The notes beneath the pieces are model-generated. The model searched no databases. It saw only the letters and a list, made by a program, of their open reading frames with translations, and had not been told where the DNA came from. This document shows, one piece after another, positions 1 to 64,000 of a stretch of DNA of 64,000 nt. The position numbers and the translations under genes are program-made. Positions within the stretch are counted from its first letter, which is position 1, and each line of letters opens with the position of its first letter. Origin of the DNA: a virus (Duplodnaviria > Caudoviricetes); IMG/VR virus record IMGVR_UViG_3300037466_003648, positions 96,001 to 160,000 of that record. The stretch is one strand, 5' to 3'.

Positions 1-123
1 GACCGCCCCGAGCTGCGAGAGCGGCTCGTGGCTATCGCCGAGCAGGCGTACAAGGATGCTGTGACTGCGTTGACGCCACCCCCGGCGCCCCAGCAGTCCG
101 CTCCGAGCAAGAAGAAGCGCTAA
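1..123 (+). CDS. 3' end of a gene truncated by the window edge
   Basis: Open frame from position 1 to TAA at 121-123 (DRPELRERLVAIAEQAY...KKKR), followed directly by the next ATG. Confidence 0.6.
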   Translation, partial: DRPELRERLVAIAEQAYKDAVTALTPPPAPQQSAPSKKKR

Positions 124-125
124 CC

Positions 126-500
126 ATGGCCACCCTGATCATTCCTGTCAGCGAGCAACCTTACCTGCTCATTCTCCCGACTGGGTACGACTCGCTGCAC
201 ATCGGTGGTGTTCCCATCGAACCCAGCTCTGCTACGGACTTGGCAGCCATGCTGTTCGCTAATCCCTTCCTGCCACCGCCCAGGTTCCCCTTTGCCCAGG
301 TCATCGACCGAGCCGAGGTGAAACTGGTGGTGCCTGACACGCTGGCCCAGGTCATCGTCAAGAACCTCGCCACCGGCCACGGTAGGATTGTCCTGGCGCC
401 GGTGGATACAGTTATTGACACGCACGATCAGGTCCACATCACGGACCCCTTGCAGTCGTTGACCTTGACCACCTACTACGGCACCTTTTACATCATCTAA
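126..500 (+). CDS. hypothetical protein
   Basis: 124-aa ORF packed between neighbouring genes; no recognised motif. Confidence 0.6.
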   Translation: MATLIIPVSEQPYLLILPTGYDSLHIGGVPIEPSSATDLAAMLFANPFLPPPRFPFAQVIDRAEVKLVVPDTLAQVIVKNLATGHGRIVLAPVDTVIDTHDQVHITDPLQSLTLTTYYGTFYII

Positions 501-509
501 GGAGCACCC

Positions 510-1631
510 ATGTTCGTTCGCATCCAGAGCGCTGACCGCCTCGCCAAGGCGCTGGGTTCCGCCAACAGCGCCATCACGGCGAAGGGCACGGACAACCCGA
601 TCCCGAACTCGATGCTCTTGGAAGCACAGGGCGAAGAGCTGACCATCACCGTCGTCGACACGAGCAGCCACCAGCTCAAGTTGGTGGTTCCGGCGGAGGT
701 GAACCTGCCCGGCTCCGTCATGTTACCGGGTGACTACTTCACCAAGATCATCGCGCGACTGGGCAACCAGCCCGTGGTGCTCAAGACCGAAGGCAGTCAG
801 CTGCACGCCCAGTCGGGTGCGAGTGACACGCACAAGTTCGATCTGACGCAAGGCGATCCCGAGGACTTCCCTCTGGAGACGGACCTGCCGCCCATCATGG
901 GGACGGTCGACGGCGACGGGTTGCACGAGGCACTGAAGGCGGTGCTGAAGGCAGCCACCGAAGCCGAGCAGGAGGTCATCTTCCACAGCGAGACGGGCAC
1001 CCTGGCGATCTACACCTCGCACTGGATCAGCTGCCGCTCGCGGTTCCAGATGATCGATATCGCGCAGGCGTTCACCTTCGCGGTCAAAAAGACGGCCATC
1101 GCCGGAGGTCGCCTCCCCCAGTGGAGTGGTCCGGTCAACATCCACCACGAGGACGGCAAGGCCGCGTTCAGTCAGGGCAACGAGCACCTGCTGATCAAGA
1201 TGCCACCGACCGAGATCGACATCGAGGGGCTGGACGCCATCATCTCCGTGAGCCCGATCGGCCACCTGGTCGTGCACACGGCGACCATCCGCAACCGCAT
1301 CCACACCATCGCCATCGGCAAGCAGCGCTGCGTCATCAAGACTACCGGCAAGGCGCAGAAGAAGCTGCAGATCGTGGCGGAGACCAGTGGCTCCGGTGGC
1401 TCGCGGATGGAGGTGCCCATCAACGGCGAGATTCGGGGCAGCGTACCCGAAGTTCACCTGAGCGTCGAGTTGCTGGAGAAGGCGCTCGCGACGGTAGATG
1501 GCGACGACATGCGTCTGGAGTTCATCGACTACGATGGCACCGGGCAGAGCATCGCCGTGCGGATCTCCAATGATGGCAACCCGGAGAAGCGGCAGACATT
1601 CGTGTTGCCCTTGCAGGATACCCAACAATAA
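510..1631 (+). CDS. dnaN: DNA polymerase III beta sliding clamp-like protein
   Basis: 373 aa; N-terminus (NPIPNSMLLEAQGEELTITVVD...PGSVMLPGDYFTKII, GDPEDFP) follows the DnaN pattern; AAGGAG RBS. Confidence 0.8.
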   Translation: MFVRIQSADRLAKALGSANSAITAKGTDNPIPNSMLLEAQGEELTITVVDTSSHQLKLVVPAEVNLPGSVMLPGDYFTKIIARLGNQPVVLKTEGSQLHAQSGASDTHKFDLTQGDPEDFPLETDLPPIMGTVDGDGLHEALKAVLKAATEAEQEVIFHSETGTLAIYTSHWISCRSRFQMIDIAQAFTFAVKKTAIAGGRLPQWSGPVNIHHEDGKAAFSQGNEHLLIKMPPTEIDIEGLDAIISVSPIGHLVVHTATIRNRIHTIAIGKQRCVIKTTGKAQKKLQIVAETSGSGGSRMEVPINGEIRGSVPEVHLSVELLEKALATVDGDDMRLEFIDYDGTGQSIAVRISNDGNPEKRQTFVLPLQDTQQ

Positions 1632-1635
1632 AGGC

Positions 1636-1664
1636 TTGACGGATCGTCTGGTAGGAGCTACAGT
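1636..1664 (+). promoter_or_regulatory. sigma70-like promoter upstream of the first HU gene
   Basis: TTGACG-17 nt-TACAGT in an intergenic gap. Confidence 0.65.
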
Positions 1665-1719
1665 AGTCCGGTAACCACTACCCATCTACTTCTCCCTAGG
1701 GAGTAAGAGGAGGACATCC

Positions 1720-1998
1720 GTGAACAAGGCCGAGCTGATCGACGCCATCGCCGCCAAGACCAAGCAGTCCAAGAAGGACACCGAGGAGACCCTGACCGTC
1801 GCGCTCGACGTCATCGCCACCTCCGTCCTGAAGGGCAACAAGGTCCAGCTGAAGGGCTTCGGCACCTTCGAGCAGGTGGAGCGTGCCGCGCGTAACGCCA
1901 AGAACCCCCGCACCGGCGCCGAGATCCAGGTGCCCGCCAAGAAGGTTGCCCGCGCCAAGCTGAGCTTCGGCAAGGAGCCCAAGTCCGCCAAGGCGTAG
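1720..1998 (+). CDS. hup: HU family DNA-binding protein
   Basis: NKAELIDAIA...VQLKGFGTFE...RAARNAKNPRTG is the HU signature; GTG start with GGAGG RBS. Confidence 0.92.
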   Translation: MNKAELIDAIAAKTKQSKKDTEETLTVALDVIATSVLKGNKVQLKGFGTFEQVERAARNAKNPRTGAEIQVPAKKVARAKLSFGKEPKSAKA

Positions 1999-2014
1999 AC
2001 CTTCGCCACCCGCC

Positions 2015-2050
2015 AGGCGGGGTCGACTTGTTCGACCCCGCCTTTCACTT
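2015..2050 (+). terminator. intrinsic terminator after HU
   Basis: 12-bp perfect stem AGGCGGGGTCGA/TCGACCCCGCCT followed by TTCACTT. Confidence 0.75.
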
Positions 2051-2060
2051 GAGAGAGCCC

Positions 2061-2696
2061 ATGACCCAAACCGCTCTGACCATCGCCTGTACAGGTACCC
2101 ACTGCTCCGGCAAGTCCACGCTGACCAACGCGCTTGCCAAGCGTCTGCAGCTAGACCCCATCAACATCAGTCGCCCGACCACGGCTGCCCAGCAGCTGGG
2201 CTACGTCAAGGCGGCGGATGTGCCGCCAGAGCAGGTGCAGCTCTTCCAGTGGATGGGGTTGATGGAGCAGATTCACCAGGAGCGCATCCGGCTGGAGCGT
2301 CCTCTGCCTAAGCTAGCGGATGAGCAGCCTAAGATCGGACCCCTCGTGTATACCACGTTGCGTCCTGGCTTCGTGTCGGATCGTGCTACCATCGACTTCC
2401 TGGCGTACTACGCCTACCGGTTGCCGGTGGACGAGCGCGTGCCGACTTACAACGACCTGGTCCTGGCGTACGCTCGCAAGTACAGCGTCATCTTGTACCT
2501 GCCCCCGAACCCCAACGGCGTCGAGGATGACAACCGCCGGTTCGTCGAGGGCACGGAGCAGATCGACAAGAACATCACCAAGATCCTGGGCATGTGGTCC
2601 AAGGGACTGCCGCCGGTGATCACCGTGCCTTGGCTCCCCATCGAGGAGCGCACCAACTTCGTCATCGACGAGCTGACCCGCCTCAAGCTCATCTAG
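2061..2696 (+). CDS. P-loop nucleotide kinase, AAA_28/NadR-like (copy 1)
   Basis: Walker A GTHCSGKST, DRATIDFLAY, EDDNRR; start reassigned to ATG 2061. Confidence 0.75.
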   Translation: MTQTALTIACTGTHCSGKSTLTNALAKRLQLDPINISRPTTAAQQLGYVKAADVPPEQVQLFQWMGLMEQIHQERIRLERPLPKLADEQPKIGPLVYTTLRPGFVSDRATIDFLAYYAYRLPVDERVPTYNDLVLAYARKYSVILYLPPNPNGVEDDNRRFVEGTEQIDKNITKILGMWSKGLPPVITVPWLPIEERTNFVIDELTRLKLI

Positions 2697-2704
2697 GAGG
2701 ACCC

Positions 2705-4186
2705 ATGCTTCCCGATCTCTGGCTGGCGAACTCGCGCGTGCGGTCGCTCTGGAAGGACAAGTTCCCGGAGCAGCCCAAGATCGCGCTGGTCAACCTGGCC
2801 GAGGCGTTGTTCGGGACGGCTGACCTCACCCGCAACCAGGTCTCCATCCTCATCAACACGCTGGCCGAGGCCACGGTGTGGCCGACGGGTGTGGCCGACG
2901 ATGGCATCGACGTGACCATGCCGGACGAGATGTACGGCGAGGAGTACGTGGCCGCGGCGAATCACCCGAGTGCTAACGTCGAGACGTGGGTGCTCGAAGT
3001 CCTCTCGATGCTGCTCGCGATCCCGAACGACGTGAGCGTGCTCGACCTCTACTGTGGGGACGGCACGCTGCTCGACGTCTTGCCGGAAACCTCCTTCTAC
3101 GAAGGGCACGATCCCAATCCGGTTCACGTCGCACGCGCCCGGCGCGCTCACCCGGAAGCGATGATCCGTCACACGGATCTAACGCAACTGGTGAACCAGG
3201 AAGTAGACACTACCTACGGGTTGGTGTTCTGCCACACGACCGTGCAGCGGAGCGAAACCGCGCCCACCTGCTTGGAGCTGCGTCCTCATCTGGAAGCGGC
3301 AGCTGCTCGTCAGCGGAGTCTCCTGGAGGACGTACCCACCCAGCGTGAGCACAGCGAACCCGGCTACCGCATGGGTTGGGCGATGGCCGAAGCAGCGGTC
3401 AAGGCGTGCGTGCCTGGTGGCATCGTTGCCATTGCCAGCCTGAGCCAGCGCGACTTCGTACTGGACTACCTGCGCTCCAAGGGCACGGTGCTGGCTCAGA
3501 TCGGCTCGCAAGAAGCGATGCTGACGCTCACGATCTTCCGCAAGATGCGCGTCAAGAACCACGTCGAGGAGGACATCTTCCTGCCGACGCTGGACGAGGT
3601 GCGCGAATGGGCGGCGACTCGCGGCGTGCTCGCGCGCGTGCCGGTCTGTCCAGACGATCCTCGTCCCATGGTGATCCGACCGTGGGACATTCAGCTCACC
3701 CCCAACCCGGCAGGCAAGAAGTTCGGCAACTGCGCTCTGGGGCGTGATGCCGAACTGTACCTTGCCAAAGGCCGCGTGGGTGTGCGCTGGGCGGACCGTC
3801 TGGTGGCCTTCGAGTGGGCGCAGCATCAAGCGCTGACTGCACCGCCGGAGGAGTCGTGGGATAAGACCGTGGCGCGCTTCAACGAGCGGCTGACGCCGGA
3901 GTCCTACCTGCGTCTGCGGCAGGGCAACCTCAACGTCATGTTGAACCTGCCGCCTGCCTACACGGTGCGGGAAGACCCCGCGCTGGGTACGCATATGGGT
4001 AAGTTAGGTCGTCGCTTGGAGCGTGCCCAGCTCAGCTACCCGGAGAAGACGACCCTCGACAATCGGTACTACACGCTGGGCGTCGGGTCGGTCCTGATGC
4101 AGGGCGAGGACCGGTACGAAGTGCGCTTCTCCGAGCCGGACTTCTCCAACTCCAAGCCGCCCAAGGTCCATATCGAGAAGGTCTAA
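2705..4186 (+). CDS. SAM-dependent methyltransferase-fold protein with atypical catalytic motif
   Basis: Motif I VLDLYCGDG; motif IV position reads VFCHTT rather than NPPY/F; AGGAGG RBS before ATG 2705. Confidence 0.55.
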   Translation: MLPDLWLANSRVRSLWKDKFPEQPKIALVNLAEALFGTADLTRNQVSILINTLAEATVWPTGVADDGIDVTMPDEMYGEEYVAAANHPSANVETWVLEVLSMLLAIPNDVSVLDLYCGDGTLLDVLPETSFYEGHDPNPVHVARARRAHPEAMIRHTDLTQLVNQEVDTTYGLVFCHTTVQRSETAPTCLELRPHLEAAAARQRSLLEDVPTQREHSEPGYRMGWAMAEAAVKACVPGGIVAIASLSQRDFVLDYLRSKGTVLAQIGSQEAMLTLTIFRKMRVKNHVEEDIFLPTLDEVREWAATRGVLARVPVCPDDPRPMVIRPWDIQLTPNPAGKKFGNCALGRDAELYLAKGRVGVRWADRLVAFEWAQHQALTAPPEESWDKTVARFNERLTPESYLRLRQGNLNVMLNLPPAYTVREDPALGTHMGKLGRRLERAQLSYPEKTTLDNRYYTLGVGSVLMQGEDRYEVRFSEPDFSNSKPPKVHIEKV

Positions 4187-4188
4187 CC

Positions 4189-4755
4189 ATGCAACTCCCA
4201 GCCCACCGTGGTGGCGGTCCCCGACTCGAAGCGTTGAGGCACTTGGCAGCGGATGTTCGCGAGGACCCTTGTCTTCGGCTCTTCGCGTTGGTCGTCTTGT
4301 CGATTGCTGGGATGGCGGACGTGCGGGAGATGCCCTTCGTGGTGGAGGGTCGGAATGACCTGAAGCGGGAGTTCGTAGAGACCCAAACCATCCTGCTGGG
4401 TACGGACCAGCGTCAGGTCTTCGTGGAACTGCACAAGATGATGGGCAAGCACGGACGGGCGCGTGCCTGCATCAAGGTCGGCGTCTACCGCAATGGCAAC
4501 ACCCTGCGCCTCACCCGCGATGGCGCGTTGGTGCACGAGGACGACCCGGCGTGGGACGATGCCACCAAGTACTGGACGTTGGACGAGAGTCACATGGACG
4601 AGATCGGTCCGGTGTCACGCAAGATCGCGTTGACCTTGATCGAGTGCGGCATGTGGCACTCGACCGACATGGGTGGGTTGATGCCTCGTTGCGAGACCTG
4701 CCCCCACCAGCTCACCTGCATGGTGGTGCCCCAGTACTTGATCAAGCGGTCCTGA
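4189..4755 (+). CDS. hypothetical protein with C-terminal 4-Cys module
   Basis: C-x14-C-x2-C-x5-C at the C-terminus; contiguous with neighbours. Confidence 0.65.
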   Translation: MQLPAHRGGGPRLEALRHLAADVREDPCLRLFALVVLSIAGMADVREMPFVVEGRNDLKREFVETQTILLGTDQRQVFVELHKMMGKHGRARACIKVGVYRNGNTLRLTRDGALVHEDDPAWDDATKYWTLDESHMDEIGPVSRKIALTLIECGMWHSTDMGGLMPRCETCPHQLTCMVVPQYLIKRS

Positions 4756-4758
4756 TCC

Positions 4759-5238
4759 ATGGTAGACTCTCATCCTACCCTCGATCATGAGTTGCGGGAC
4801 GCGATCCTGAAGCCTCTGGTTGCCAAGCTTCTGTCGGCGTCGTTCCACCAGAATCTGCTGGGTTTGGGAGACTTCCGAGTGGGGCACGATCTGACCATGG
4901 GTCGGGTCGAGATCGAGGTCGAGAACCCCCGTTACTTCATCGTCCTGATCTACCAGCTCGTGCCCACCATCGAGGTCGTGGTGACCATCACCCGCGGCAC
5001 CAAGTCGGGCGGCACCTCGCGCAAACTGCTCTACTACCTGGGGTCGGATGGTCGGCTCATGACCGAGCGCACACCCTGGCCGGGCAGCGCCGTAACAGCT
5101 GACCGGTTGTGGGATGTGATGATTGTCTGTGGGCTGGGCGCCATCCGCGAGCGTCGTGGTACCCAGGAAGCGCACTGTGACAAGTGTGCCTACCAGTTCT
5201 CCTGTTTGACGGACAAACCCTTGTCGAGGAAGCGCTAA
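4759..5238 (+). CDS. hypothetical protein with C-terminal 4-Cys module
   Basis: C-x15-C-x2-C-x5-C at the C-terminus; TAATG coupling to the next gene. Confidence 0.65.
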   Translation: MVDSHPTLDHELRDAILKPLVAKLLSASFHQNLLGLGDFRVGHDLTMGRVEIEVENPRYFIVLIYQLVPTIEVVVTITRGTKSGGTSRKLLYYLGSDGRLMTERTPWPGSAVTADRLWDVMIVCGLGAIRERRGTQEAHCDKCAYQFSCLTDKPLSRKR

Positions 5239-5900
5239 TGCCCACCCCCAAGAATTGTAAGCTGTGTAAGCTCGGCTGCGGCAAAGCGGTCCCCGGTCAC
5301 GGCCCCAAGGCGCCGCGGCTGATCGTGGTGTCGGACTACCCCGGCAAGAACGAGACCGAGCAGGGGCTGAACATGGTCGGCAAGGCAGGTCAGCTGATGC
5401 GCTCCGCGCTGAAGAACGTGGTCGGTGTCGATCCCGAGACCGAGGTCTTCTTCATGAACGTCATTCGGTGTGAGCCAGGCGATCAGAAGGTGACTCCCGC
5501 GATGCTCACCTCGTGCCGTCGCTGGACGCAGGAAGACCTGCGCGAGGTCGACTGCAACCTGATCCTGATCGCGGGTGCCCAAGCGTTCGAGACCATGCTG
5601 CCGAACATCTACGAGCAAGAAAAGCTCAAGGACAAGAAGTTCGGTGTGGGTCATGCACACGGCTCGGTCTATCAGCATCTGGGCAAGACCTACATGGTCA
5701 CCTGGAACCCGGCTGCGATTGAAGCCAATTCCTTCCGCGCACCGGACGGCAACATCCTCAAGATCCTGGATGGGTTGCCTAAGAAGGCAGAGCTGTCCAC
5801 CTGCTTCCCGACCGGCTCGATGCCCAAGCTGTTCGTTCAAGACCTCGAACGACTCAAGATGATTGTGGAGACGCACTATGGAATCCCAGCTCAAGCGTGA
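5238..5900 (+). CDS. uracil-DNA glycosylase family 4-like protein
   Basis: CxxC...VPGHG...DYPGKNE...VGKAGQLM...NVIRCEP...C matches the family-4 UDG Fe-S pattern. Confidence 0.85.
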   Translation: MPTPKNCKLCKLGCGKAVPGHGPKAPRLIVVSDYPGKNETEQGLNMVGKAGQLMRSALKNVVGVDPETEVFFMNVIRCEPGDQKVTPAMLTSCRRWTQEDLREVDCNLILIAGAQAFETMLPNIYEQEKLKDKKFGVGHAHGSVYQHLGKTYMVTWNPAAIEANSFRAPDGNILKILDGLPKKAELSTCFPTGSMPKLFVQDLERLKMIVETHYGIPAQA

Positions 5901-6159
5901 AGTCGCCGTCGATGCGACGCATGACTTCGGCATCACCCACAGCCACGAGAACGCCAACATCTTGGCAGACGCTATCCGTCAGCAGGTGCAAGAGCGCTAC
6001 GATGCGGGGTACAACCTGGACGGCATCATCCCCGACATCGGTTCGGACGACAGCCACTACCCCTACGCCTTCCTGATCTTCAGCCGCCCCCAACCCACCG
6101 AGATCGACGATGCCTACGAGGTTCGTCCGGTCACCCGTCCCCGAAAGGACAAGTCATGA
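5878..6159 (+). CDS. hypothetical protein
   Basis: Small ORF with GGAG RBS; ATGA overlap with the next gene. Confidence 0.55.
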   Translation: MESQLKREVAVDATHDFGITHSHENANILADAIRQQVQERYDAGYNLDGIIPDIGSDDSHYPYAFLIFSRPQPTEIDDAYEVRPVTRPRKDKS

Positions 6160-6911
6160 GCCTCTCCATCAACCTGCTCACCACCGTTGCTCCCGCCGTC
6201 CAGTGCTCTGCCTGTGGGCAGTGGCACGGCATCGATGCTGCGAGCTACATTACGATCGTCGGCGACATCCGCCTGGGCGCCAACTTCAGCATCTATCCGA
6301 CCAATCTCGATGAGAGCGGCCGGGTGGAGAAGGCCACGATCCTGTGTCGCAACGACAAGTGCACCCTCGCCTTGATGGAAGCGCTGACGAAGGCGGACCC
6401 CGACTACGAGAAGATCGCGGATCGTACGCGCGCCTGGCGGCCCCAGTTCGACCAGCCGACTACTACGCGCGAGAAGGCGGTACTCCTGACGCCTGCACCG
6501 GTTGGTAGTCCTTGGGACTACGTGCCCTCTGTTCCGCCGGGCACGCCTTTGGATGATGGCCCCTTGATCCTGAACGCCCAGCAGCAAGCCGCGGTAGATG
6601 CGTTGGCCGAGCACCTGGTCAAGACGACCGAGCCGGTCACCAAGGAGATGATCGAGGAGGCCATCAGCGCCACGATCGTCCCCGCCGACCAGCGGAAAGC
6701 CATGGACGCGGCGTTGCCTGCCGAGCCTGCTCCCTCGATCGAGAGGTCCGTGGGTGATCCCCTCGTTGGGGTGCCCTTGGGTGACCCGGCCAACGTGGAG
6801 GTCGCCACGAGCCCCGAGGACCCTACGCCTGCTACTTCTGCGGCCAGCGATGCTGGGACTCCTGCGGCATCGAGTTCTACGAACTCCGATGACGACATCC
6901 AGAAGTTCTAG
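6156..6911 (+). CDS. hypothetical protein with N-terminal CxxC and acidic Pro-rich tail
   Basis: CSACG motif; low-complexity C-terminus. Confidence 0.6.
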   Translation: MSLSINLLTTVAPAVQCSACGQWHGIDAASYITIVGDIRLGANFSIYPTNLDESGRVEKATILCRNDKCTLALMEALTKADPDYEKIADRTRAWRPQFDQPTTTREKAVLLTPAPVGSPWDYVPSVPPGTPLDDGPLILNAQQQAAVDALAEHLVKTTEPVTKEMIEEAISATIVPADQRKAMDAALPAEPAPSIERSVGDPLVGVPLGDPANVEVATSPEDPTPATSAASDAGTPAASSSTNSDDDIQKF

Positions 6912-7111
6912 TGAAAGGACCGGACAGCTGGGAGGGTCGGCCCCGCGACATCGAGACGATTGCTGTCAGCAAGCTTTCGCCCGACCTACGTGCTGACTTC
7001 AAGCGGCTGATCGGGAAGCGACGCTGGACCACCTCCACGGAGGTCCAGCGTCTGCTCGACCTCCGCAAGATTCGCTTCAAGCAAGGAGACCCTGATGGCA
7101 GCCCTTCGTGA
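6911..7111 (+). CDS. small hypothetical protein
   Basis: 66 aa; GTG start overlaps the previous stop codon. Confidence 0.45.
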   Translation: MKGPDSWEGRPRDIETIAVSKLSPDLRADFKRLIGKRRWTTSTEVQRLLDLRKIRFKQGDPDGSPS

Positions 7112-7547
7112 TGGCTTCGCTCCTGCGATCGCGCAGGAGAAGACCGAGCTTCCCACCTACACCGTCCCGGAGAGCATCGACCTCTTCAAGTACCCACGGG
7201 TCATCCGCGACTTCGAGAAGCACCTGCGCAAGCTGCAGCGCCGCCTCGCCGAGGACGAGCGTATGCGCGATGCGCACCGCGACCTGCTTCACAGCACGGA
7301 GTGGCACGCGGGCGGCACCAACGACAAGCAGCGTGACAGCCGCTTCAAGGTGCTGCTCCAAACCGACCGGGTCTTCCAGGGACTGGAAGAGGGCATCATC
7401 GAGTTGTACTGGCACATCAAGGACGAAGAGGCCGAGTACAACAAGCTGATCAGCGAGTCCGTGAACGCCCGCCTGCGCTACCGCAACAACCTGGTAGCAG
7501 CCGAACTGTTCGCCGGTGTCCCGGTCAACCCCTTCGAGGACGAGTAG
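7095..7547 (+). CDS. hypothetical helical protein
   Basis: AAGGAG RBS; strongly GC3-biased codons. Confidence 0.65.
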   Translation: MAALRDGFAPAIAQEKTELPTYTVPESIDLFKYPRVIRDFEKHLRKLQRRLAEDERMRDAHRDLLHSTEWHAGGTNDKQRDSRFKVLLQTDRVFQGLEEGIIELYWHIKDEEAEYNKLISESVNARLRYRNNLVAAELFAGVPVNPFEDE

Positions 7548-7550
7548 CCC

Positions 7551-8240
7551 ATGTCCATCTTCGACCGCGATCCGCGCCAGCTCACTACTGAAGAACTGCT
7601 CAAGATGCCTGTAGCCGAGTTCAACAAACTCGACGTCAATAAGCTGAGCATGCGACAAATGATGGACATGTGGGCTATGTTCGAGGCCGAAGAGACACAA
7701 GCAGATCGTTACGCTCCGCAGAAGCTGTGGCACGATCGGGAAAGCCGAGCCCAGTGGGTCACTGCTGGGATCGAGCCGCCTGTTCAGATCCAACTTACCC
7801 GCACGGTCGCAGGCGTGTGGTATGATCAGACCGGTGCGTACTACACACCGGAGGAAGTCAACGATGGTGAGACGGCCGCCAACGCTGTTGGTCGCCGTCG
7901 GCGCAGCTTCCGGGAGAAGCTGGAGCATACGGATCGCCTATTGAATCAACTGACCATCAGGGTTGGTGATGTTCTCAGGAACCAGTCCAGTAACACCATT
8001 CGTCAGGTCGAACAGATCTGCCACCAGATGCAGCAAGAGATGAAGCGGCTGCAGCTGTTCGTCCCGACCTTCGAGATGACCAACCATGGGGCGAAGGGCA
8101 TCCACTTCGCGTTTAGCGGACCGCCCGACACCCCCGACTACTACGCCCTCAAGTACGGGACCGACGTCCAACCAGACCCCCACCACTTCCCTTCGTTCTG
8201 GTTGGACGAAGACGCCTTCAAGCCAAAGGACAAACCATGA
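7551..8240 (+). CDS. hypothetical protein
   Basis: 229 aa; ATGA overlap with the helicase gene. Confidence 0.65.
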   Translation: MSIFDRDPRQLTTEELLKMPVAEFNKLDVNKLSMRQMMDMWAMFEAEETQADRYAPQKLWHDRESRAQWVTAGIEPPVQIQLTRTVAGVWYDQTGAYYTPEEVNDGETAANAVGRRRRSFREKLEHTDRLLNQLTIRVGDVLRNQSSNTIRQVEQICHQMQQEMKRLQLFVPTFEMTNHGAKGIHFAFSGPPDTPDYYALKYGTDVQPDPHHFPSFWLDEDAFKPKDKP

Positions 8241-10069
8241 GCAAGTTGGTTCTCACCGGTCCTGACGACCTGACTGCTCAGGGCTTCACCATCGTTGACG
8301 AGCCGACGCTGCTCGACACCGCGCTGTTCGACGAGCAGCACAAGCTGGTGACCCAGTGGGCAGGCGCGTTGCCGCGTCTCGACGGCAAGGCAGCACGTCC
8401 GTACCAGATCCGCTACGCGGCGATGGTCGCGTGCCGAACCCGTAACCTGCTCGCCCACGAGCAGGGCTTGGGCAAGACCTACGAGACGATCCTGGCAATC
8501 CTGGCACGCTACGGTCCTGCCCTGTTGGGTGGTCAGCGCAAGCTGCGTCGTGGGGCCATTCAGCTGGTCGTTCCGCGTCACACGATGGAGCTGGCGTGGC
8601 TCGCAGAGTTCAAGATGCTCCAGCTGGACGAGCACGTCGAGTTGATCCTGTCGGAGCGCGACGTGCGCATGAGCACCAAGCCCATCTGGTTGATCGACTA
8701 CGACTTCCTCAAGCGCCAAACGGACGCGGGCAGGAAGATGCGGCGCGCCGGTCGGCAACGCGTCCAGGTCAACCGCAAGAAGGAGGTCGAGCCCTTCTTC
8801 GTCGGCAAGCCGATGTGGAAGCTCATCCGCCAGACGGCTCGCCCGCACTTCGTTGCCTTCGATGAGATCCACATGCTGCGGTCGGACTCCGATCGCACCG
8901 AGGCAGTGGAGCAGTACGTCCGGGGTGTGAAGAACCGGTTGGGTCTGACCGGTACCCCGGTGGACGGTTGGATCGAGCACCTGGCGACCATCCTCCGCAT
9001 CATCTACGGTGAGAACAACGCCACGTTCCCCTGGACAGAGAAGACGTTCACCAAGCGTTTCACCCGCGAGCGGGTCATCGACCAGGACTACGTGACGGGC
9101 GAGGTGGGTGGTGCGACGCCGCGCAAGGTCAAGGCGCCGGGCATCAACCCCGACCAGATCCCCGAGTTCTACCGGGCGACCCGCCACCTGTTGCACCGCC
9201 TGATCATCCGCGACCCCGAGGTTGCCGGGCAGGTCACGTTCCCGAAGGTGAACTACCACCTGGAGGTGGTCGACCTCGACCCCGACCATCAAGAGTTCTA
9301 CATGGCGGCGCACGAAGCCATGATCGAAGCCATGACGCGCGAGCTGCAGAAGATCGAAGCCAACCAGACGAACTACGAGCGTCTCAAGGCCAACGTCTTG
9401 CAGCACATTACCCTGCTGCGCGAAGCGGCTTCGACGCCCTGGACGTTGAACAAGATGGGCATCACGCCCTTCCCGCACCGGATGACCAACAAGGTCATCA
9501 AAGCCATCGCGTTGGCGCACGAGGCGGCCGACCAGGGACGCAAGTCGATCATCTTCACGAACCAGATTCCGACGGGCTCCGTGCTGATGAAGCACGCCAA
9601 GGAAACCGGCTTGAAGGCGGTACGGGTGTTCGCGTCGGACCCCTTGGAGAAGCCCAACACGCTCGACCAGATCGCACGCAACCATCGCATCGAGCAGTTC
9701 CTGGTGGATCCCGATGTCAACCTGTTGGTCGGCAACCTGGGGTTGTTGGCGACCGGGTTGAGCCTCCAGACCGCCGCGTCGGTGGTCATCCACCACGACC
9801 ATGACTGGAAAGCCAACAAGTACCGGCAAGGCAACAGCCGCGTCATCCGCCCCAGCTACTGCTGGCCGGATGGTGTGGACGTCTACGACCTGGCGGGCGC
9901 GGGCACCGTCGACAACTACGTGCTGGCCGCCATGCTGCGCAAGGCCAAGGCCAACGACGAGATGATCGACCGCCGCTTCAGCTTGGAGATCCAGCTGACC
10001 CCCGAGGACGAGGTAGACGCCGTGGCCGTTGCACGCGCCCTGATCGCTGGAGACTCCGGTTTGTTGTAG
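8237..10069 (+). CDS. SNF2-family helicase/ATPase
   Basis: LLAHEQGLGKT (Walker A), FDEIH (Walker B), LGLTGTP, TGLSLQTA, QGNSRVIR. Confidence 0.85.
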   Translation: MSKLVLTGPDDLTAQGFTIVDEPTLLDTALFDEQHKLVTQWAGALPRLDGKAARPYQIRYAAMVACRTRNLLAHEQGLGKTYETILAILARYGPALLGGQRKLRRGAIQLVVPRHTMELAWLAEFKMLQLDEHVELILSERDVRMSTKPIWLIDYDFLKRQTDAGRKMRRAGRQRVQVNRKKEVEPFFVGKPMWKLIRQTARPHFVAFDEIHMLRSDSDRTEAVEQYVRGVKNRLGLTGTPVDGWIEHLATILRIIYGENNATFPWTEKTFTKRFTRERVIDQDYVTGEVGGATPRKVKAPGINPDQIPEFYRATRHLLHRLIIRDPEVAGQVTFPKVNYHLEVVDLDPDHQEFYMAAHEAMIEAMTRELQKIEANQTNYERLKANVLQHITLLREAASTPWTLNKMGITPFPHRMTNKVIKAIALAHEAADQGRKSIIFTNQIPTGSVLMKHAKETGLKAVRVFASDPLEKPNTLDQIARNHRIEQFLVDPDVNLLVGNLGLLATGLSLQTAASVVIHHDHDWKANKYRQGNSRVIRPSYCWPDGVDVYDLAGAGTVDNYVLAAMLRKAKANDEMIDRRFSLEIQLTPEDEVDAVAVARALIAGDSGLL

Positions 10070-10077
10070 GAGGTAAC

Positions 10078-10263
10078 GTGAAACAGGCAATCGCGATCGT
10101 CGACCGCATGGTCGAGGGTTACATCAAGAAGAACCAGGAAACACAGACCTACACGGATGCGCACGACAATGCGCTCCGCCAGGTGTTGTACGACCTGATG
10201 GACCGGGTGATGACGCTCGAAGCCTCGCTGGCTCCCGCGCTCTCGCCCACGATCAAGCACTAG
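10078..10263 (+). CDS. small hypothetical protein
   Basis: AGGAGG RBS and GTG start. Confidence 0.55.
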   Translation: MKQAIAIVDRMVEGYIKKNQETQTYTDAHDNALRQVLYDLMDRVMTLEASLAPALSPTIKH

Positions 10264-10271
10264 GAGCTACC

Positions 10272-10568
10272 ATGACCAAGCGCATCGAACTCTCCTGCCA
10301 ACCCGCCGCCTGTGTGCCAGGCAATCTCGTCTCGACCTTGATGGTCGTCGAGACCTTGGAGCACGGGTCGAAGGTCTGGCCGCAGAACCAGCGACCAGCA
10401 ACGGTGCAGGATCTCGAAGCGCTGGGTTACCTGGCTCCCGAAGCGGTCGAGAAGCTGCGCGCGGCAGGTGCGGCTCTGCTACGATGGATCTACGAGGGTG
10501 GTCTCGCCTACGACAACCCCGAGATCGAAGCTGCCCTCAAGGCATTTGCCGATAAACAGAAGGAGTAA
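10272..10568 (+). CDS. hypothetical protein
   Basis: AGGAG RBS; 98 aa. Confidence 0.55.
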   Translation: MTKRIELSCQPAACVPGNLVSTLMVVETLEHGSKVWPQNQRPATVQDLEALGYLAPEAVEKLRAAGAALLRWIYEGGLAYDNPEIEAALKAFADKQKE

Positions 10569-10571
10569 CCC

Positions 10572-10997
10572 GTGGACAAGATCACCGCCCCGTTCACCGA
10601 TGAGCAGGTGCGTGCGCTCAACGAGTACCAACACAGCGGCCTCTTCCACGAGTACACCTGTGGCAACGACAGCCGCCACCGCGTGTTGGTTGCGTCCACC
10701 GAGGGTTGGTCCTGCCCCGACTGCACCTACACGCAGAACTGGGCGCACGCCTCCATGGCCGTGCCGTTGACATCGGAGCAGAAGCGCCAGGCGCTCGCCA
10801 TGGGTGGACAGGTTTCCGTGCCGGACTTGGCAATCCGATACAACGACAACGGCACCCGCGACCTCGTCTCCGAAGAGTTGGGGTTGGAACTCAAGAACTT
10901 CAAAGTAGATTCGTTCAGTTTCGGTGCAACCACTGGTCGCCATGTTGTCGCCGAGTCCTGGCAAGGTGTCGCCCAACCCGATAAGGAGAACCCATGA
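10572..10997 (+). CDS. hypothetical protein with Zn-ribbon-like motif
   Basis: YTCG...WSCPDC motif; AAGGAG RBS. Confidence 0.6.
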   Translation: MDKITAPFTDEQVRALNEYQHSGLFHEYTCGNDSRHRVLVASTEGWSCPDCTYTQNWAHASMAVPLTSEQKRQALAMGGQVSVPDLAIRYNDNGTRDLVSEELGLELKNFKVDSFSFGATTGRHVVAESWQGVAQPDKENP

Positions 10998-11125
10998 TCC
11001 GCTTGATCGCATCCGTCATCGTACCCGCTACGATCGCAGCCTACCTGGTACCTCAACAACCAGGATCGTTGATCCTTTCTATCACGGGTACGGTCGTCAT
11101 GCTCGCCCTCTGGCCCAGCAAGTAG
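10994..11125 (+). CDS. small hydrophobic membrane peptide (43 aa, absent from the ORF track)
   Basis: AAGGAGAACCC-ATG; MIRLIASVIVPATIAAYLVPQQPGSLILSITGTVVMLALWPSK; fills the gap exactly. Confidence 0.6.
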   Translation: MIRLIASVIVPATIAAYLVPQQPGSLILSITGTVVMLALWPSK

Positions 11126-11136
11126 AAGGAGAACCC

Positions 11137-12393
11137 GTGACAACTCCTCCCATCCTGGGCGACGTGCCCACCATCTCGAAGTCCGACAAGGGCGAGCTGG
11201 CCGCCAAGACCACCACCCTCGCACTGGAGAACCGCCCCAAGAAGTGGTCCCAGTTGGTCGGCCAACCCATTCCGGTGACGGTGCTCACGAACTCGATCAA
11301 GCTGGGTGACATCAAGCCCGGCTACGTGTTCGACGGCATCACCGGCTGTGGCAAGTCGTCGGCTGCGTACCTGGTCGCCAAGCGCCTCAACTGCGATAAC
11401 CCGGACCTGGTAGCCCAGGATCCCTGTGGTGACTGCCGGTCGTGTCGTACCATCGACAAGGGCACCAGCCCCGATGTCAAGTTCGTCGATGGTGCCAGCG
11501 ATCGCAGCGTGGCCTTCGTGCGCGAAACGCTGAAGCCGTTCCTCTCGACCGCGCCGATGGGCAAGTACCGCGTCGCCATCATCGACGAGGCGCACCTGTA
11601 TGGCAAGGATGCGATCAGCGCCTTCCTCACCCTGCTGGAAAACATGCCGCGCTTCACCGGCAAGTCCGTGGTCATCCTGACCACCACGGAGAGCGAGAAG
11701 ATGGACCCGGCGGTGATGAACCGCTGCATGAACTTGCACTTCGCCTCCATCCCCAACGACATGTTGGCGGAGCAGATGGCCGCGTACACCGGCGAGGACG
11801 TCGCTGCATTGCGCATCCTGGCCGAGGAAGCAGGCAACTCCTTCCGTTCGATGTGGTCCTACATCGAGGTCTGGCAGCACCTGGGCGAGCCGCTGACCGA
11901 AGCCGTGGTCATGAAGCTGATCGGGGGCGTAAGCCTGGCCGAGCGGCACCGCTTGTGGGGCGACCTCACCAGCGGCAAGGTGGACAAGATCGGCGAGCGC
12001 TGGCGCGGTTGGCTCCAGGGTGGTGCGCGTGCGAGTGTCGTGGGCGCGCTGCTCCTGCGGGACCTGATTGGCGTTGCCGCGAAGTGTCCCGACCGCACGA
12101 CGTGGCACGATCCCATGCGCCTCCTGGCGGGTGCGCAGCAGCAAGGCTCAGATTCCGCCTGGCTGCCAGCGCTATACCTGATGGTGGGGCTGCCACTGGA
12201 CGTCCAAGTAAGCCACCGGCAGGAGCCAGCAGAAGGGCAGCCCCATCTTTCGCAACCCACCGTGCGCCACCCCGCCGGGCGGTTGTCCCCACCCGAAGGT
12301 ACACCAGCAGTGGCTGGGGTGGGACTCACCAGAACGAACAACACCGTTGAGATTGCTCCAGTTCACGACCGCCTGTTGTTCTTTGGTGCGTAA
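11137..12393 (+). CDS. dnaX: DNA polymerase III gamma/tau-like clamp loader ATPase
   Basis: RPKKWSQLVGQ, GITGCGKSS, PCGDCRSC, IIDEAH, NRC; start reassigned to GTG 11137 after AAGGAG. Confidence 0.88.
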   Translation: MTTPPILGDVPTISKSDKGELAAKTTTLALENRPKKWSQLVGQPIPVTVLTNSIKLGDIKPGYVFDGITGCGKSSAAYLVAKRLNCDNPDLVAQDPCGDCRSCRTIDKGTSPDVKFVDGASDRSVAFVRETLKPFLSTAPMGKYRVAIIDEAHLYGKDAISAFLTLLENMPRFTGKSVVILTTTESEKMDPAVMNRCMNLHFASIPNDMLAEQMAAYTGEDVAALRILAEEAGNSFRSMWSYIEVWQHLGEPLTEAVVMKLIGGVSLAERHRLWGDLTSGKVDKIGERWRGWLQGGARASVVGALLLRDLIGVAAKCPDRTTWHDPMRLLAGAQQQGSDSAWLPALYLMVGLPLDVQVSHRQEPAEGQPHLSQPTVRHPAGRLSPPEGTPAVAGVGLTRTNNTVEIAPVHDRLLFFGA

Positions 12394-12397
12394 GGGG

Positions 12398-12426
12398 TTG
12401 ACTTCGTACCTCGTATCGTGGAGAAT
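12398..12426 (+). promoter_or_regulatory. sigma70-like promoter inside an inverted repeat, upstream of the Hfq-like gene
   Basis: TTGACT-17 nt-GAGAAT; the spacer (12405-12415) is the reverse complement of 12448-12458. Confidence 0.55.
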
Positions 12427-12461
12427 GGGATCGCTCCCATCCTGAAGTACGAGGTACGTTC

Positions 12462-12719
12462 GTGGCAAGCCTTCAGACCCTGCTCACCGCCTGGATGACC
12501 AACGCCCAGGTGGTCACCCTCACCCTCCAGAACGGCCAGGCCGTGTCGGGCGTCGTGACGGACGACGGGGCTGCGGGTGACACGATCACCATCAAGCAGG
12601 GCAACGCGCGCACCAACGTCCCGAAGTCCGCGATCTGCACGCTGCCCGATCCCAGTGACATCACCCCGGCCGTCGGCACGCCGGGCCAGGGCACCAACAG
12701 CATTCGTCTCTTGCCCTAG
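12462..12719 (+). CDS. Hfq/Sm-like protein
   Basis: SLQ..L.A...V.L.L.NG...G.V...I.IK...V.K.AI.T aligns by eye with the Hfq Sm1/Sm2 motifs. Confidence 0.65.
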   Translation: MASLQTLLTAWMTNAQVVTLTLQNGQAVSGVVTDDGAAGDTITIKQGNARTNVPKSAICTLPDPSDITPAVGTPGQGTNSIRLLP

Positions 12720-12728
12720 TTCGCGGCG

Positions 12729-13085
12729 ATGGCTACCTACCGTCGCCGCAAGAAGCGTGAGGCTGACAGTCTCCCGCTTCCCTGGGGTCGCGATCCACTC
12801 AAGGGTCTGCTGGGAGACACACCGCGTGTCGAAGCTGTGGTGCCTACGCGTAAGCGCACGCGCTACTACTCGCCGCTCAAGGAGCGTGGTTGGTGTCCGC
12901 GGTGCGGTGCTCAGCGTTGGTCGGTGATCCTCGATGACACCCGTTACCGAGACATGTTCCTCGCGTGCGGGCAGTGCCACGAAACCTTCAGGATGGACAT
13001 GACGCCCCTCGACTTCCAGTACGCCTGGCGTGACGGCATCCCGATGCCCAAGGAAGTCAAGCTCAAGTACCATCGGAGGCACTAG
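12729..13085 (+). CDS. basic Zn-ribbon protein
   Basis: CPRCG...CGQC; Arg/Lys-rich termini. Confidence 0.6.
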   Translation: MATYRRRKKREADSLPLPWGRDPLKGLLGDTPRVEAVVPTRKRTRYYSPLKERGWCPRCGAQRWSVILDDTRYRDMFLACGQCHETFRMDMTPLDFQYAWRDGIPMPKEVKLKYHRRH

Positions 13086-13763
13086 GTGAAGTCGAACGCG
13101 TACGGCGATCCGTTTCCCAACGAGCAAATGACCATCGGTCTGATCGGCTCGCACTGCACGGGCAAGACCACGGCCGGGCAGTTGCTGTCCGCTTGGACGG
13201 GCTTCCCGCTGCTGGCCGAAGGAGTGCGCGACATCGTGCACCTGATGGGCTACCAGCAGATTGCCGACGTCCCCGACCAGGCACTCATGCAGTGGAACAT
13301 CATGCGCCACCAGATCAACCAGGAAGAGTCCATCGTGCGGCTCCAGGAAGTGCAGGGTGCACCGACGATTGCTTACATCACCGACCGTACGACGCTGGAC
13401 AACGCGGCGTACTTCCAGATGTACCAGTTCGGCAAGATCTCCCAGGCGGAGTTCGACGCCTACACGGGCAAGGCGTTCGACCACGCCCAGTTGGCCTACT
13501 CGCACTTCATTTACTTCCCCATCCTGTGGGACGAGATCGAAGACGACGGCTTCCGTGACACCGCACCCGGTCCGCGCCGCGAGATCGATGATATGATCCG
13601 TGGGCAGTTGACCGCGCTGAACCTTTGGGACCGCACTTTCACGGTCGGCGCGGGCTCGACCGCCCAGCGCTGCACCGCGATCATGGAGCACCTGAACCTC
13701 TGGCCGCGTATGCGCGAGCTGGCGCACACCCTCAAGCCTCACCGGGAGATCCCCACGTCATGA
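13086..13763 (+). CDS. P-loop nucleotide kinase, AAA_28/NadR-like (copy 2)
   Basis: GSHCTGKTT, DRTTLDNAAY, EDDGFR; clearly related to 2061-2696. Confidence 0.75.
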   Translation: MKSNAYGDPFPNEQMTIGLIGSHCTGKTTAGQLLSAWTGFPLLAEGVRDIVHLMGYQQIADVPDQALMQWNIMRHQINQEESIVRLQEVQGAPTIAYITDRTTLDNAAYFQMYQFGKISQAEFDAYTGKAFDHAQLAYSHFIYFPILWDEIEDDGFRDTAPGPRREIDDMIRGQLTALNLWDRTFTVGAGSTAQRCTAIMEHLNLWPRMRELAHTLKPHREIPTS

Positions 13764-14515
13764 TGAACCAGAACAACGACCAGCCCACGACGGAGACGGT
13801 CCGCCTCAACCAGCCCCTGGACCCCGGTGCTCCTGCCGAACCGGGGGACGACATGTTGGCCGACCTGCCCACCGCGGCGGAAGTGGGGCAGACAGGTCCC
13901 GTGCGCAACCCCAATGCGCCGCCCAGGAGCGACGAGATGACCGCGGGCTTGCCCCGTACCATCAATCCACAAGGCAACGGCCCGACCGTCGTGCCCGCCT
14001 ACGACATCGCGCCCAATGCGCCGGAGGTGGTGATCGGCTTCGGTCCCCCGGTCGCGCCCGAGCTGGCCGACATCGATCCGCCCCTCGTCGCGCCCGTGAC
14101 GAACGTGGGCGGCAAGTCCGACATGTTGCGCTCCGATGCGCTGGGTCCCATGAGCATGCAGAAGCAGTCGGAGAAGGAGCGCATGGCGCTCTTCCTGAAC
14201 GACCTGGTCGACGACCTCAAGCGTCTGGCCCACGGTCCCGTCAACCCGGTCAAGCGCATCATGGGTCGCCAGACCTTGGGCGCCGACCTGCTGCGCTTGT
14301 ACCAGGACCACGAGTACACCATCGATCACTGCATGACGATGGTGGAGATCGAGTCTGTCGGCCACCACACCACCCAGATCTCGCTCACGCTGCCCGCCAG
14401 CAAGATGACCAGCCGCATTCAGATGAAGCTGATCGCCTTGGGCTACAAGACGACGAAGACCGAGAACGGTCTGGTTCTGCGCTCTCCCGTGGAGGCCGCT
14501 GGTGCCGATTCGTAA
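13760..14515 (+). CDS. hypothetical protein with Pro-rich N-terminus
   Basis: ATGA-type overlap with the upstream gene; start reassigned to 13760. Confidence 0.6.
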   Translation: MMNQNNDQPTTETVRLNQPLDPGAPAEPGDDMLADLPTAAEVGQTGPVRNPNAPPRSDEMTAGLPRTINPQGNGPTVVPAYDIAPNAPEVVIGFGPPVAPELADIDPPLVAPVTNVGGKSDMLRSDALGPMSMQKQSEKERMALFLNDLVDDLKRLAHGPVNPVKRIMGRQTLGADLLRLYQDHEYTIDHCMTMVEIESVGHHTTQISLTLPASKMTSRIQMKLIALGYKTTKTENGLVLRSPVEAAGADS

Positions 14516-15257
14516 CGACCTCAACCTCGAAGGCGAGGGCTGGCGGAAGTACAAAGGCATCATCCACACCGGTACGCTGCGTCTCATCAACAAGCGCGGT
14601 ACGGGTGGTAGCGCGAACTACCCCGGCAACTTCAGCCCGGAGATTCCGCGCAACGAGATGTTGCGCTACTCCAAGACGGGTGACCTGATCGCAGACCTGT
14701 TCGCGGGTTCCGAGACGACCTTCCACGTCTGTCGCGAGCTGGGCCGCATCTACTGCGGCTGCGACTTGCGCCCGCACAGCGATGCCACCGATCTGGGTGA
14801 CGCTCGCACCTGGGACCCCGGCTGCGAAGTCCAGATGGTCTTCCTGCATCCACCCTACGCGGACATCATCGACTACAACGAGAAGCTGGGCGCGCAGCCT
14901 GGTGACCTCTCGCTCCCGTGGCAGCAGTTCCTGGTGGAGTTCGAAGCGGTTGCCGTCAACGCCGCCCGCATGCTTGCCCCCGGCGGCTTTGCGGTACTCG
15001 TCATCGGTGACCTGTACACCAACAGCGAACATGTGATGCTGGCCTTCTACACCGCCGAGTTGCTGCGCAAGGCGGGTCTCCGGCTTAAGCATGACACCAT
15101 CAAGAACTTCGGCGACGAGGTAGCGAACAAGAACAAGAACGAGAACTTGTGGTACCTTCGGTCTCTCAAAGGCGGCTTCGGCGTCCTGGAGCACGAGCAT
15201 ATCTTCGTGTTCGAGAAGCCCGCAGTATCCAAGAGAAAAGCGAAGCAGCCGTCTTGA
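14502..15257 (+). CDS. N6-adenine/N4-cytosine DNA methyltransferase
   Basis: DLFAGSET (motif I) and FLHPPY (motif IV); ends with HEHIFVFEK. Confidence 0.82.
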   Translation: MPIRNDLNLEGEGWRKYKGIIHTGTLRLINKRGTGGSANYPGNFSPEIPRNEMLRYSKTGDLIADLFAGSETTFHVCRELGRIYCGCDLRPHSDATDLGDARTWDPGCEVQMVFLHPPYADIIDYNEKLGAQPGDLSLPWQQFLVEFEAVAVNAARMLAPGGFAVLVIGDLYTNSEHVMLAFYTAELLRKAGLRLKHDTIKNFGDEVANKNKNENLWYLRSLKGGFGVLEHEHIFVFEKPAVSKRKAKQPS

Positions 15258-15280
15258 CCGGATGATCCGGTTGGGTTGGT
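15257..15280 (+). terminator. possible weak terminator hairpin
   Basis: ACCGGA-TGA-TCCGGT followed by a T/G-rich run. Confidence 0.3.
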
Positions 15281-15304
15281 TGCTCTAGGTTGAAGGAGAT
15301 CCCC

Positions 15305-15505
15305 ATGGACATCAACAGTACCATTCGTCCCATCAACACGATCGTGCACCGGACGGGCAGCCACATCACCGCCTCCGACGTCAGCTCGTGGGAGCGCGCG
15401 GGCGGCCGTCACGGTATCTGCGCGCATTGCAAGGGCTGGCGGCGCTTGGGGCTCGACACCTGCTACATCAAGGAGGGTGTCGAGCTGAAGGTCTGCTACG
15501 CATGA
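15305..15505 (+). CDS. small hypothetical protein (CxxC)
   Basis: AAGGAG RBS before ATG 15305; CAHC motif. Confidence 0.55.
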   Translation: MDINSTIRPINTIVHRTGSHITASDVSSWERAGGRHGICAHCKGWRRLGLDTCYIKEGVELKVCYA

Positions 15506-16287
15506 CCCAGATCCTTTTCGGTGAGCGTGAGCTGCTGGTGCGAGCCATCGGCGACGCGCAGCTGATCGTCGCCCCCGACGAGGGAATGGTCAAGGGTCAG
15601 GAGCTGCGGCTTCGGTGGGCGCAACGGTCGCTCAAGCCGAAGCCGCTTGCCATCATGGACCCGCCCGAGCCGTTGAAAGGGTTCAACCCCATCGACGGCT
15701 ACTTCTTGCTCTTCACCAAGGACAAACTCCCCGCTGCGTGGGGCCGCTGGGCGCAGGCGAACAAGATCACGCCGGTCGCCAAGCTCTTCCCCAGCGAGGA
15801 CCAGATGCGCGGCTACCTGGCATCGGGCAAGGCCCCGGTCAAGTTCACGCCGGACGCGGCCGAGTGGTACACGCGGGTCGTGGGCACCTCGCCCATGCGC
15901 TTGGACAGCGAGCTGCGCAAGATCCTCTTGTTGGGTCGCCAGCACGTCGATCTGAACGAGTTGCTGGACCTGATCGGCACCCAGGAAGAGATGAAGGCCG
16001 AGCACATCCTCAAGGCGTTGGGTACCCGACGAGCGCTGGATCTAGCGCGCGAGGTTCCTGACAAGCGGTCGATCCCGCTCATGGCCTACCTCGACAAGGC
16101 GCTGGAGAACCGGAAGAATGGGTGGTCGTTGCTCTTGAAGGCCATCCGCATCGGTGCAGACCGCAAGCGGTACAGCTACTGGACGGGCGTCCAGCTGTTC
16201 GTACATGCTTGTTACCGTATCGAACATGGGAGCAATCAAGTTTCTGTCGCACTGGAGCTACTAGAGGCGGCAAATGTGGTAAAATGA
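15502..16287 (+). CDS. DNA polymerase III delta (HolA)-like clamp loader subunit
   Basis: AAEWYTRVVGTSPMRLDSELRKILLL...VDLNEL resembles the HolA collar region; same module as the dnaX-like gene; start reassigned to ATG 15502. Confidence 0.55.
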   Translation: MTQILFGERELLVRAIGDAQLIVAPDEGMVKGQELRLRWAQRSLKPKPLAIMDPPEPLKGFNPIDGYFLLFTKDKLPAAWGRWAQANKITPVAKLFPSEDQMRGYLASGKAPVKFTPDAAEWYTRVVGTSPMRLDSELRKILLLGRQHVDLNELLDLIGTQEEMKAEHILKALGTRRALDLAREVPDKRSIPLMAYLDKALENRKNGWSLLLKAIRIGADRKRYSYWTGVQLFVHACYRIEHGSNQVSVALELLEAANVVK

Positions 16288-16291
16288 ATCT

Positions 16292-16861
16292 GTGTCTGGA
16301 GGTTACGTGATCGATCCCATCCACCTGATTAGCTTCGACGTGGACGCCGAGATCCCAACGGTGACCTTCAAGGCGGACTACCGACCCACGACGGGTCCGC
16401 TGCCGGAGTTGTCCTACCCCCTCGTGGGTCTTTGGGTATACAACGGTTTGGTGGTCCGCGCGCTGTTCGAGGCGCCGACCGTTCCCACCCACGAGCGCGA
16501 GCCCATCCTGCACCGCTACGAGGGACCCACGATCGTCCACCAAGGCCAGGCGCGCTATCGCTACTTCACCGTCCCCGGCTACGCTGGGATGGTTCTCACC
16601 CCGAAGGGCTTCGCCGCGGCAGGCGTCCCGGTTCACCACATGTGGGCGTCGTTGTCGGAAGCCACCAACAGCCTTGCCTACCAGGAATGGGCGAACAACC
16701 ACGATACCCACATCGGTGGTCTCGCCCCATCCATCGTCCGTCTGAACGACTTGCTTGGCGGACTTCCCCCCATCCACCTGTGTGTCCCCATCCTCCCCGA
16801 AGAAAGGCTTGATCCCCTTGAGCACCGAGACCCAGACCCGCAACCCTTGGACCGCGCTTGA
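16292..16861 (+). CDS. hypothetical protein
   Basis: 189-aa ORF; start uncertain (GTG 16292 or 16307). Confidence 0.55.
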   Translation: MSGGYVIDPIHLISFDVDAEIPTVTFKADYRPTTGPLPELSYPLVGLWVYNGLVVRALFEAPTVPTHEREPILHRYEGPTIVHQGQARYRYFTVPGYAGMVLTPKGFAAAGVPVHHMWASLSEATNSLAYQEWANNHDTHIGGLAPSIVRLNDLLGGLPPIHLCVPILPEERLDPLEHRDPDPQPLDRA

Positions 16862-17468
16862 ACACACGCAGCAGCGCGTGAAGAGCGTGCTGCACGCCTT
16901 GAACGTCACCACCCGTCGAGGCAACACCACGACCCTGGTGCGCGGTATCCGCGCGCAGGAGAACGACATGGCCCTCGTGGTCGGCTCCCACGAGCTTGGT
17001 GAGTCGTTCTTGAAGAGCGAGAACTACCGCGTGCCCACCGTCTGCGTCGAGCACTTGCAGTACGCGCTGCAAGGCACGCAGCGCGGGCTCGTGTTCGACA
17101 ACAGCGCCGTGACTTCGATCCTGTCCGAAGTCGACCGCTCCATCACGGACGCCCTGGCCGCCGCGGCGCCTCGCAGCGTCGACAGCGTGGGTGCCGAATT
17201 GGATGCCCTCAAGCAGCAGCTCGGCGAGACCCAGCGTACGCTGGAGACGGCGCAGCGGGGCAACGTCCGCCTCAAGAACGCGTTGGTCAGCGCTAACGCC
17301 ATCATCAAGTCCATGATGATGGCCGGTGACCAGGTCTTCGGCGCCCAGAAGGACGAGATCGAGAAGCAAGCCCACACCATCCATCTGCTGGACGAGCAGG
17401 TGCAAGTGCTGACCCGTGCCCTGGGCGACTCCCAGGACCGCATCGCCGAGCTGACCGCTCGGAACTAA
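16818..17468 (+). CDS. coiled-coil hypothetical protein
   Basis: Heptad-like C-terminal half; TTG start after GAAAGG is inferred and uncertain. Confidence 0.55.
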   Translation: MSTETQTRNPWTALEHTQQRVKSVLHALNVTTRRGNTTTLVRGIRAQENDMALVVGSHELGESFLKSENYRVPTVCVEHLQYALQGTQRGLVFDNSAVTSILSEVDRSITDALAAAAPRSVDSVGAELDALKQQLGETQRTLETAQRGNVRLKNALVSANAIIKSMMMAGDQVFGAQKDEIEKQAHTIHLLDEQVQVLTRALGDSQDRIAELTARN

Positions 17469-17482
17469 GGAGAACACACCTC

Positions 17483-18550
17483 ATGTCCGAGCAGACCCCG
17501 GAAACCACGGATCTCACCACCCAAGGCACCACGGCGCTCAGCACCGGCGCGGAGAACGCGCTGGCTTTGCTGATGCAGGCGGAGGAGAGCCTGGAGCAAG
17601 TCTACGACCAGATGACCGCCATGTCGGAGAACAACATGGGCGGCGCGGGTGCGGGCTCGTCTGGCTACGACTTCACCGGCAAGGTGAAGGTCGAGGTCCA
17701 GCGTAACGGCACGCTGGTCTTCCAGAACCCGTTCACCGGCAAGATCGACGGCGGCAACTCGATCAGCATCGTCCCCATCTCCGTCAAGTTCCAGCTGCAG
17801 CGCTGGTTCGGCGAGAAGGAGGAGATCGAAGGCATCGACAAGGAGAAGCAGAAGGGTCCCCTCTGCCGCTCCGTCATGTTCGAGGAGCCCGTCCCGACGC
17901 GCAACGCCGAGACCGGCGAGATGGAGAACGCCATCAACGAGACCGGCTGGTTCCACCAGCCTGCGATGTCCGCCTACAACGCGCGTCGCATGCTGCCCAC
18001 GCTCACCGGCAACCACGGCTGCGACGGCAAGAGCGGCATGACCCTCTGTGCCGACTGCCCGATGGCTGTTCAGGGCTACAAGGGCAACGAGCAGGGCGGC
18101 AAGTGCGGCCCCATCGGCATGGTCGAGTGCGTCATCTTCCAGGTCAACGACGAGTTCCTGCCGCAGCCGGTCTACGCGTACGTCAAGATGTCGGTCACCT
18201 CGATCATCGAGTACGTGGAGTTCCTCAAGCAGATCAAGAAGGTGCACAAGGACCCACGCACCGGCAAGGAGCTGCAGTCGCCCGTGATGCGCCTGATCCT
18301 GAAGCTCACCTGCGAGTCGCAGACCAGCGGCGCGAAGAGCTGGGGCAAGCTGAACTACCACGCCTTCGGCGCGGTCAACCCCAGCACCGAGCAGGGCCAG
18401 AACATCACGAAGACCATGGCGACCGCCATCGAGCTGACGACGGCCAAGCTGGCCGAGATCGCCGAGAAGGACGCCAGCAAGGCCAACAACAAGGGCAACG
18501 CGGGTGGTGGCGGCACCACCCAGGTTGCCAAGGCGGGCGCGCCCTTCTAG
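17483..18550 (+). CDS. hypothetical replication-module protein, possibly ssDNA-binding or annealing
   Basis: 355 aa, very biased codons, CADCP...KCG Cys cluster, flexible tail ending in PF. The function is inference only. Confidence 0.4.
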   Translation: MSEQTPETTDLTTQGTTALSTGAENALALLMQAEESLEQVYDQMTAMSENNMGGAGAGSSGYDFTGKVKVEVQRNGTLVFQNPFTGKIDGGNSISIVPISVKFQLQRWFGEKEEIEGIDKEKQKGPLCRSVMFEEPVPTRNAETGEMENAINETGWFHQPAMSAYNARRMLPTLTGNHGCDGKSGMTLCADCPMAVQGYKGNEQGGKCGPIGMVECVIFQVNDEFLPQPVYAYVKMSVTSIIEYVEFLKQIKKVHKDPRTGKELQSPVMRLILKLTCESQTSGAKSWGKLNYHAFGAVNPSTEQGQNITKTMATAIELTTAKLAEIAEKDASKANNKGNAGGGGTTQVAKAGAPF

Positions 18551-18568
18551 GCGATCCCACCCTTGGGG

Positions 18569-18613
18569 TTTACAACGAGCGCTGGAGTGGTATACTCACT
18601 CCAGCGCTTGTTG
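18569..18613 (+). promoter_or_regulatory. promoter whose -10 box forms the loop of a 17-bp hairpin (also a possible terminator)
   Basis: TTTACA-16 nt-TATACT with extended TG; arms 18573-18589 and 18597-18613 pair with one G-T. Confidence 0.7.
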
Positions 18614-18635
18614 CTTATCTGCTAAGGGAACAACT

Positions 18636-18857
18636 ATGACGACGATCCAACAGGACGACTCGTGGAAGAACATGCTCTCGGCCGCTCTTGACCCGTGCAA
18701 GAACGAACCCGTGACGCTCTACTTCTCGGAGGACTCCAACGCCAGCCGCGGCGTCTTCGAGGTGTTGTACACCTCCGGCGACGACGTTATCGTCTCCATC
18801 CCCAAGGACCAGATCGACCAGGTGCTCGCACCCCACGTCAACCTCAACCGCCACTAG
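18636..18857 (+). CDS. small hypothetical protein
   Basis: AAGGGA RBS before ATG 18636. Confidence 0.6.
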   Translation: MTTIQQDDSWKNMLSAALDPCKNEPVTLYFSEDSNASRGVFEVLYTSGDDVIVSIPKDQIDQVLAPHVNLNRH

Positions 18858-18866
18858 GAGGGCACC

Positions 18867-19277
18867 ATGGGCCATTTCAAGATCGGCGTCGCGCGTCTCG
18901 ACAACGCCAGCGATCCGCACCCGGACCCTGCTCAAGGGTTCGACACCTACGTCAAGTTCATCGACGACGAGGGCAAGGAGCACAGCATCCCGGCAACCGG
19001 GGTCGACGTCCAGCTGCGCGCCGGTCGCGCGGTGAACCTCGTCGCCATCACCACCGGTGCGTTCGAGCTGGATCTGCCTGGTTGCGTGGTCGACTTGATC
19101 CGCGATCCCGACGTCAATATGGAGAACACCTTCGACGCCAACCGCCGCAGCCACGTCCTCTCCGTCACCCCGGACGACCAGTTCAAGGCGGCTATCCTCG
19201 AAGCCATCGAAGTGGAAGCTCCTGGCACGAAGGCGAAGGTCTTGAAGCGCTTGGCCGAGCTGAAGGGAGAGGTGTAG
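18867..19277 (+). CDS. hypothetical protein whose C-terminal module is shared with 33976-34578
   Basis: AGGAGG RBS; C-terminus FKAAILEAIEVEAPGTKAKVLKRLAEL. Confidence 0.7.
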   Translation: MGHFKIGVARLDNASDPHPDPAQGFDTYVKFIDDEGKEHSIPATGVDVQLRAGRAVNLVAITTGAFELDLPGCVVDLIRDPDVNMENTFDANRRSHVLSVTPDDQFKAAILEAIEVEAPGTKAKVLKRLAELKGEV

Positions 19278-19278
19278 C

Positions 19279-20196
19279 GTGGCGCCCCGTGGTAAGTTCA
19301 TCCCGCCGTCCGGCATCGTCGTCGTGTTCGACTTCGAGACCACCGGCCTCGACCCCGCCGACGGCTCCGAGCCCATCGAGATCGCGGCCATCGCGATCGA
19401 TACGCGCAAGTGCCCGGAGTACCCCGAAGTGGGTCGCTTCCCGGCGCGCGTGATGCGCGTCACCAACACCGCCAAGTTGACGGAGACCTATGATGTTCGC
19501 GTAGGCGACACCCTCGACTCCATCGCGGGTGCGCACAAGACCACCACCGCCTGCCTGCGTGAGCTGAACCAGGTCGACTGGATCGACAGCATCAACCCCG
19601 GCGACGAGATCATCGTGCCGAGCGGTGCGCTGGGCGTGAACGGCAAGACGCCCCGCCAGGTGCTGGAGGGCGAGGACCCGGTTAAGGTCTTCCAGGAGTT
19701 CATCGACTGGTGTGGCAAGGTCACCGGTGCCCGCCACGGCAGCGTCAAGTGCATGCTCGCGGGCCACAACACCCAGTTCGACGTGCGCTTCCTCAAGGCG
19801 GCGCTGAAGCAGCACCTGCCGACCTTCGACTACGAGTCGTTGTTCGACTACCACGACCTGTGCTCGCACAAGGTCTTCCACTTCCGCCACGTCATGGTCA
19901 GCAAGCGCTCGCAGTTCTCGAACCTCGTGCGTGCCACCAAGATGTACGGCATCCCACACAGCGCCCACGAGGCGATGGGCGATGTGGAAGCCACGGTCGA
20001 AGTGTTCCGTCGCATGGCGACCGAAGAGAAGCAACTGGGCAGCGTCCAGCAGCTGGCCGCGGCTCTGCCGCACGTCCTGTACGGCTCGGCCGGTGACATC
20101 GACATGGTGAAGCTGGAAGCCCTGATCAAGCAGGTCTACCCGTCGATCAACACGAGCGACGAGTCGACCTTCCCCGTCCCCGCCCTCGCCGACTAG
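19279..20196 (+). CDS. DEDDh 3'-5' exonuclease (DnaQ/epsilon-like) with an inserted LysM domain
   Basis: DFETTG, GHNTQFD, HEAMGD; LysM-like YDVRVGDTLDSIA...LRELN...INPGDEIIVP at 19486-19620. Confidence 0.85.
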   Translation: MAPRGKFIPPSGIVVVFDFETTGLDPADGSEPIEIAAIAIDTRKCPEYPEVGRFPARVMRVTNTAKLTETYDVRVGDTLDSIAGAHKTTTACLRELNQVDWIDSINPGDEIIVPSGALGVNGKTPRQVLEGEDPVKVFQEFIDWCGKVTGARHGSVKCMLAGHNTQFDVRFLKAALKQHLPTFDYESLFDYHDLCSHKVFHFRHVMVSKRSQFSNLVRATKMYGIPHSAHEAMGDVEATVEVFRRMATEEKQLGSVQQLAAALPHVLYGSAGDIDMVKLEALIKQVYPSINTSDESTFPVPALAD

Positions 20197-20204
20197 GAGG
20201 TCTT

Positions 20205-20774
20205 ATGTCCGCACCGACCCGCGAAACCCTCATCGTCAATCTGTTCGCCGGACCCGGTGCGGGCAAGTCTACCCTCGCGGCGGGCTTGTTCTACAAGCTC
20301 AAGATGGACAAGCAGCTGCAGGTCGAGTACATCCAGGAGTACGCGAAGGACAAGACCTGGCAGTCGGAGGCGTTCACCCTCCAGTGTCAGCCGTATATCA
20401 CCGCCAAGCAGCTCTACCGGCAGCACCGCCTGTTGGGCAAGGTGGACGTGGTGATCACCGACGCACCTCTACTGCACGGCTTGATCTACCCCGGTCACTA
20501 CACCGGCCCCGACTTCGAGAAGTGGTTGGTCACCACCTTCCACAGCTTCTGGAACCAGAACATCCTGCTCGTGCGCGATGAAGACCCCGCCAACTACGAA
20601 GGTTACGGACGCTCCCAGACCTTTGACGAAGCGCGTGCCATCGACGAGCGGACCAAGGAGATCCTAGAAACGGCTGGTGTCGGTTACTGCACCGTACCTG
20701 CCCAGGGTCACGAGACCGTTGATCGTCTGGCCGACCTCGTGAACGCTGTCTACCGAGAGGCGAACAAGTCGTGA
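20205..20774 (+). CDS. P-loop kinase, AAA_28-like (copy 3, different subfamily)
   Basis: NLFAGPGAGKST, EYIQEYAK, ITDAPL, GRSQT. Confidence 0.75.
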   Translation: MSAPTRETLIVNLFAGPGAGKSTLAAGLFYKLKMDKQLQVEYIQEYAKDKTWQSEAFTLQCQPYITAKQLYRQHRLLGKVDVVITDAPLLHGLIYPGHYTGPDFEKWLVTTFHSFWNQNILLVRDEDPANYEGYGRSQTFDEARAIDERTKEILETAGVGYCTVPAQGHETVDRLADLVNAVYREANKS

Positions 20775-22348
20775 GTTACACTCTCACCTGCGACGGGCGC
20801 CAGGTGTCCATAGGACCCCGGCTGCCCGACGCGATCTACGAGACCTTGAAGAAGGTCTTGAGCTACGAGCCCACGGGTGGCGAGTGGGCACCGAACCACC
20901 AGCGCAACCAGTGGAAGACGGGTGCGGACGGCAAGCGGCAGTACAACCGGCAGGCGCACTGGGACGGCAAGGTCGCGGTCATCAAAAAGAACCGCCAAGG
21001 CCAGCCTCACACCTTCCCGCTGGGTCTTCTGGACGTGGCGATGGAAACCCTGCAGCAGTTCAAGGGATACCAGTTCATGGTGGTCGACGAGATCACCCAC
21101 GTTCCGCCCACCGAGGACACACTGCATGGCCGAACGGTGCCCCTCAAAGGCGAACCCACCACCATCGAGATCCGTGACTACCAGGCACGGATCACCACCG
21201 CGTTGCTCAAGCGCACGCACGCCATGGCCGAGCTGGCTACGGGCGGTGGCAAGAGCATCATCATCGGCGAGCTGAACATCAAGTTCCCCACGCTGCGTCG
21301 GTTGGTCACCGTTCCCTCCAAGTCCCTGATGCACCAGACCGCGGCCGACCTGGAAGCGATGCTGGGCGTCAAGGTGGGCCGGTTGGGGGATGGCCTTCAC
21401 CAGGTGGAGGACATCACGGTTGCCATCATCAACTCGGTCTCGTACGCACTGACGGAGAAGGGCCGAACCGCCCGCCCCGACATCGCTGCGTGGATCGAGG
21501 GTGTCCAGATGTGGGTGTGTGACGAGAGTCACCTGTCCTCCACCGACCAGTACAAGGCGGTGGATGAGGCAATGCCACTCACGCAGCGTCGCTACGGTGT
21601 GTCGGCCACGCTGATCCGCGAAGACGGTGCGGAGATGGTCTTCCACGGGATGTTCGGACCCATCGTCGAGCAGGTCCCCGCAATGGAGCTGATCAACCTC
21701 GGCTGGTTGGTGCGCCCCCGCATCGAGATGCACGTCATCGAGCACAACTACATCCATGACGGCGAGGGCAAGAAGCCCAAGTTCGATGATGTGTACGCCG
21801 CCTGCATCACCTACGACCTCGAACGCAACCTGTTCTTTGCGCGGCAAGCCAAGCGCTGTCTCGACGAGAACCGTTGGCCGGTGCTGATCCTGGTTTCCGA
21901 CCTGGAGCACGGCGCCAACCTGCAAGACCTCATCGCGCAGTATGGCCGCACGGCCTTCCTGCAGGGCGAGGACAAGCAGAAGGTGCGCGACAACGTGCTC
22001 AAGATGCTCAAGCGGGGAGAGCTGCCCTTCTTGGTGGCTTCGACCATCTTCGACATCGGTGTGGACATCCCGCCCCTGCGGGCGGTGTTGCTTGCCGGGT
22101 CTGGCAAGGCACAGAGCCGTGCCGCCCAGCGCGTTGGTCGCGGACTCCGTCCCGACGAGCGATCGGTCTTGGTGCAGCTCGTAGGCCCCAAGGATGAAGT
22201 GCTGATCATCGATGCCGAAGATCGCGAGAAGTACTTCCTTCACGGACACAGCGGCCTGCGCAGGAACTTCTTCGACATGTACTACCCCGGCTGCCGCAGC
22301 ACCTGGAAGAACGGCAAGAAGCTGCAAGAGTTCGGCGACCTCTTCTAG
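20771..22348 (+). CDS. superfamily 2 DNA helicase (UvsW/RadD-like)
   Basis: IRDYQ, ATGGGKS, DESH, SAT, QRVGRGLR. Confidence 0.88.
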   Translation: MSYTLTCDGRQVSIGPRLPDAIYETLKKVLSYEPTGGEWAPNHQRNQWKTGADGKRQYNRQAHWDGKVAVIKKNRQGQPHTFPLGLLDVAMETLQQFKGYQFMVVDEITHVPPTEDTLHGRTVPLKGEPTTIEIRDYQARITTALLKRTHAMAELATGGGKSIIIGELNIKFPTLRRLVTVPSKSLMHQTAADLEAMLGVKVGRLGDGLHQVEDITVAIINSVSYALTEKGRTARPDIAAWIEGVQMWVCDESHLSSTDQYKAVDEAMPLTQRRYGVSATLIREDGAEMVFHGMFGPIVEQVPAMELINLGWLVRPRIEMHVIEHNYIHDGEGKKPKFDDVYAACITYDLERNLFFARQAKRCLDENRWPVLILVSDLEHGANLQDLIAQYGRTAFLQGEDKQKVRDNVLKMLKRGELPFLVASTIFDIGVDIPPLRAVLLAGSGKAQSRAAQRVGRGLRPDERSVLVQLVGPKDEVLIIDAEDREKYFLHGHSGLRRNFFDMYYPGCRSTWKNGKKLQEFGDLF

Positions 22349-22356
22349 GAGCCCCC

Positions 22357-23607
22357 ATGGACATCAAGGACATCAAGGCGGAGATCGAGTCGTCGATCCC
22401 CATCTCCGCATTGGCGAACAGCCGCGACCGGCAGATTCAGTGCCCCTTCCACCACTCGCGCGACCCCGACATGAAGCTCGCCCACGACACCAACATGTGG
22501 CGTTGCTTCGGGGCGTGTGACGACGGGAAGTGGCACTCGATCTACGACTGGGTCATGGTGCGCGACGGCGTCGACTACAGCTCCGCGCTCAAGATCCTGG
22601 CCGACGAAGCCGGGGTGTCCTTCGCTCCCAACAAGGAGCGGACGCAGGTGCTGTCCGCTTCTCAGAGCTACTACTACGAGCAGCTGCTGAAGGCGCCGCA
22701 CGTCTTGGAGTACCTGCATCGGCGGGGCTTCCCGGACAGCCTGCTCTTCCAGCGGCAGATCGGCTACGCGCCGGAGGGGTTCTTCCCCAACACGGTCACC
22801 CTGCGTCAGCTGACGGACGTCGGTCTGATGAAGGTCGGTATGTACAAGCCCTACCCCTTCTTCTCCGACCGGATCGTCTACCCTGTCTACGACCATCAGT
22901 ACAACCTGGTGCAGATGCAGGGACGGTTGGTGGGCAGCCCCGAGGTTCCCGAAGGCAAGCACATGCCCAAGTACCTGGCGCTGTCGACCGAGGTCGAGCT
23001 GAAGGGGCGGTCGATCTACCACTGCCTGGGTGGCGAGGAGATCCTGAAGAAGGGCGGCATTCCCTACGTCTTCCTGGGCGAGGGATGGCCCGACCGCGAG
23101 ACCCTGACCGCCTGGGACCTCAACGCGGTCAACCTCTTCGGCCACTCCGGCATGGAGAAGCACGCGTCGAAGCTCAAGGGTGTCAAGGAAGTCTATGTGG
23201 TCCTGGACCCGGACGAGGCGAGCCAGCGCAAGTTGCTCAACGGCTTGTACGCGCTCGCCATCAAGATTCCCGAGGTTTCGTTCTTCGTGATCGACTTGGG
23301 ACCTATCACCAACGGCCTCGACCTCAACGACTGGGGGATGAGCGGCAAGCCTGCTGGTGAGCTGCTCGGCGTGCGCAAGGACGAAGCCAAGATCGACGCG
23401 CTGCGCAATGCCTGCGTCAACGCCACGCCCCTGCCCCAGGCGCTCATCAACACCTGGGGTCAGCACCCTCATCTCATCGAGATGGTCGCGCGCTTCGTGG
23501 CCCGGATGCCGGACCGCGAGCGCTGGGTGCACGCGTTGGCCCAGCGTGTTGGAGAGCCTGCCCGTTCCATCGAGTTCTTGATCCGTGTGTTGACCCCCGA
23601 GAGTTAG
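22357..23607 (+). CDS. dnaG: DNA primase (CHC2 zinc finger plus TOPRIM)
   Basis: CPFH...WRCFGAC, YL..RG, FSDRIVYP, GRLV..P...KY, EGWPD. Confidence 0.88.
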   Translation: MDIKDIKAEIESSIPISALANSRDRQIQCPFHHSRDPDMKLAHDTNMWRCFGACDDGKWHSIYDWVMVRDGVDYSSALKILADEAGVSFAPNKERTQVLSASQSYYYEQLLKAPHVLEYLHRRGFPDSLLFQRQIGYAPEGFFPNTVTLRQLTDVGLMKVGMYKPYPFFSDRIVYPVYDHQYNLVQMQGRLVGSPEVPEGKHMPKYLALSTEVELKGRSIYHCLGGEEILKKGGIPYVFLGEGWPDRETLTAWDLNAVNLFGHSGMEKHASKLKGVKEVYVVLDPDEASQRKLLNGLYALAIKIPEVSFFVIDLGPITNGLDLNDWGMSGKPAGELLGVRKDEAKIDALRNACVNATPLPQALINTWGQHPHLIEMVARFVARMPDRERWVHALAQRVGEPARSIEFLIRVLTPES

Positions 23608-23615
23608 GAGAACCC

Positions 23616-24020
23616 ATGCCCTGGTACGAAGAGTTCAAGATCAACGTCCGCGCCGATGAAAACGGCAACCCCGTCCCCCAGCACCAGATCAACCTGAGCA
23701 GCAAGATGCCGCCCATCCCGCGTAACCCCGGCAACGTGTGGGTGTTCGTCGAAGGGCGTTTGTTGGCGCCCGAGCTGCAGTGGCGGCAGGTCGGTCAGCG
23801 TGAGATCGCGTGTCTGCCGATCAACCCCGGTCAGCATTGGCACGTCAAGATCTGGCTCGATAAGCCGTACGAGGGCACCACCTACACGACGCCCGACAGC
23901 ATGCAGAACGCGGACCCCAATTCCGCCCATGTGCAGGGCATCGTCGAGCAGGGGCGGCATGCCGATCCGAACGCCAACATCAGCATCGGTCGCACGCACC
24001 AAGGGCCGCGGTACCAATGA
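23616..24020 (+). CDS. hypothetical protein
   Basis: AGGAG RBS; ATGA overlap with rnhB. Confidence 0.6.
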   Translation: MPWYEEFKINVRADENGNPVPQHQINLSSKMPPIPRNPGNVWVFVEGRLLAPELQWRQVGQREIACLPINPGQHWHVKIWLDKPYEGTTYTTPDSMQNADPNSAHVQGIVEQGRHADPNANISIGRTHQGPRYQ

Positions 24021-24760
24021 GCAACGTCATCGGCATCGACGAGGTCGGTTGGGGCGCGCTCGCGGGTCCTGTGGTCGTGTGTGCGGCCAGCGTTCCGTTC
24101 GGGCAGTGGGACGTGCTCAAGGGCTGGGGCTTCCGGGACTCCAAGAAGGTCGGCAACGATCCTAAGAAGGTGTCACCCAACCCCCGCACCCGCTACTCGG
24201 CCAACACCTGCGATAAGCTGGTTGACCTGTTGGAGTCGGATGCTGGGAAGGGTTTGGCAACCTGGGCAATCGGCCACGCGGACGCAGCCGATGTCGACCG
24301 CGAGACCCCGCTCTCTGCCAAGAACCGCATCATCCGCACGGCGTTCATGCAGCTGTGTCTCGCCAATGGGTGGGACATGGCGCACGACGTCGAGGTGATC
24401 ATGGACGGCCAGGACAAGGTGCCGACCCTGCCCGAGTGTGTGCCGCAGGAAGCCATTCCCAAGGCGGACGACCTCATCCTGCCCGTGTCGGTCGCGTCGG
24501 TGATTGCCAAGAGCTACCGGGACAAGCTGATGCGCCAGCTTCACACGCGCTACCCCGCCTACGGCTTCGACACCAATGTCGGCTATGGGACGGAGAAGCA
24601 CTTCGAGGCGTTGATCAAGTACGGCCCTATCCCCGGTGTTCACCGGCTTTGCTACGTCAAGAGCCAGGTGGAGAAGTACTACTACCGCACGTACACCGAC
24701 CGCGACCAACGGCGTAAGGCGCTCCCCAAGTGGGTAAATGACCTGGGTTGGGCGCGCTAA
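24017..24760 (+). CDS. rnhB: ribonuclease HII
   Basis: GIDEVG.G.LAGPVV, DSKK, MDG, KAD, ASVIAK..RD, YGF..NVGYGT, HR. Confidence 0.93.
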   Translation: MSNVIGIDEVGWGALAGPVVVCAASVPFGQWDVLKGWGFRDSKKVGNDPKKVSPNPRTRYSANTCDKLVDLLESDAGKGLATWAIGHADAADVDRETPLSAKNRIIRTAFMQLCLANGWDMAHDVEVIMDGQDKVPTLPECVPQEAIPKADDLILPVSVASVIAKSYRDKLMRQLHTRYPAYGFDTNVGYGTEKHFEALIKYGPIPGVHRLCYVKSQVEKYYYRTYTDRDQRRKALPKWVNDLGWAR

Positions 24761-24770
24761 AGGAGAACTC

Positions 24771-25007
24771 ATGGAAAAGTTTGGTGTCATTGCTCTGTTG
24801 GTGCTCGTCGCTTTGTGCGGCTGCCCGGAGAAGAAGGCGGAATACCTCAATCCGGGTTGGAACTACGAGTCCATCAACATGATTCATGACGAAGGCACCT
24901 TGGTGTACCGACTGAACAGCGGTTGGGCGATCTACGACAAGACGAACGAGGGCCGCATCGTCATCATCCGTCGGTGGGGTGGCCCCGGTCCCGCGCCGAA
25001 GGAGTAG
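24771..25007 (+). CDS. predicted lipoprotein
   Basis: Hydrophobic signal ending in LCGC lipobox; AAGGAG RBS before ATG 24771. Confidence 0.6.
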   Translation: MEKFGVIALLVLVALCGCPEKKAEYLNPGWNYESINMIHDEGTLVYRLNSGWAIYDKTNEGRIVIIRRWGGPGPAPKE

Positions 25008-25010
25008 CAC

Positions 25011-25268
25011 ATGTACTTTCAGAAAGCGTCGGAGGCCGTTCACGCGGTGCTCCGCAAGTGCGAACTGCAGACCCAGAAGGGCACCCACCCAGATGACCAG
25101 AGCCACTTCAGCGACGACCTCCAGATCGACGATCTCGAAGAGCTGGAGCTGATCATGTTCCTCGAAAAGGAGCTGGACATCGAGATTCCCGACGAAGATG
25201 TCGCCGACCTGCGTAATCAAACTGTCGACTGGCTCATCAAGTACCTGATGATCAACCACCATCACTAG
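25011..25268 (+). CDS. acyl carrier protein-like protein with Asp replacing the attachment Ser
   Basis: DDLQIDDLEELELIMFLEKELDIEIPDED aligns with the ACP pattern DLG.DSLD..EL.M..E.EF.IEIPDE. Confidence 0.82.
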   Translation: MYFQKASEAVHAVLRKCELQTQKGTHPDDQSHFSDDLQIDDLEELELIMFLEKELDIEIPDEDVADLRNQTVDWLIKYLMINHHH

Positions 25269-25280
25269 AAGGAGAACCCC

Positions 25281-27395
25281 GTGGCAGACCTCCAAGACGG
25301 CTTCGGCAGCGCCCCCGTAAAGATGCGCAGCGCCGATGCCGAGGCGCCCAAGGAAAAGGCGGCGCCGACCGTGAGCCTGCCCGATGGCTTCGGCAGTGGC
25401 GAGAAGCGTGCCCCGCGCAGCCTCGAACGCCTCAACGATGACCAGCGCGAGATCATCGCGTCCAAGGCGAAGCGCAAGCTCGTCGTGGCGGGCGCGGGCA
25501 GTGGCAAGACCTCCGGTGTCTTGCTGCCCGCCTGTGACCAGCTGTACCTCGATCGACCCGGCCGCATCGGCATCTTCTCGTTCGGCAAGCTCATCAAGGA
25601 GGAGCTGGAGGAGAAGATCCAGACGGTCCTCGATCCCATAGCAGCGAGCAAGACCAAGGTGTGGACGAACCACGCGATTGGTTTGCGCATGGTCATGAAC
25701 AACCTGGAAGAGCTGGGGCTGCCCAAGGACACCGAGTTGGAGGGCACCCTCTGGAAGATGGTGGCCTGGCTGCGTGAACAAACCGCCGAAGAGACGCGCC
25801 AATCGGCCGCCAACCGGACGCCGCATTTCCGCTTGGAGTTCGGTGGCTTCTCGGATCCCCAGATCAAGGCGCTGCTTGCGATCGAGGAGACCTTGATCGC
25901 CAACGGTGAGCCGCTCGACGGCGAGAAGATCGGGCAGCAGCTGTCCGCCTTCAAACCGCTGGAGCAGTTGATGCGGAGCCCGGATGGTAAGCGCATCGCG
26001 TGGAGCTACATCCACTGGGCGCGCACCATGCGCATGGTGCGCGGCAAGCTGATGTTCCGGGACCTGCTGCCCCTGGCGGCGCTGTTGCCCGATGAACGCT
26101 TCCGTTCGCTGAACCTCAAGCACATCCTCGTGGACGAGGCGCAGGACTTGTCGGCCGACCAGCACGCGGTCATGCGCAAGCTCTCGAACGTGGTAGAAAC
26201 CACCCTGTTCGTGGGCGACCCGGCCCAGTGCATCTACCGCTTCAGCGGCTCGCGTCCCGATCTGTTCATGGGCATCAAAGACTCCTACCAGGATGTCCAG
26301 ATGTTCACGATGGGTGTGAACTACCGCTGTGACGAGCCAATTCTGGACCTCGCCAACCACATGCTCAAGAACGTCATCCAGTCCCCGGTGCGCTTGTCGC
26401 CCCCGGAAGACCGGATGGGCGGTCCCATCGAAACAGGCAACGCCACGGGCAAGGAACTGTGCGGTTGGATCGAGAAGCGTATAGCCGACGGCGAGCAGAA
26501 GCGCGACATTGTGGTGCTCACCCGCACCAACGCCCAGCTGTTGACCATCGAGTTGGCGCTGACGCGCGCGGGCATCACCTACAACTGCTGGAAGGGTTCG
26601 CTCTTCGAGCACCAGGCGGTTGACGACTTCTTGGCGTACGTACGCTTCCTGGCCTCCGAGCGCTCCGCGAGCGACTGGAGCAAGATCGTCACGCACATCA
26701 AGTTCCTGGGGAAGAAGACGGCCGACGACGCTTGGGACATCTCGCAGGGCGACCCGCTCAAGATGCCCAGCAGTTGGTACCCCTCGACGGTTAAGGGCGA
26801 CGCGGCGAAGAAGCGCTGGTTTGATCTCACCGGTCGCCTGCGCGAGCTGCGCGACCGGATGCAACCGCGGGAGTTTGGCAGTGCACAGGTCACCTGGCCG
26901 TCCGTATTGTTCAACCAGCTCAAGGGTGTCTGGCTGGAGCGCTGGCCGGATGACCCGGACAGGTTGCGTGAAGCGGAAGAGATCGGCGAGGTCTTCGTCG
27001 AGTGGGCCAGTGAGATTGCCGATCCCATTGCCTTGCTCGACCAGATCGAGACGATGTCCGTCCAGGACCCCAATGGTGTCGTGCTCTCTACCCTGCACAA
27101 GTTCAAGGGTTTGGAGCGCAACTCCGTTGTTGTCTGGAACGTGGGCATGGGCAAGTCCAAGGGTCTCTTCCCCCGCAATGGTGGCGACGCCGAAGAGGAA
27201 GCGTGCATCTTCTACGTGGCCGTCACCCGCGCGCGGCACCATCTCCTGTTGCTCAAGAACATCGAGTGCGCCTGGCCCTACGGGATTGACACGATGTTCT
27301 GCCAGCAAGGTCTCTTGCTCCCAGTCCACGGTACACAGAAACCCTGTGTCTCGTGTCCCTACGAGTTCTCGTGCCTAGCCAAGCTAGGTGCATAG
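25281..27395 (+). CDS. UvrD/Rep-family SF1 helicase with C-terminal 4-Cys module
   Basis: AGAGSGKT, VDEAQD, VGDPAQCIYRFSG, NYRC, STLHKFKGLE, YVAVTRAR. Confidence 0.92.
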   Translation: MADLQDGFGSAPVKMRSADAEAPKEKAAPTVSLPDGFGSGEKRAPRSLERLNDDQREIIASKAKRKLVVAGAGSGKTSGVLLPACDQLYLDRPGRIGIFSFGKLIKEELEEKIQTVLDPIAASKTKVWTNHAIGLRMVMNNLEELGLPKDTELEGTLWKMVAWLREQTAEETRQSAANRTPHFRLEFGGFSDPQIKALLAIEETLIANGEPLDGEKIGQQLSAFKPLEQLMRSPDGKRIAWSYIHWARTMRMVRGKLMFRDLLPLAALLPDERFRSLNLKHILVDEAQDLSADQHAVMRKLSNVVETTLFVGDPAQCIYRFSGSRPDLFMGIKDSYQDVQMFTMGVNYRCDEPILDLANHMLKNVIQSPVRLSPPEDRMGGPIETGNATGKELCGWIEKRIADGEQKRDIVVLTRTNAQLLTIELALTRAGITYNCWKGSLFEHQAVDDFLAYVRFLASERSASDWSKIVTHIKFLGKKTADDAWDISQGDPLKMPSSWYPSTVKGDAAKKRWFDLTGRLRELRDRMQPREFGSAQVTWPSVLFNQLKGVWLERWPDDPDRLREAEEIGEVFVEWASEIADPIALLDQIETMSVQDPNGVVLSTLHKFKGLERNSVVVWNVGMGKSKGLFPRNGGDAEEEACIFYVAVTRARHHLLLLKNIECAWPYGIDTMFCQQGLLLPVHGTQKPCVSCPYEFSCLAKLGA

Positions 27396-27421
27396 TGCAT
27401 AACGATCCCGAGGAGGGTACA

Positions 27422-27826
27422 ATGACCAAGACCGATCCGCGTACGGCAGGTTTCCTCCGGGCGTACCACAGCTACAAGCTGCGCTACACAGGTGACTCCG
27501 AGCTGCAGTTGCTGCGTCGGATGGACGCCCGGATTCTCCCTTGCTTTGCCACTACGATCGAACACCCCCCGCTCTCGCCCTTGACCACCAAGACCCTCCT
27601 CAACGGGCTCGTAGACTTCGTCACTGCCATGGACAACCGCCTTGCGGAGCTGGGGCACGCCGAGTTCGTCGAGCACAGTCGGATCGTCGGCGCGAAGAAC
27701 TTCTTCGGCCGAGAGGGCATCGATGTCGAGGATGTGATGAAGCCAATGGTGGAACTGGACAACCAGAGCCCCATGCAAGCTTTCATCGCCGTCCGCAAGA
27801 GCCTGTGGGATCAGATCCCCACCTAA
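27422..27826 (+). CDS. hypothetical protein
   Basis: AGGAGG RBS before ATG 27422. Confidence 0.6.
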   Translation: MTKTDPRTAGFLRAYHSYKLRYTGDSELQLLRRMDARILPCFATTIEHPPLSPLTTKTLLNGLVDFVTAMDNRLAELGHAEFVEHSRIVGAKNFFGREGIDVEDVMKPMVELDNQSPMQAFIAVRKSLWDQIPT

Positions 27827-27846
27827 CCCATCAGGAGAAGAACTGA

Positions 27847-30558
27847 ATGTTCACCGAAGAGCTGCCGAAGGCTGCCCGCGCTCTACTGCCCACGCTCCGA
27901 CCAATGTCGGACAACTCCCTCACCGTCCTGAAGAAGCGGTACTTCGACAAGGACGACAACAAGACCTTCAAGGAAGACGAGAACGGCCTGTTCTGGCGGG
28001 TCGGCGAGTTCCTCGCCCGTGCCGAGCAGCTCTACAACTTCGGGTACAATCACCACCCCGAGATGGCGGTCGAGTTCTTCCGCCTGATGCGCGGCGGCTA
28101 CTTCCTCCCCAACTCCCCCACGTTGGCAAACGCTGGCACGCGGACCGGGCAGCTCTCCGCGTGCTTCGTGCTCCCGATTCTGGACTGCCTCTCGAACGGC
28201 AAGAACGGCATCATGGACACGCTCACCAAGGCACAGCTGATCTTCCAGACCGGCGGTGGTGTGGGCTACGCGTTCAGCCGCCTGCGCTCGGCCAACGCGC
28301 TGGTCGGCAGCACCAAGGGCACGTCGACCGGTCCGGTCTTCTACATGGACGTGTACGACGTCGCCTGCGAGAACATCAAGCAGGGTGGGATGCGTCGTGG
28401 TGCCCAGATGGGCATCCTGCGCGTCGACAGCCCGGACATCGTCACCAACCCGGACGCGCCCCTGGTCGATGGCAAGCCGTCGCAGGTGGGCTTCATCGAG
28501 CGCAAGAGCGACCTGACCAAGCTCACGAACTTCAACGTGAGCGTGGGCGTGACCGATGCGTTCCTGGAGGCCGTCGAGCGCGGTAAGCGCGGCGAGGACG
28601 ACACCTACGAGCTGATCGATCCCAAGTATGGGCCGACCGGTCGTCGCCTGTCCGCTACCATGGTCTGGAACCTGATCAAGGAGCGTGCGCACGCCACCGG
28701 CGAACCGGGTGTCGTGTTCCTCGATCGCATGAACGACGAGAACCCGGTGCCGGGTCTGGGCGAGTACGAAGCGACCAACCCCTGCGGCGAGCAGCCTCTG
28801 GTGCCCTACGAATCCTGCAACCTGGGCTCGATGGTCCAGGATCGCTACGTCAAAGAGCTGAGTGCTGCCAGCGATCGCCACGACGTGTTCTTGTACAGCC
28901 AGGACGGCAAGCGGGTCTTCGACCTGACTGCTTACCAGGCTGACATTCGCCTCTCGACGCGCGCCATGGACGACGTGGTAGACATGAACGAGTACGTTCC
29001 CGCGCGCGGCACGCCGGGCACGGAGAACTACTCGCCGGGCGTCCCCGAGATCAAGGAGACCACGCTCAAGACTCGCAAGCTGGGGCTGGGCATCATGGGC
29101 ATGGCACGCGCCTTGTTCATGATGGGTCTCAGCTACGACAGCGACGAAGGTCGCCGGATGGCGGAGTACCTGTACGCCATCCTGGACGTCACGTCCAAAG
29201 AAGCGTCGGTGCAGCTCGCCAAGGAGCGTGGCGCGTTCCCGTACATGCAAGAGAACTGGGACGAGTGCGTAGCGTTCTACACGCGCATCTGGTCCAAGCG
29301 CATCGCGCGTGCACGGGCGGCGGGTTTCCACACGATCGCCGATCGTTACGAAGCGCTGATCCCGCTGATGGCGGAGTACGGTATGCGCAACTCGACGACG
29401 ACCACGATCGCACCGACCGGCACGATCAGCATCATCGCCGAGACGTCGGGCGGCTGCGAGCCGGAGTTCTCGCTCTACACCTCGCGCTGGCAGGCTGGCG
29501 TCGAGATGGTCGAGCTGAATCCCGTCTTCATCGCCGAACTGCGCGAGCGGGACTTCACGGCTGCGGAGATCGATCTGCTGATCACCGTGCTGAAGGACCG
29601 CAAGCGCGGCAAGGGTTCGCTCAAGCAGACCCTCAAGTACATCGGTGCGGAGTTCAGCCCCGCGTCGGTGGCGCACCTCCACCAGTTGAAGGACATCTTC
29701 GTGGTGGCGGGCGACATCGCCCCGCGCGACCACGTCCTGATGCAGGCGGCGCTCCAGAAGTACAACGACAGCGCGTGCTCTAAGACGATCAACTTCCCCG
29801 AGGAAGCGACGTTGGAGGACGTGTCCGAGGCGTACGACCTGGCGGTCAGCGAAGGCTGCAAGGGCATCACGATCTACCGCGACAACTGCCGCGCGTTCCA
29901 GCCACTCACGGCCGGTTCCAAGGAAGAGGTCAAGGCGACCGTGCCGCTGGACGAGTTCAAGTTCGGTACCGCGCTTGTACTGGAGGAGCCCAGCGCCCCG
30001 CGTCCTCGCCCCGAACGCCTGCCCGGCTTCAACGAGCGGGTGGACACGGGCGACGGCACCCTGCACCTGCAGGTGGGCTACGACGAGTTCGGCATCCGCG
30101 AGGTGATTGCGAACGTCGGCAAGGGTGGTGGCACGATCAACGGACTGGTCGAAGCCATCGGGCGGCTCGTGAGCCTCGCGCTCAAGTACCGCGTGCCGGT
30201 GGGCGAGATCGTCAAGCAGCTGCGCGGCATCCGGTCTGCCAATCCCCAAGGGATTGGTCCGCGTCTGGTGTTGTCCGTCCCGGACGCGCTGGGCAAGGTG
30301 CTCGCGGCGGCGCCTGTCGAGTTGGTGGCGGCGACTTGGGGCGAAACCGAAGAGGAACCGAGCGAGGGTATTACCCACGCCGAGATCCCTCTGATGGAGA
30401 GCGTCACGTTCGCCAAGACCCAACCCGACAACTTGCACAGTGTGCACGACCTGGGCGAGAGCCCGGAGTGCCCGCAGTGCAGTGCCCCGATGAAGTTCGG
30501 GGAAGGGTGCCGGGGTGGTAGCTGCACCGATCCGACGTGCGGCTACGCCAAGTGCTAA
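27847..30558 (+). CDS. nrdJ: class II (B12-dependent) ribonucleotide reductase with C-terminal TSCPD-like and Zn-ribbon domains
   Basis: PNSPTLANAG, SACFV, NPCGEQPL, CNLGS, TIAPTG, SKTIN, GITIYR; C-terminal CPQC...C...C. Confidence 0.92.
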   Translation: MFTEELPKAARALLPTLRPMSDNSLTVLKKRYFDKDDNKTFKEDENGLFWRVGEFLARAEQLYNFGYNHHPEMAVEFFRLMRGGYFLPNSPTLANAGTRTGQLSACFVLPILDCLSNGKNGIMDTLTKAQLIFQTGGGVGYAFSRLRSANALVGSTKGTSTGPVFYMDVYDVACENIKQGGMRRGAQMGILRVDSPDIVTNPDAPLVDGKPSQVGFIERKSDLTKLTNFNVSVGVTDAFLEAVERGKRGEDDTYELIDPKYGPTGRRLSATMVWNLIKERAHATGEPGVVFLDRMNDENPVPGLGEYEATNPCGEQPLVPYESCNLGSMVQDRYVKELSAASDRHDVFLYSQDGKRVFDLTAYQADIRLSTRAMDDVVDMNEYVPARGTPGTENYSPGVPEIKETTLKTRKLGLGIMGMARALFMMGLSYDSDEGRRMAEYLYAILDVTSKEASVQLAKERGAFPYMQENWDECVAFYTRIWSKRIARARAAGFHTIADRYEALIPLMAEYGMRNSTTTTIAPTGTISIIAETSGGCEPEFSLYTSRWQAGVEMVELNPVFIAELRERDFTAAEIDLLITVLKDRKRGKGSLKQTLKYIGAEFSPASVAHLHQLKDIFVVAGDIAPRDHVLMQAALQKYNDSACSKTINFPEEATLEDVSEAYDLAVSEGCKGITIYRDNCRAFQPLTAGSKEEVKATVPLDEFKFGTALVLEEPSAPRPRPERLPGFNERVDTGDGTLHLQVGYDEFGIREVIANVGKGGGTINGLVEAIGRLVSLALKYRVPVGEIVKQLRGIRSANPQGIGPRLVLSVPDALGKVLAAAPVELVAATWGETEEEPSEGITHAEIPLMESVTFAKTQPDNLHSVHDLGESPECPQCSAPMKFGEGCRGGSCTDPTCGYAKC

Positions 30559-30575
30559 CCTGCTCCTGACGTGTG

Positions 30576-30614
30576 AAGGGGTGAGCTGGTGACAGCTCAC
30601 CCCTTTAGCGTTAT
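30576..30614 (+). terminator. intrinsic terminator after nrdJ
   Basis: 13-bp perfect stem AAGGGGTGAGCTG/CAGCTCACCCCTT. Confidence 0.75.
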
Positions 30615-30762
30615 GGTGACAAGTTTACACTTGTTGACATACACACGTTACAATACTTAATTGTCAATGCGAGCTAGGGATCTAGCAAGTTGCACAAGGT
30701 TCAGGGTATAGTCCTTTCGTCCACCAACCGAAGTTGTTGGTTAACCGAAAGGAACCTACTAC
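30615..30762. promoter_or_regulatory. AT-rich regulatory region with several inverted repeats
   Basis: TTTACA, TTGACA, TACAAT, TGTCAA and TATAGT elements; CCTTTCG/CGAAAGG stem covers the RBS. Confidence 0.5.
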
Positions 30763-31197
30763 ATGTCTGAGATGTCCGAGATTCCCATGGCCGAGCAGCT
30801 GGCAACGCCGGATGAGGTCATGATCGTGACCACCGAAGACTTTCTGCAGATGATGAAGGATCACTTCGAGAAGGTGCCCTTCGTTGCCCTGAACCTGACG
30901 CGGTCGCAGACCATGTCGCCTGCTGACGGCGAAGAAGGCTACACAATGGCGACCCTGGTGGCCGTGGCCTTCGAGCGCGAAGAGATCACGATGGTCCCTG
31001 GTGCGATGTCAATGCTGACCAACCACTCCCCGCTGGTCGTTGGTGCCGAAGCCGACGACACCGACATCCAGACCATGATCGACCAGGAGCTGTACGCCAA
31101 AGTCCCCGGCGCCATGAAGGTGCTGGAGGCCGACGTGCCCCAGCAGCTGCAGAGCCACCCGGAGCTGCCGCCCGGCACCACGGTGATGCAGTTCTAG
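30763..31197 (+). CDS. acidic hypothetical protein
   Basis: AAAGGA RBS; 144 aa. Confidence 0.7.
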   Translation: MSEMSEIPMAEQLATPDEVMIVTTEDFLQMMKDHFEKVPFVALNLTRSQTMSPADGEEGYTMATLVAVAFEREEITMVPGAMSMLTNHSPLVVGAEADDTDIQTMIDQELYAKVPGAMKVLEADVPQQLQSHPELPPGTTVMQF

Positions 31198-31200
31198 CGC

Positions 31201-31229
31201 TTGACACTTGGCAGCGCCTGCTCTAACGT
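31201..31229 (+). promoter_or_regulatory. sigma70-like promoter
   Basis: TTGACA-17 nt-TAACGT. Confidence 0.65.
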
Positions 31230-31258
31230 AGGATCAACTTGCTCCCGTTGGAGGAACC

Positions 31259-31990
31259 GTGGCCCACAAAACTGAAAGTGGTAAAAACAGTCGGGCGCCC
31301 CAAGCCCTGGAGAACCGCGTCGCCGAGTTGTTTCGCAAGTTCGGCTTCCGTCGCGCGGAACGTGTGATCAAGGAAGCCCACGACTCCCGTCCTGACGTCG
31401 AGGTTCCCGAGTTGCCAGGACTCGCGGTCGACAGCAAGTACTCCAAGGACGGCTGGACCAAGGCGCACAACTTCTTCATGAACCAGGTCGAGACCTACGT
31501 CGGCCAGCGTCGCAAGAACGAAGACAAGACGTACGAGTGGGCGGTGATGCCCATCCGTCCGGGTGGCAGCCCTGACATCCTTGTGGTGATGCGCATCGAG
31601 AAGTTCCTGGAGATGCTCCAGCAGCTCTTCCTGCGCAACAAGGATGGCGCCTGGGGTTGCATGCGCTGCGGCAGTCCGCTCGAAGAAACTGCCTGTTTCG
31701 CCGGTCAGTACCACTACCGCTGCACCGTGTGTAGCATGGAGTGCAGCACCAGCGAGACGCCGGACCCCAAGCACCGGGGCAGGATCTCCTCCCAGCGCGA
31801 GAAGCTGCGCGCCGCGGCACCCAAGCACGAGAAGTCCGTGATCAAGGACCACACGGTCCCTGCTACGACGGGTGATGGGCATCACCCATTGCCGGGTCAG
31901 TTGTCCGTCAAGGACGCCATCGAACGCTTCAAGAACCCACCCGCTGCCCCATCCACGCCCCGGCGCTCGAAGAAGAAGGAGACCCCATGA
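31259..31990 (+). CDS. PD-(D/E)xK Holliday junction resolvase-like nuclease with Zn ribbon
   Basis: ENRVAELF..FGF, PDVEV, VDSK; CMRC...CTVC. Confidence 0.6.
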   Translation: MAHKTESGKNSRAPQALENRVAELFRKFGFRRAERVIKEAHDSRPDVEVPELPGLAVDSKYSKDGWTKAHNFFMNQVETYVGQRRKNEDKTYEWAVMPIRPGGSPDILVVMRIEKFLEMLQQLFLRNKDGAWGCMRCGSPLEETACFAGQYHYRCTVCSMECSTSETPDPKHRGRISSQREKLRAAAPKHEKSVIKDHTVPATTGDGHHPLPGQLSVKDAIERFKNPPAAPSTPRRSKKKETP

Positions 31991-33225
31991 CGACCAACGG
32001 ATTGAACCTCAAGGGGATCGACTTCGCCTCCCACTCCAAGATGAACGTCTTCAACGAGTGCGGGCAGAAGTTCTTCTACGAGTACATCGACAAGTCGCGC
32101 GTCCGCATCGAGAAGGACTACTTCATCATCGGCAGCGCGTGCCACAAGTGCATCGAAATGTACTACCTGGACGACTCGGGCAGCATCAACCACCCGCTCG
32201 ACTACACGGACATTTACTGGCGCGACTGGCTGCGCTCCAAGCAGCTGGGCTTCCTGCTGGGCGACCTCAAGGTCATCGCGGCCGAGATCGCCCAGATCAA
32301 CAAGCGCTGCCGGGCAGACTACACGGGCGAGGATGCCATCCGCCGCGGCGCCAAGCCCGAGAAGGGCGAGAAGAAGTACCCGCGCGGCAAGGAGTACCAC
32401 AAGAACCCGGTCGCCGACAACCCGGCGATGACCGGCGACTACAAGCGCGCGATGGAAGAGCTGGACCTCGACCGGCGCATCCACGAGATCGATGTGCAGC
32501 TCGTCGCCAAGGGGCCGGAGTTCGCCAGTGTGTCGTTGTCCAACTGCTACGCCGAAGTGCAAGAGATCCTGAAGCACTACAAGGACCCGGAGTGCTTGGC
32601 CTCGGTCGATTACGTCGAGTTCCCCGTCTCCCACCGCGTGTGGGAGGGCAAGACCGTCGTGGACGTCATCAACCTGGTGAAGCTGCCCGGCAGTGATACC
32701 GACCTGATGAACGGCTACATGGACCTCGTGGGTACCATGACCGCGAAGTACGGCGGCGGCGTCGGTCTGGGCGATTACAAGTCGTCCAAGAAGGAGTGCA
32801 CCGTCCTGGAGGTGATGTACCACGCGCAGCTGAACAAGTACGCGTACATGTACTACGTCCTGTTCGGGGTCTGGCCGACGCATCTGTTCATCAACAACCT
32901 GCGCTTCGGTACCGTTACCATCGCGCCCTGCAAGCCGGAGATCGCCATGGCGATCGTCGAGCAGTACGCGGCCGACGTCAAGGCGTCCAAGATCGCGGCC
33001 AACTACCGCAAGAAGGACCCGTTTGGTTTCGACTCTCCGTGCCTGACGTTCGAGAAGGACGGCAGTCTGAAGGAGCACTGCCCGCACCTCGTGAAGTGCT
33101 TCAAGCACATCGCGGAAGAGCTGGGCGTCGCACCCAAGCCGCTGGCTGATGGGTTCGGTACGGCCGAGAAGGTCGTGCGTGCCGAAGCCCCGATCGCCAG
33201 TCCCACGCTGAAGGATGGCTTCTAA
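31987..33225 (+). CDS. PD-(D/E)xK exonuclease (RecB/Cas4-like)
   Basis: SHSKM.VF.EC, IGSACH, GYMDLV, GDYKSS, QL..Y; C-terminal Cys cluster. Confidence 0.8.
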   Translation: MTTNGLNLKGIDFASHSKMNVFNECGQKFFYEYIDKSRVRIEKDYFIIGSACHKCIEMYYLDDSGSINHPLDYTDIYWRDWLRSKQLGFLLGDLKVIAAEIAQINKRCRADYTGEDAIRRGAKPEKGEKKYPRGKEYHKNPVADNPAMTGDYKRAMEELDLDRRIHEIDVQLVAKGPEFASVSLSNCYAEVQEILKHYKDPECLASVDYVEFPVSHRVWEGKTVVDVINLVKLPGSDTDLMNGYMDLVGTMTAKYGGGVGLGDYKSSKKECTVLEVMYHAQLNKYAYMYYVLFGVWPTHLFINNLRFGTVTIAPCKPEIAMAIVEQYAADVKASKIAANYRKKDPFGFDSPCLTFEKDGSLKEHCPHLVKCFKHIAEELGVAPKPLADGFGTAEKVVRAEAPIASPTLKDGF

Positions 33226-33243
33226 GTCACTCCTCGTTAAAAC

Positions 33244-33321
33244 CCTCTCCTGAAGCGGATCTTGACAGACTCTACTCCTGTAGTATTATAGGAGTAATCG
33301 ATCAAGTCCATTCAGGAGAGG
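33244..33321 (+). promoter_or_regulatory. promoter embedded in a long imperfect hairpin that covers the RBS
   Basis: TTGACA(33262)-16 nt-TATTAT(33284); stems 33244-33254/33311-33321 and 33273-33282/33287-33296. Confidence 0.7.
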
Positions 33322-33323
33322 TC

Positions 33324-33671
33324 ATGACCACAAAGCCAACCCCACCGCTGCGCCACATGGAGTGGGTGCGCCTCGTCTGGAAGCAGACCGATGGCATCGA
33401 GCTGGAGGTCGTCCGCAAGGTGCTGCGCGCCGCCGTGGATGTTCTGGTTCGCGAGCTGCTCGCTGGTCGGACGATCTCGATCCGCAGCTTGGGCAGCTTC
33501 TTCACCTACGATCGCCCCGAGCGTCGGTTCTACAACCCGGCCGCCGGTGCCTTCGTCGACAAGCCCGTCACCCGTTTGCCCCGGTTCAAGTACTCGAACT
33601 GGCTCAAGAACCAGGTGATGGGCCGTCGCGTGAAGACCAAGGCGAAGGGCACGGTGTCCCCGGATGCCTAA
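33324..33671 (+). CDS. HU/IHF-like DNA-binding protein (divergent second copy)
   Basis: ISIRSLGSFF...RPERRFYNPAAG...PRFKYS..LK. Confidence 0.8.
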   Translation: MTTKPTPPLRHMEWVRLVWKQTDGIELEVVRKVLRAAVDVLVRELLAGRTISIRSLGSFFTYDRPERRFYNPAAGAFVDKPVTRLPRFKYSNWLKNQVMGRRVKTKAKGTVSPDA

Positions 33672-33972
33672 GCCTCATCCCGTCCGCGACAAGTTCCTCA
33701 AGTACCTCAAGGGTCCACTGGCCCATGACACCCCTTGGGTAGATGTCTCGGGCGTGTATATGGCGCACGAGGTTCGCGCTGCAATCAAGAAGATCGCCGC
33801 GACCGATCCCATTCTCCACCAGATCATCGACCAGTACGTGCGTACCCGCAAGGCGCGCATGCAGATCGCGCAGAGCGTGTCCTACGACTCGTCCACCGTC
33901 AAGCGCAAGCTCGACGAGGCTGCCGATCTGGTGATGCACAACCTCAAGCTCGACGCTCCCGAGGTCAAGTAA
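33664..33972 (+). CDS. HTH regulator (sigma region 4/ArpU-RinA-like)
   Basis: C-terminal RMQIAQSVSYDSSTVKRKLDEA helix-turn-helix pattern. Confidence 0.55.
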   Translation: MPKPHPVRDKFLKYLKGPLAHDTPWVDVSGVYMAHEVRAAIKKIAATDPILHQIIDQYVRTRKARMQIAQSVSYDSSTVKRKLDEAADLVMHNLKLDAPEVK

Positions 33973-33975
33973 ACC

Positions 33976-34578
33976 ATGGTCAGCAAGCGCGTCCTCAAGT
34001 ACTTCAAGCGGCCTCTCCACGAGCCGTGCAAGGCATGCGCCGAGCGTGCCGTACAAGAGGCGACGGCGCTCGTCACCGTCGAGCTGCCTGCCTACGCGCG
34101 CAAGGGGCCACAGTCGGAGATCGACCAGTTCGGTCTGGGTGCCGAGGTCGTGCGCCTGTACACGGCAGGCATGACCCAACAGGAGATCGGCAACGAGCTG
34201 AACCTCACCAAGGACCAGGTTCAGCACTGGTTGGAAGGCTACCGCAAGATGTCGATCGACGACCGCAAGACGGTCCACAAGCGATCCATCTTCGACCTGG
34301 GTGATCGGCTGCAGGAAGCCTTCGAGATGATCTATCAGGAGCTAATCGATTCGAAGGAGAACAAGGATCTCAACAACAAGAACCTGCAGCTCCTGCTCAA
34401 GTGCATCCAGGTCGGTGGTGTCTTCATGGAGAAGCTCCACGCCCAGCAGGAGGATCGCCGCTACAAGGCCGCGATGCTCCAGGTGATGGAGGACATGGCG
34501 CCTGGTACCAAAGCCAAGGTGCTGCGCGCCCTCTCCGAGATGGACCTGAACAGCAACATCGTGCGGAGGCTGACGTAA
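33976..34578 (+). CDS. HTH plus helical protein, candidate terminase small subunit
   Basis: LYTAGMTQQEIGNELNLTKDQVQHWL HTH followed by helices. The TerS role is inference. Confidence 0.4.
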   Translation: MVSKRVLKYFKRPLHEPCKACAERAVQEATALVTVELPAYARKGPQSEIDQFGLGAEVVRLYTAGMTQQEIGNELNLTKDQVQHWLEGYRKMSIDDRKTVHKRSIFDLGDRLQEAFEMIYQELIDSKENKDLNNKNLQLLLKCIQVGGVFMEKLHAQQEDRRYKAAMLQVMEDMAPGTKAKVLRALSEMDLNSNIVRRLT

Positions 34579-34769
34579 TGTCGCTTCCGCGTGATCCCGA
34601 ACCGCGAGACATCGACGCCGAGCAGCAGATTCTGTTGGGTCGTTTCGACGTGGCGACCGAGAACTTGCGCGAGGCTCAAGCAGACCACGATCACACGAAG
34701 GCCGTTCGAGCGTTGAGCGACATGCACAACGCAATTCGGGGTGCAGGTCGTCTCCTGCAGGAGCTGTAG
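34578..34769 (+). CDS. small hypothetical protein
   Basis: TAATG coupling; start reassigned to 34578. Confidence 0.55.
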   Translation: MSLPRDPEPRDIDAEQQILLGRFDVATENLREAQADHDHTKAVRALSDMHNAIRGAGRLLQEL

Positions 34770-35294
34770 ATGGCCACCTCCGATTCTACCGACCCGTCGA
34801 TCTCAGCCAGCTTCATGGCCGGGTGGGTCTACGCGGGTGTCCCCTACACCAAGGACGCGAACCGGACGGCCAACCCGGTGGGCACACCAAACTGGTTCTC
34901 CCGCGGTTCCCTGCACCGTGCCAAGTGGATTCGGCAGGGTCCCTTCGTCGACGTCAATGGGATGTACGAAGTCCCGGAGGACCACGCGTTGGTCTACTGG
35001 GAGATCAAGCAGGGCACCCCGGAGTGGCAGCCCCCGGTCGAGGAACGCATCCCCGCCATCCTGGCGATTCTTCCGATCGACCTGGAGTTTGTCGCAGGCA
35101 ACTGGCCGGGGGCAACCAGCCCACCGCTGTTGTTCCAGTCGGTCGATCCCGACCTTGCACTCATCGCCCCACAGGACGATGTCGCGGTGTGGTTCGCCCT
35201 GAGCGGACCGGCCCACATCGTTGGGCGGTTCCGCGTACCTGACGAGGTGGATCTGGGCTTCGGCCGCAGCAACCTGGGTGGGTGGGGACTCTAG
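34770..35294 (+). CDS. hypothetical protein
   Basis: 174 aa, contiguous with neighbours. Confidence 0.55.
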   Translation: MATSDSTDPSISASFMAGWVYAGVPYTKDANRTANPVGTPNWFSRGSLHRAKWIRQGPFVDVNGMYEVPEDHALVYWEIKQGTPEWQPPVEERIPAILAILPIDLEFVAGNWPGATSPPLLFQSVDPDLALIAPQDDVAVWFALSGPAHIVGRFRVPDEVDLGFGRSNLGGWGL

Positions 35295-35295
35295 C

Positions 35296-35964
35296 ATGAG
35301 TGCCACCAAGGACATCGACCAACTGATCGCCGACATCCGTCTCGCGACTGACTTGGTGGCCGAGAAGTCCTTGGTACGTCGCCTGCGTGGCGGTGCTGGA
35401 ACCCTGGACATCTTGAAAAGCGCGTTGGCACGCCTGGCCGAGATCCGTCAAACGTTCTCGATCCCCAACGACGTAGAGATTCTGGACTGGCTGAAGACAC
35501 AGCTTGCCGATCCACCGGCTATCACTGGTAAGGTGATCACTCCCGAAGTTGCGGAGCGCAGTGCTCAACGGTGGCTGCCTTCACCGGATGGTCCCGAACC
35601 TCCTGTTGTGGTCGAACCAGCCTCATTGGAACGGTTGCGACGTCGTCGTCCCAAACAGTGCGCTCGCTGCCCCAACAGCTTTATCCCGACGGGCTACCAA
35701 CAACCCTTCTGCCCTTCGTGTGTCGCTGCAATTGACATCGAGAACGCAGAGATCCGTCGCCAACAGATCGCGGCCGATCCAGAAGACGACAAACGGTCCG
35801 AGTCCGACACCTGGCCCAGCAGCAAGGTGAAGGGATTCCCTTGTGGCAGCTGCGTCAACGGTAAGAAGAACGACCTGTCCGAGAGCGGCTTCGAGTGCAC
35901 CACGAGCTGCGCCCGTGCGTGCGCCCCATGGGGTCCTGCGTGGAAGTACGAAGCGAAGGCTTGA
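35296..35964 (+). CDS. Cys-rich hypothetical protein
   Basis: CARC...CPSC and CGSC...C...C...C; start reassigned to 35296. Confidence 0.55.
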   Translation: MSATKDIDQLIADIRLATDLVAEKSLVRRLRGGAGTLDILKSALARLAEIRQTFSIPNDVEILDWLKTQLADPPAITGKVITPEVAERSAQRWLPSPDGPEPPVVVEPASLERLRRRRPKQCARCPNSFIPTGYQQPFCPSCVAAIDIENAEIRRQQIAADPEDDKRSESDTWPSSKVKGFPCGSCVNGKKNDLSESGFECTTSCARACAPWGPAWKYEAKA

Positions 35965-35989
35965 CAGGATTGCTTCTTGGTGCGATGAT
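35961..35989 (+). promoter_or_regulatory. promoter A (small RNA)
   Basis: TTGACA-17 nt-GATGAT with extended TG; the -10 box lies in the loop of TGGTGC/GCACCA. Confidence 0.65.
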
Positions 35990-35995
35990 AGCACC

Positions 35996-36078
35996 AGCCT
36001 GAGCTTCGGTTCCGTGTCCCAAACATTCCCGAAGCCTTCGCACGAAGCCCCTGCCCGCACAGGGGCTTCGTGCTGTTG
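35996..36078 (+). ncRNA. candidate ~80-nt small RNA
   Basis: No ORF; hairpin GCTTCGG/CCGAAGC with a 19-nt loop, then a 14-bp hairpin at 36040-36073. Ends are inferred. Confidence 0.5.
36040..36078 (+). terminator. 14-bp hairpin, possible terminator with a weak U-tract
   Basis: GCACGAAGCCCCTG/CAGGGGCTTCGTGC followed by TGTT. Confidence 0.5.
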
Positions 36079-36104
36079 ACACATGGATCGATCCATGGTA
36101 ACTT
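36076..36104 (+). promoter_or_regulatory. promoter B with a perfectly palindromic spacer
   Basis: TTGACA-17 nt-TAACTT with extended TG; the spacer contains the 16-bp palindrome CATGGATCGATCCATG. Confidence 0.7.
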
Positions 36105-36110
36105 ACATAC

Positions 36111-36397
36111 ATCAGGCTCTGTCGGAGTGCGGGACACGGAAGACAACCTGCTGGGAGCGAAGGGGCCGCTAGACGCCTGACGCCCTCGAAGGAAGAACCC
36201 GCGGAGTTCTTCACCGTTGTCCCTACCCTCCAATCGTACCCACGGGTCGAGCGGAGTTCCCGAAGGCTGGCCTTGACGGCCTGTACGACTGGAACGTGGG
36301 GGTAGGGGGACACGGTTACTTCGAGGGAGACTCAGCTAACCACTTCCGCCTGACGGGCGGGCGCGCGAGACGAGCCACACGGCTCGTCTTTTTGTTT
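36111..36397 (+). ncRNA. candidate ~285-nt highly structured RNA or attenuator leader
   Basis: No credible ORF; nested helices CCCTCGAAG/CTTCGAGGG, GAAGAAC/GTTCTTC, ACCGTTGTCCCTACCC/GGGTAGGGGGACACGGT, TCGTAC/GTACGA. Confidence 0.6.
36367..36397 (+). terminator. intrinsic terminator
   Basis: AGACGAGCC-ACAC-GGCTCGTCT followed by TTTTGTTT. Confidence 0.85.
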
Positions 36398-36425
36398 GGG
36401 ACCGCGGGTCCTGGGAGGAGATCCG

Positions 36426-36707
36426 TTGCTAAAACTGTACGCCCTGCTAATGATCGTGGGAGCGATCATCGCCTTGACCGGCTTGCTCTGGGCGATCCCG
36501 GAGTACGGTCAGCTGTACCGCACCTGGTTCGTGCTTTCCTCCACCAAGTCGACCGATGCGGTTTGGTTGACACGGCTCTCCGCCCAAGTGCAGATCCACC
36601 GCCTCAACTGCTTTGCCGAGGCGCTGGGTTCCTTGGCCGGACTCTTCATGATCGTGGGCGCCTTGTTAGGCATCTCGATCGAGCGGTTGCGTTCGGCGCC
36701 GCGTTAG
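36426..36707 (+). CDS. small membrane protein with two TM segments
   Basis: GGAGGAG RBS, TTG start at 36426; two hydrophobic stretches. Confidence 0.65.
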   Translation: MLKLYALLMIVGAIIALTGLLWAIPEYGQLYRTWFVLSSTKSTDAVWLTRLSAQVQIHRLNCFAEALGSLAGLFMIVGALLGISIERLRSAPR

Positions 36708-39700
36708 AACCATCCGGTGTGAACCAGGGCATCGTAGACGACGTTGGAAGCACGGTCCAGCACACCGGAACGTGTCGGGGTCGGCGGTGCCACGTCCGCG
36801 CGGGCAGCGTGTGGGCTTGGGGTGTGTCCCTTGATCTGGGCACGACCGCCCTTGACCGTCACCGTTGGGCGCGGCTTTGGCTGCGCCTTGTTGGCGGAGT
36901 CGTTGCTGCCCTGTCGTCCCTGGGGCGTGTTGGTCTGGAGGGTGACGACCATCTTCTTCTTGGCGTTCTTGGGCGCCAGGGACGGCGGCTTGGGCAGCGG
37001 AGACATCTGCTCCAGAATGTCTGGTGCCAGCACCAAAGGCGGGTGGGTGTTCTCACCCTCCCGATCCTTGCGCACGCGCTCGCGCATCTGCAAGTTCTGG
37101 ACGACCAGGTCCGGCGACGGGTGGTTACGACGCCAGAACTCGACCATGTCTCGGTCCGCCTGACGCATGGGGCTCTGGGGCACCAACAGGTCCGTCTGGA
37201 ACGTGCGTTCGTAGTGCCAGGAACCCGCCGCGCCCATCAGCACTTCGAGACCCTTCTTCTTGTTTGCCCATGCGGCCTTCGCGTAGTCGCTCAGGTGCGT
37301 TGTCACCTGGTTGTACTTGTCCTCGTCGCGTGCGTAAGGGCTCAAGCCGCCCGACGCCTGTGGGAACGCCTCGAAGACGGCACGCGCCAAGCCCGTCTGC
37401 CAGTTGCCGGGCATACGCTGGAACTTGTAGGTGTCCATCACACGGTAGTAAGGCACGCCTTGAATGACCGCCGGGCGGACCAGCGCACGACCGATGGCGA
37501 GCTTCTCCGCCTCGACGTCGATGCCGCGCTGGGACGTGCTGACGTAGTCGGCGTACTCGATCGAGTGCGTCTTGCGCTTCGCAGACTCTTCCAGTGCGAA
37601 GCGGTAGCGGTTCAGCTCGTGGCTGGTGAAGCTGCTCTCCGTCATGGCGCCCATGTACGAGTTGTCGTGGCGGCCGAGACCGGCCCAGAACTGGCCTTGG
37701 TAGCGCACGAAGGACGGCACCGATGCACGACCAATCCAGCGCAGCACCTCACCAGGTGCGCTGGCAACGGTACCCACCGTGTTGGTCAGCAACCCCTTGG
37801 TGGCCGTGTTGATCTTGTTGATGCCCCACACGGTCGCACCACCCGCAACAACCGCGGCACCCAACCCAGCCGCCACAGGTGCCCACGCGGGAGCGGTGAT
37901 CACACCGGCCGCGATCAGCCCGGCGGTGCCCGCAGCCGCGGCACCAAAGGCGAGACTGCCCGTGTACATACCGGTAGCACCCGACACCACGTTCAGACCC
38001 GCCTCGCGGCGCTGGGTCTGCGAGGTACCAAAGACGGTTTGCAGGGCGTCCCAACCCACCGCAAGCCCCATCGAGACACGACCGAATGCCTTCGAGGCCG
38101 CCCAGGTCGCTACACGACCCAAGACCCGCATGCCCCGCGAGAGCTTCTGACCCATCCAGTGTGCCGCGTGTCCGGTTGCCGTCGCCAACTGACCCAGTGC
38201 ATGCAGCGCGGTCGACGTCGTCACCATGCCCAGGTTCCAGGTCGCACGGCTCCGCTCTTCGGGGGACGACGTCGAATCGGACAGGGTGTTGATGTCCAAG
38301 GCCGCGAAGGCCGCGCTCAAAGCGAGCGTGCCACGCAATCCCGCAAACGTGTTCGGTGCGCGACCGGGACCGGGTACTGGACCCAGCGGGATGACAGCAG
38401 GCGCCACTGCCGTGTTGGGACGACCCCGGACGGCAGCTGTTGCCCCAGAGCCCAACAAGAGCTGGGGAGTCGAACCCAGAGGAATGACACCGGGCGTGAC
38501 CGCCGTGTTGAGACGACCCCGCGGGGCTGCTACCGTACCAGGACCCAACAAGAGTGGATCGGCGTTCACCGGACCCAAGGCGATCAGGTCGGGCGTGTGC
38601 GCCCCGTTAAGGCGTCCACGGATCTGGGAGGTGGCGGGAGTACCCATGCCCAACACCAAGGGGTTTGCCGGGGCTCCCAGTGCGATCACTTCGGGCGTCA
38701 CGGCACCGTTGAGACGACCCCGCGTGATGGGTTCGGCCGTTACGCCCGGACCCAACAACAAAGGCGCCGTTCGCGTCTGCAGAGAACGCAGCCCCATGCC
38801 ACGGCTGTAGGTGCGTGCCGCGCTGGCAGACTCTTCCAATGGAGCTGCTGCCACGCTCAAGCCGCCGCCCATGGTCAACCCACGGCCCCGCAGCAGCTCG
38901 TAGCCGATCGGCTGACGGGTGGCGGGAGCGGGTTGGTCGGGATGCAGCATGCTCAACCCCGGTCCGTAGGTGGCTCCGTTCCGAGCCAACAGACTGACCG
39001 TCCGGGTCGACAGGCTACCGGGAACACGGCTCTCGGCCATCGCCATTGCATCTTCAATCAGGTGCATCGTGGGCGTTGGACGTACCGCGAAACGTCCTGT
39101 GCTTGGGTCGCGGTAGCGACCTGGCTGCATGATGGGATCGGGACGGAAGCGTGGACGACGCGGCACCACCCCGTAGGTCATTTCGACCAGGTCGGGGTGC
39201 GTAGGGTAGCTCTCACCTTCAACCGGCATGAAGCCGAAGCGCTCACGGCCGGTGGTCCACCGATAGCCATGATCATTCACCAGACGATCGAGAATGGGCA
39301 GCATGCCGCCTCGCTGACCCGCAGGGGCGGGACGGAACCGGCCATCAGGACCACGGTGCGGCAGTACTCGACCGGGCAATTCGATGACATCGGGCGTCGC
39401 CACCGCGTTGGCGCGACCCACCCCGCCCGTTTCCATTTGCTGGCGGAGTACCGTCAACTGCTTGCGAACGGGATCGGTGTGCGGCGCATGCGTACCGTTG
39501 AACAACGCGCCCAACACGTCGTTCTTGGAATGTCCCCACGGGAGACTCCAGACACCCTTGTGTTGGAAGGCCACAATGTGGTCGGTGTTCATCACACCAC
39601 GACCCAACAGACGGGGGTGCAGGTCCCGACGCGGGGCAGCGTTGACCCGATTGTACTCGGGCGTGAACGAGGGATGATCCCCGCGATCGGGCGAACGGAA

Positions 39701-42700
39701 GCGGCCCTGCGAGAAACCAATACCTCCTTCGCGCATGCCGTCCATGACGATGCGCAGGTTGCTGTCACCCAACACCTGCGACACGGAGGTTGCACGCGGC
39801 ATGGCCAAACCATGGGCGCCCGTACGCTCCAAGGGTGCGTCGAAGCGCAGACGCGCATCTCCGTGGAATGGGGTTGCGTGTGCGGGCGCCGCGGGACGCA
39901 GCCCGGCCGCGCGTGCCTGCATATCTTCGCGCAGCGCCACCAATTCTGTGCGAACGGGGTCGACGCCGATCATTCCCTGTTGGGTAGAGACGTGGGCAGC
40001 CACCGTTTGTGGAGCCGCCTCGGGCTTGCGCCAGCCCATCACGGTTGCCAACTGGCGTCCGACCATCGACAAGCCCTTACGGGCCAGCTGCGCAGCGGCG
40101 ATCGTGCCAAAGATCAACGTCGTCCCTGCCGCGAGCGTCGCCAGGTACTGCAACGTGGTCTGGTCCGCATTGCCTTGCGTGGGGTTCTTGCTCATGTCCC
40201 GCACGCCGTACGCGATCGGACGACCTGCACTGTCGTGGGTCGTGCCCGTGAAGAAGCCCCGCTCGCCCAGCATCTGGCGGTACTTTGTCTGCACCTGCTC
40301 GGCGCGCTGACGATCGTACCCCATGCGCTCCTGCAGCAGGTCCGCAATGCGGTCACCCCCAAACTTGCTGTCGACGCTGCCCGCGATGGCTTCCTGCAAC
40401 GCCTTGAACTGGGGGCTGGGGGCCGCCGTGCCGAACGGATGGAAGATCGCGTCGATCTTGCGACCGGGAATGAAGCTGTTCATTTCCGCTGCCGTCTGGA
40501 CCGTCTTGTTGCTGTTGTCCGCGAACTTACCATCACCAATGTAGGTGAACCAGTGCCGTCCGCTGGAGGGGTTCATCGACATCGGATCGGAGCCGGGCAC
40601 GAAGGTCGCGTACAGCACGTCGCCGACGTGCACGCCACCCGTTGCCACCAGGGTGCTGAGCTGAGAGATCGGCACGCCGCGGTGCGCCAGGTCAGCGGGA
40701 ACATCCGTGCGGATGTCCTTGCCGCCCATGCGCATGATCAGGTGACGCGAGTACTGGAAGCATTCGTGCGCGGTCGCAACGAACGGGCCGTTGAGGTGTG
40801 CAATCATCTGCTCGCGAGAAGGTGCCGCACTGGGCGGCTGAATGCCCGCGGCTTCTAGGATCGCATCCGCCTTCTGCTGCGGCGTGGCGATGCGACCCAG
40901 GCTCGCGTTCAGCTTCTTGCTCCAGTAGCCGGGATCGTCTTGTGGGAGCCAACGGCTCTCGTTGTAGAGGTTGGCACGCACGCGACCGGCCATGGTCTGT
41001 GCGATCGCAGGAGACAGCCCCGCACGCTCGACCATGAACTTGTCCAAGCTTCCCTTGTAGCCACCCTTCATGTACTCCGGCAGCACGCGCTCCAAGGTGG
41101 ACTGCTGCTCCTTGGTTAGCAGTGGCTTGTCCTGCGCGACCGAACTCGGTGCCAGGGTGCGAATCTCGCGGATCGTCTGCTCGATGTGGCTGCCGTACGT
41201 GCGGTCGGTCGCGTAGATGCCCGTGATGTTGTAGCCGAAGGCAACGGCATTGTGGTCCTTCTTGTACTGGGCCAACGCCTGTGCGTAGACGGGGTTCTGT
41301 ACGAACAGCTTGCCGTGCGCCACCATCGCCTCTTCCAGCGAACCGTAGTTGGCGAAGTCCGCGTACGTGGTCACGCGCCGACCGCCGACGTCTTCCCAGG
41401 TCTTGAGGTGCAAGCTGCCCCGCGAGCCACGACCCTTGATGCCGAACAGGTTAAAGTCGCCGATCTTGGAAGCGCCCCAACCAGATTCCCACGCCGCCTG
41501 AGCCAGTGTCACTTCGGCCGGTACACCGTACAGCTTCTCAGTCATCTCGGCACCGGCGCGCAGGCTCGCGACGAAGCCCGCCGCTCCCTGACCCAGGTGC
41601 GTACGAGGCGCGTTCGCCAACAACACCGCGTTGCGCATGTCGGTGCCGCTCGCGGGCTTGATGACCTCGCCCGTGAAAGGCTTCTGTGGGCGACCGCGAC
41701 CAGTGGTCCCAATCGTCGCGTCACCACCCACGAACCCACCGTAGGCATGACCCGTGCGATGCCAAACACCACCCAGGATGCCGGTTTCGTAGATCAAGCC
41801 GCGGCGCAGCAGCTCGCCTTGGATGATGCTGTCGGGACCGGACGCCGACCGGTAGCGGAAGGCACGCGCTGCCTGGGCGTTACCCAACCCACCCGTGCCG
41901 CGACCCCGTTGCATGTAGAGCGACTTGAGGCTGTAGTCGTGGGCGGGCATGTCGTTGCCACCCTCCATCAGCCCCAGCGCGTCGCGACCGACCATGTCCA
42001 GCACGGTCTCGTGACCCATCGCACCCGACAGGCGCAGACGCTCCTGTTGGGCGAAGGCCAACGCCCCCGCGTCCATCATCCAGCCAGTGCCGCCACCCTC
42101 CGGCGTGGCCGAGTTACGGCCCCAGAAGATCGGGCTTGCCTGCGCCCACAAGGGCGACAGCGAGAAGCTCCACCCTTCCTGGTTCGCCTTCGCCGCCTCG
42201 AAGAGATTGCCCGGCGCGAGCATAGGACCGATAAAGTTGGCGGTGCCGATCAGGAAGCTCGCAAAGCCGGTCGGCTGCGTCTGTCCCTTGGGCGTCAGCG
42301 TACGTGCCAGTCCGTAGAGTGAACCGGTGACATTCGCCTGCAGCCCAATCGCGGCACGGCTGATGGCATTGCCTACCATCGACGAGCCGGGGATCGAGGC
42401 TGCCGCGCGACCGCTGGCACTCACCACGGACGTCATGGTCGTGCCCAGCGAGGTCGAAGCCCGCTCCGCCCAATTGCGCTCTTCGGGGCGCTTGCTCAGC
42501 GCGCTCTCCGAGAGGTGGTGCTGCGCCATCATGCCGCCGAAGCCCAACGCGGCGAGGCCACCACCCACCAACAACGCAGGCAATCCCACCAAACCGAAGT
42601 AGCCAACAGCCGCGGCGCCCGCCACGGCGCTGCCACCCAAGAACAGTTCGGCCGTCAGCGAGGCACCACCCGCCTCCGCGAACTTCTCCTTCTGCTCCGT

Positions 42701-45700
42701 CGTCAGGAAGTCCGACGACTGGGCGGCCATGCCCGTCGCCACCTGGGCGATCGAGAGTCCTTGCATGACACGACCAAAGCCGTCAAAGGCACCCAACCCC
42801 AGACCCACAGCACCGGCAGCACCCCGACGCAGGTAGCCGGGTGCCGTGGACTTGATCTCGGTCAGGCGAGCTTCCACCGCCGCGCGATGCGCCGCGTAGC
42901 CGCCGGTCGGATCGTTGCGGAAGAGGTAGTCCGCGGGCTTGGTCGTGGCGCCGGGGATGTGCATCCCTGGTGTGTGGGGTGTGAAGGCGGGCTCCAAACC
43001 GGCTCCCGCAACCACGTTCTTGGCGAGTCCCGCGCCTGTCATCCCTGCCTCGCGGAACACCGCGTTCATGTCGATCGGTGCGGTGCCCGCGATCGTACCG
43101 AACTCGTTGAGCATGCGACGCATGATCTGCTCGTACTCGCTCATGAGATCGTCGGTGATCGCGGCCGTCGACGTCGTGGGCAGGCGCAGACCCAGGTCGC
43201 CGATGGCCTTCTGGGTCTCGAACCACGCCGCACTGGGCATGTGACCTGCAGGCATCGAGGTCGGGTGCAGCTTGTCCAACACGTCGAGCACACGTCCCAG
43301 CGACGCACCCATAGCACCCGCCGTGCGGATCTGGGGCAGACCCTCGTAACGCGCGAGCAGCGTGTTGAAGCTTCGCTCAACGAGCTTCGCCTTGTCGCGT
43401 CCGGCCATCACCGTACCGCGAGGATCGGTGCTGTCGGCAAAAGGACGGCCTTGGTAGTCGCCGTAAGCGCGCAACCCATCGCCACCCATCACGGGCAGGT
43501 CGACGCGGTACAGCCCCGCCTTGTTACCGGACAGTGTCCAATGGGGATGGGCGCCCGGACCATGCGGCGCCTCTGGCGAGAGCAGCACGCCGTGCGTCTT
43601 CGCCTGGTGCGTGGGCATGTAGCGCTCGACACGCTCCTGCCAGGTCTCGCGCTCGCCACGCACCCCACGCCAGGCAGCGAACATGGGACGCGCCATGAAG
43701 TGTGCTGCAAACGGTACCGCCGCCAGCGCACCCACCGCCGCGGCGCCCACCAGTGTCGTGGGGTTGGCGAGCCAGTTGACCTGGTACTCGCTCAGCGTGC
43801 GTGCGCCGGTCGGGATGCCCAGCAGGGTGCCTTCCTCCGTGCGAGGTGCTCCCATCAATGCGGCAATGTCGTCTTCGGCCTCCACGTCGCTCGTGCCGGT
43901 GCGATCGGCCTGACGCTGCCCCGCGTACGTCTTGCTGAAGTCCGCCTGGTCCAGCGCTCCGGCCTTGCGCCAGATACCGCCCATCAGGTTGCCCCAGCGG
44001 AACTGCTGGGTCACGCCACCGTCCATACCTCGCACTTGTGCGGTGTAGGTAACTTGGTGCAAGAACGCGGGCTTCGCGCCACCCGGCAAGAACTCGCCGC
44101 GGTAGCGACGGTACTCCGACGGCCACATGCCCAGTGCCGCACGCGACTCGTTGTAGCGCACGGCCATGGCCAGCTTGAGTGCGGGGTCCGCTTCGTACAT
44201 GGGCGAACCCGGCATGAACATGCGACCCATGAATGCGGCGCGCTTGCGGCCGACCCATTCGGTCTCCAACACCTTGCGGGAGCCCCCGATCGCGGCAGCC
44301 AATTGCGAGTCGATCTCACCCGACGACTTGGTGCGCGTGACGTGCCAACCCGTGTTGTAACCGATCGACATGAGTCCGCCGAAGAACATCTTCGTGATCT
44401 TCCAGGTCGCCATCTCCATCGAGTCGGGACCCGTCTGCTTGAACGCAGCGTGCAGACCCAAGTCGCTGTAGGCTTCCGCCGTCATGAAGAACTCTTCGGG
44501 CTTGCCCATGCCGACGGTCTGCTTGGCCGCGCGGTTGAGCATGTCCCAGATACCCAGGTAACCCGGACGGAAGCGGCCCTTGTCACCCGCCGCGCCCGAC
44601 TCGGCCGAGAGCGAGTCCGTGGGACCCGCCGCGAAGCGACGCGCTTCCTGTGGATCGATCGGGGCGGCCACGTTCTTGAGGTCGACGGTCTCGCCGAAGA
44701 GTCGGCTCGCCGAGTTGCCGATCAACGGGATCGCCTTGAGCATCTGGCGGTAGCCGCCCATCTGCTCGCGGTAGCCCTGAGGGTCACCTGTGCTCATCGC
44801 CCGTGCAAAGGCGTAGCCGGTGTAGCCCATGAACAGACCCACGGCGCCACGGGCACCCACACGGTAGCCCCGCGTCAGCTGACCGGTGCGGCGCGTCAAC
44901 TCGTTGACCCAGCCCACGTTGCCGCGGGTGATGCCCTGTGCAGCCACCGTGAAGCCCGCGTTCAGCGCGCGAGGTACCAGGGTCAGGGGCAGCTCGGCCA
45001 GCTCGTTCGCCAGTCCGAAGCCCACCGCCCCCATGCCATAGGCGAACTTGGCGATGCCCCGAGACTTGACCATGCGCTCGGCCATCCCGCGGTTCATGTT
45101 GCCCAGCATACTGAACCCCGAGCCGCGCATCTCGCCCGTACGGATGTAGGCGGCAACGTTGCGTCCCGCATCGAGCAGGCTGCCCCCGTTGCGTGCGAAC
45201 AGCCCCGCCCCGGCGTAGGCACCCAGAGGCGCAAAGCCGTAGGTCGTGGCGAGACCGACACCAATCATTCCAGCACCCAAGCGGACCGAAGCTTCCCAGT
45301 TGGTGTTGGGCTCGTAGCCGAAGCTCATGCCGAAGCGCACGGCATTCGCCGTCCAGCCGTCCTCGCCGCCGGTCGCGTCGATGAGGGCACGCAGGGCGCC
45401 GTCCATCGGGATCTCTTCTTCGTTCTTGTGGTCTCGGTACCAATCCCGGAAGCCCTTGCGACCGCGCAGATCGGAGTAGTAGTACGGGAGCTTGACACTG
45501 CCGTGGATGCCCGACGGCATGCCCAGCATCGCCGTCAGCATGAAGGTGGTCTTGCCACCCTCGACGACGGCGCCGCCCCAGACCGAGCCCAGGGGCAGGT
45601 AACCAATACGCATACCGTACGCCAGCGACAGCGAGACCTGTGCCTTGTCGGCCTGACCCGCCCATTGCTGCGCCATGTCGAGCGTCGCCCGGATGGCACC

Positions 45701-48622
45701 CAGTTCTGCCTGGTCACGAGGACCGGCGCCAGCTGCCACCAGCTTTTCCATGCGCCCCAACGACATGCGCTCCGTCTCGTTGACCATCATCGTGGTCGCC
45801 ATGGTCTTGGTGACGACCTTGTACATGAGGTCTTCACGACTGGCCATGAACGACATGGTCATGTCGCGCTGCATCGCGGTCAGGCGATCGACAAAGTACC
45901 CGGCGATGCCAGACGCCGACCAGTCTCGCAGACCCGCACGCTCCACCTCGCGGTAGGGGTTGTAGCCCCGCAGGTCGCTCGCCACCGAGACCATCTTGGT
46001 CGCGCGCTGGGCAGCCCCCAATGGGTTGAAGGGGTTCATCGACATCCCGGCAACGAACTGGGCACCCCAACTCAAGCCGGTGCTCAGCCCCACCGCGAGC
46101 GCGGGCATGATGTCCAGGATACCCGCCAACCCGCTGCGCGGTGCCAGGTCGGCCCAGCCAAAGTTGGTGACCGTCCCCGCCGCCCCGTGCAGCGTGTTCT
46201 CGCGGTCGATCTGGGTCTCCAGGGTCTCGCGCTTGGCAGACGCCAGCATGCCATAAGCGTGGGTCGCCACCGCGCCGACAAACAGTGCCTGGACGCCACG
46301 ACGGGCCAAGGCACGTCCGGGAGTCAGGCCGGTCTCGCCGTAGAGGTGTCCATAGGAACGCGCGAATTGACCTTGTGCGTGGGCATCACGCCACAGCTCT
46401 TGGGCGCGCGACCAGTCGCCCCGCAGCGCCGCACCCCACCCCGCGCGGCGTGTCGCGCGCATCCCCGCGATGTGAGGGTTTGGTGCCAGGTTGAGCACGT
46501 CGGCGACGAGCCCGCCACCCGGCAGCTCGCGAATGAAGCGATTGGCAACTTGGTTGACCGCCCGAAAACGCTCGTGCAGCGTCATGCGCTTGGCGTCGTG
46601 CTCGATCTCGTAGATCGTGTGAACATGCCCGCTAGGCAGCGTCACCGTCTTGACGTTGATCTTGCCGCCGCGCTGACGACGCAGGTCGAGCGCGAGTTGG
46701 CGGTCGGTGACCTGGACCTTCTTGAGCGACGACTTGTGGTCGTACACGCCCATGACATCGTCGATGAACTTGCGGCCAACGTCCCCCGCTACCGCCCCGT
46801 AGGCTTCGCGCTGGACGCCCCACAAACCCTTGGAGATGCCCGCGTGCACGTCCATCGCGTACTCGCCCGCCTGACCAGCCGCCACCGTCGCGTCACGCAC
46901 GAACGCCGACACCGGGCCATGCACGGGCGCGTTCAGCACCCGATCCCCGATGGTACGACTGATCCGCCCCATCCCGGAAGCCGCCCGCGCACCGATCTCG
47001 GCCATGAACATGGTCGACCGGATCAAGCCGATGTTCATTCCCAGGTTGAAGAGCGTGTCGTCTACCCAACGAGCGCCATCGGCATAGGTGCCCTCCGCCT
47101 TCGCGTCGATCGGACGGTAGTCGGCAGAGCCGTAAACCCGCAGCTGCTCGTCTTGATGGTTCCGACGATCGATCTGGGCGCCCAGGTTGACCAGCAGCGA
47201 GCCCAACGGCCCGCGGTTACCGCGTGCCTCGGTCAGCTCGCTCGCCGTGGCCGCCCAGCCACTGCCGAAGCGCTGGTTGACGTAGTCCGTGATCTGACCG
47301 CGCCACAGCTCGCCGAAGGTGGGCAGCATTGCCTCGCGGTCGCTTCGCGTGATGACGTCCGGCATGGACGACGGCAACTGCCCCTCGTGTCCACCTGCGT
47401 ACATCTCGGTGTAGAGGTGGCGATAGAAGCGCCCGGCCGAACGCATCGGGTTGACGAACGATCCCTGCTCGTGCGTGGCCGCTGCCCACGCGTACGCCTT
47501 GCGCGTGTCGGCATCGAAGATGACCTGGGGGTCCACGACGTACTGCCACGCCTTGCGTTGGCCGCCCAGCGAGATGCCGTGCAGGGGCATCATCGACGGC
47601 ATGAAGGTGCCCAACTTCGTGAACGGCATGCGCAACTGCTCGCCCGCACCGAAGTCGAAGTTGGACTGAACCTGACGAGCGATGTCGGCTGCCACACGGG
47701 CATCGCGGGCGTGCAGCATCACTTCGGTGGAGCGCTCGCCGTTGTAGCCTTCCACCGCGGTCTTGGAGAAGCGCATGGAGCCCACCATGTAGGTGTCACC
47801 CATGGCGATGACGTTGGCGTGCCACGGGCGGTTGCCCCAACCCACATGCAGGTTGGTCAGCGTGCGTCCTGCCGCCGTTAGCTTCTGGAACGCACGACCC
47901 TCGTTATTGATGTCTTGCTGGTTCAGACCACCCAAGCCCACGTAGACCTGATCGCCGCGGCGCGCCTTCTGGATGATCGAGTCCAGGACGTGCGGATCGG
48001 AGAGCGTGGCCGACGCGATGTACAACGCTGCGTGGTTACCCCGATCCCCGATGATGCGGCTCAGCACGTCCAGCGCGGTGCCCGTGTCCTTGGGACTGGC
48101 GACCAGCAGATTCTGGGTCGAGACCGGCGCACGACCAGCAGCGATCGCGCCCAGCACCGTGTCCATCTGGCGGACGAGGTTGGCATCGCGGGTTGCCACG
48201 AAGTAGTTGAACTGGGTCTTGTCCTGGCCGGAGAAGCGGCTGTACTCCGGCAGCGTCGCCATGCCCAAACCCGTCTTGGTCATGTTGGCGGTGCCAACGA
48301 ACATCACACGATCGCCGGTCGGGCTCGTGAACTCGCCGACCTTGGCGTGCAGACGCGAGCCGAAGGTCTTGCGATCGGCTTCGATCAGGTTCGTGTGACC
48401 CTTCAGGGTCTCGTAGGCTTGGGGGTTGGACCACTTCGCGGTGGTGCGCTCCGAACCCACGATGCGACCGCCGCCGGACAGAACCGAACGCGTGAGCCGG
48501 TTGTCCTCCACCTCGTAAGTGGTCATGACCGAACGCGACGACATACCGAGCAGGCTCAGTCGAGCCTGCTCGTCATCCCGGCCAAACCAGGTAGGCGAGG
48601 TGCGATCGTCGAAGGTGGGCAT
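36704..48622 (-). CDS. giant virion protein (tape-measure or ejection-like) with PLD-like, GH73 and NlpC/P60-like domains
   Basis: 3972 aa; HAK...GTANMT and HAN...GSMRFS; AQAAWESGWG...NLFGIKG...YATD; ECFQY...GDVLY...HWFTYIGDG; several hydrophobic Gly/Ala segments. Confidence 0.8.
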   Translation of the reverse strand: MPTFDDRTSPTWFGRDDEQARLSLLGMSSRSVMTTYEVEDNRLTRSVLSGGGRIVGSERTTAKWSNPQAYETLKGHTNLIEADRKTFGSRLHAKVGEFTSPTGDRVMFVGTANMTKTGLGMATLPEYSRFSGQDKTQFNYFVATRDANLVRQMDTVLGAIAAGRAPVSTQNLLVASPKDTGTALDVLSRIIGDRGNHAALYIASATLSDPHVLDSIIQKARRGDQVYVGLGGLNQQDINNEGRAFQKLTAAGRTLTNLHVGWGNRPWHANVIAMGDTYMVGSMRFSKTAVEGYNGERSTEVMLHARDARVAADIARQVQSNFDFGAGEQLRMPFTKLGTFMPSMMPLHGISLGGQRKAWQYVVDPQVIFDADTRKAYAWAAATHEQGSFVNPMRSAGRFYRHLYTEMYAGGHEGQLPSSMPDVITRSDREAMLPTFGELWRGQITDYVNQRFGSGWAATASELTEARGNRGPLGSLLVNLGAQIDRRNHQDEQLRVYGSADYRPIDAKAEGTYADGARWVDDTLFNLGMNIGLIRSTMFMAEIGARAASGMGRISRTIGDRVLNAPVHGPVSAFVRDATVAAGQAGEYAMDVHAGISKGLWGVQREAYGAVAGDVGRKFIDDVMGVYDHKSSLKKVQVTDRQLALDLRRQRGGKINVKTVTLPSGHVHTIYEIEHDAKRMTLHERFRAVNQVANRFIRELPGGGLVADVLNLAPNPHIAGMRATRRAGWGAALRGDWSRAQELWRDAHAQGQFARSYGHLYGETGLTPGRALARRGVQALFVGAVATHAYGMLASAKRETLETQIDRENTLHGAAGTVTNFGWADLAPRSGLAGILDIMPALAVGLSTGLSWGAQFVAGMSMNPFNPLGAAQRATKMVSVASDLRGYNPYREVERAGLRDWSASGIAGYFVDRLTAMQRDMTMSFMASREDLMYKVVTKTMATTMMVNETERMSLGRMEKLVAAGAGPRDQAELGAIRATLDMAQQWAGQADKAQVSLSLAYGMRIGYLPLGSVWGGAVVEGGKTTFMLTAMLGMPSGIHGSVKLPYYYSDLRGRKGFRDWYRDHKNEEEIPMDGALRALIDATGGEDGWTANAVRFGMSFGYEPNTNWEASVRLGAGMIGVGLATTYGFAPLGAYAGAGLFARNGGSLLDAGRNVAAYIRTGEMRGSGFSMLGNMNRGMAERMVKSRGIAKFAYGMGAVGFGLANELAELPLTLVPRALNAGFTVAAQGITRGNVGWVNELTRRTGQLTRGYRVGARGAVGLFMGYTGYAFARAMSTGDPQGYREQMGGYRQMLKAIPLIGNSASRLFGETVDLKNVAAPIDPQEARRFAAGPTDSLSAESGAAGDKGRFRPGYLGIWDMLNRAAKQTVGMGKPEEFFMTAEAYSDLGLHAAFKQTGPDSMEMATWKITKMFFGGLMSIGYNTGWHVTRTKSSGEIDSQLAAAIGGSRKVLETEWVGRKRAAFMGRMFMPGSPMYEADPALKLAMAVRYNESRAALGMWPSEYRRYRGEFLPGGAKPAFLHQVTYTAQVRGMDGGVTQQFRWGNLMGGIWRKAGALDQADFSKTYAGQRQADRTGTSDVEAEDDIAALMGAPRTEEGTLLGIPTGARTLSEYQVNWLANPTTLVGAAAVGALAAVPFAAHFMARPMFAAWRGVRGERETWQERVERYMPTHQAKTHGVLLSPEAPHGPGAHPHWTLSGNKAGLYRVDLPVMGGDGLRAYGDYQGRPFADSTDPRGTVMAGRDKAKLVERSFNTLLARYEGLPQIRTAGAMGASLGRVLDVLDKLHPTSMPAGHMPSAAWFETQKAIGDLGLRLPTTSTAAITDDLMSEYEQIMRRMLNEFGTIAGTAPIDMNAVFREAGMTGAGLAKNVVAGAGLEPAFTPHTPGMHIPGATTKPADYLFRNDPTGGYAAHRAAVEARLTEIKSTAPGYLRRGAAGAVGLGLGAFDGFGRVMQGLSIAQVATGMAAQSSDFLTTEQKEKFAEAGGASLTAELFLGGSAVAGAAAVGYFGLVGLPALLVGGGLAALGFGGMMAQHHLSESALSKRPEERNWAERASTSLGTTMTSVVSASGRAAASIPGSSMVGNAISRAAIGLQANVTGSLYGLARTLTPKGQTQPTGFASFLIGTANFIGPMLAPGNLFEAAKANQEGWSFSLSPLWAQASPIFWGRNSATPEGGGTGWMMDAGALAFAQQERLRLSGAMGHETVLDMVGRDALGLMEGGNDMPAHDYSLKSLYMQRGRGTGGLGNAQAARAFRYRSASGPDSIIQGELLRRGLIYETGILGGVWHRTGHAYGGFVGGDATIGTTGRGRPQKPFTGEVIKPASGTDMRNAVLLANAPRTHLGQGAAGFVASLRAGAEMTEKLYGVPAEVTLAQAAWESGWGASKIGDFNLFGIKGRGSRGSLHLKTWEDVGGRRVTTYADFANYGSLEEAMVAHGKLFVQNPVYAQALAQYKKDHNAVAFGYNITGIYATDRTYGSHIEQTIREIRTLAPSSVAQDKPLLTKEQQSTLERVLPEYMKGGYKGSLDKFMVERAGLSPAIAQTMAGRVRANLYNESRWLPQDDPGYWSKKLNASLGRIATPQQKADAILEAAGIQPPSAAPSREQMIAHLNGPFVATAHECFQYSRHLIMRMGGKDIRTDVPADLAHRGVPISQLSTLVATGGVHVGDVLYATFVPGSDPMSMNPSSGRHWFTYIGDGKFADNSNKTVQTAAEMNSFIPGRKIDAIFHPFGTAAPSPQFKALQEAIAGSVDSKFGGDRIADLLQERMGYDRQRAEQVQTKYRQMLGERGFFTGTTHDSAGRPIAYGVRDMSKNPTQGNADQTTLQYLATLAAGTTLIFGTIAAAQLARKGLSMVGRQLATVMGWRKPEAAPQTVAAHVSTQQGMIGVDPVRTELVALREDMQARAAGLRPAAPAHATPFHGDARLRFDAPLERTGAHGLAMPRATSVSQVLGDSNLRIVMDGMREGGIGFSQGRFRSPDRGDHPSFTPEYNRVNAAPRRDLHPRLLGRGVMNTDHIVAFQHKGVWSLPWGHSKNDVLGALFNGTHAPHTDPVRKQLTVLRQQMETGGVGRANAVATPDVIELPGRVLPHRGPDGRFRPAPAGQRGGMLPILDRLVNDHGYRWTTGRERFGFMPVEGESYPTHPDLVEMTYGVVPRRPRFRPDPIMQPGRYRDPSTGRFAVRPTPTMHLIEDAMAMAESRVPGSLSTRTVSLLARNGATYGPGLSMLHPDQPAPATRQPIGYELLRGRGLTMGGGLSVAAAPLEESASAARTYSRGMGLRSLQTRTAPLLLGPGVTAEPITRGRLNGAVTPEVIALGAPANPLVLGMGTPATSQIRGRLNGAHTPDLIALGPVNADPLLLGPGTVAAPRGRLNTAVTPGVIPLGSTPQLLLGSGATAAVRGRPNTAVAPAVIPLGPVPGPGRAPNTFAGLRGTLALSAAFAALDINTLSDSTSSPEERSRATWNLGMVTTSTALHALGQLATATGHAAHWMGQKLSRGMRVLGRVATWAASKAFGRVSMGLAVGWDALQTVFGTSQTQRREAGLNVVSGATGMYTGSLAFGAAAAGTAGLIAAGVITAPAWAPVAAGLGAAVVAGGATVWGINKINTATKGLLTNTVGTVASAPGEVLRWIGRASVPSFVRYQGQFWAGLGRHDNSYMGAMTESSFTSHELNRYRFALEESAKRKTHSIEYADYVSTSQRGIDVEAEKLAIGRALVRPAVIQGVPYYRVMDTYKFQRMPGNWQTGLARAVFEAFPQASGGLSPYARDEDKYNQVTTHLSDYAKAAWANKKKGLEVLMGAAGSWHYERTFQTDLLVPQSPMRQADRDMVEFWRRNHPSPDLVVQNLQMRERVRKDREGENTHPPLVLAPDILEQMSPLPKPPSLAPKNAKKKMVVTLQTNTPQGRQGSNDSANKAQPKPRPTVTVKGGRAQIKGHTPSPHAARADVAPPTPTRSGVLDRASNVVYDALVHTGWF
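38360..38775 (-). repeat. four degenerate ~31-35-aa tandem repeats in the giant protein
   Basis: Repeated unit PLLLGPG...RGRLN.A.TP..I.LG; DNA repeat GTTGAGACGACCCCGCG. Confidence 0.8.
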
Positions 48623-48625
48623 GCG

Positions 48626-50605
48626 TTACCAGTCGGCTTGGGTCACCGACGTCTTCCGCCCCATGGTCCGAATCGTCGCCCCTGCATTTCTGGGCGCGTT
48701 GTTGATCAACCGTTGATTGCTGCGTGCGGCCATGGCACGACCCTCATCGAAGATGTCGGAGATGACGCCCGCCGCACGCACCTTGCCGACCGTGCGCATC
48801 TTGTCCGAACCCACTTCGAAGCTGCGGTACTTGCGCTCGTCCTGGGCGATCTTGTAGATGACGCAGGCCAGGCAGTCGGACAAGTCCTTCGAGCCGCGGG
48901 GCTTCGGGTGATCGATGCGACGACCGTTCATCAGCTTCAGCTCGATCAACTCCTTGTGCAGCTGGGCAGCGGCGGGCGACACGCTCGGGTCCGGTAGCTG
49001 GATGCGCTCGGCGTAGAGCCAGTCGCGCAAGGTCAGGTAAATGTCGCGCTGGACCTGCTGACTAAAGCTCGACTTCCACTCGCGGGTATTCACGCCCTTC
49101 GAGTACAGGCGTTGGATGATCATGGCACTCTGCCAGTGGTCGAAGGTCATGTCCCGCAGGGTGATGTAGGGAGCCAGCTCCAGGATGATCTCTTCCACGT
49201 TCATGAAGTCCGTGGGGTAGATGTTCTTGCGGCCCTTGTCGAGCGGCTGCCACTTCAGGATGGTGTGCACGTCCGCGTGCACCAACCCCGTGGCTGCGTC
49301 GTAGAAAGGCGAGGCGGCCACGAAACCGAAGCTGTCCTTCTTCAGACCGGGGTCTCCGTGCGCGTAGCTTTGGAAGCCGATCGGAACGCTGATCGCATCG
49401 CGGTCGACGTGGATCTTAATGCCTGCCTTGATCTGCACGCCATCGGGTCCGACCACCTGCGTCTCGATGGCCTCGTAGCCGACCGGCAGACTCATGCGCG
49501 TCGTGACCTTCTGGACCAGCGGCTTCTGGAAGTAGGACTCCTCCGAACCGGGGCGGACGCCTGCGTAGTCGCGCTGCGCCTCGATGCCGCGTGCAGCGAA
49601 CTCTTTGCGCATGAAGGGGTGCTCTTCGCCCAGCTTCGCGAACTCCGGGTTGATGTCCCAGGTGCAGAGGCGGAACGCCAGGATGTTGGCGCCCTCCTCG
49701 GTCTCTGCCATCTCGTACATCGTGTCCGTGATGTCGCCTTCCGCCCAGGCGGAGGAGATGACGATGCGCTTGGAGCCGAACTTCTGGAGGGTGGTGACAC
49801 CCTTGCCGACGTTGGCGTACATCTCCGCGCCCGACGCACCGCCTTGGGCTTCGACACCAAAGCGGTTGCCCTCGTCCATCGCGAAGATCATCAGGGTACG
49901 GCCGACCAGACCCTCGGAACGGCTGTGACCGGCCCAGAGCAGGAGGTTCTTGCTTTCGCAGTAGATCTCCAGCGCGTTGACCTGGATGACGCCGGTGGCC
50001 ATGAGACCCTGGAAGTAGGGGCTGTGCTCGATACGACCCTTGACGGCGGCGAACAGCGTGTCCTTGGACTGCTTCTCGGAGGTTGCCAACACGAGGAAGG
50101 CAATCAGGGATCCCGCCATCAAACCGAACGACGCGGCAGGGTCCTTGAGCTGCAGGAGCTTGTAGAACTCGAAGGTCACCATGATGGAGGTCAGCGAGGT
50201 CTTGGAGCCGCGCATCCCGCACTCCAAACACAGCTCTTGGTACTCCTGGCCTTCGACCCAGGTGGTCTTGTTGTCCAGTGACCACTGCTGGAGGATCTCG
50301 CGCTCGTCCCACGGATCGTCCGGGTGCATGTCGTAACGGGAGCACCAGCTGAAGATCTCTTCCTCGCGCTCGGCGCTCGTCCGGCCCGTGAGGTTGATGC
50401 ACAGGTCGCGCCAGAGCCCCTTCTCCAGCGGCAGGTTGTACAGCGCCTTGAGGATGGCACGCTGGGTCGGCCACAGACGGACGCCCAGGATCTCTGTAGC
50501 GAACTGGACAACGTCCATCGTTGTCTGGTCCTGCTGCATACCTTCTGCCACGATCTCGTGGATGAAGCTCTGTGCCTTGAGCAGTGGCTTGTTGATCTTA
50601 CTCAT
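48626..50605 (-). CDS. terL: terminase large subunit
   Basis: LWPTQRAIL, GMRGSKT (Walker A), AMDEG (Walker B), HGDPGLKKDSFG and KDLSD nuclease motifs. Confidence 0.88.
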   Translation of the reverse strand: MSKINKPLLKAQSFIHEIVAEGMQQDQTTMDVVQFATEILGVRLWPTQRAILKALYNLPLEKGLWRDLCINLTGRTSAEREEEIFSWCSRYDMHPDDPWDEREILQQWSLDNKTTWVEGQEYQELCLECGMRGSKTSLTSIMVTFEFYKLLQLKDPAASFGLMAGSLIAFLVLATSEKQSKDTLFAAVKGRIEHSPYFQGLMATGVIQVNALEIYCESKNLLLWAGHSRSEGLVGRTLMIFAMDEGNRFGVEAQGGASGAEMYANVGKGVTTLQKFGSKRIVISSAWAEGDITDTMYEMAETEEGANILAFRLCTWDINPEFAKLGEEHPFMRKEFAARGIEAQRDYAGVRPGSEESYFQKPLVQKVTTRMSLPVGYEAIETQVVGPDGVQIKAGIKIHVDRDAISVPIGFQSYAHGDPGLKKDSFGFVAASPFYDAATGLVHADVHTILKWQPLDKGRKNIYPTDFMNVEEIILELAPYITLRDMTFDHWQSAMIIQRLYSKGVNTREWKSSFSQQVQRDIYLTLRDWLYAERIQLPDPSVSPAAAQLHKELIELKLMNGRRIDHPKPRGSKDLSDCLACVIYKIAQDERKYRSFEVGSDKMRTVGKVRAAGVISDIFDEGRAMAARSNQRLINNAPRNAGATIRTMGRKTSVTQADW

Positions 50606-50813
50606 GGGACTTGCCCTCCGGGGACGCCTCGGGCAGCGCGTAGCTCATGATGGCGTCGAGGGGAACCTTGATCCATACGCTCTCCGCATCGGAAGCCATC
50701 ACCGTCACAGGTACCAGCTCCTGAACGAAGCGCAGCCCCACCGCGTTCGGCTCGTCTTGCACCACCTTGAACAGGCGGCGCATGAGGTCGAACGCGAGGG
50801 GAATGCGAGCCAT
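50598..50813 (-). CDS. small hypothetical protein
   Basis: 71 aa; overlaps the terL start. Confidence 0.55.
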   Translation of the reverse strand: MARIPLAFDLMRRLFKVVQDEPNAVGLRFVQELVPVTVMASDAESVWIKVPLDAIMSYALPEASPEGKSHE

Positions 50814-50817
50814 GGTC

Positions 50818-51585
50818 TTAGCCCTTGATGATGTCGAGCATCATGAACTTCTCGTGACCGGCCTTGAGCGCGTCGTAGATGCGCAGCAGCTCGGTCATGA
50901 TGCCGTTCATGTTCCCGGTACCCACATCCACACGGAATCGGCCGTAGCCGTCCTGCTGGGCGTAGCTGGCGTGGTCGCTAACGACCTTCATCTGGATCAT
51001 CTTGCCGGTCTTCCAGATGCTGTTGGCATTCGGCTGGTCGCAAGCCATCTGGTCGATCGTCTCCGTCGCGCGGGGGTCGATTCGGTGCCAGGCGCAGTAC
51101 TCCGCGGCCAGGCGGGCACCCACCATAAGCTGCGCCTTGGTGACCGGCTGGCCGGAGGCCATTGCCATGAACGAGATGCCGATCGAGCCCGTGTTGCGCG
51201 CCCAGAGGTGCTTGCCCTTCTGGTTGCCCTTGAGGAAGCGCACGGCGTACGCCTGACCGGTCTTCGCGTCGTACACCACGCCGAACTGGTAACCGTCCCA
51301 GCACTGGTTGTAGTTGCCCGCGCTCCAGTGGAAAATGATGCGCTTGGACGTACCGGGATCGCCGTCCTTCTGGTCGTTCTCGTAGCAGAGCTGCAGCGTG
51401 AGCGTGTTGCTCAACTTCACGGACGTGTGCCGTGCCGCGTAGTGACCGGTCAGGTCGTAGGCGATCGGTTGGGTGGTCGTCGGATGCACGACCGGCGCGA
51501 GCAACAGACCGGGTGCCTCGCACTCGGTCACCTCGTACCAGGTCGGGTGCTCCAGCTTCAGTTGGGTGAGGTTCTTGTCAGCCAC
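50818..51585 (-). CDS. N-acetylmuramoyl-L-alanine amidase-like endolysin
   Basis: IIFHWSAG, YQFGV, HLWARNTGSIGISF, SDH zinc-amidase pattern. Confidence 0.8.
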   Translation of the reverse strand: MADKNLTQLKLEHPTWYEVTECEAPGLLLAPVVHPTTTQPIAYDLTGHYAARHTSVKLSNTLTLQLCYENDQKDGDPGTSKRIIFHWSAGNYNQCWDGYQFGVVYDAKTGQAYAVRFLKGNQKGKHLWARNTGSIGISFMAMASGQPVTKAQLMVGARLAAEYCAWHRIDPRATETIDQMACDQPNANSIWKTGKMIQMKVVSDHASYAQQDGYGRFRVDVGTGNMNGIMTELLRIYDALKAGHEKFMMLDIIKG

Positions 51586-51598
51586 GGGGTCCTGCTTT

Positions 51599-52033
51599 CT
51601 AGAGTTGGGTCGGGTCGATCACCGCGACCATCACCACGCGAGGTGGCTTGAGGAGGGAGTCGTACCCAATGTAGAAGATGTCACCGTGCGAGCGCTGGAG
51701 CATGAAGGCCATGTCCAACAGGGCACGGCCAAAGCGCATCGTGCGGGTGTGGGGTGTGTTCAGGTCGTCGGTGGGATTCGAGACGTCCACCACCACCCGA
51801 TGGGATTCGGTAAAGGTCTCGTCATACACAACATACCCTTGCTGATCCACTTCTGGCAGATCGATCAAGTAGACGAAGGGTTCTACGACCTTGACGGCAT
51901 CCGCGTGCGTCAGGATCAACATCAGCTTGTGGTCACCCAACGTGTCCAGTCCCTGGAAACCGCCGGGCGCGGAAGCGGCTAAGGTCTTCAGGGCGTCGCG
52001 GACTTGGGGATCGAGCAGAACGAGCGAGTTCAT
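51599..52033 (-). CDS. hypothetical protein
   Basis: 144 aa within the virion operon. Confidence 0.6.
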   Translation of the reverse strand: MNSLVLLDPQVRDALKTLAASAPGGFQGLDTLGDHKLMLILTHADAVKVVEPFVYLIDLPEVDQQGYVVYDETFTESHRVVVDVSNPTDDLNTPHTRTMRFGRALLDMAFMLQRSHGDIFYIGYDSLLKPPRVVMVAVIDPTQL

Positions 52034-52038
52034 GGCGG

Positions 52039-53793
52039 CTACCTGTTGTTGTCGGCACGCAGCTGGTTCAGCTTCGTGTACAGCGGCTTGAGGCGCTCAC
52101 GCAGCCCGGATGCCTGGGCAATCGCAGCAGCCTTGACGGTCTCGTCCATCGACGTTGCACCGATGCTGTTGTTGTACTGGCTGATCGCCGTGTCGGCAGC
52201 ATCGATGGCAGAGGATGCGGCACCAATGGCTGCCGTACCCGCAGCTTGCAGCTTGGGATCTCCCTTGGTCAGGTCCACCGTATTCAGCTGCCGTTGGCCC
52301 GCCGTGGCCGCGTAAGCAGCAACAGCCGTGGCCGCCTTGGCAACCTTGCCCTCGGCCGCGGTCACCAGTTGGGCGGCCGACTCGAAGTTCTTGCCGTTGG
52401 GTGTTGCCGTGCGAGTGCGCGGGGCCGGGTCGGTGATCTTGCCACCGCCGCCCAGCACCTGGTTGCTGGCACCGCCCGCGGGGATCTTGGTGTCCTGCTT
52501 GGCCTGCAGGGTCTCCTTGGTCGCGCGCTGCACCAGGGTCGTGTCCGCATCCGAACCACCCTCGATGCCGCCCACGGCAAAGCACTGGAACTTGTAGTAG
52601 GTACGGGCATCGTCGCGGTACCAGCGGGTGTAGTTGGTCACGATGACCTGGTACTTGATGCGCACCACGCCGCTGAAGATCTCGAAGTCGACCGCCGTGC
52701 CGCCCTTTACCGCGTTGTCGAGGAACACCCGCGACACCTGCCACGAGCCGCCCTTCTTCTCCGGGTCCGTGTAGAGCGGGTCGGGGTTGTAGGGATCGTG
52801 GTAGCCGACCTTGTGCAGATCTTGGTTCAACAGACGCGCCTGGTCCCAACCCAAGAACGCTCCCACGAACTCGATCATCAAACCCTGGATGCCCAAGGAC
52901 TGGTAGACAGGCGCACCGCCGGGAATGAGCAGCGTCGCGTAGTTCTGGACGTGCACGAAACGGATGCCCGCCTCGGCACCGGGTGCTTGCTGACCCTGTA
53001 CCCCACCGTGGATGGGCAGGATCGAGTTGGTGGCAGGGGGCAGCTCGAACGGCACGTTCGCGAGCTTGACCTCCATGTGACCTGCGTGACCCACGTTGAC
53101 CTGGTGCGTGGGTGGCGTGCGCGTGAAGGTAGGCGGCGTGTCGTCCGGCCAGTAGTACTCGACCAGCTGCGGCTGGGGTGGCCGGTAGCCGAAGTTGAGA
53201 CCGTACTGCTTGGCGAGCAGCCCCAGCGCCGCACCGGCCAGGTTGGGCAACAGGACGCCTGTGATCGCGTCGGCCGCCACACCCCCGAAATTGCCTTGCA
53301 AGATGTCGGCCAGGATCGTGTCGCGCGTCGAGGGCGACATGTTCGAGAGCACCGCCCCGACGGCCGGAATGTGCTGACCGAACGTGTCGAGCACACTGTC
53401 CATGACCTGGACGCCCGTGCCCGGCCACGAGAGCGTGGAGATCACCGCACCGGGGTTTTGGGCGACCGTGTCGATCGCGTCGATGCCCTTCTGATACAGC
53501 TCGCCGACGATGCCCTGCACGCCGCTGTCACCACTGGCGGGCAGGAGTCCCGTCTGGTAGAGCATACCGTCAAGGTAGGTCTGGCCGTCGAGGTAGTTGT
53601 TACCGGTACCCGCCTTCGCCTGTCGGATGCGATGGGCGACGTCCGGGGGCATCTCGTTGTTGTTGACCGAGGCCAGCAGGGTATCCCCAAGCGTTGGATC
53701 CCCGGAGAGTTGGTTGACGCCCAGAACTGTTGGCTGCTTCGTAACAGAAGCAGCCAGGTTCGCGAACTCGGCAGTCAGGAACTCCAGCCCCAT
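52039..53793 (-). CDS. putative virion structural protein
   Basis: 584 aa with Ala-rich C-terminus; the call rests on context only. Confidence 0.45.
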   Translation of the reverse strand: MGLEFLTAEFANLAASVTKQPTVLGVNQLSGDPTLGDTLLASVNNNEMPPDVAHRIRQAKAGTGNNYLDGQTYLDGMLYQTGLLPASGDSGVQGIVGELYQKGIDAIDTVAQNPGAVISTLSWPGTGVQVMDSVLDTFGQHIPAVGAVLSNMSPSTRDTILADILQGNFGGVAADAITGVLLPNLAGAALGLLAKQYGLNFGYRPPQPQLVEYYWPDDTPPTFTRTPPTHQVNVGHAGHMEVKLANVPFELPPATNSILPIHGGVQGQQAPGAEAGIRFVHVQNYATLLIPGGAPVYQSLGIQGLMIEFVGAFLGWDQARLLNQDLHKVGYHDPYNPDPLYTDPEKKGGSWQVSRVFLDNAVKGGTAVDFEIFSGVVRIKYQVIVTNYTRWYRDDARTYYKFQCFAVGGIEGGSDADTTLVQRATKETLQAKQDTKIPAGGASNQVLGGGGKITDPAPRTRTATPNGKNFESAAQLVTAAEGKVAKAATAVAAYAATAGQRQLNTVDLTKGDPKLQAAGTAAIGAASSAIDAADTAISQYNNSIGATSMDETVKAAAIAQASGLRERLKPLYTKLNQLRADNNR

Positions 53794-53802
53794 GGGCGTC
53801 TC

Positions 53803-54264
53803 CTACTTCGTGCGGCTTACCGCGGGCGGATCGGCCGGGGGTGCTGCCTTCTGCGGCGACCAGTTCATGATGAGCGTGAGGGTCAACCCCAGTGCCGACA
53901 ACCCAACGGTGATCAGGGTCACGTAGGTCGCCGTCGTGTTGGAGTGCATGCTCTTCAGCAGCTCCAGGTGGTTGTGGTTGGTCTCGGCAATGGCCTCTTG
54001 AGCGGCATTCACCGCGGTTCCCAGCAGCGCCATCTGCTGCTGGGTCGCATCCAGACGAGCTTGGATCTCGTGCCGCGGCACGAAGCTCTGAGGCAGTGCC
54101 TTCAACTCGTTCAAGGTCGCACGAATCTCGTCGAGCTTCGAGTTCAACACGGCCAGTTGCTGGTTGTTCTGACTGGTCTGCGAGGCCGTTTCTGCCAGGC
54201 GCTTGTCCAGCTCCTGCAGCTTCTGCTCCAGCAAACCAATTCGCTGCTCCAACACTTCGGACAT
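53803..54264 (-). CDS. coiled-coil protein with C-terminal TM segment (lysis- or holin-associated candidate)
   Basis: Heptad repeats followed by YVTLITVGLSALGLTLTLIM. Confidence 0.55.
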   Translation of the reverse strand: MSEVLEQRIGLLEQKLQELDKRLAETASQTSQNNQQLAVLNSKLDEIRATLNELKALPQSFVPRHEIQARLDATQQQMALLGTAVNAAQEAIAETNHNHLELLKSMHSNTTATYVTLITVGLSALGLTLTLIMNWSPQKAAPPADPPAVSRTK

Positions 54265-54274
54265 GGGCTTCTCC

Positions 54275-54601
54275 TTACGGCCGCAAGCTATCGAGAACCA
54301 ACACGCTGAAAAGCCCCGTAGACTGGGACTTCCCGTTCTGGAAGGTCACGACAACCTCCCCGGAGTAGGTACCAACAGTGTTGGTGTCGCCGTTCTGCCA
54401 GGCATACTCGGCCTTGCCGTCTTCGGCATCGGTCACGGTGCAGGCGCGATGGTCGATCAGGAGGTTCGTGGAGTCGGTGCCCATCGAGAACGTGATGGAC
54501 GAGACGTCTGTCAGGTCGACACAACTTCCATCTCGCTTCTTGAGATGGAACTGCAGGATCGGGAGCAAGTCCTTCTTGTAGATGGAAAATTCGATGGCCA
54601 T
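54275..54601 (-). CDS. BppU N-terminal-like baseplate/tail adaptor domain protein
   Basis: LPILQFHL...VDLT...ITFSM...TDAEDGKAEYAWQNGDT...GTY.GEV.VTF..G. Confidence 0.7.
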   Translation of the reverse strand: MAIEFSIYKKDLLPILQFHLKKRDGSCVDLTDVSSITFSMGTDSTNLLIDHRACTVTDAEDGKAEYAWQNGDTNTVGTYSGEVVVTFQNGKSQSTGLFSVLVLDSLRP

Positions 54602-54602
54602 G

Positions 54603-54734
54603 CTAGTCCCCCAGCACCAAGGTCAACACGACGGACGGCGTCATCACCAGTGCCAAGGGGGCACTGTCGATCACCAGACCGAGGGTCTGATCGTTCTCGA
54701 TGATCAGCACGAGCGAAGTCGTAGGATCGGTCAT
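54603..54734 (-). CDS. small hydrophobic hypothetical protein (43 aa)
   Basis: GGAGGAG RBS before ATG 54734. Confidence 0.45.
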   Translation of the reverse strand: MTDPTTSLVLIIENDQTLGLVIDSAPLALVMTPSVVLTLVLGD

Positions 54735-54779
54735 CGGCGTGGGGCTCCTCCACGAGCATGGTGGAGTGAAACTGCGTCT

Positions 54780-54821
54780 AACTTCTGGGCGACGCAACCG
54801 AAGCTGCGTCGCCCAGAAGTT
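54780..54821 (-). terminator. 17-bp perfect hairpin with a cUUCGg loop on the minus strand
   Basis: AACTTCTGGGCGACGCA/TGCGTCGCCCAGAAGTT; no clear U-tract. Confidence 0.55.
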
Positions 54822-54857
54822 GGAGTGAGGAGGAGAGGGAAGGAATGGAGCGGAAAA

Positions 54858-55142
54858 CTAGGCACGCGCCTTGTCGAGGACCGTGGTGATCAGCTTCTCG
54901 GCCAGCGCCTCGATGTTGGCCGCCACGCCGTGCAGCATGGCGTCGTTCTCCAGGAGCAGCTTGGCGTACGTGGGGATCTGGGGGATCGCTTCGATGGCCG
55001 CCTTGGCATCCTTGACGATGGTTTCGACAGCAGCCGCTGCATCGGCCGTGGCTTCAGCGGCGTTCAGCTTGCGTTCGACCGCGGCTTCCAGGATCGACGC
55101 GATGACCTGCTCCGCGTCCTGCAACAATTCGTTGGGGGTCAT
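54858..55142 (-). CDS. Ala-rich helical hypothetical protein
   Basis: AAAGGAG RBS; 94 aa. Confidence 0.65.
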   Translation of the reverse strand: MTPNELLQDAEQVIASILEAAVERKLNAAEATADAAAAVETIVKDAKAAIEAIPQIPTYAKLLLENDAMLHGVAANIEALAEKLITTVLDKARA

Positions 55143-55204
55143 GGGGATCTCCTTTCAGATCGACATGCCACATGGTGTCGCAAAACCGGGGTAAGAACTG
55201 GGCA

Positions 55205-58105
55205 TTACGGCAATGGATCGGCGATTGCTACTGGACGTCCGTTGGGTTCGTACAGTGCCACGCTCGCCGCGGAGGTGACCGCCGTACGGGCATCCGTACG
55301 GGTCTCGCGCACCACGAGGATCAGACGCCGTCCCTGGTAGGACACCAGCATTAGCATGACCGTCTCGTGCGCCCCCGCCGTGCTCAAGGCGTCGGACTCC
55401 ACCAGGAAGCTCGCATCCGCCAGGTCCGACAGGTGGAACACGCTGCCCTGCTGGAGTGGCACGCTGCCACAACGGTTCTTGGCAAGAGGCAGATCGCTCA
55501 GCACCGAGCGAACCGGCGTATGGTTGATCAAGGCGATCGCACGGCTGTCGAGGCTGGCCGCCCGCACGAACGGAGCGGTTCCCCAGTCGGGTGCCGCATC
55601 GGTGCCGCCCGTGCCCTTGGTGTGCGCCACCAGAACCAGGGCCGATACGGCCACCAGTGCCGCGGAAGGGTCCACCGTCAGTGCAAGCGGGACGTGCGAC
55701 GAGACCGCCACGTTGACATGGTCGGCCGGAACGAACTCGCGGCCCACCAAGGCGATCATCTGGACCTTGGTGCCGTCGGTCAAGGGTGCCGGGAACGTGA
55801 GCGTCACGAGCGGACCCGCGATCACCACGGTCACCGACAGTGCCAACGACACGGCCACGCCATCCAACAGGATCGAGGCGCACACCGCCGAGGCGATCTT
55901 GCCCTTGATCATTCCCGGTGCCGCGAGCGTCACGGTGTTCGTGCTGCCCTGTGCCACCGTCGAGAGCACGTACGCCTCGGCCAGGTCAGCCACCGAGGAG
56001 GCTTCGGCATCCCAGGTACACACCGGCGCGTCGAGCACGACATCCACCTCGAAGTAGGCGTTGCTCGCCACCGTGGTGCTGCCGCCCAGCACGATCGTGA
56101 CCGTGCCGTTGCTGTTGCGCTGCGAACTGAAGAGTGCCGTGGTCACGTTGTTGACCCGCACGTCGATCGGCCACAACACCGTCCGTCCGTACTTCGTCGC
56201 GGCGATTGTGTAAGTCGACGTGCCGTTTCCGGGGATCCGCAGGGTCGCTACAGTGCCCTTGACGGCCGACCCAGGGTTCCACGCGTTGACCGCTTCACCC
56301 GTGGCGAGCTGCAACCCCAACGCGGGACCGCTCAACGTCTGGCTCGAACTGGCTGCGGGCACGGGGTAGATGCGACCCCGAACGTCGGAAGCGCCCAACA
56401 CGCTGTCGAAGCGTACGGGCACACCACTGTTCGCCGCGTAGCTCACGCCCAGGACCAGGCGCACATCCGCGTGGGTGGGGGGCACCGCCGGGCGGAACTC
56501 CAGGTTGTTGCTCACCACGGCAATGGTGCCCGCGATGGTAGCGCCCGTGGTGCCATCGTACATGGCCGACTGCCCTGCATCGAAGCTGCCGCCCAGCGTG
56601 CTCAACGCGGAGGGCAGGAGCACCGGGTAGAACGAGCCATCCGTCACCTGCATCACCGGACGCAGTACGGCTTCGGGGCGCACATCCACGTAGTCCAGCG
56701 TGAGCGACGTCGTGCCGCCATCCACGTAGATGCGCAGCTCGAAGCTGGTCACCCACGAGGGGAGATTCAAGATGCTCTGCTGGAGCTGGGGCGTGTTGAA
56801 GGGGATCGAGGCCAGGTTCGCGATCGTGATGGTCGCCAAGGCGTTGTGCGTGACGGGGTCGGCCACCACGATCAACAGGTTGGCGCCGTTGGCGCTGTGG
56901 ACGGTGTAGCCCACCTGCACGGCCAACACATCCGTTGCCACCCCCGTGACCGTGGTCTTGATGCCGTAGGGATCGCCCGAAGGACCGCCGGTACGCTGCA
57001 TGTCTTCGCCGGTCGAGCCGTGCAGGGCGAGCACACCCGTGGCGCTGCCGCTCGTGTAGATCGTCCAACCATCGGGCACGCCGTCGGCGTTGGTGTCCAC
57101 CTCGAAGTGCGAGTGCTTGATCAGGTTCGCCGTGATAGCGGTCTTGTCGGCACCCGCCCGGTCCGAACGCCGCGTGCAGTAGGGCACCGTGTCCAGCGCC
57201 TGCAGCGTGGTCTGCAACACGCCACCACCCAGCTTGTTGGTGAGCACGTCGACCAGCGAGCGGCGGAACAAGATGTCGTCGTTGGGACGCAGCGTGGTGC
57301 GCTGGCGCAGATCCACCACCGATCGCACCATGTCCACCGCGTCGTTCCACCCACCATCCGGCCGCGTCGACGGCACGGTTTGGCTGGCGACGGGCGCCCC
57401 GTTCGGGTTGGTCACGGCATCGTACGCGGTCGTGTTGTGACGACGCACCCGCGCGATGGGCAGCGCGTAGGTGAAGCGGTACAGCTCGTTGTCCAGCCCC
57501 ACCTCCGACAGAATGTCATTCTCCAGGCCGTCGCGCAACGCAACCCACAAGCCGGGATCGGTCGCCAGATCGAAGGCGGAAGGACGCTGCACGTAGACCG
57601 CAGCCGTCGTGTTACCCTGCTCGTCATGTGCGACCACCGTGGGGTCGTCCATGCCATCGGGGTAGCTGCTGAAGTTGACGCCCGAAACCACGCGGAAGCG
57701 GTACTGCAAGCTGCGCCCGCTGCCCTCTGCACGAATGAACCATGCTTCCAGGAAGACCAGGTCATCGCGCGTACCGGTCGTCGGTGGTGCGGGCAAGGTG
57801 ATCGCCACCTGGTTGCGGGGCAATGGCAGACGGTAGCCGTCCAACAGCACCTCTGCCCCGTTGGTCGCGTCGAGGTAGAGCGTGTTGGCGACCGGCGGGC
57901 TCACCTCCGCACCCCCGCGCAATACCCCCGGCGCGAGCCAACCCGAGGGCGCCTGGAGCTTGACCAGGCGCGCCACCTCATCCGTCATCGTGCGGTGCAC
58001 GACCACGGGAACGCCGGGGATCTCGGCGTTCTCGTCACGCACGGGAACTTGGCCGGGACCGTTGCCGGTGTCGAGGTAGGAAGCCGGGATCGGGAACGTC
58101 GCCAT
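55205..58105 (-). CDS. tail/baseplate receptor-binding protein with carbohydrate-binding-like domain
   Basis: LPAPPTTGTRDDLVFLEAW; NLIKHSHFEVDTNADGVPDGW CBM-like start; beta-rich composition. Confidence 0.65.
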   Translation of the reverse strand: MATFPIPASYLDTGNGPGQVPVRDENAEIPGVPVVVHRTMTDEVARLVKLQAPSGWLAPGVLRGGAEVSPPVANTLYLDATNGAEVLLDGYRLPLPRNQVAITLPAPPTTGTRDDLVFLEAWFIRAEGSGRSLQYRFRVVSGVNFSSYPDGMDDPTVVAHDEQGNTTAAVYVQRPSAFDLATDPGLWVALRDGLENDILSEVGLDNELYRFTYALPIARVRRHNTTAYDAVTNPNGAPVASQTVPSTRPDGGWNDAVDMVRSVVDLRQRTTLRPNDDILFRRSLVDVLTNKLGGGVLQTTLQALDTVPYCTRRSDRAGADKTAITANLIKHSHFEVDTNADGVPDGWTIYTSGSATGVLALHGSTGEDMQRTGGPSGDPYGIKTTVTGVATDVLAVQVGYTVHSANGANLLIVVADPVTHNALATITIANLASIPFNTPQLQQSILNLPSWVTSFELRIYVDGGTTSLTLDYVDVRPEAVLRPVMQVTDGSFYPVLLPSALSTLGGSFDAGQSAMYDGTTGATIAGTIAVVSNNLEFRPAVPPTHADVRLVLGVSYAANSGVPVRFDSVLGASDVRGRIYPVPAASSSQTLSGPALGLQLATGEAVNAWNPGSAVKGTVATLRIPGNGTSTYTIAATKYGRTVLWPIDVRVNNVTTALFSSQRNSNGTVTIVLGGSTTVASNAYFEVDVVLDAPVCTWDAEASSVADLAEAYVLSTVAQGSTNTVTLAAPGMIKGKIASAVCASILLDGVAVSLALSVTVVIAGPLVTLTFPAPLTDGTKVQMIALVGREFVPADHVNVAVSSHVPLALTVDPSAALVAVSALVLVAHTKGTGGTDAAPDWGTAPFVRAASLDSRAIALINHTPVRSVLSDLPLAKNRCGSVPLQQGSVFHLSDLADASFLVESDALSTAGAHETVMLMLVSYQGRRLILVVRETRTDARTAVTSAASVALYEPNGRPVAIADPLP

Positions 58106-58114
58106 GAGGATCTC

Positions 58115-58564
58115 CTAAACCACGGGGTTGTCGTCGCGTGCCAGCTCGTCGGCGACCTGGTCGGACGCACGCGCCCCCGGCAGACGATGCAAGACGCTGT
58201 GGAAGACGTCGAGCCGCAGGAAGTCGATCACGACATCGATCATCGGATTGTGCCAACCCAAGGCCACCGAGACGCCCTTGACGTTCTGCAGCACGGAGAT
58301 GACCTCCTTGAGCAGCAGCAGATAGAAGCACGCGCTGCCCACATGGTCGACCAGGGGCAACCCGATCCCGCCGAAGAACACCTGCAAGACGGCGAGCACG
58401 CTCAGGTAGAGCGACAGCTTCACCAAGACCAGTGGAAGTCGGCGCACGTCGAAGCGCTTCTCCAGCACAGCCCGCGGCGTCCCCGTCAACCAGTCAAGCA
58501 GCAGCACGAGGTACAGCATCTGTGCCTCGGAACTCTGCAAGAAGACGAGAAAGGCGGCGTACAT
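58115..58564 (-). CDS. phage holin
   Basis: LDWLTG, K...Y..V, EVISVLQN pattern with three TM segments; start reassigned to ATG 58564 after AGGAG. Confidence 0.72.
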   Translation of the reverse strand: MYAAFLVFLQSSEAQMLYLVLLLDWLTGTPRAVLEKRFDVRRLPLVLVKLSLYLSVLAVLQVFFGGIGLPLVDHVGSACFYLLLLKEVISVLQNVKGVSVALGWHNPMIDVVIDFLRLDVFHSVLHRLPGARASDQVADELARDDNPVV

Positions 58565-58571
58565 GGGACTC

Positions 58572-58727
58572 CTAGTTGCCGGAGTTGTTGCTGATGATGC
58601 CAGGCCCCGGACCACTCGTGACGAGCGGTCGGGGCACGGTGGGTGCGGTAGGGCACACGACTTGCGGCGTGCAGCTGACGAACAGCAGGACCGCCGCGAC
58701 CATGAGCACCGTCGTGATCAGGCGCAT
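58572..58727 (-). CDS. small Pro-rich lipoprotein, o-spanin-like (absent from the ORF track)
   Basis: AAGGAGG RBS; MRLITTVLMVAAVLLFVSC lipobox, then a Pro-rich 32-aa tail; adjacent to the holin. Confidence 0.6.
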   Translation of the reverse strand: MRLITTVLMVAAVLLFVSCTPQVVCPTAPTVPRPLVTSGPGPGIISNNSGN

Positions 58728-58790
58728 CACTTCCTCCTTGGGGATAGTAGGCCCGATCGTAGCGAGCGGGGTCGCGTGGGTTCTGGGCGT

Positions 58791-59630
58791 CTACTGGTCG
58801 AAGTCGTTGGCGGTGTCCTGGTAGTAGTACTGGTGGGAGGTGGCACTGTCCGTCGGGTACACACCCAACCCGGCTACCGGGTAGACTTCGGCCAGGTTCA
58901 ACACCTTGGCGTAGTCGACCGCGGGGATGTTGGTCGTACCCGCTCCGGCACTGACACCCAGAACGACCAGGATCTTGGGCTTGGGCAGCGTGATGGCGTT
59001 GGGCGCGGGAGGTGCTGGCTTGGTCTTACTGATCGCATACTCCAGGCGCCCGTACATCGCCTCCTTGGGCTCGGCGGTCGGCGTGCTGCCCGCGAAGTAG
59101 AAGCCGTCCAGCAGAATGACGTCTTGACCGGAGCCCGTACCGATGACCGGATCGGCCAGCGAGTCATAGCTCTCCAATGCGTCCATTGGCTCGGTCGCGG
59201 AGACCATCACTTGCAGAGGCGTGCTCGATGCGAACTGCGCGTAGGTGTAGGTAACCGCCGCGTTCTGGTTGTCACGCGTGGCCGTGCCCACCCCATCCGA
59301 AAAGCCGAACTCGTCGATGAAGAAACCGTCCAGCACGCCTTGGACCGGCAGCGTGTTCACCCAGTTGTCCGCCTGCACCTTCCACTGGTCGAGGTTGGCC
59401 GCGCCGCCCAGCGCGGTGTAGCCAAAGAACTTGGCGTTCTCGTTGATCACCTTGACCGCGCGGATGACCTCCGCCAGATCGGCAGCGTCTTGCTCCACCT
59501 GGGGCGGCTCCACCACGATGAAGTCGTAGCGCGCGAGGATCCCGATCGCCCCCAACAGGTTGTTGACACCGCCGATCGTGGTGATCGTCGGGCTCGCGTA
59601 GCGGATGAAGTTGTTGCGATCGGTTTGCAT
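58791..59630 (-). CDS. TIM-barrel glycoside hydrolase-like protein (GH114/GH135-like)
   Basis: YDFIVVEP, FFGY...G, LDGFFIDEFG pattern. Confidence 0.55.
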   Translation of the reverse strand: MQTDRNNFIRYASPTITTIGGVNNLLGAIGILARYDFIVVEPPQVEQDAADLAEVIRAVKVINENAKFFGYTALGGAANLDQWKVQADNWVNTLPVQGVLDGFFIDEFGFSDGVGTATRDNQNAAVTYTYAQFASSTPLQVMVSATEPMDALESYDSLADPVIGTGSGQDVILLDGFYFAGSTPTAEPKEAMYGRLEYAISKTKPAPPAPNAITLPKPKILVVLGVSAGAGTTNIPAVDYAKVLNLAEVYPVAGLGVYPTDSATSHQYYYQDTANDFDQ

Positions 59631-59633
59631 GGC

Positions 59634-60491
59634 TTAGATCCTGTTGTAGCTAGGGGACCACGACTGCCAGCTGTAGCCATTCCACCAGTGCCAGCTGTTG
59701 TAGCCGTCCATGTAGACCCAGGTGCCGCTGGGTACCTGGAACATGAGATAGTTGCCGCCCCAGCTGGACGAACCCGCCTTGATGCCGTAGCTCTTGACCA
59801 TGGCACAAGCCTCGGGGTACCACTGGAAAAGCAACTTCCAGTCGGGATGGTTCTTGGGGTCCTCGAAGCCGGGGATGACGCCGTCCGGTGTGCCGGGACC
59901 CGAGGAGCCGCGGGTGTTGCCCGGTGCTTCGGTCGTGCCGCCGAAGAAGCGACCCGCATTGGCGAACTGCTCCCACGGACCTTCGTGACGCCCGTCCGGC
60001 ACCGCCCACGGCGCCTGGTTGGGGTCGTAGGTGGTGTGGTTGGAGCTGATCAGCCTCTCCCACAGGTGGGCCAGCTCTTCGCAGCCCTGCGACTGGTTGC
60101 CGTACAGCCCCATCCAGTTGTGGTACGCGTGGTACCACTCGTGCGAGAGCGCGGCCGGGAACTTGTAGCCGCCGTAGGTCTGCGGATCGAAGTACTGGAT
60201 GTCGATGTGCGAGCGGTAGTCGGCGTCGCTGTAGGTCAGCGCCAGCGCGATGTTGGCGTTCGGGAAGGGCAACCACTTCGAGTAGACGTTGACCGTCACG
60301 CGGCGCGTGAACTTGTTCGTCAAGTCCGGTTGGTTGTAGTACTCGTAGGTGTTCGTCCCCAGCTGGTTGATCCAGGAGGTCCACTGAGCGATGGAGCCGC
60401 ACTGGTTGTCGACCGGACCGTAGTCGGACTCGTAGTACCGGTTGAGCACGAGCCCGTTCGGGAACGTCGTGGTGATGAACTGTTGGGACAT
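59634..60491 (-). CDS. zinc metallopeptidase-like protein
   Basis: LSHEWYH (HExxH) with downstream WEQFA; Trp/Tyr-rich C-terminus. Confidence 0.6.
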   Translation of the reverse strand: MSQQFITTTFPNGLVLNRYYESDYGPVDNQCGSIAQWTSWINQLGTNTYEYYNQPDLTNKFTRRVTVNVYSKWLPFPNANIALALTYSDADYRSHIDIQYFDPQTYGGYKFPAALSHEWYHAYHNWMGLYGNQSQGCEELAHLWERLISSNHTTYDPNQAPWAVPDGRHEGPWEQFANAGRFFGGTTEAPGNTRGSSGPGTPDGVIPGFEDPKNHPDWKLLFQWYPEACAMVKSYGIKAGSSSWGGNYLMFQVPSGTWVYMDGYNSWHWWNGYSWQSWSPSYNRI

Positions 60492-60503
60492 GATCGACTC
60501 CTG

Positions 60504-61412
60504 TTAGGTGACCTGGGTAGGACCATCCACGATGCCCGCACCACCCGCACCACCGGGACCACCGTTGCCACCGGAACCCGAGCCCCCAGTACCGCCCGCA
60601 CCACCGTTGGCGTGAATGTTGCCGGAGCCGTTGTTGGTAAAGCTGGTGGTGTAGCGGATCTTGATGGTGCCACCGCCGCCACCACCGCCACCACCGCCGC
60701 TGCCCCAGAACGACGTGCCAGAACCAACACCGTTCGCGCCTGCCGCACCGTCGGCCGTGATCAGACCGTTGGCACCGATCGTGATGGTGACGGCCCAGAT
60801 GTCGATGATGCCGCCGCCCGCGCCACCCGCACCACCGGCACCAGACGTACCACCGCCGTTGCCCGATCCGCCGCCACCGCCGCCCGAGCCACCCGCACCC
60901 ATGCGACCGCCCGTAGACTCGGTGAACGTGCTACCAGCCGTACCGCCAGCACCACCGCTGCCCGAACCACCGGTTGTGCCGTTGGTGCCCGCCACGTTGT
61001 GCGAACCACCGGCACCACCGCCGCCGCCCTGGTTGTTACCCGCGCCGTTGTTGTACACACCGGCACCACCGCCCGTGGAGGCCGTGCCCGACGAGGTACC
61101 CGCGCCACCCGCGCCACCGGGGTTACCTGTCGAACTGGTGCTGGCACCGGCGGCGCCACCAGCCAGCCCCAAACCCAGCACGCTGATGGTGCCGTTCACG
61201 ATTAGGTTGGTGCAACGGATCTTCAGGAGACCGGCCGCGCTGAGCGTCAGCGTACCACCCTTCTCGATGAAGATCTCGTTGTACTGCTTGGTCGAGTCAT
61301 GGTTGATGCTCTGACCCGCGTACACGTACAGGTCGGGCAACGGCGTGCCCGACTGGGTCGGGAACACCGTCTGGCTGCCAGGTGCATTAGTCGATCCAGG
61401 AATGAACGTCAT
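60504..61412 (-). CDS. glycine-rich tail or fibre-associated protein
   Basis: Long GGAGG/GGGGG runs; I.A.G..G..G pattern. Confidence 0.75.
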   Translation of the reverse strand: MTFIPGSTNAPGSQTVFPTQSGTPLPDLYVYAGQSINHDSTKQYNEIFIEKGGTLTLSAAGLLKIRCTNLIVNGTISVLGLGLAGGAAGASTSSTGNPGGAGGAGTSSGTASTGGGAGVYNNGAGNNQGGGGGAGGSHNVAGTNGTTGGSGSGGAGGTAGSTFTESTGGRMGAGGSGGGGGGSGNGGGTSGAGGAGGAGGGIIDIWAVTITIGANGLITADGAAGANGVGSGTSFWGSGGGGGGGGGGTIKIRYTTSFTNNGSGNIHANGGAGGTGGSGSGGNGGPGGAGGAGIVDGPTQVT

Positions 61413-61422
61413 GATGATCTCC

Positions 61423-61749
61423 TTAGATCAGGTACCAGGCGCTGACGCCGTCGTACATCAACGTGATGGACATGCGGTTAAGGGTCATCAAGAGGCTGGT
61501 GTCGCCTTCGATCGTGTCACTGCCGCCCGGCAACACGGTAATGTTATGATTGGTTGCGTCGTTGTTCGCGTCCTTGATGTAGACGATCGCACCAGCTTGA
61601 GGAGCGGTGGGAAGCGTCACGGCGAAGGTGCCCAACACCGCGAGCTTGACCAGCACGGCTTCCCAGGCAGCAGCCGTGTAGGTACTACCTGTCGTCTTGA
61701 TGACAGGCGTCAGGAAGTTTTCCAGCTCTCGTGCAGAAATCTTGCCCAC
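61423..61749 (-). CDS. small tail-associated beta protein
   Basis: VTLPTAP..G..V.IKD...A..NITV...G.DTIEG pattern seen in tail-fibre modules. Confidence 0.65.
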   Translation of the reverse strand: MGKISARELENFLTPVIKTTGSTYTAAAWEAVLVKLAVLGTFAVTLPTAPQAGAIVYIKDANNDATNHNITVLPGGSDTIEGDTSLLMTLNRMSITLMYDGVSAWYLI

Positions 61750-61758
61750 GGTGCTCTC

Positions 61759-62049
61759 CTAGGTGTAGATCTCAACGAATCCGGTCGCATACGTAGCGGC
61801 TGCGATGAAACCCTTGATGAATTGCGGATCGCCCCAGCCGTCTGGCGCGGGCTTACGACTGTTGAAGGTCAGCTCGTACCGGGCACCTGCCGGACCACTG
61901 CAGCTGATGTACTGGGGATGCTCCCGCAGCAGATGCATGAAGCGGTCTTCATCGGATAGCAGCCACGTAGGGCGCGGACCGTCCGGGTTGGGGGGAAGGT
62001 GCAGCGTGTACACCGTCTCCTCGACGTCGATCTGAAGTGCCAGCACCAT
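61759..62049 (-). CDS. hypothetical protein
   Basis: Start reassigned to ATG 62049, immediately after the upstream stop. Confidence 0.5.
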   Translation of the reverse strand: MVLALQIDVEETVYTLHLPPNPDGPRPTWLLSDEDRFMHLLREHPQYISCSGPAGARYELTFNSRKPAPDGWGDPQFIKGFIAAATYATGFVEIYT

Positions 62050-62050
62050 C

Positions 62051-62311
62051 CTACTTGGCCTTCTTCGAGACGGGCTTCGGCTCTTTGGCCAACGCTTCCT
62101 CGACGGGGGCTGGAGCCGGTTCCGGCTTCGAGAAGGTATCCGTCGCGCGGTCGTAAACGTCGCCAATGGCAACTTCGGGATCGCGTCCAGTCACCTCTAC
62201 AGGATCGGGGTAGTCTTCGTGGTCCTCGAAAACGGGCACCAGGTCGTCATAGCGCTCGAAGAAGCACTTGACGACGTTGTCCTTGGTGAGTTCGGCGTAC
62301 CTGCGGGGCAT
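62051..62311 (-). CDS. small tail-fibre-associated protein
   Basis: AAGGAG RBS; YAEL...VV...V.IGDVYD...F..PEP pattern. Confidence 0.55.
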   Translation of the reverse strand: MPRRYAELTKDNVVKCFFERYDDLVPVFEDHEDYPDPVEVTGRDPEVAIGDVYDRATDTFSKPEPAPAPVEEALAKEPKPVSKKAK

Positions 62312-62370
62312 GTTTATCTCCTTGAGCATTTAGTGTGGAGTAAGCTCGCGCACAAGAAGTGCGCGCGTTA

Positions 62371-63663
62371 CTAAGCTTCCACCCAGTACACAACCACGAA
62401 ACCAGCACCACCTGCGGGCGGGGTCGTGCCGCTGCCGCTGGCACCGCCGCCGCCAAACCCGCCGCCGCTCAAAACGGTGGTGCCGCAAGCGTAGCCACCA
62501 CCCGCGCCGCCGCCAAAGCCCAAGGACCCGGTCCCTGCTACGCCACCGCTGGTGTTGCCACCCCCGCCGTTGGTGTCGCCGTTGACAGAACCACCGCCGC
62601 CGCCACCGGCTTGACCAACAGCACTGGTGGACGAGCCACCGCCGCCGCCACCGCCAGCACCGTTACCGCCAGTGGTGCCGGAGCCAGCCGTGCCATTGTT
62701 GCCCTTGCCACCACCGCCACCGCCCGCGTTGGCACTGGTGGCACCGGCATTGCCACCACCACCGCCACCGCCACCGCCGTAGGCGCTGCCGTTGCCCGAC
62801 GCTCCGTTGCCACCCGGCAGGTTGATGATACCCGCGGTCGTTTGGAACTGCCAGGCGCTGGCATTCAGGTTGGTATCCGTGATGTCCGACCAGCTACCAC
62901 CGCCGGTACCACCACTACCACCGGCAGCTCCAGAGCTGGTAGTACTAATACCACCACCGGCTGCCGACAGGAGGGCACCAAAACTGGACGTGCTGCCGCT
63001 GGAAGTGCCTACAGTGACCGTGATGGCTGCTGTGCTGGTGATCAGCGAGGTCACGTCAGCCATCTTATGCTGAGCGCCGCCACCGCCGCCCGAACCGTTG
63101 GCGGAATTGTAACCACCCGCACCCGACAGCCAGACAAGAACCCGCAAGAAACCACGAAGGTTGCCCTGCGGAATGCTCCAGCTGCCGCTGCCCGTGTACA
63201 CCGTCTTCTTGAGCTTTGCAGCTGGAAGCATGCACGCGTTCATGAGAATGGCGTAAGCACCTGCCTGGGTGAACATCGCAGCCTTGGCATACGGAGAGCC
63301 CAGCATCGCGCTAATCGCGGGGCCAACCGTCACCACGCGGTCCATGATGGCTTGAGAAGCTGCAAAGGTGTTCATGCCTGTGGAGCTGGTCGCGATCAGA
63401 CCCATGAACGTGGTGCTGCGCAGCATCTCGCCAAAGGCAATGGGCTCTGTCTGCACGACGGCCATAGCTGTAGCCGAACCGGCAATGGCCGTTGCGGCAG
63501 CGCTGCTGTCAGCCAGCGCGCGGCAATGGTAGCGCGACTCCAACATGAGTCGGAAGGCGCCCAGCTCATTGGCATCGGCCAGGCGAGTCTCCAGCTGGGA
63601 CGCGTTCAGGCTGCCCGCCAGAAGCAGGTTCACCGTCCGCAAACCACGAATAGAACCAGACAT
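62371..63663 (-). CDS. glycine-rich tail or fibre-associated protein
   Basis: 430 aa; VYTGSGSWSIP...RVLVWLSGAGG...GFVVVYW framing Gly-rich repeats. Confidence 0.75.
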   Translation of the reverse strand: MSGSIRGLRTVNLLLAGSLNASQLETRLADANELGAFRLMLESRYHCRALADSSAAATAIAGSATAMAVVQTEPIAFGEMLRSTTFMGLIATSSTGMNTFAASQAIMDRVVTVGPAISAMLGSPYAKAAMFTQAGAYAILMNACMLPAAKLKKTVYTGSGSWSIPQGNLRGFLRVLVWLSGAGGYNSANGSGGGGGAQHKMADVTSLITSTAAITVTVGTSSGSTSSFGALLSAAGGGISTTSSGAAGGSGGTGGGSWSDITDTNLNASAWQFQTTAGIINLPGGNGASGNGSAYGGGGGGGGGNAGATSANAGGGGGGKGNNGTAGSGTTGGNGAGGGGGGGSSTSAVGQAGGGGGGSVNGDTNGGGGNTSGGVAGTGSLGFGGGAGGGYACGTTVLSGGGFGGGGASGSGTTPPAGGAGFVVVYWVEA

Positions 63664-63673
63664 GGAGCCCTCC

Positions 63674-63997
63674 TTACGAGTTCATGACGCCGACGCGCCA
63701 GATGTTTCCGGGTACGGCAACCGTACCGCCACTGGGGTTGGAGATCGTCAGGGTGATGGTATCGGCACCTGTAACGACCGCTTTGTAAGTAATGGCCGTG
63801 GGCAGATCCATGGGCGGGCCGACCACCGTGCAATCGTTGGCACGCGCACCGGGCACCGAAACGGCCAGGGTGTACGACAAACCTGCCGTCAAGCTCTGGG
63901 TTGCAACACTGACGAGAACCGTGTTCGGACGGACTTCCTCGATCAAGGGATCGACATATGCCATTACGAAGTCGATGTTCGCCAACTCCATAAACAA
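63674..63997 (-). CDS. small tail-associated hypothetical protein
   Basis: Beta-rich 107-aa ORF at the window edge; true start uncertain. Confidence 0.6.
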   Translation of the reverse strand: MFMELANIDFVMAYVDPLIEEVRPNTVLVSVATQSLTAGLSYTLAVSVPGARANDCTVVGPPMDLPTAITYKAVVTGADTITLTISNPSGGTVAVPGNIWRVGVMNS

Positions 63998-64000
63998 GCG

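Follow-up and report, generated by a model that had tools for sequence, protein, structure and literature searches.

An uncatalogued structured RNA family with a dedicated antisense RNA partner in a soil jumbo phage

Whether a long non-coding gap close to the point where the genes of a jumbo phage change direction encodes a functional RNA, and what such an RNA could do, are the questions raised by this locus. The window, meaning the whole 64,000-nt stretch analyzed here, comprises bases 96001–160000 of a 205,180-bp source record with direct terminal repeats and 62.8% GC, and the same DNA is present in soil and rhizosphere metagenomes. The nearest cultured relatives of the terminase belong to Microcystis phages and share only 31% identity, indicating that the lineage of this jumbo phage is poorly sampled. 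Genes lie on the + strand until window position 36707 and on the − strand beyond it, where the block opens with a 3972-aa protein followed by the terminase. The locus is thus situated at the extreme end of the + strand arm, which carries early, DNA-metabolism genes.

Several features of the neighborhood were recorded alongside. The 3972-aa ORF beside the terminase (36704–48622, − strand) contains glucosaminidase and PLD-like domains, and its relatives are 2000–4100 aa long with SLT and M23 peptidase domains. LAGLIDADG inteins are found in the terminase and ribonucleotide reductase genes of related phages, and the window's own copies are free of them. A promoter at genome position 97636 (window about 1700–2000) leads into a gene whose product resembles, at its start, a bacterial HU/IHF-type DNA-binding protein, and relatives carry a Bac_DNA_binding gene 3' of a PD-(D/E)XK gene.

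The preliminary description of this DNA had reported 430 bp of non-coding sequence holding one RNA gene. The gap was real and measured 461 bp (35965–36425), but it contains two RNA genes, named A1 and B1; their homologs in a paralogous and an orthologous cassette, described below, are numbered 2 and 3. The elements of the locus are as follows.

35296–35964, + strand: upstream gene for a hypothetical, Cys-rich protein of 222 aa (supported by its translation and by the GC profile over codon positions).
35961–35989, + strand: promoter of A1, with TTGACA, 17 nt and GATGAT (consensus scan; layout shared by the paralog and the ortholog).
35996–36075, + strand: small RNA A1, about 80 nt (fold z-score −5.9; homologous to A2 and A3).
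36076–36104, + strand: promoter of B1, with TTGACA at 36076–36081, a 17-nt spacer and TAACTT at 36099–36104 (consensus).
36111–36368, + strand: conserved core of the structured RNA B1 (covariance-model matches to B2 and B3; 23 doubly changed pairs).
36367–36398, + strand: intrinsic terminator of B1, a 10-bp stem (36367–36390) followed by the T-run TTTTTGTTT.
36426–36707, + strand: gene for a 93-aa protein, with a TTG start and the RBS GGGAGGAG at 36413–36420.

The upstream 222-aa protein had no match in Pfam or PHROG, and the TGA stop codon of its gene falls within the −35 hexamer of the A1 promoter. The B1 unit, including its terminator, occupies 36111–36398 on the + strand, with a predicted transcription start at A36111 and a conserved core of ~260 nt. 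Codon-position GC bias was absent across 36110–36400 and clear in both flanking genes, and the short ORFs in this stretch were not conserved in the paralog, which bears out the earlier reading that no plausible ORF is present. A search of the whole window against Rfam 15 (4227 models) gave no match at gathering scores, and 35900–36500 gave none at E ≤ 10. Together with the compensatory variation in three homologs described below, this supports the original proposal that a structured RNA of no recognized kind is flanked here by a promoter and a terminator.

The promoter of B1 is one of 13 sites in the genome of the form TTGAC[AG]-N15-19-TAnnnT. All 13 are on the + strand, 12 are intergenic according to our own gene calls, and most of the others are followed within about 30–60 nt by an RBS and a start codon. 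The strand bias, the intergenic placing and the nearby translation signals indicate that these sites behave as real host-type promoters. Among them, the B1 promoter is unusual in having no gene directly behind it. TTGAC[AG]-type sites in the window lie at 1636, 31201, 33262, 35961, and 36076. At many such sites the spacer or its immediate surroundings hold palindromes containing GATC, for instance GGATCGATCC, which are a possible operator motif. Their −10 hexamers (TAGGAT, TAGGGT, and TACTGT) resemble actinobacterial ones and hint at the host.

A paralog of B1 in the same genome was found by nhmmer, and a profile search with the same program revealed no third copy. This paralog, B2, lies outside the window at genome 83277–83680, 49 kb upstream (nhmmer E 3e-11), where it directly precedes a 32-tRNA array (genome C1:83958–87783). 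B2 has no terminator; the next gene's own promoter lies 7 nt past its end, so that the order 3' of B2 is promoter, 33-codon ORF, and tRNA array. The array itself contains an internal promoter-like site at 86704, and three further tRNAs are located elsewhere in the genome. Five blocks were invariant between B1 and B2, namely the 5' GGCTCTG, CGAAGGGGC...ACGCC, a 19-nt G-rich block, CTCAGCTAAC, and GCGGGCGCGCGA, and outside such blocks the copies were only about 55–60% identical. The covariance model of B1 scored B2 at 23 bits. B2 folded with −107.5 kcal/mol on the + strand and −84.1 kcal/mol on the − strand, and this difference, together with the G-U pairs that occur within the conserved helices, indicates that the + strand is the RNA strand. 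In the region of the paralog, Rfam at E ≤ 10 gave only two chance-level matches, both on the A2 terminator.

The ortholog was found through a neighboring protein. The PD-(D/E)XK protein encoded 3 kb upstream of the RNA has a 61%-identical relative encoded by a soil contig of 71.8 kb whose gene order is the same, and the syntenic 455-bp gap of this contig contains a complete A+B cassette. Its B3 matched the covariance model of B1 with 86 bits. The G-rich block is altered to GGGATGGGGACACGGTT in B3; it is therefore not invariant, which explains why exact-motif scans failed. In a further relative (56% identity), there was no gap, no RNA of either kind and no small gene, and the preceding gene abuts the giant gene.

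Other searches for homologs returned nothing further within their scope. Exact-motif scans with the G-rich and other blocks over IMG/VR, JGI metagenomes, and GTDB genomes, with matches vetted by nhmmer or the covariance model, produced only chance matches or the near-identical contig. A blastn search of GenBank phages produced no match. Used as bait, the C-terminus of the giant protein and a MazG-like protein retrieved themselves only, and the Cys-rich upstream protein retrieved only the near-identical contig. Relatives of the terminase at 51–80% identity are on contigs that stop short of the RNA site. For the IMG/VR relatives (≤39% identity), a covariance-model search of five records gave no match, and the nearest of them (43% GC), searched over its whole sequence, gave no nhmmer match. 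A literature search turned up no described equivalent. B is a real, previously uncatalogued phage RNA family with three members and a dedicated antisense partner. Structured RNAs under a kissing-loop small RNA are a known general kind; what is new is this family, along with the way it is built and its context.

The near-identical IMG/VR contig (99.4%) differs by 36 SNPs in 6.5 kb, none of which falls within the 1.4 kb of 35392–36801 that includes both RNA genes. This may be taken as a weak suggestion of constraint, weak because the SNPs are clustered. Metagenomic contigs from four soil or rhizosphere runs were identical to the reference wherever the RNA was covered.

The preliminary description had called the RNA highly structured on the basis of helices recognized in the letters. 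All of these helices are in the sequence and recur in minimum-free-energy folds: CCCTCGAAG (36183–36191) with CTTCGAGGG (36319–36327), GAAGAAC (36192–36198) with GTTCTTC (36206–36212), a long irregular helix (36213–36239 with 36283–36317), and CCGCC (36346–36350) with GGCGG (36356–36360). Thermodynamics did not single out the RNA, since the folding energy of the + strand was unexceptional (z = −1.8, or −0.3 when the terminator was left out). The structure must therefore rest on comparative evidence, and there the claim held. The elements of the fold are as follows.

36158–36177, + strand: conserved block CGAAGGGGC ... ACGCC, which can pair with the conserved 5' end GGCTCTGTCG (36115–36124).
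36183–36327, + strand: three-way-junction domain, closed by 36183–36191 with 36319–36327.
36192–36212, + strand: hairpin GAAGAAC/GTTCTTC with a CGCG-containing loop.
36213–36317, + strand: long irregular arm, in which a C-rich 5' strand pairs with the G-rich block 36299–36317.
36331–36340, + strand: conserved block CTCAGCTAAC, which is CTCTGCTAAC in B3 (alignments).
36346–36368, + strand: CCGCC/GGCGG hairpin and GC-rich 3' block, ending in GCGCGAG.

From 5' to 3', B thus consists of a 5' hairpin domain, a three-way junction formed by the closing helix, the short hairpin and the long G/C-rich arm, and a conserved 3' tail. A covariance model was built from B1, and B2 and B3 were aligned to it with filters off. 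In the alignment of the three sequences, 92% of the cells were standard pairs, and 23 pairs had changed on both sides yet remained paired. Register-shifted controls, in which the partners were slid by 1–3 columns, gave 0–3 doubly changed pairs and 42–48% pairing. The covariation that had been named as a test of the RNA was thus found across the three homologs, which come from two phages. Fitting the alignment to the B1-derived structure inflates the counts of doubly changed pairs, and B2 was therefore tested alone by shuffling the segments between sequence anchors. The closing helix (helix 8) was 95.8% paired, with five pairs changed on both sides and a B2 shuffle p of 0.034. The short hairpin (helix 9) was 100% paired with five such pairs (p = 0.033). 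The long arm (helices 10–12) was also 100% paired, with seven doubly changed pairs, and its 5' segment against the G-rich block in B2 reached p ≤ 0.001. Its apex is branched and varies in length and sequence across the copies.

The outer part of the fold is less certain than the core helices. The CGAAGGGGC ... ACGCC block is kept in all three RNAs, and when B1 and B3 are folded at full length it is paired. The conserved 5' end of B has two alternative partners, this block (in the B1 and B3 folds) or the GC-rich 3' block, and covariation cannot choose between them because both are nearly invariant. The loop of the short hairpin (36199–36205) retains a CGCG core in B1 and B2 despite changes in the stem, and the corresponding loop of B3, GTCGAC, is also palindromic. 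The 3' block of B1 (36357–36368) contains the palindrome CGCGCG. From their sequences, the loop CGCG and the 3' CGCGCG could form a loop-tail pseudoknot or a dimerisation contact.

The comparative data bear on two other explanations of the locus. One is that conservation acts at the level of DNA, as in an origin, a recombination site or an operator cluster, or that the copies reflect a recent functionless duplication. The region does contain tandem promoters and GATC-containing palindromes, and the upstream genes point to a segmental duplication: in the genes 5' of the two cassettes (for B1, window 35825–35920), the C-terminal ~35 residues are weakly alike (13/35 identical, E 0.03), so the duplication of the cassette may have included the 3' end of a gene. 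Both upstream genes also end with GCT TGA within the −35 hexamer. However, invariant blocks between helices in which only pairing is kept, and G-U pairs, which would be A-C on the other strand, are typical of RNA, and identity outside the blocks is too low (55–60%, as given above) to sit well with a recent copy. GC skew showed nothing origin-like at the site of B1, and a replication origin at this locus was rejected on that ground. We regard a DNA-level explanation as very improbable.

The other holds that B belongs to a known class, for instance riboswitches, 6S RNA, tmRNA pieces, RNase P RNA or P1/P4 c4-type immunity RNAs, and has diverged so far that it lies out of reach of the Rfam models. 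The leader-plus-terminator layout of B1 and B3 is typical of riboswitches, and B2 adjoins a tRNA array. Against this, neither B1 nor B2 matched any of the 4227 families at E ≤ 10, and inspection of the B copies found no conserved antiterminator pairing that would compete with the terminator, i.e. no conserved alternative to it. ARAGORN detected no tmRNA in the window or the genome, and the frames starting from GCT AAC codons were not tag-like: in B1 the frame never meets a stop, and in B2 the peptide is atypical. A tmRNA, or the coding half of a two-piece tmRNA, was rejected on these grounds. Overall, a diverged known class is quite unlikely.

Each copy of B has its own upstream small RNA A of 80–105 nt, with its own host-type promoter and terminator and two hairpins. 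In A1, the stem of the first hairpin is formed by 36003–36009 and 36029–36035 and encloses the loop 36010–36028 with a C-rich apex, and the terminator is a 14-bp GC hairpin (36040–36073). A2 is built like A1 (z = −5.1) and A3 folds alike. The stems of A1, A2, and A3 differ in sequence and keep their pairing, indicating covariation, and all three RNAs carry an apical mini-hairpin with a C-rich loop (CCCAA, CCCCA, and CCCC). The loop of A1 is complementary to the following element near the 5' end of B1.

36124–36141, + strand: G-rich 5' hairpin of B1, +14 to +31, complementary to the A1 loop (read from the sequence).

The complementarity in copy 1 covers 11 + 6 bp; it reaches 19 bp, interrupted by one bulge, in copy 2 and about 18 bp in copy 3. 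All three cassettes are complementary at corresponding positions, and copies 1 and 2 are distinguished by two compensatory substitutions and one co-insertion, so that the predicted A:B loop-loop recognition code differs between copies. A second A:B match, of 9 nt, is present in copy 2 only. For A2, no non-self site in the 205 kb pairs better than B2 (−44.9 kcal/mol), the runner-up reaching −36. The A1:B1 duplex (−29.8 kcal/mol) falls among the values that chance sites attain in a genome this rich in GC. Strong target discrimination was seen for A2 only, and A1 and A3 lacked it.

The gene behind B1 provides a further link. In the 93-aa protein, two hydrophobic stretches were read by eye as membrane helices, making it a candidate membrane protein. 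It is homologous to the 90-aa product of the gene after B3 (29% identity, E 3e-7). Both genes have an RBS and no promoter of their own, and both start 20–30 nt past the terminator, indicating that B is at least the only leader through which they can be transcribed. The RNA cassette and the small gene also co-occur, since both are present in the B3 contig and neither in the 56%-identity relative. After B2, the membrane-protein gene is absent. The preliminary description had missed the upstream small RNA, the paralog by the tRNA array and the role of B1 as the only promoter-driven leader of the 93-aa gene.

According to the above results, we propose that B is an antisense-gated leader that controls read-through into, or expression of, the downstream genes, and we give this reading a probability of about 40%. 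The data establish the two RNA genes with their promoters, the fold conserved in B, the match between A and B, and the link to the gene that follows; every functional step beyond these is proposed. The loop of A would kiss the cognate G-rich hairpin at +14 to +31 of B and extend to a duplex of 17–19 bp. This binding would alter the fold, stability or activity of B, and B in cis would set how much transcription or translation passes downstream. The output would be the terminator-guarded gene for the ~90-aa membrane protein at B1 and B3, and the small-ORF/tRNA operon at B2. One option is that B renders the polymerase terminator-resistant, as the HK022 put RNA does, which would fit both loci. Another, which would fit B1 and B3, is gating with delayed release, of the kind exerted by type I toxin mRNA leaders. 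The reading as a cis leader is favored by the homologous promoter-less genes after B1 and B3, by the joint absence of cassette and gene in the relative, and by the leaders of only about 30–60 nt at the other promoters.

A simple attenuator is not among the options. In the folding model, the terminator of B1 formed with a pair probability of 0.98 whether or not the A target was blocked, and the terminators of B1 and B3 together ranged over 0.98–1.0 under both conditions. As the modeled terminator is indifferent to blocking of the A target, a terminator switch controlled by A was rejected.

Other observations also stand against the cis leader. No terminator follows B2, and a separate promoter for the next gene lies 7 nt on. 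Judged from the sequence, the conserved core extends from the predicted start to just short of the terminator and its conserved 5' and 3' ends can pair, so that it looks more like a free-standing RNA. In the energy models, A1:B1 pairing is at chance level and only A2 discriminates strongly. The main rival explanation, to which we give only slightly less weight, is a different one: B would be a free-standing, trans-acting stable RNA, serving as a protein scaffold, as a decoy or sponge, or as a catalyst, with a terminator that merely ends it and incidental read-through. Antisense pairing by A would then adjust how much B is present or how active it is, for example via cleavage by RNase III. Pairing of the 5' end with internal or 3' blocks occurs in many stable RNAs, sequence is strongly conserved in blocks beyond what base pairing by itself would demand, the modeled terminator forms constitutively, and B2 keeps the fold and the strongest A partner without a terminator or a membrane-protein gene. 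However, no candidate partner protein is common to both loci, where the upstream genes are unrelated save for their weak C-terminal similarity, and the cassette and the small gene, which has no other promoter, were gained or lost together. A trans target of the G-rich block was also considered and rejected, as none was outstanding across the phage genome.

The antisense-gated leader must further be compared with a type I toxin-antitoxin-like pair, in which A would be the antitoxin and the toxin either the ~90-aa membrane protein, with B as an inert 5' UTR, or a peptide within B. An adjacent small RNA with 17–19 nt of predicted complementarity to the far 5' UTR, a long and structured UTR, pairing specificity that partly differs between paralogous cassettes, and a downstream product resembling a small membrane protein with two hydrophobic helices would all suit such a pair. 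Yet the ORFs inside B are hydrophilic and vary between copies in frame, length, and start, B2 is not followed by the membrane-protein gene, and an intrinsic terminator between UTR and ORF is atypical. A conserved peptide inside B was rejected because the internal ORFs are not conserved between copies. We find a pair of this type unlikely.

A bolder form of the proposal is doubtful. B might be a new cis-acting RNA class, larger than and unrelated to HK022 put, that makes the host polymerase ignore terminators and is turned off through a kissing-loop small RNA, or it might form the core of a ribozyme or ribonucleoprotein of a new kind whose RNA regulator is built in.

It is rare for a phage-encoded structured RNA to come with its own regulator, and functions are known for only a few such RNAs. 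The A/B cassette looks like an RNA-only control unit; at about 400 bp it is compact, its promoters and ends are defined, and it occurs in two contexts, ahead of a small membrane protein at one locus and of a tRNA operon at the other. If B gates read-through or timing, the cassette would be a new protein-free control device and a portable pair of RNA parts, and a put-like B would provide an RNA-only timer for the membrane protein and the 32-tRNA operon. Even with a modest role, B would be a family absent from current RNA libraries, from a poorly sampled soil jumbo phage lineage.

Among known systems, riboswitches and attenuators share with B1 and B3, and not with B2, the order of a leader followed by an intrinsic terminator before the ORF. 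The T4 stable RNAs C and D, ROOL, and GOLLD are, like B, phage non-coding RNAs of unknown function, some of them beside tRNA genes; ROOL and GOLLD are both in Rfam and do not match B.

The c4 RNA of P1/P7 and the CI RNA of P4 (Rfam C4, RF01695) resemble A/B in that an antisense small RNA of a phage is encoded on the same strand just 5' of its target transcript, with short complementary boxes whose sequence varies between related phages or copies. Unlike them, A/B has no match to RF01695, and A has its own promoter and terminator and is not processed from the target transcript. Moreover, the target B is a conserved folded RNA of ~260 nt and not an icd/ant or P4 leader, and an effect on termination is not supported by modeling for A/B.

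In type I pairs with trans-encoded antitoxins, such as tisB/istR-1, zorO/orzO, and shoB/ohsC, a small RNA is complementary over ~18–20 nt to a long, structured 5' UTR at a site distant from the RBS, and the product is a small membrane protein. The adjacent small RNA, the complementarity to the far 5' UTR, the paralogous cassettes, and the small membrane product are all shared with A/B. However, A and B are on the same strand and not divergent, a terminator lies between UTR and ORF, the protein is larger here (90–93 aa), and the B2 cassette has no such gene.

In ColE1 RNA I/RNA II and R1 CopA/CopT, a short multi-hairpin RNA makes a loop-loop contact near the 5' end of a longer RNA and can redirect its folding. 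The loop of a short RNA is likewise complementary to a 5' hairpin of a longer folded RNA in A/B, whereas A is in tandem on the same strand and not on the strand opposite B, the complementarity covers only about 20 nt, and no replication function is apparent from GC skew.

HK022 put and Bacillus EAR are cis-acting RNAs of processive antitermination. Like B, they are folded RNAs at or near +1, ahead of terminators and long structured operons; B is 2–4 times larger and has no sequence or Rfam similarity to them. Antitermination of the put kind would unify B1 and B3, with their terminator and gene, with B2 and its tRNA operon.

Follow-up and report, generated by a model that had tools for sequence, protein, structure and literature searches.

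The locus described here raises the question of whether the DNA upstream of a small membrane-protein gene in a jumbo phage is simply the leader of that gene, gated by a small RNA (sRNA) as the original prediction held, or whether it encodes RNAs with a role of their own. The locus lies in a window of 64,000 nt with a GC-content of ~63%, corresponding to bases 96001–160000 of a 205,180-bp IMG/VR virus record with direct terminal repeats, which represents a soil jumbo phage. Up to ~36.7 kb of the window the genes are on the plus strand and include those for a helicase, a primase, ribonucleotide reductase, a PD-(D/E)XK nuclease, an HU-like protein and an HTH protein; a block on the minus strand then begins with a terminase-like gene and the gene of a 3972-aa virion protein. 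Since the two blocks meet near 36.7 kb, the RNA module and the membrane-protein gene (ORF93) are situated at a convergent junction. The interval of interest, 35965–36425, separates the stop of a 222-aa gene (35964) from the start of ORF93 (36426). Codon-phase signal is absent from 35964–36426, where GC-content is 0.58–0.64 across the three phases, while the phases of the flanking genes differ by 0.3–0.4; this composition indicates that the interval is non-coding. Judging from the DNA sequence, the best explanation is that 35965–36425 probably constitutes a self-contained module of two RNAs and is more than the leader of a membrane-protein gene.

Two predicted sigma-70-like promoters are found in this region, both on the plus strand. 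The first, P1 (35961–35989), is composed of TTGACA, a spacer of 17 nt and GATGAT, the latter with a TG upstream; its −35 hexamer contains the stop codon of the 222-aa gene. P1 is predicted to drive an sRNA of ~80 nt (sRNA A; 35996–36075, plus strand), with a start set by promoter geometry. Two hairpins are predicted in sRNA A: hairpin 1 (36003–36035) presents a 7-bp stem and a 19-nt loop (36010–36028), and hairpin 2 (36040–36073) presents 14 GC-rich base pairs. The U-tract after hairpin 2 is poor, which makes read-through into the next RNA gene likely. The promoter of this second, larger RNA, P2 (36076–36104; TTGACA, 17 nt, TAACTT), abuts hairpin 2, and its spacer contains a perfect 16-bp palindrome (36082–36097). 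The predicted transcript starts (~35996 and ~36111) derive from promoter spacing only, and the ends from the geometry of the promoters and the terminator. Similar near-consensus promoters are found in ~14 intergenic places genome-wide, mostly preceding RNA genes.

The RNA expected from P2 is a large structured RNA of ~285 nt (large RNA A; 36111–36397, plus strand), made of a GC-rich core of ~255 nt followed by a strong intrinsic terminator. In the predicted fold, the 5′ leader precedes a 5′ hairpin (36120–36145) and conserved blocks at 36158–36166 and 36173–36177. A three-way junction follows, formed by helix Pa (36183–36191/36319–36327), the 7-bp hairpin Pb (36192–36212) and helix Pc (36213–36228/36300–36316). 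The distal domain includes a conserved segment (36243–36250), an invariant 19-mer occupies 36299–36317, and the remaining 3′ elements are a conserved block at 36331–36340, a hairpin at 36346–36360 and a conserved block at 36357–36368. The MFE z-scores of the large RNAs of this copy and of the second copy described below are modest (−1.6 and −1.9).

We compared these RNAs to known classes. Searching the locus with the Rfam 15 covariance models returned no match at E up to 10; the second copy yielded only two chance-level matches to unrelated sRNAs (E 5.9 and 8.6), located in its sRNA. ARAGORN detected no tRNA or tmRNA in the window. A leader peptide inside the large RNA was rejected because a start codon is absent and the frame is not conserved, and a CsrA/Rsm sponge was rejected because the second copy is not enriched in GGA. 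We also considered an RNA partner of an RNA-guided or RNA-binding protein (Y RNA of Ro, retron msr-msd or omega RNA) and did not find the cognate protein genes genome-wide. No TROVE/Ro, RtcB, RNase III, reverse transcriptase or TnpB-type domain was found in the 205-kb genome, and the absence of TROVE, RtcB, reverse transcriptase and TnpB-type domains argues against Y RNA, retron RNA and omega RNA.

A search of the phage's own genome revealed a second copy of the module (copy B) at genome positions 83206–83690, where it heads the tRNA array. Copy B presents the same order as copy A: promoter, hairpin sRNA, promoter, large RNA. The two modules align with 73% identity. The two ends of the large RNA (~65 nt at the 5′ end and ~75 nt at the 3′ end) are conserved, and the centre has diverged past alignment. 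Exact blocks of 19, 12, 10 and 9 nt are common to both copies, and of these only the 9-mer is found elsewhere in the genome (twice more). The stems have changed in a compensatory manner: three pairs of the 5′ hairpin are changed on both sides with the GGA internal loops retained, 5 of the 11 pairs of sRNA hairpin 1 are changed on both sides with a loop identical at 16 of 19 positions, and hairpin Pb, 7 bp long and placed identically at the junction in the two copies, shows two-sided changes in 4 of its 7 pairs. In both copies, the central pyrimidine-rich strand pairs with the invariant 19-mer to form Pc. Pb and Pc were recovered in independent MFE folds of both copies. Helix Pa was recovered in the MFE fold of copy A only; copy B could form 8 bp there (two of them G-U) but its MFE fold takes another partner, and Pa is a tentative helix of the model. 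This support for the fold comes from two sequences of one phage population, which makes the covariation statistics thin.

The two copies differ in what follows them. Past its last conserved block, copy B presents neither the terminator hairpin nor its arm, and there is no membrane-protein gene; a promoter is found within ~12 nt, followed by a short ORF and dense tRNA genes (12 in the 3-kb locus). A candidate third copy at genome position 78.5 kb proved to be coding DNA. The two 222-aa proteins encoded upstream of the modules were also compared and are not related.

The sRNA and the large RNA, which are encoded in tandem on one strand with the sRNA first, present several complementary segments (matches of 7, 11, 9 and 10 nt overall). 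The longest of them joins the sRNA loop TTCCGTGTCCC (36010–36020) to GGGACACGGAA (36131–36141, plus strand) over 11 nt of perfect complementarity, and the latter, the predicted main target, is the part of the large RNA's 5′ hairpin made up of its loop and 3′ strand. An equal match was found in 13 of 1000 shuffles. The 5′ end of the sRNA, AGCCTGA (35996–36002), is also complementary to TCAGGCT (36112–36118), and the length of this 7-nt match is at chance level, the longest match averaging 7.4 nt in shuffles. The complementarity of the sRNA to 36112–36118 and to the adjacent loop, as originally predicted, is therefore present at both sites. In copy B, the sRNA and its target match at the homologous position over 12 and 10 contiguous nt separated by one bulge (22 nt), which was equalled in 1 of 1000 shuffles. 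The 5′ ends of copy B present a 5-nt match (GCCAA/TTGGC) that corresponds to the 7-nt contact of copy A, and this appears to lend that contact a little, insufficient support. Whole-molecule duplex energies were discarded as evidence of pairing, as they are uninformative at such GC-content.

The specificity of these matches is informative. Cross pairs, in which the sRNA of one copy is set against the 5′ hairpin of the other, do not present the match, and the target words are confined to the two modules across the whole genome. A G-to-C change in the sRNA between copies is paired with a C-to-G change in the target. Similarly, the antisense specificities of phages P1 and P7 differ via matched changes on both partners. 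The matched changes and the cognate-only match represent the strongest evidence in the locus, and both the pairing and the fold of the large RNA look selected. This comparative signal is clean but comes from two sequences of one uncultivated phage. Altogether, these patterns suggest that antisense pairing between the sRNA and the 5′ hairpin is very likely functional.

We further searched for relatives of the module. In IMG/VR, searches with the invariant 19-mer and with a 5′-domain pattern led back to this phage, in the form of a near-identical 20.7-kb fragment, and to nothing else. In the JGI metagenomes, a two-anchor 3′ pattern returned no match and an 18-mer returned seven, all unrelated and mostly in coding DNA; in the GTDB genomes, there was none apart from one chance match inside a repeat-protein gene. 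Using blastn against GenBank phages, the locus had no match and the region of copy B matched only through its tRNAs. No relatives were found for the 222-aa protein, ORF93, the C-terminus of the giant protein or the protein upstream of copy B. Profiles of both RNAs were searched with nhmmer against four TerL-based relatives (G001, 54% identity; G002, 39% and complete at 194 kb; G003; and G004) and no RNA homologue was detected. The closest relative by TerL (80% identity) is known from a 3.4-kb contig only. The nearest long relative (TerL 54%) keeps the gene order HU-like protein, 104-aa protein, HTH protein and homologue of the 174-aa gene, and in this genome the latter and the giant gene are immediate convergent neighbours whose stops overlap. 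The block 35295–36703 (~1.4 kb), which contains the 222-aa gene, both RNAs and ORF93, is missing from this relative, and it thus represents either an accessory insert in our phage or a loss. No RNA run was among the sequencing runs listed for the locus, and the four DNA runs examined carried it with identical sequence and no population variation.

ORF93 (36426–36707, plus strand) starts with TTG and would encode an orphan protein of 93 aa with two hydrophobic helices (two-TM). Its GC3 of 0.83 is gene-like (0.79–0.92 in reference genes), its phase periodicity is strong and its codon score is positive solely in its own frame and in the mirror frame, which suggests that ORF93 is probably a real gene. 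A 4-nt overlap joins its stop codon to that of the convergent gene of the 3972-aa virion protein. The original prediction assigned to ORF93 a strong RBS and no promoter of its own, and both statements agree with our results: the Shine-Dalgarno (SD) sequence GGGAGGAG (36413–36420, plus strand) lies 5 nt before the start, and no promoter was found between the terminator and the start by a sigma-70-like scan, which promoters of a phage-own polymerase would escape. No recurring motif that might serve as a phage-polymerase promoter was found upstream of ORF93. The suggestion that the protein acts in toxicity, exclusion or lysis gained nothing, since only the two hydrophobic helices speak for it: we found no homologue among 5.8 billion proteins and no Pfam or PHROGs family, and an Atlas search returned generic helical hairpins only.

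How could the sRNA be connected to ORF93? The intrinsic terminator (36367–36397, plus strand) is composed of a 10-bp stem (36367–36390) with a 4-nt ACAC loop followed by TTTTGTTT. Its GC-rich hairpin (−17.0 kcal/mol; pair probabilities of 0.82–1.0) and its U-tract stand 29 nt before the start of ORF93. In the attenuator originally proposed, 36115–36123 would pair with the 5′ arm of the terminator when the sRNA is absent, allowing read-through into ORF93, and the sRNA bound to 36112–36118 and to the loop would restore termination. Such mechanisms have precedent in the plasmids pT181, pIP501 and pAMbeta1 and in RnaG/icsA (PMC2879508). The proposed antiterminator is indeed available: GGCTCTGTC (36115–36123, plus strand), which forms the 5′ strand of a closing helix and of which GGCTCTG is kept in copy B, pairs with GACGAGCC (36369–36376) inside the terminator 5′ arm through 8 Watson-Crick pairs with T36120 bulged. 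For a nascent RNA ending at 36380, this 5′–3′ closing helix is the MFE structure. In the full-length RNA, the terminator fold is better by 7.4 kcal/mol, with pair probabilities near 1, which counts against the switch; when the upstream 253 nt were shuffled, however, its advantage over the best non-terminator fold rose to 14.2 ± 3.1 kcal/mol and was as low in only 3% of shuffles, indicating that the terminator has an unusually good competitor. In these shuffles, the nascent MFE sequestered at least 8 of the 10 nt of the terminator arm in 25% of cases, and sequestration alone means little because it is so common. Constrained folding yielded an advantage of 13–15 kcal/mol when the 7-nt site 36112–36118 was blocked and of 6.4 kcal/mol, essentially unshifted, when the 11-nt site was blocked. 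In these folding models, the attenuator operates only via its weakest contact, which is of chance-level length and relies on two start sites deduced from promoter spacing. Moreover, copy B retains GGCTCTG and the whole fold and yet precedes neither a terminator nor a membrane-protein gene, which implies that the conserved unit stops short of the terminator and that gating such a gene cannot be the conserved job of the module, and a conserved structured core of ~255 nt far exceeds the needs of such a switch. The components of the prediction thus hold (the pairings, the terminator, the competing helix and an ORF reached only by read-through), but copy B and the inertness of the 11-nt site in folding speak against its mechanism, and we consider the attenuator unlikely.

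Alternatively, the sRNA might act on ORF93 after transcription, in the style of a type I TA system or of an sRNA–mRNA pair. The segment 36393–36402 (plus strand) of the ORF93 leader is perfectly complementary over 10 nt to the 3′ half of the sRNA loop (36016–36025). It falls exactly between the terminator stem and the SD, where it covers the end of the U-tract together with the 5′ strand of a small hairpin (6 bp; 36398–36412) adjoining the SD; pairing with the read-through RNA would open this hairpin and alter translation or stability. Such a match occurred in 3 of 5000 shuffles of the leader and in 21 of 1000 when the whole sRNA was compared to the whole read-through RNA, although it was found post hoc in a repeat scan as one of six 10-nt perfect inverted repeats in a 1.9-kb region. 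The small and hydrophobic product of ORF93 would suit this type of control, but typical type I toxins are smaller than a 93-aa protein with two helices and this one lacks any homologue or family match. In addition, the identical 10-mer is also present within the 222-aa gene, copy B has no counterpart and the match ends 11 nt before the SD. These observations make the post-transcriptional route rather improbable. The 10-nt match is nonetheless a second hint of an sRNA effect on ORF93 expression, independent of the first, and together with the small energy gap of the terminator it hints at a coupling that is more than incidental. By whichever route, an influence of the sRNA on ORF93 is conceivable, at somewhat less than even chances.

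Two further alternatives concern the module as a whole. The large RNA might act in cis on its own polymerase in the manner of HK022 put, letting it proceed past the terminator in copy A and, at copy B, past the structured tRNA array, with the sRNA switching this activity off. Each copy comes immediately after a near-consensus promoter and is itself followed by RNA that is terminator-like or highly structured, and the large RNA bears a resemblance to putL and putR. It is however about four times the size of a put RNA and matches no Rfam family, and the promoter that comes at once after copy B makes read-through unnecessary there. We regard cis antitermination as very improbable. It is equally hard to believe that nothing in the locus is functional and that we are observing a duplicated spacer, GC-rich, hairpin-rich and promoter-like, beside a spurious ORF. 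The lack of homologues in any collection searched is compatible with this, and spurious ORFs are common at 63% GC. However, copies that are 73% identical would then have kept exact blocks, compensation of the changes in their stems and antisense matches specific to each cognate pair, next to two near-consensus promoters, a textbook terminator and an ORF with gene-like GC3 and an SD.

The reading that we favor, a self-contained pair of RNAs, can be summarized as follows. P1, a sigma-70-like promoter of host type, would drive the ~80-nt hairpin sRNA, and P2, directly behind, would drive the ~285-nt multibranched RNA that ends at the strong intrinsic terminator. The sRNA would be the dedicated antisense partner of the large RNA: pairing would start between its 19-nt loop and the 5′ hairpin, at the loop and 3′ strand of the latter, and this kissing interaction would extend into a duplex of 11 bp in copy A and 22 bp in copy B. 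We infer that the duplex opens the 5′ hairpin and alters the folding or the stability of the large RNA. ORF93 would be a separate accessory gene carried by the same 1.4-kb insert and presumably fed by read-through of the terminator, or alternatively by a phage-own polymerase with a type of promoter not recognisable here. In copy A only, the sRNA may also tune ORF93, via the 5′–3′ helix that competes with the terminator or via the 10-nt leader match, as a putative, copy-specific add-on.

That two diverged and mutually orthogonal copies of the module have been kept suggests that the large RNA most likely has a function of its own and belongs to an undescribed class. We accordingly find it likely that the large RNA is an effector and not only a leader. 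A more specific proposal is that the ~255-nt core is a new class of structured phage RNA, be it a ribozyme, a decoy or a protein scaffold, that its activity is governed by an antisense sRNA dedicated to it, and that the phage has two orthogonal pairs, one wired to the tRNA array and the other to a membrane-protein gene via the terminator switch; we advance it tentatively, as a doubtful possibility.

Plasmid replication and P1 immunity offer well-known cases in which one non-coding RNA is under the dedicated antisense control of another. Other systems combine an sRNA with a small hydrophobic protein: in type I TA systems with a trans-type sRNA, such as tisB/istR-1, a small hydrophobic ORF stands behind a long structured untranslated RNA and a nearby sRNA matches the leader briefly. 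The locus recalls this arrangement, with the hydrophobic ORF93 behind a structured RNA and a nearby sRNA that matches its leader over 10 nt. Unlike tisB, however, ORF93 is larger with two helices, the best-supported target of the sRNA is the non-coding RNA, and the second copy lacks the ORF.

Transcription attenuation mediated by antisense RNA has been described in the plasmids pT181, pIP501 and pAMbeta1 and for RnaG/icsA of Shigella (PMC2879508). As in the pT181, pIP501 and RnaG attenuators, a terminator precedes the regulated ORF and an upstream segment can pair with the terminator 5′ arm; their sRNAs kiss hairpin loops of the nascent leader, which is predicted here from sequence. In contrast, those sRNAs are cis-encoded, fully complementary countertranscripts of the opposite strand, whereas ours would come from a tandem gene on the same strand with short matches. 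What would be the leader here is a conserved structured RNA of 255 nt that also occurs without a terminator, and folding models show no effect of the strong pairing site on the competing helix.

The layout is closer to that of the c4 antisense RNA in the immI operon of phages P1 and P7 (PMC8546580; Citron and Schuster 1992, PMC312442). c4 is likewise a phage sRNA of ~77–85 nt located just upstream of its target in the same orientation, with short loop matches. c4 blocks the icd/ant ribosome-binding region, whereas the main target here is the 5′ hairpin of a non-coding RNA; neither this target (36131–36141) nor the leader match, which stops short of the SD, shows a c4-type overlap with the ribosome-binding site. 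In addition, each RNA of our module has its own predicted promoter, and there is no sequence or Rfam similarity to c4. The third comparison is with kissing-loop antisense control, as in ColE1 RNA I/RNA II and R1 CopA/CopT (named in PMC2879508), where, as predicted here, a hairpin-loop sRNA meets the 5′ hairpin of a longer structured RNA whose later folding decides the outcome. A G-rich invariant block in the large RNA is a further point of likeness. Unlike our module, those pairs are cis-antisense and control replication; no origin function is indicated at our locus, which sits at a convergent junction and not at an extreme of cumulative GC skew. The locus is a member of none of these three groups (attenuators, c4 and kissing-loop plasmid pairs).

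Systems of the kind suggested here, in which a structured RNA is the target of its own antisense sRNA, are thus known; the novelty would reside in the tandem layout on the same strand, in the presence of two orthogonal copies within a single jumbo phage and in the 255-nt core, which is unclassified. To our knowledge, no lytic-type jumbo phage is known to carry such antisense control as a duplicated module whose parts co-evolve. If these RNAs are made, the two copies would constitute a natural pair of orthogonal RNA–RNA switches. They would also add a new structured RNA with a 19-nt invariant core to a phage that invests unusually heavily in RNA genes, as illustrated by its large tRNA array. 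Finally, if the narrower claim of an attenuator is true, an sRNA of trans type, encoded on the same strand and driving intrinsic termination, would extend antisense attenuation past countertranscripts.

The 222-aa protein gene, both RNAs of the module and ORF93, the 93-aa two-TM reading frame behind the terminator of the large RNA, together occupy window positions 35295-36703, and this block is wholly missing from a relative with a TerL identity of 54% (L014:9800-10560), where the giant gene is the immediate convergent neighbour of the 174-aa gene's homologue. The 222-aa gene (35296-35961) encodes an orphan protein, for which a family or homologue was sought and none was found, and whose C-terminal half contains several CxxC-type cysteine pairs. 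The gene presents a GC3 of 0.68 and a codon-position GC bias below that of its neighbours, and its stop codon lies within the -35 hexamer of P1, the sRNA promoter. At the other end of the block, ORF93 and the 3972-aa gene that converges on it have stop codons sharing 4 nt (36704-36707). No terminator-like site for the minus strand was found in window 35000-36700, and late transcripts may therefore run antisense across ORF93 and both RNA genes. Elsewhere on the minus strand, a terminase-like protein (48626-50602) presents many relatives of 900-1600 aa whose match is broken into two to four stretches, which fits inserted elements, possibly inteins, in these homologues.

A paralogous module composed of an sRNA and a large RNA heads the tRNA array of the same genome (L002:1095-1580, i.e., genome 83206-83690). 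Downstream of this module lie, in order, a third promoter, a 33-codon ORF that has a Shine-Dalgarno sequence, a weak hairpin and tRNA-Met. Because the large RNA of this copy lacks a terminator, its 3' end must be made by another route, either by processing or by transcription that continues into the tRNA precursor. Both large RNAs share an identical 19-nt block (window 36299-36317; L002:1501-1519), which is unchanged although its pairing partner in Pc, a helix of the three-way junction, differs between the copies. This block contains the word GGGACACGG, which in the window copy is also the target of the sRNA loop in the 5' hairpin (9-nt match); the window sRNA could thus invade Pc as well.

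The spacer of P2, the promoter of the large RNA, is occupied by an operator-like, perfect 16-bp palindrome (CATGGATC/GATCCATG; window 36082-36097). The paralog possesses a related GATCGATC core after the sRNA hairpin, but upstream of the -35 element, and the 12-bp core presents one further occurrence (genome 31314). Across the genome, we identified a family of near-consensus promoters of the form (C)TTGACA, 17-18 nt, TAGGAT/TAGGGT-like, with members in the window at 1636, 31201, 33262, 35961 and 36076. These promoters are concentrated at the RNA genes located around 80-87 kb of the genome, with others heading a few operons, and this distribution suggests that the RNA genes of this phage are transcribed by the host polymerase.
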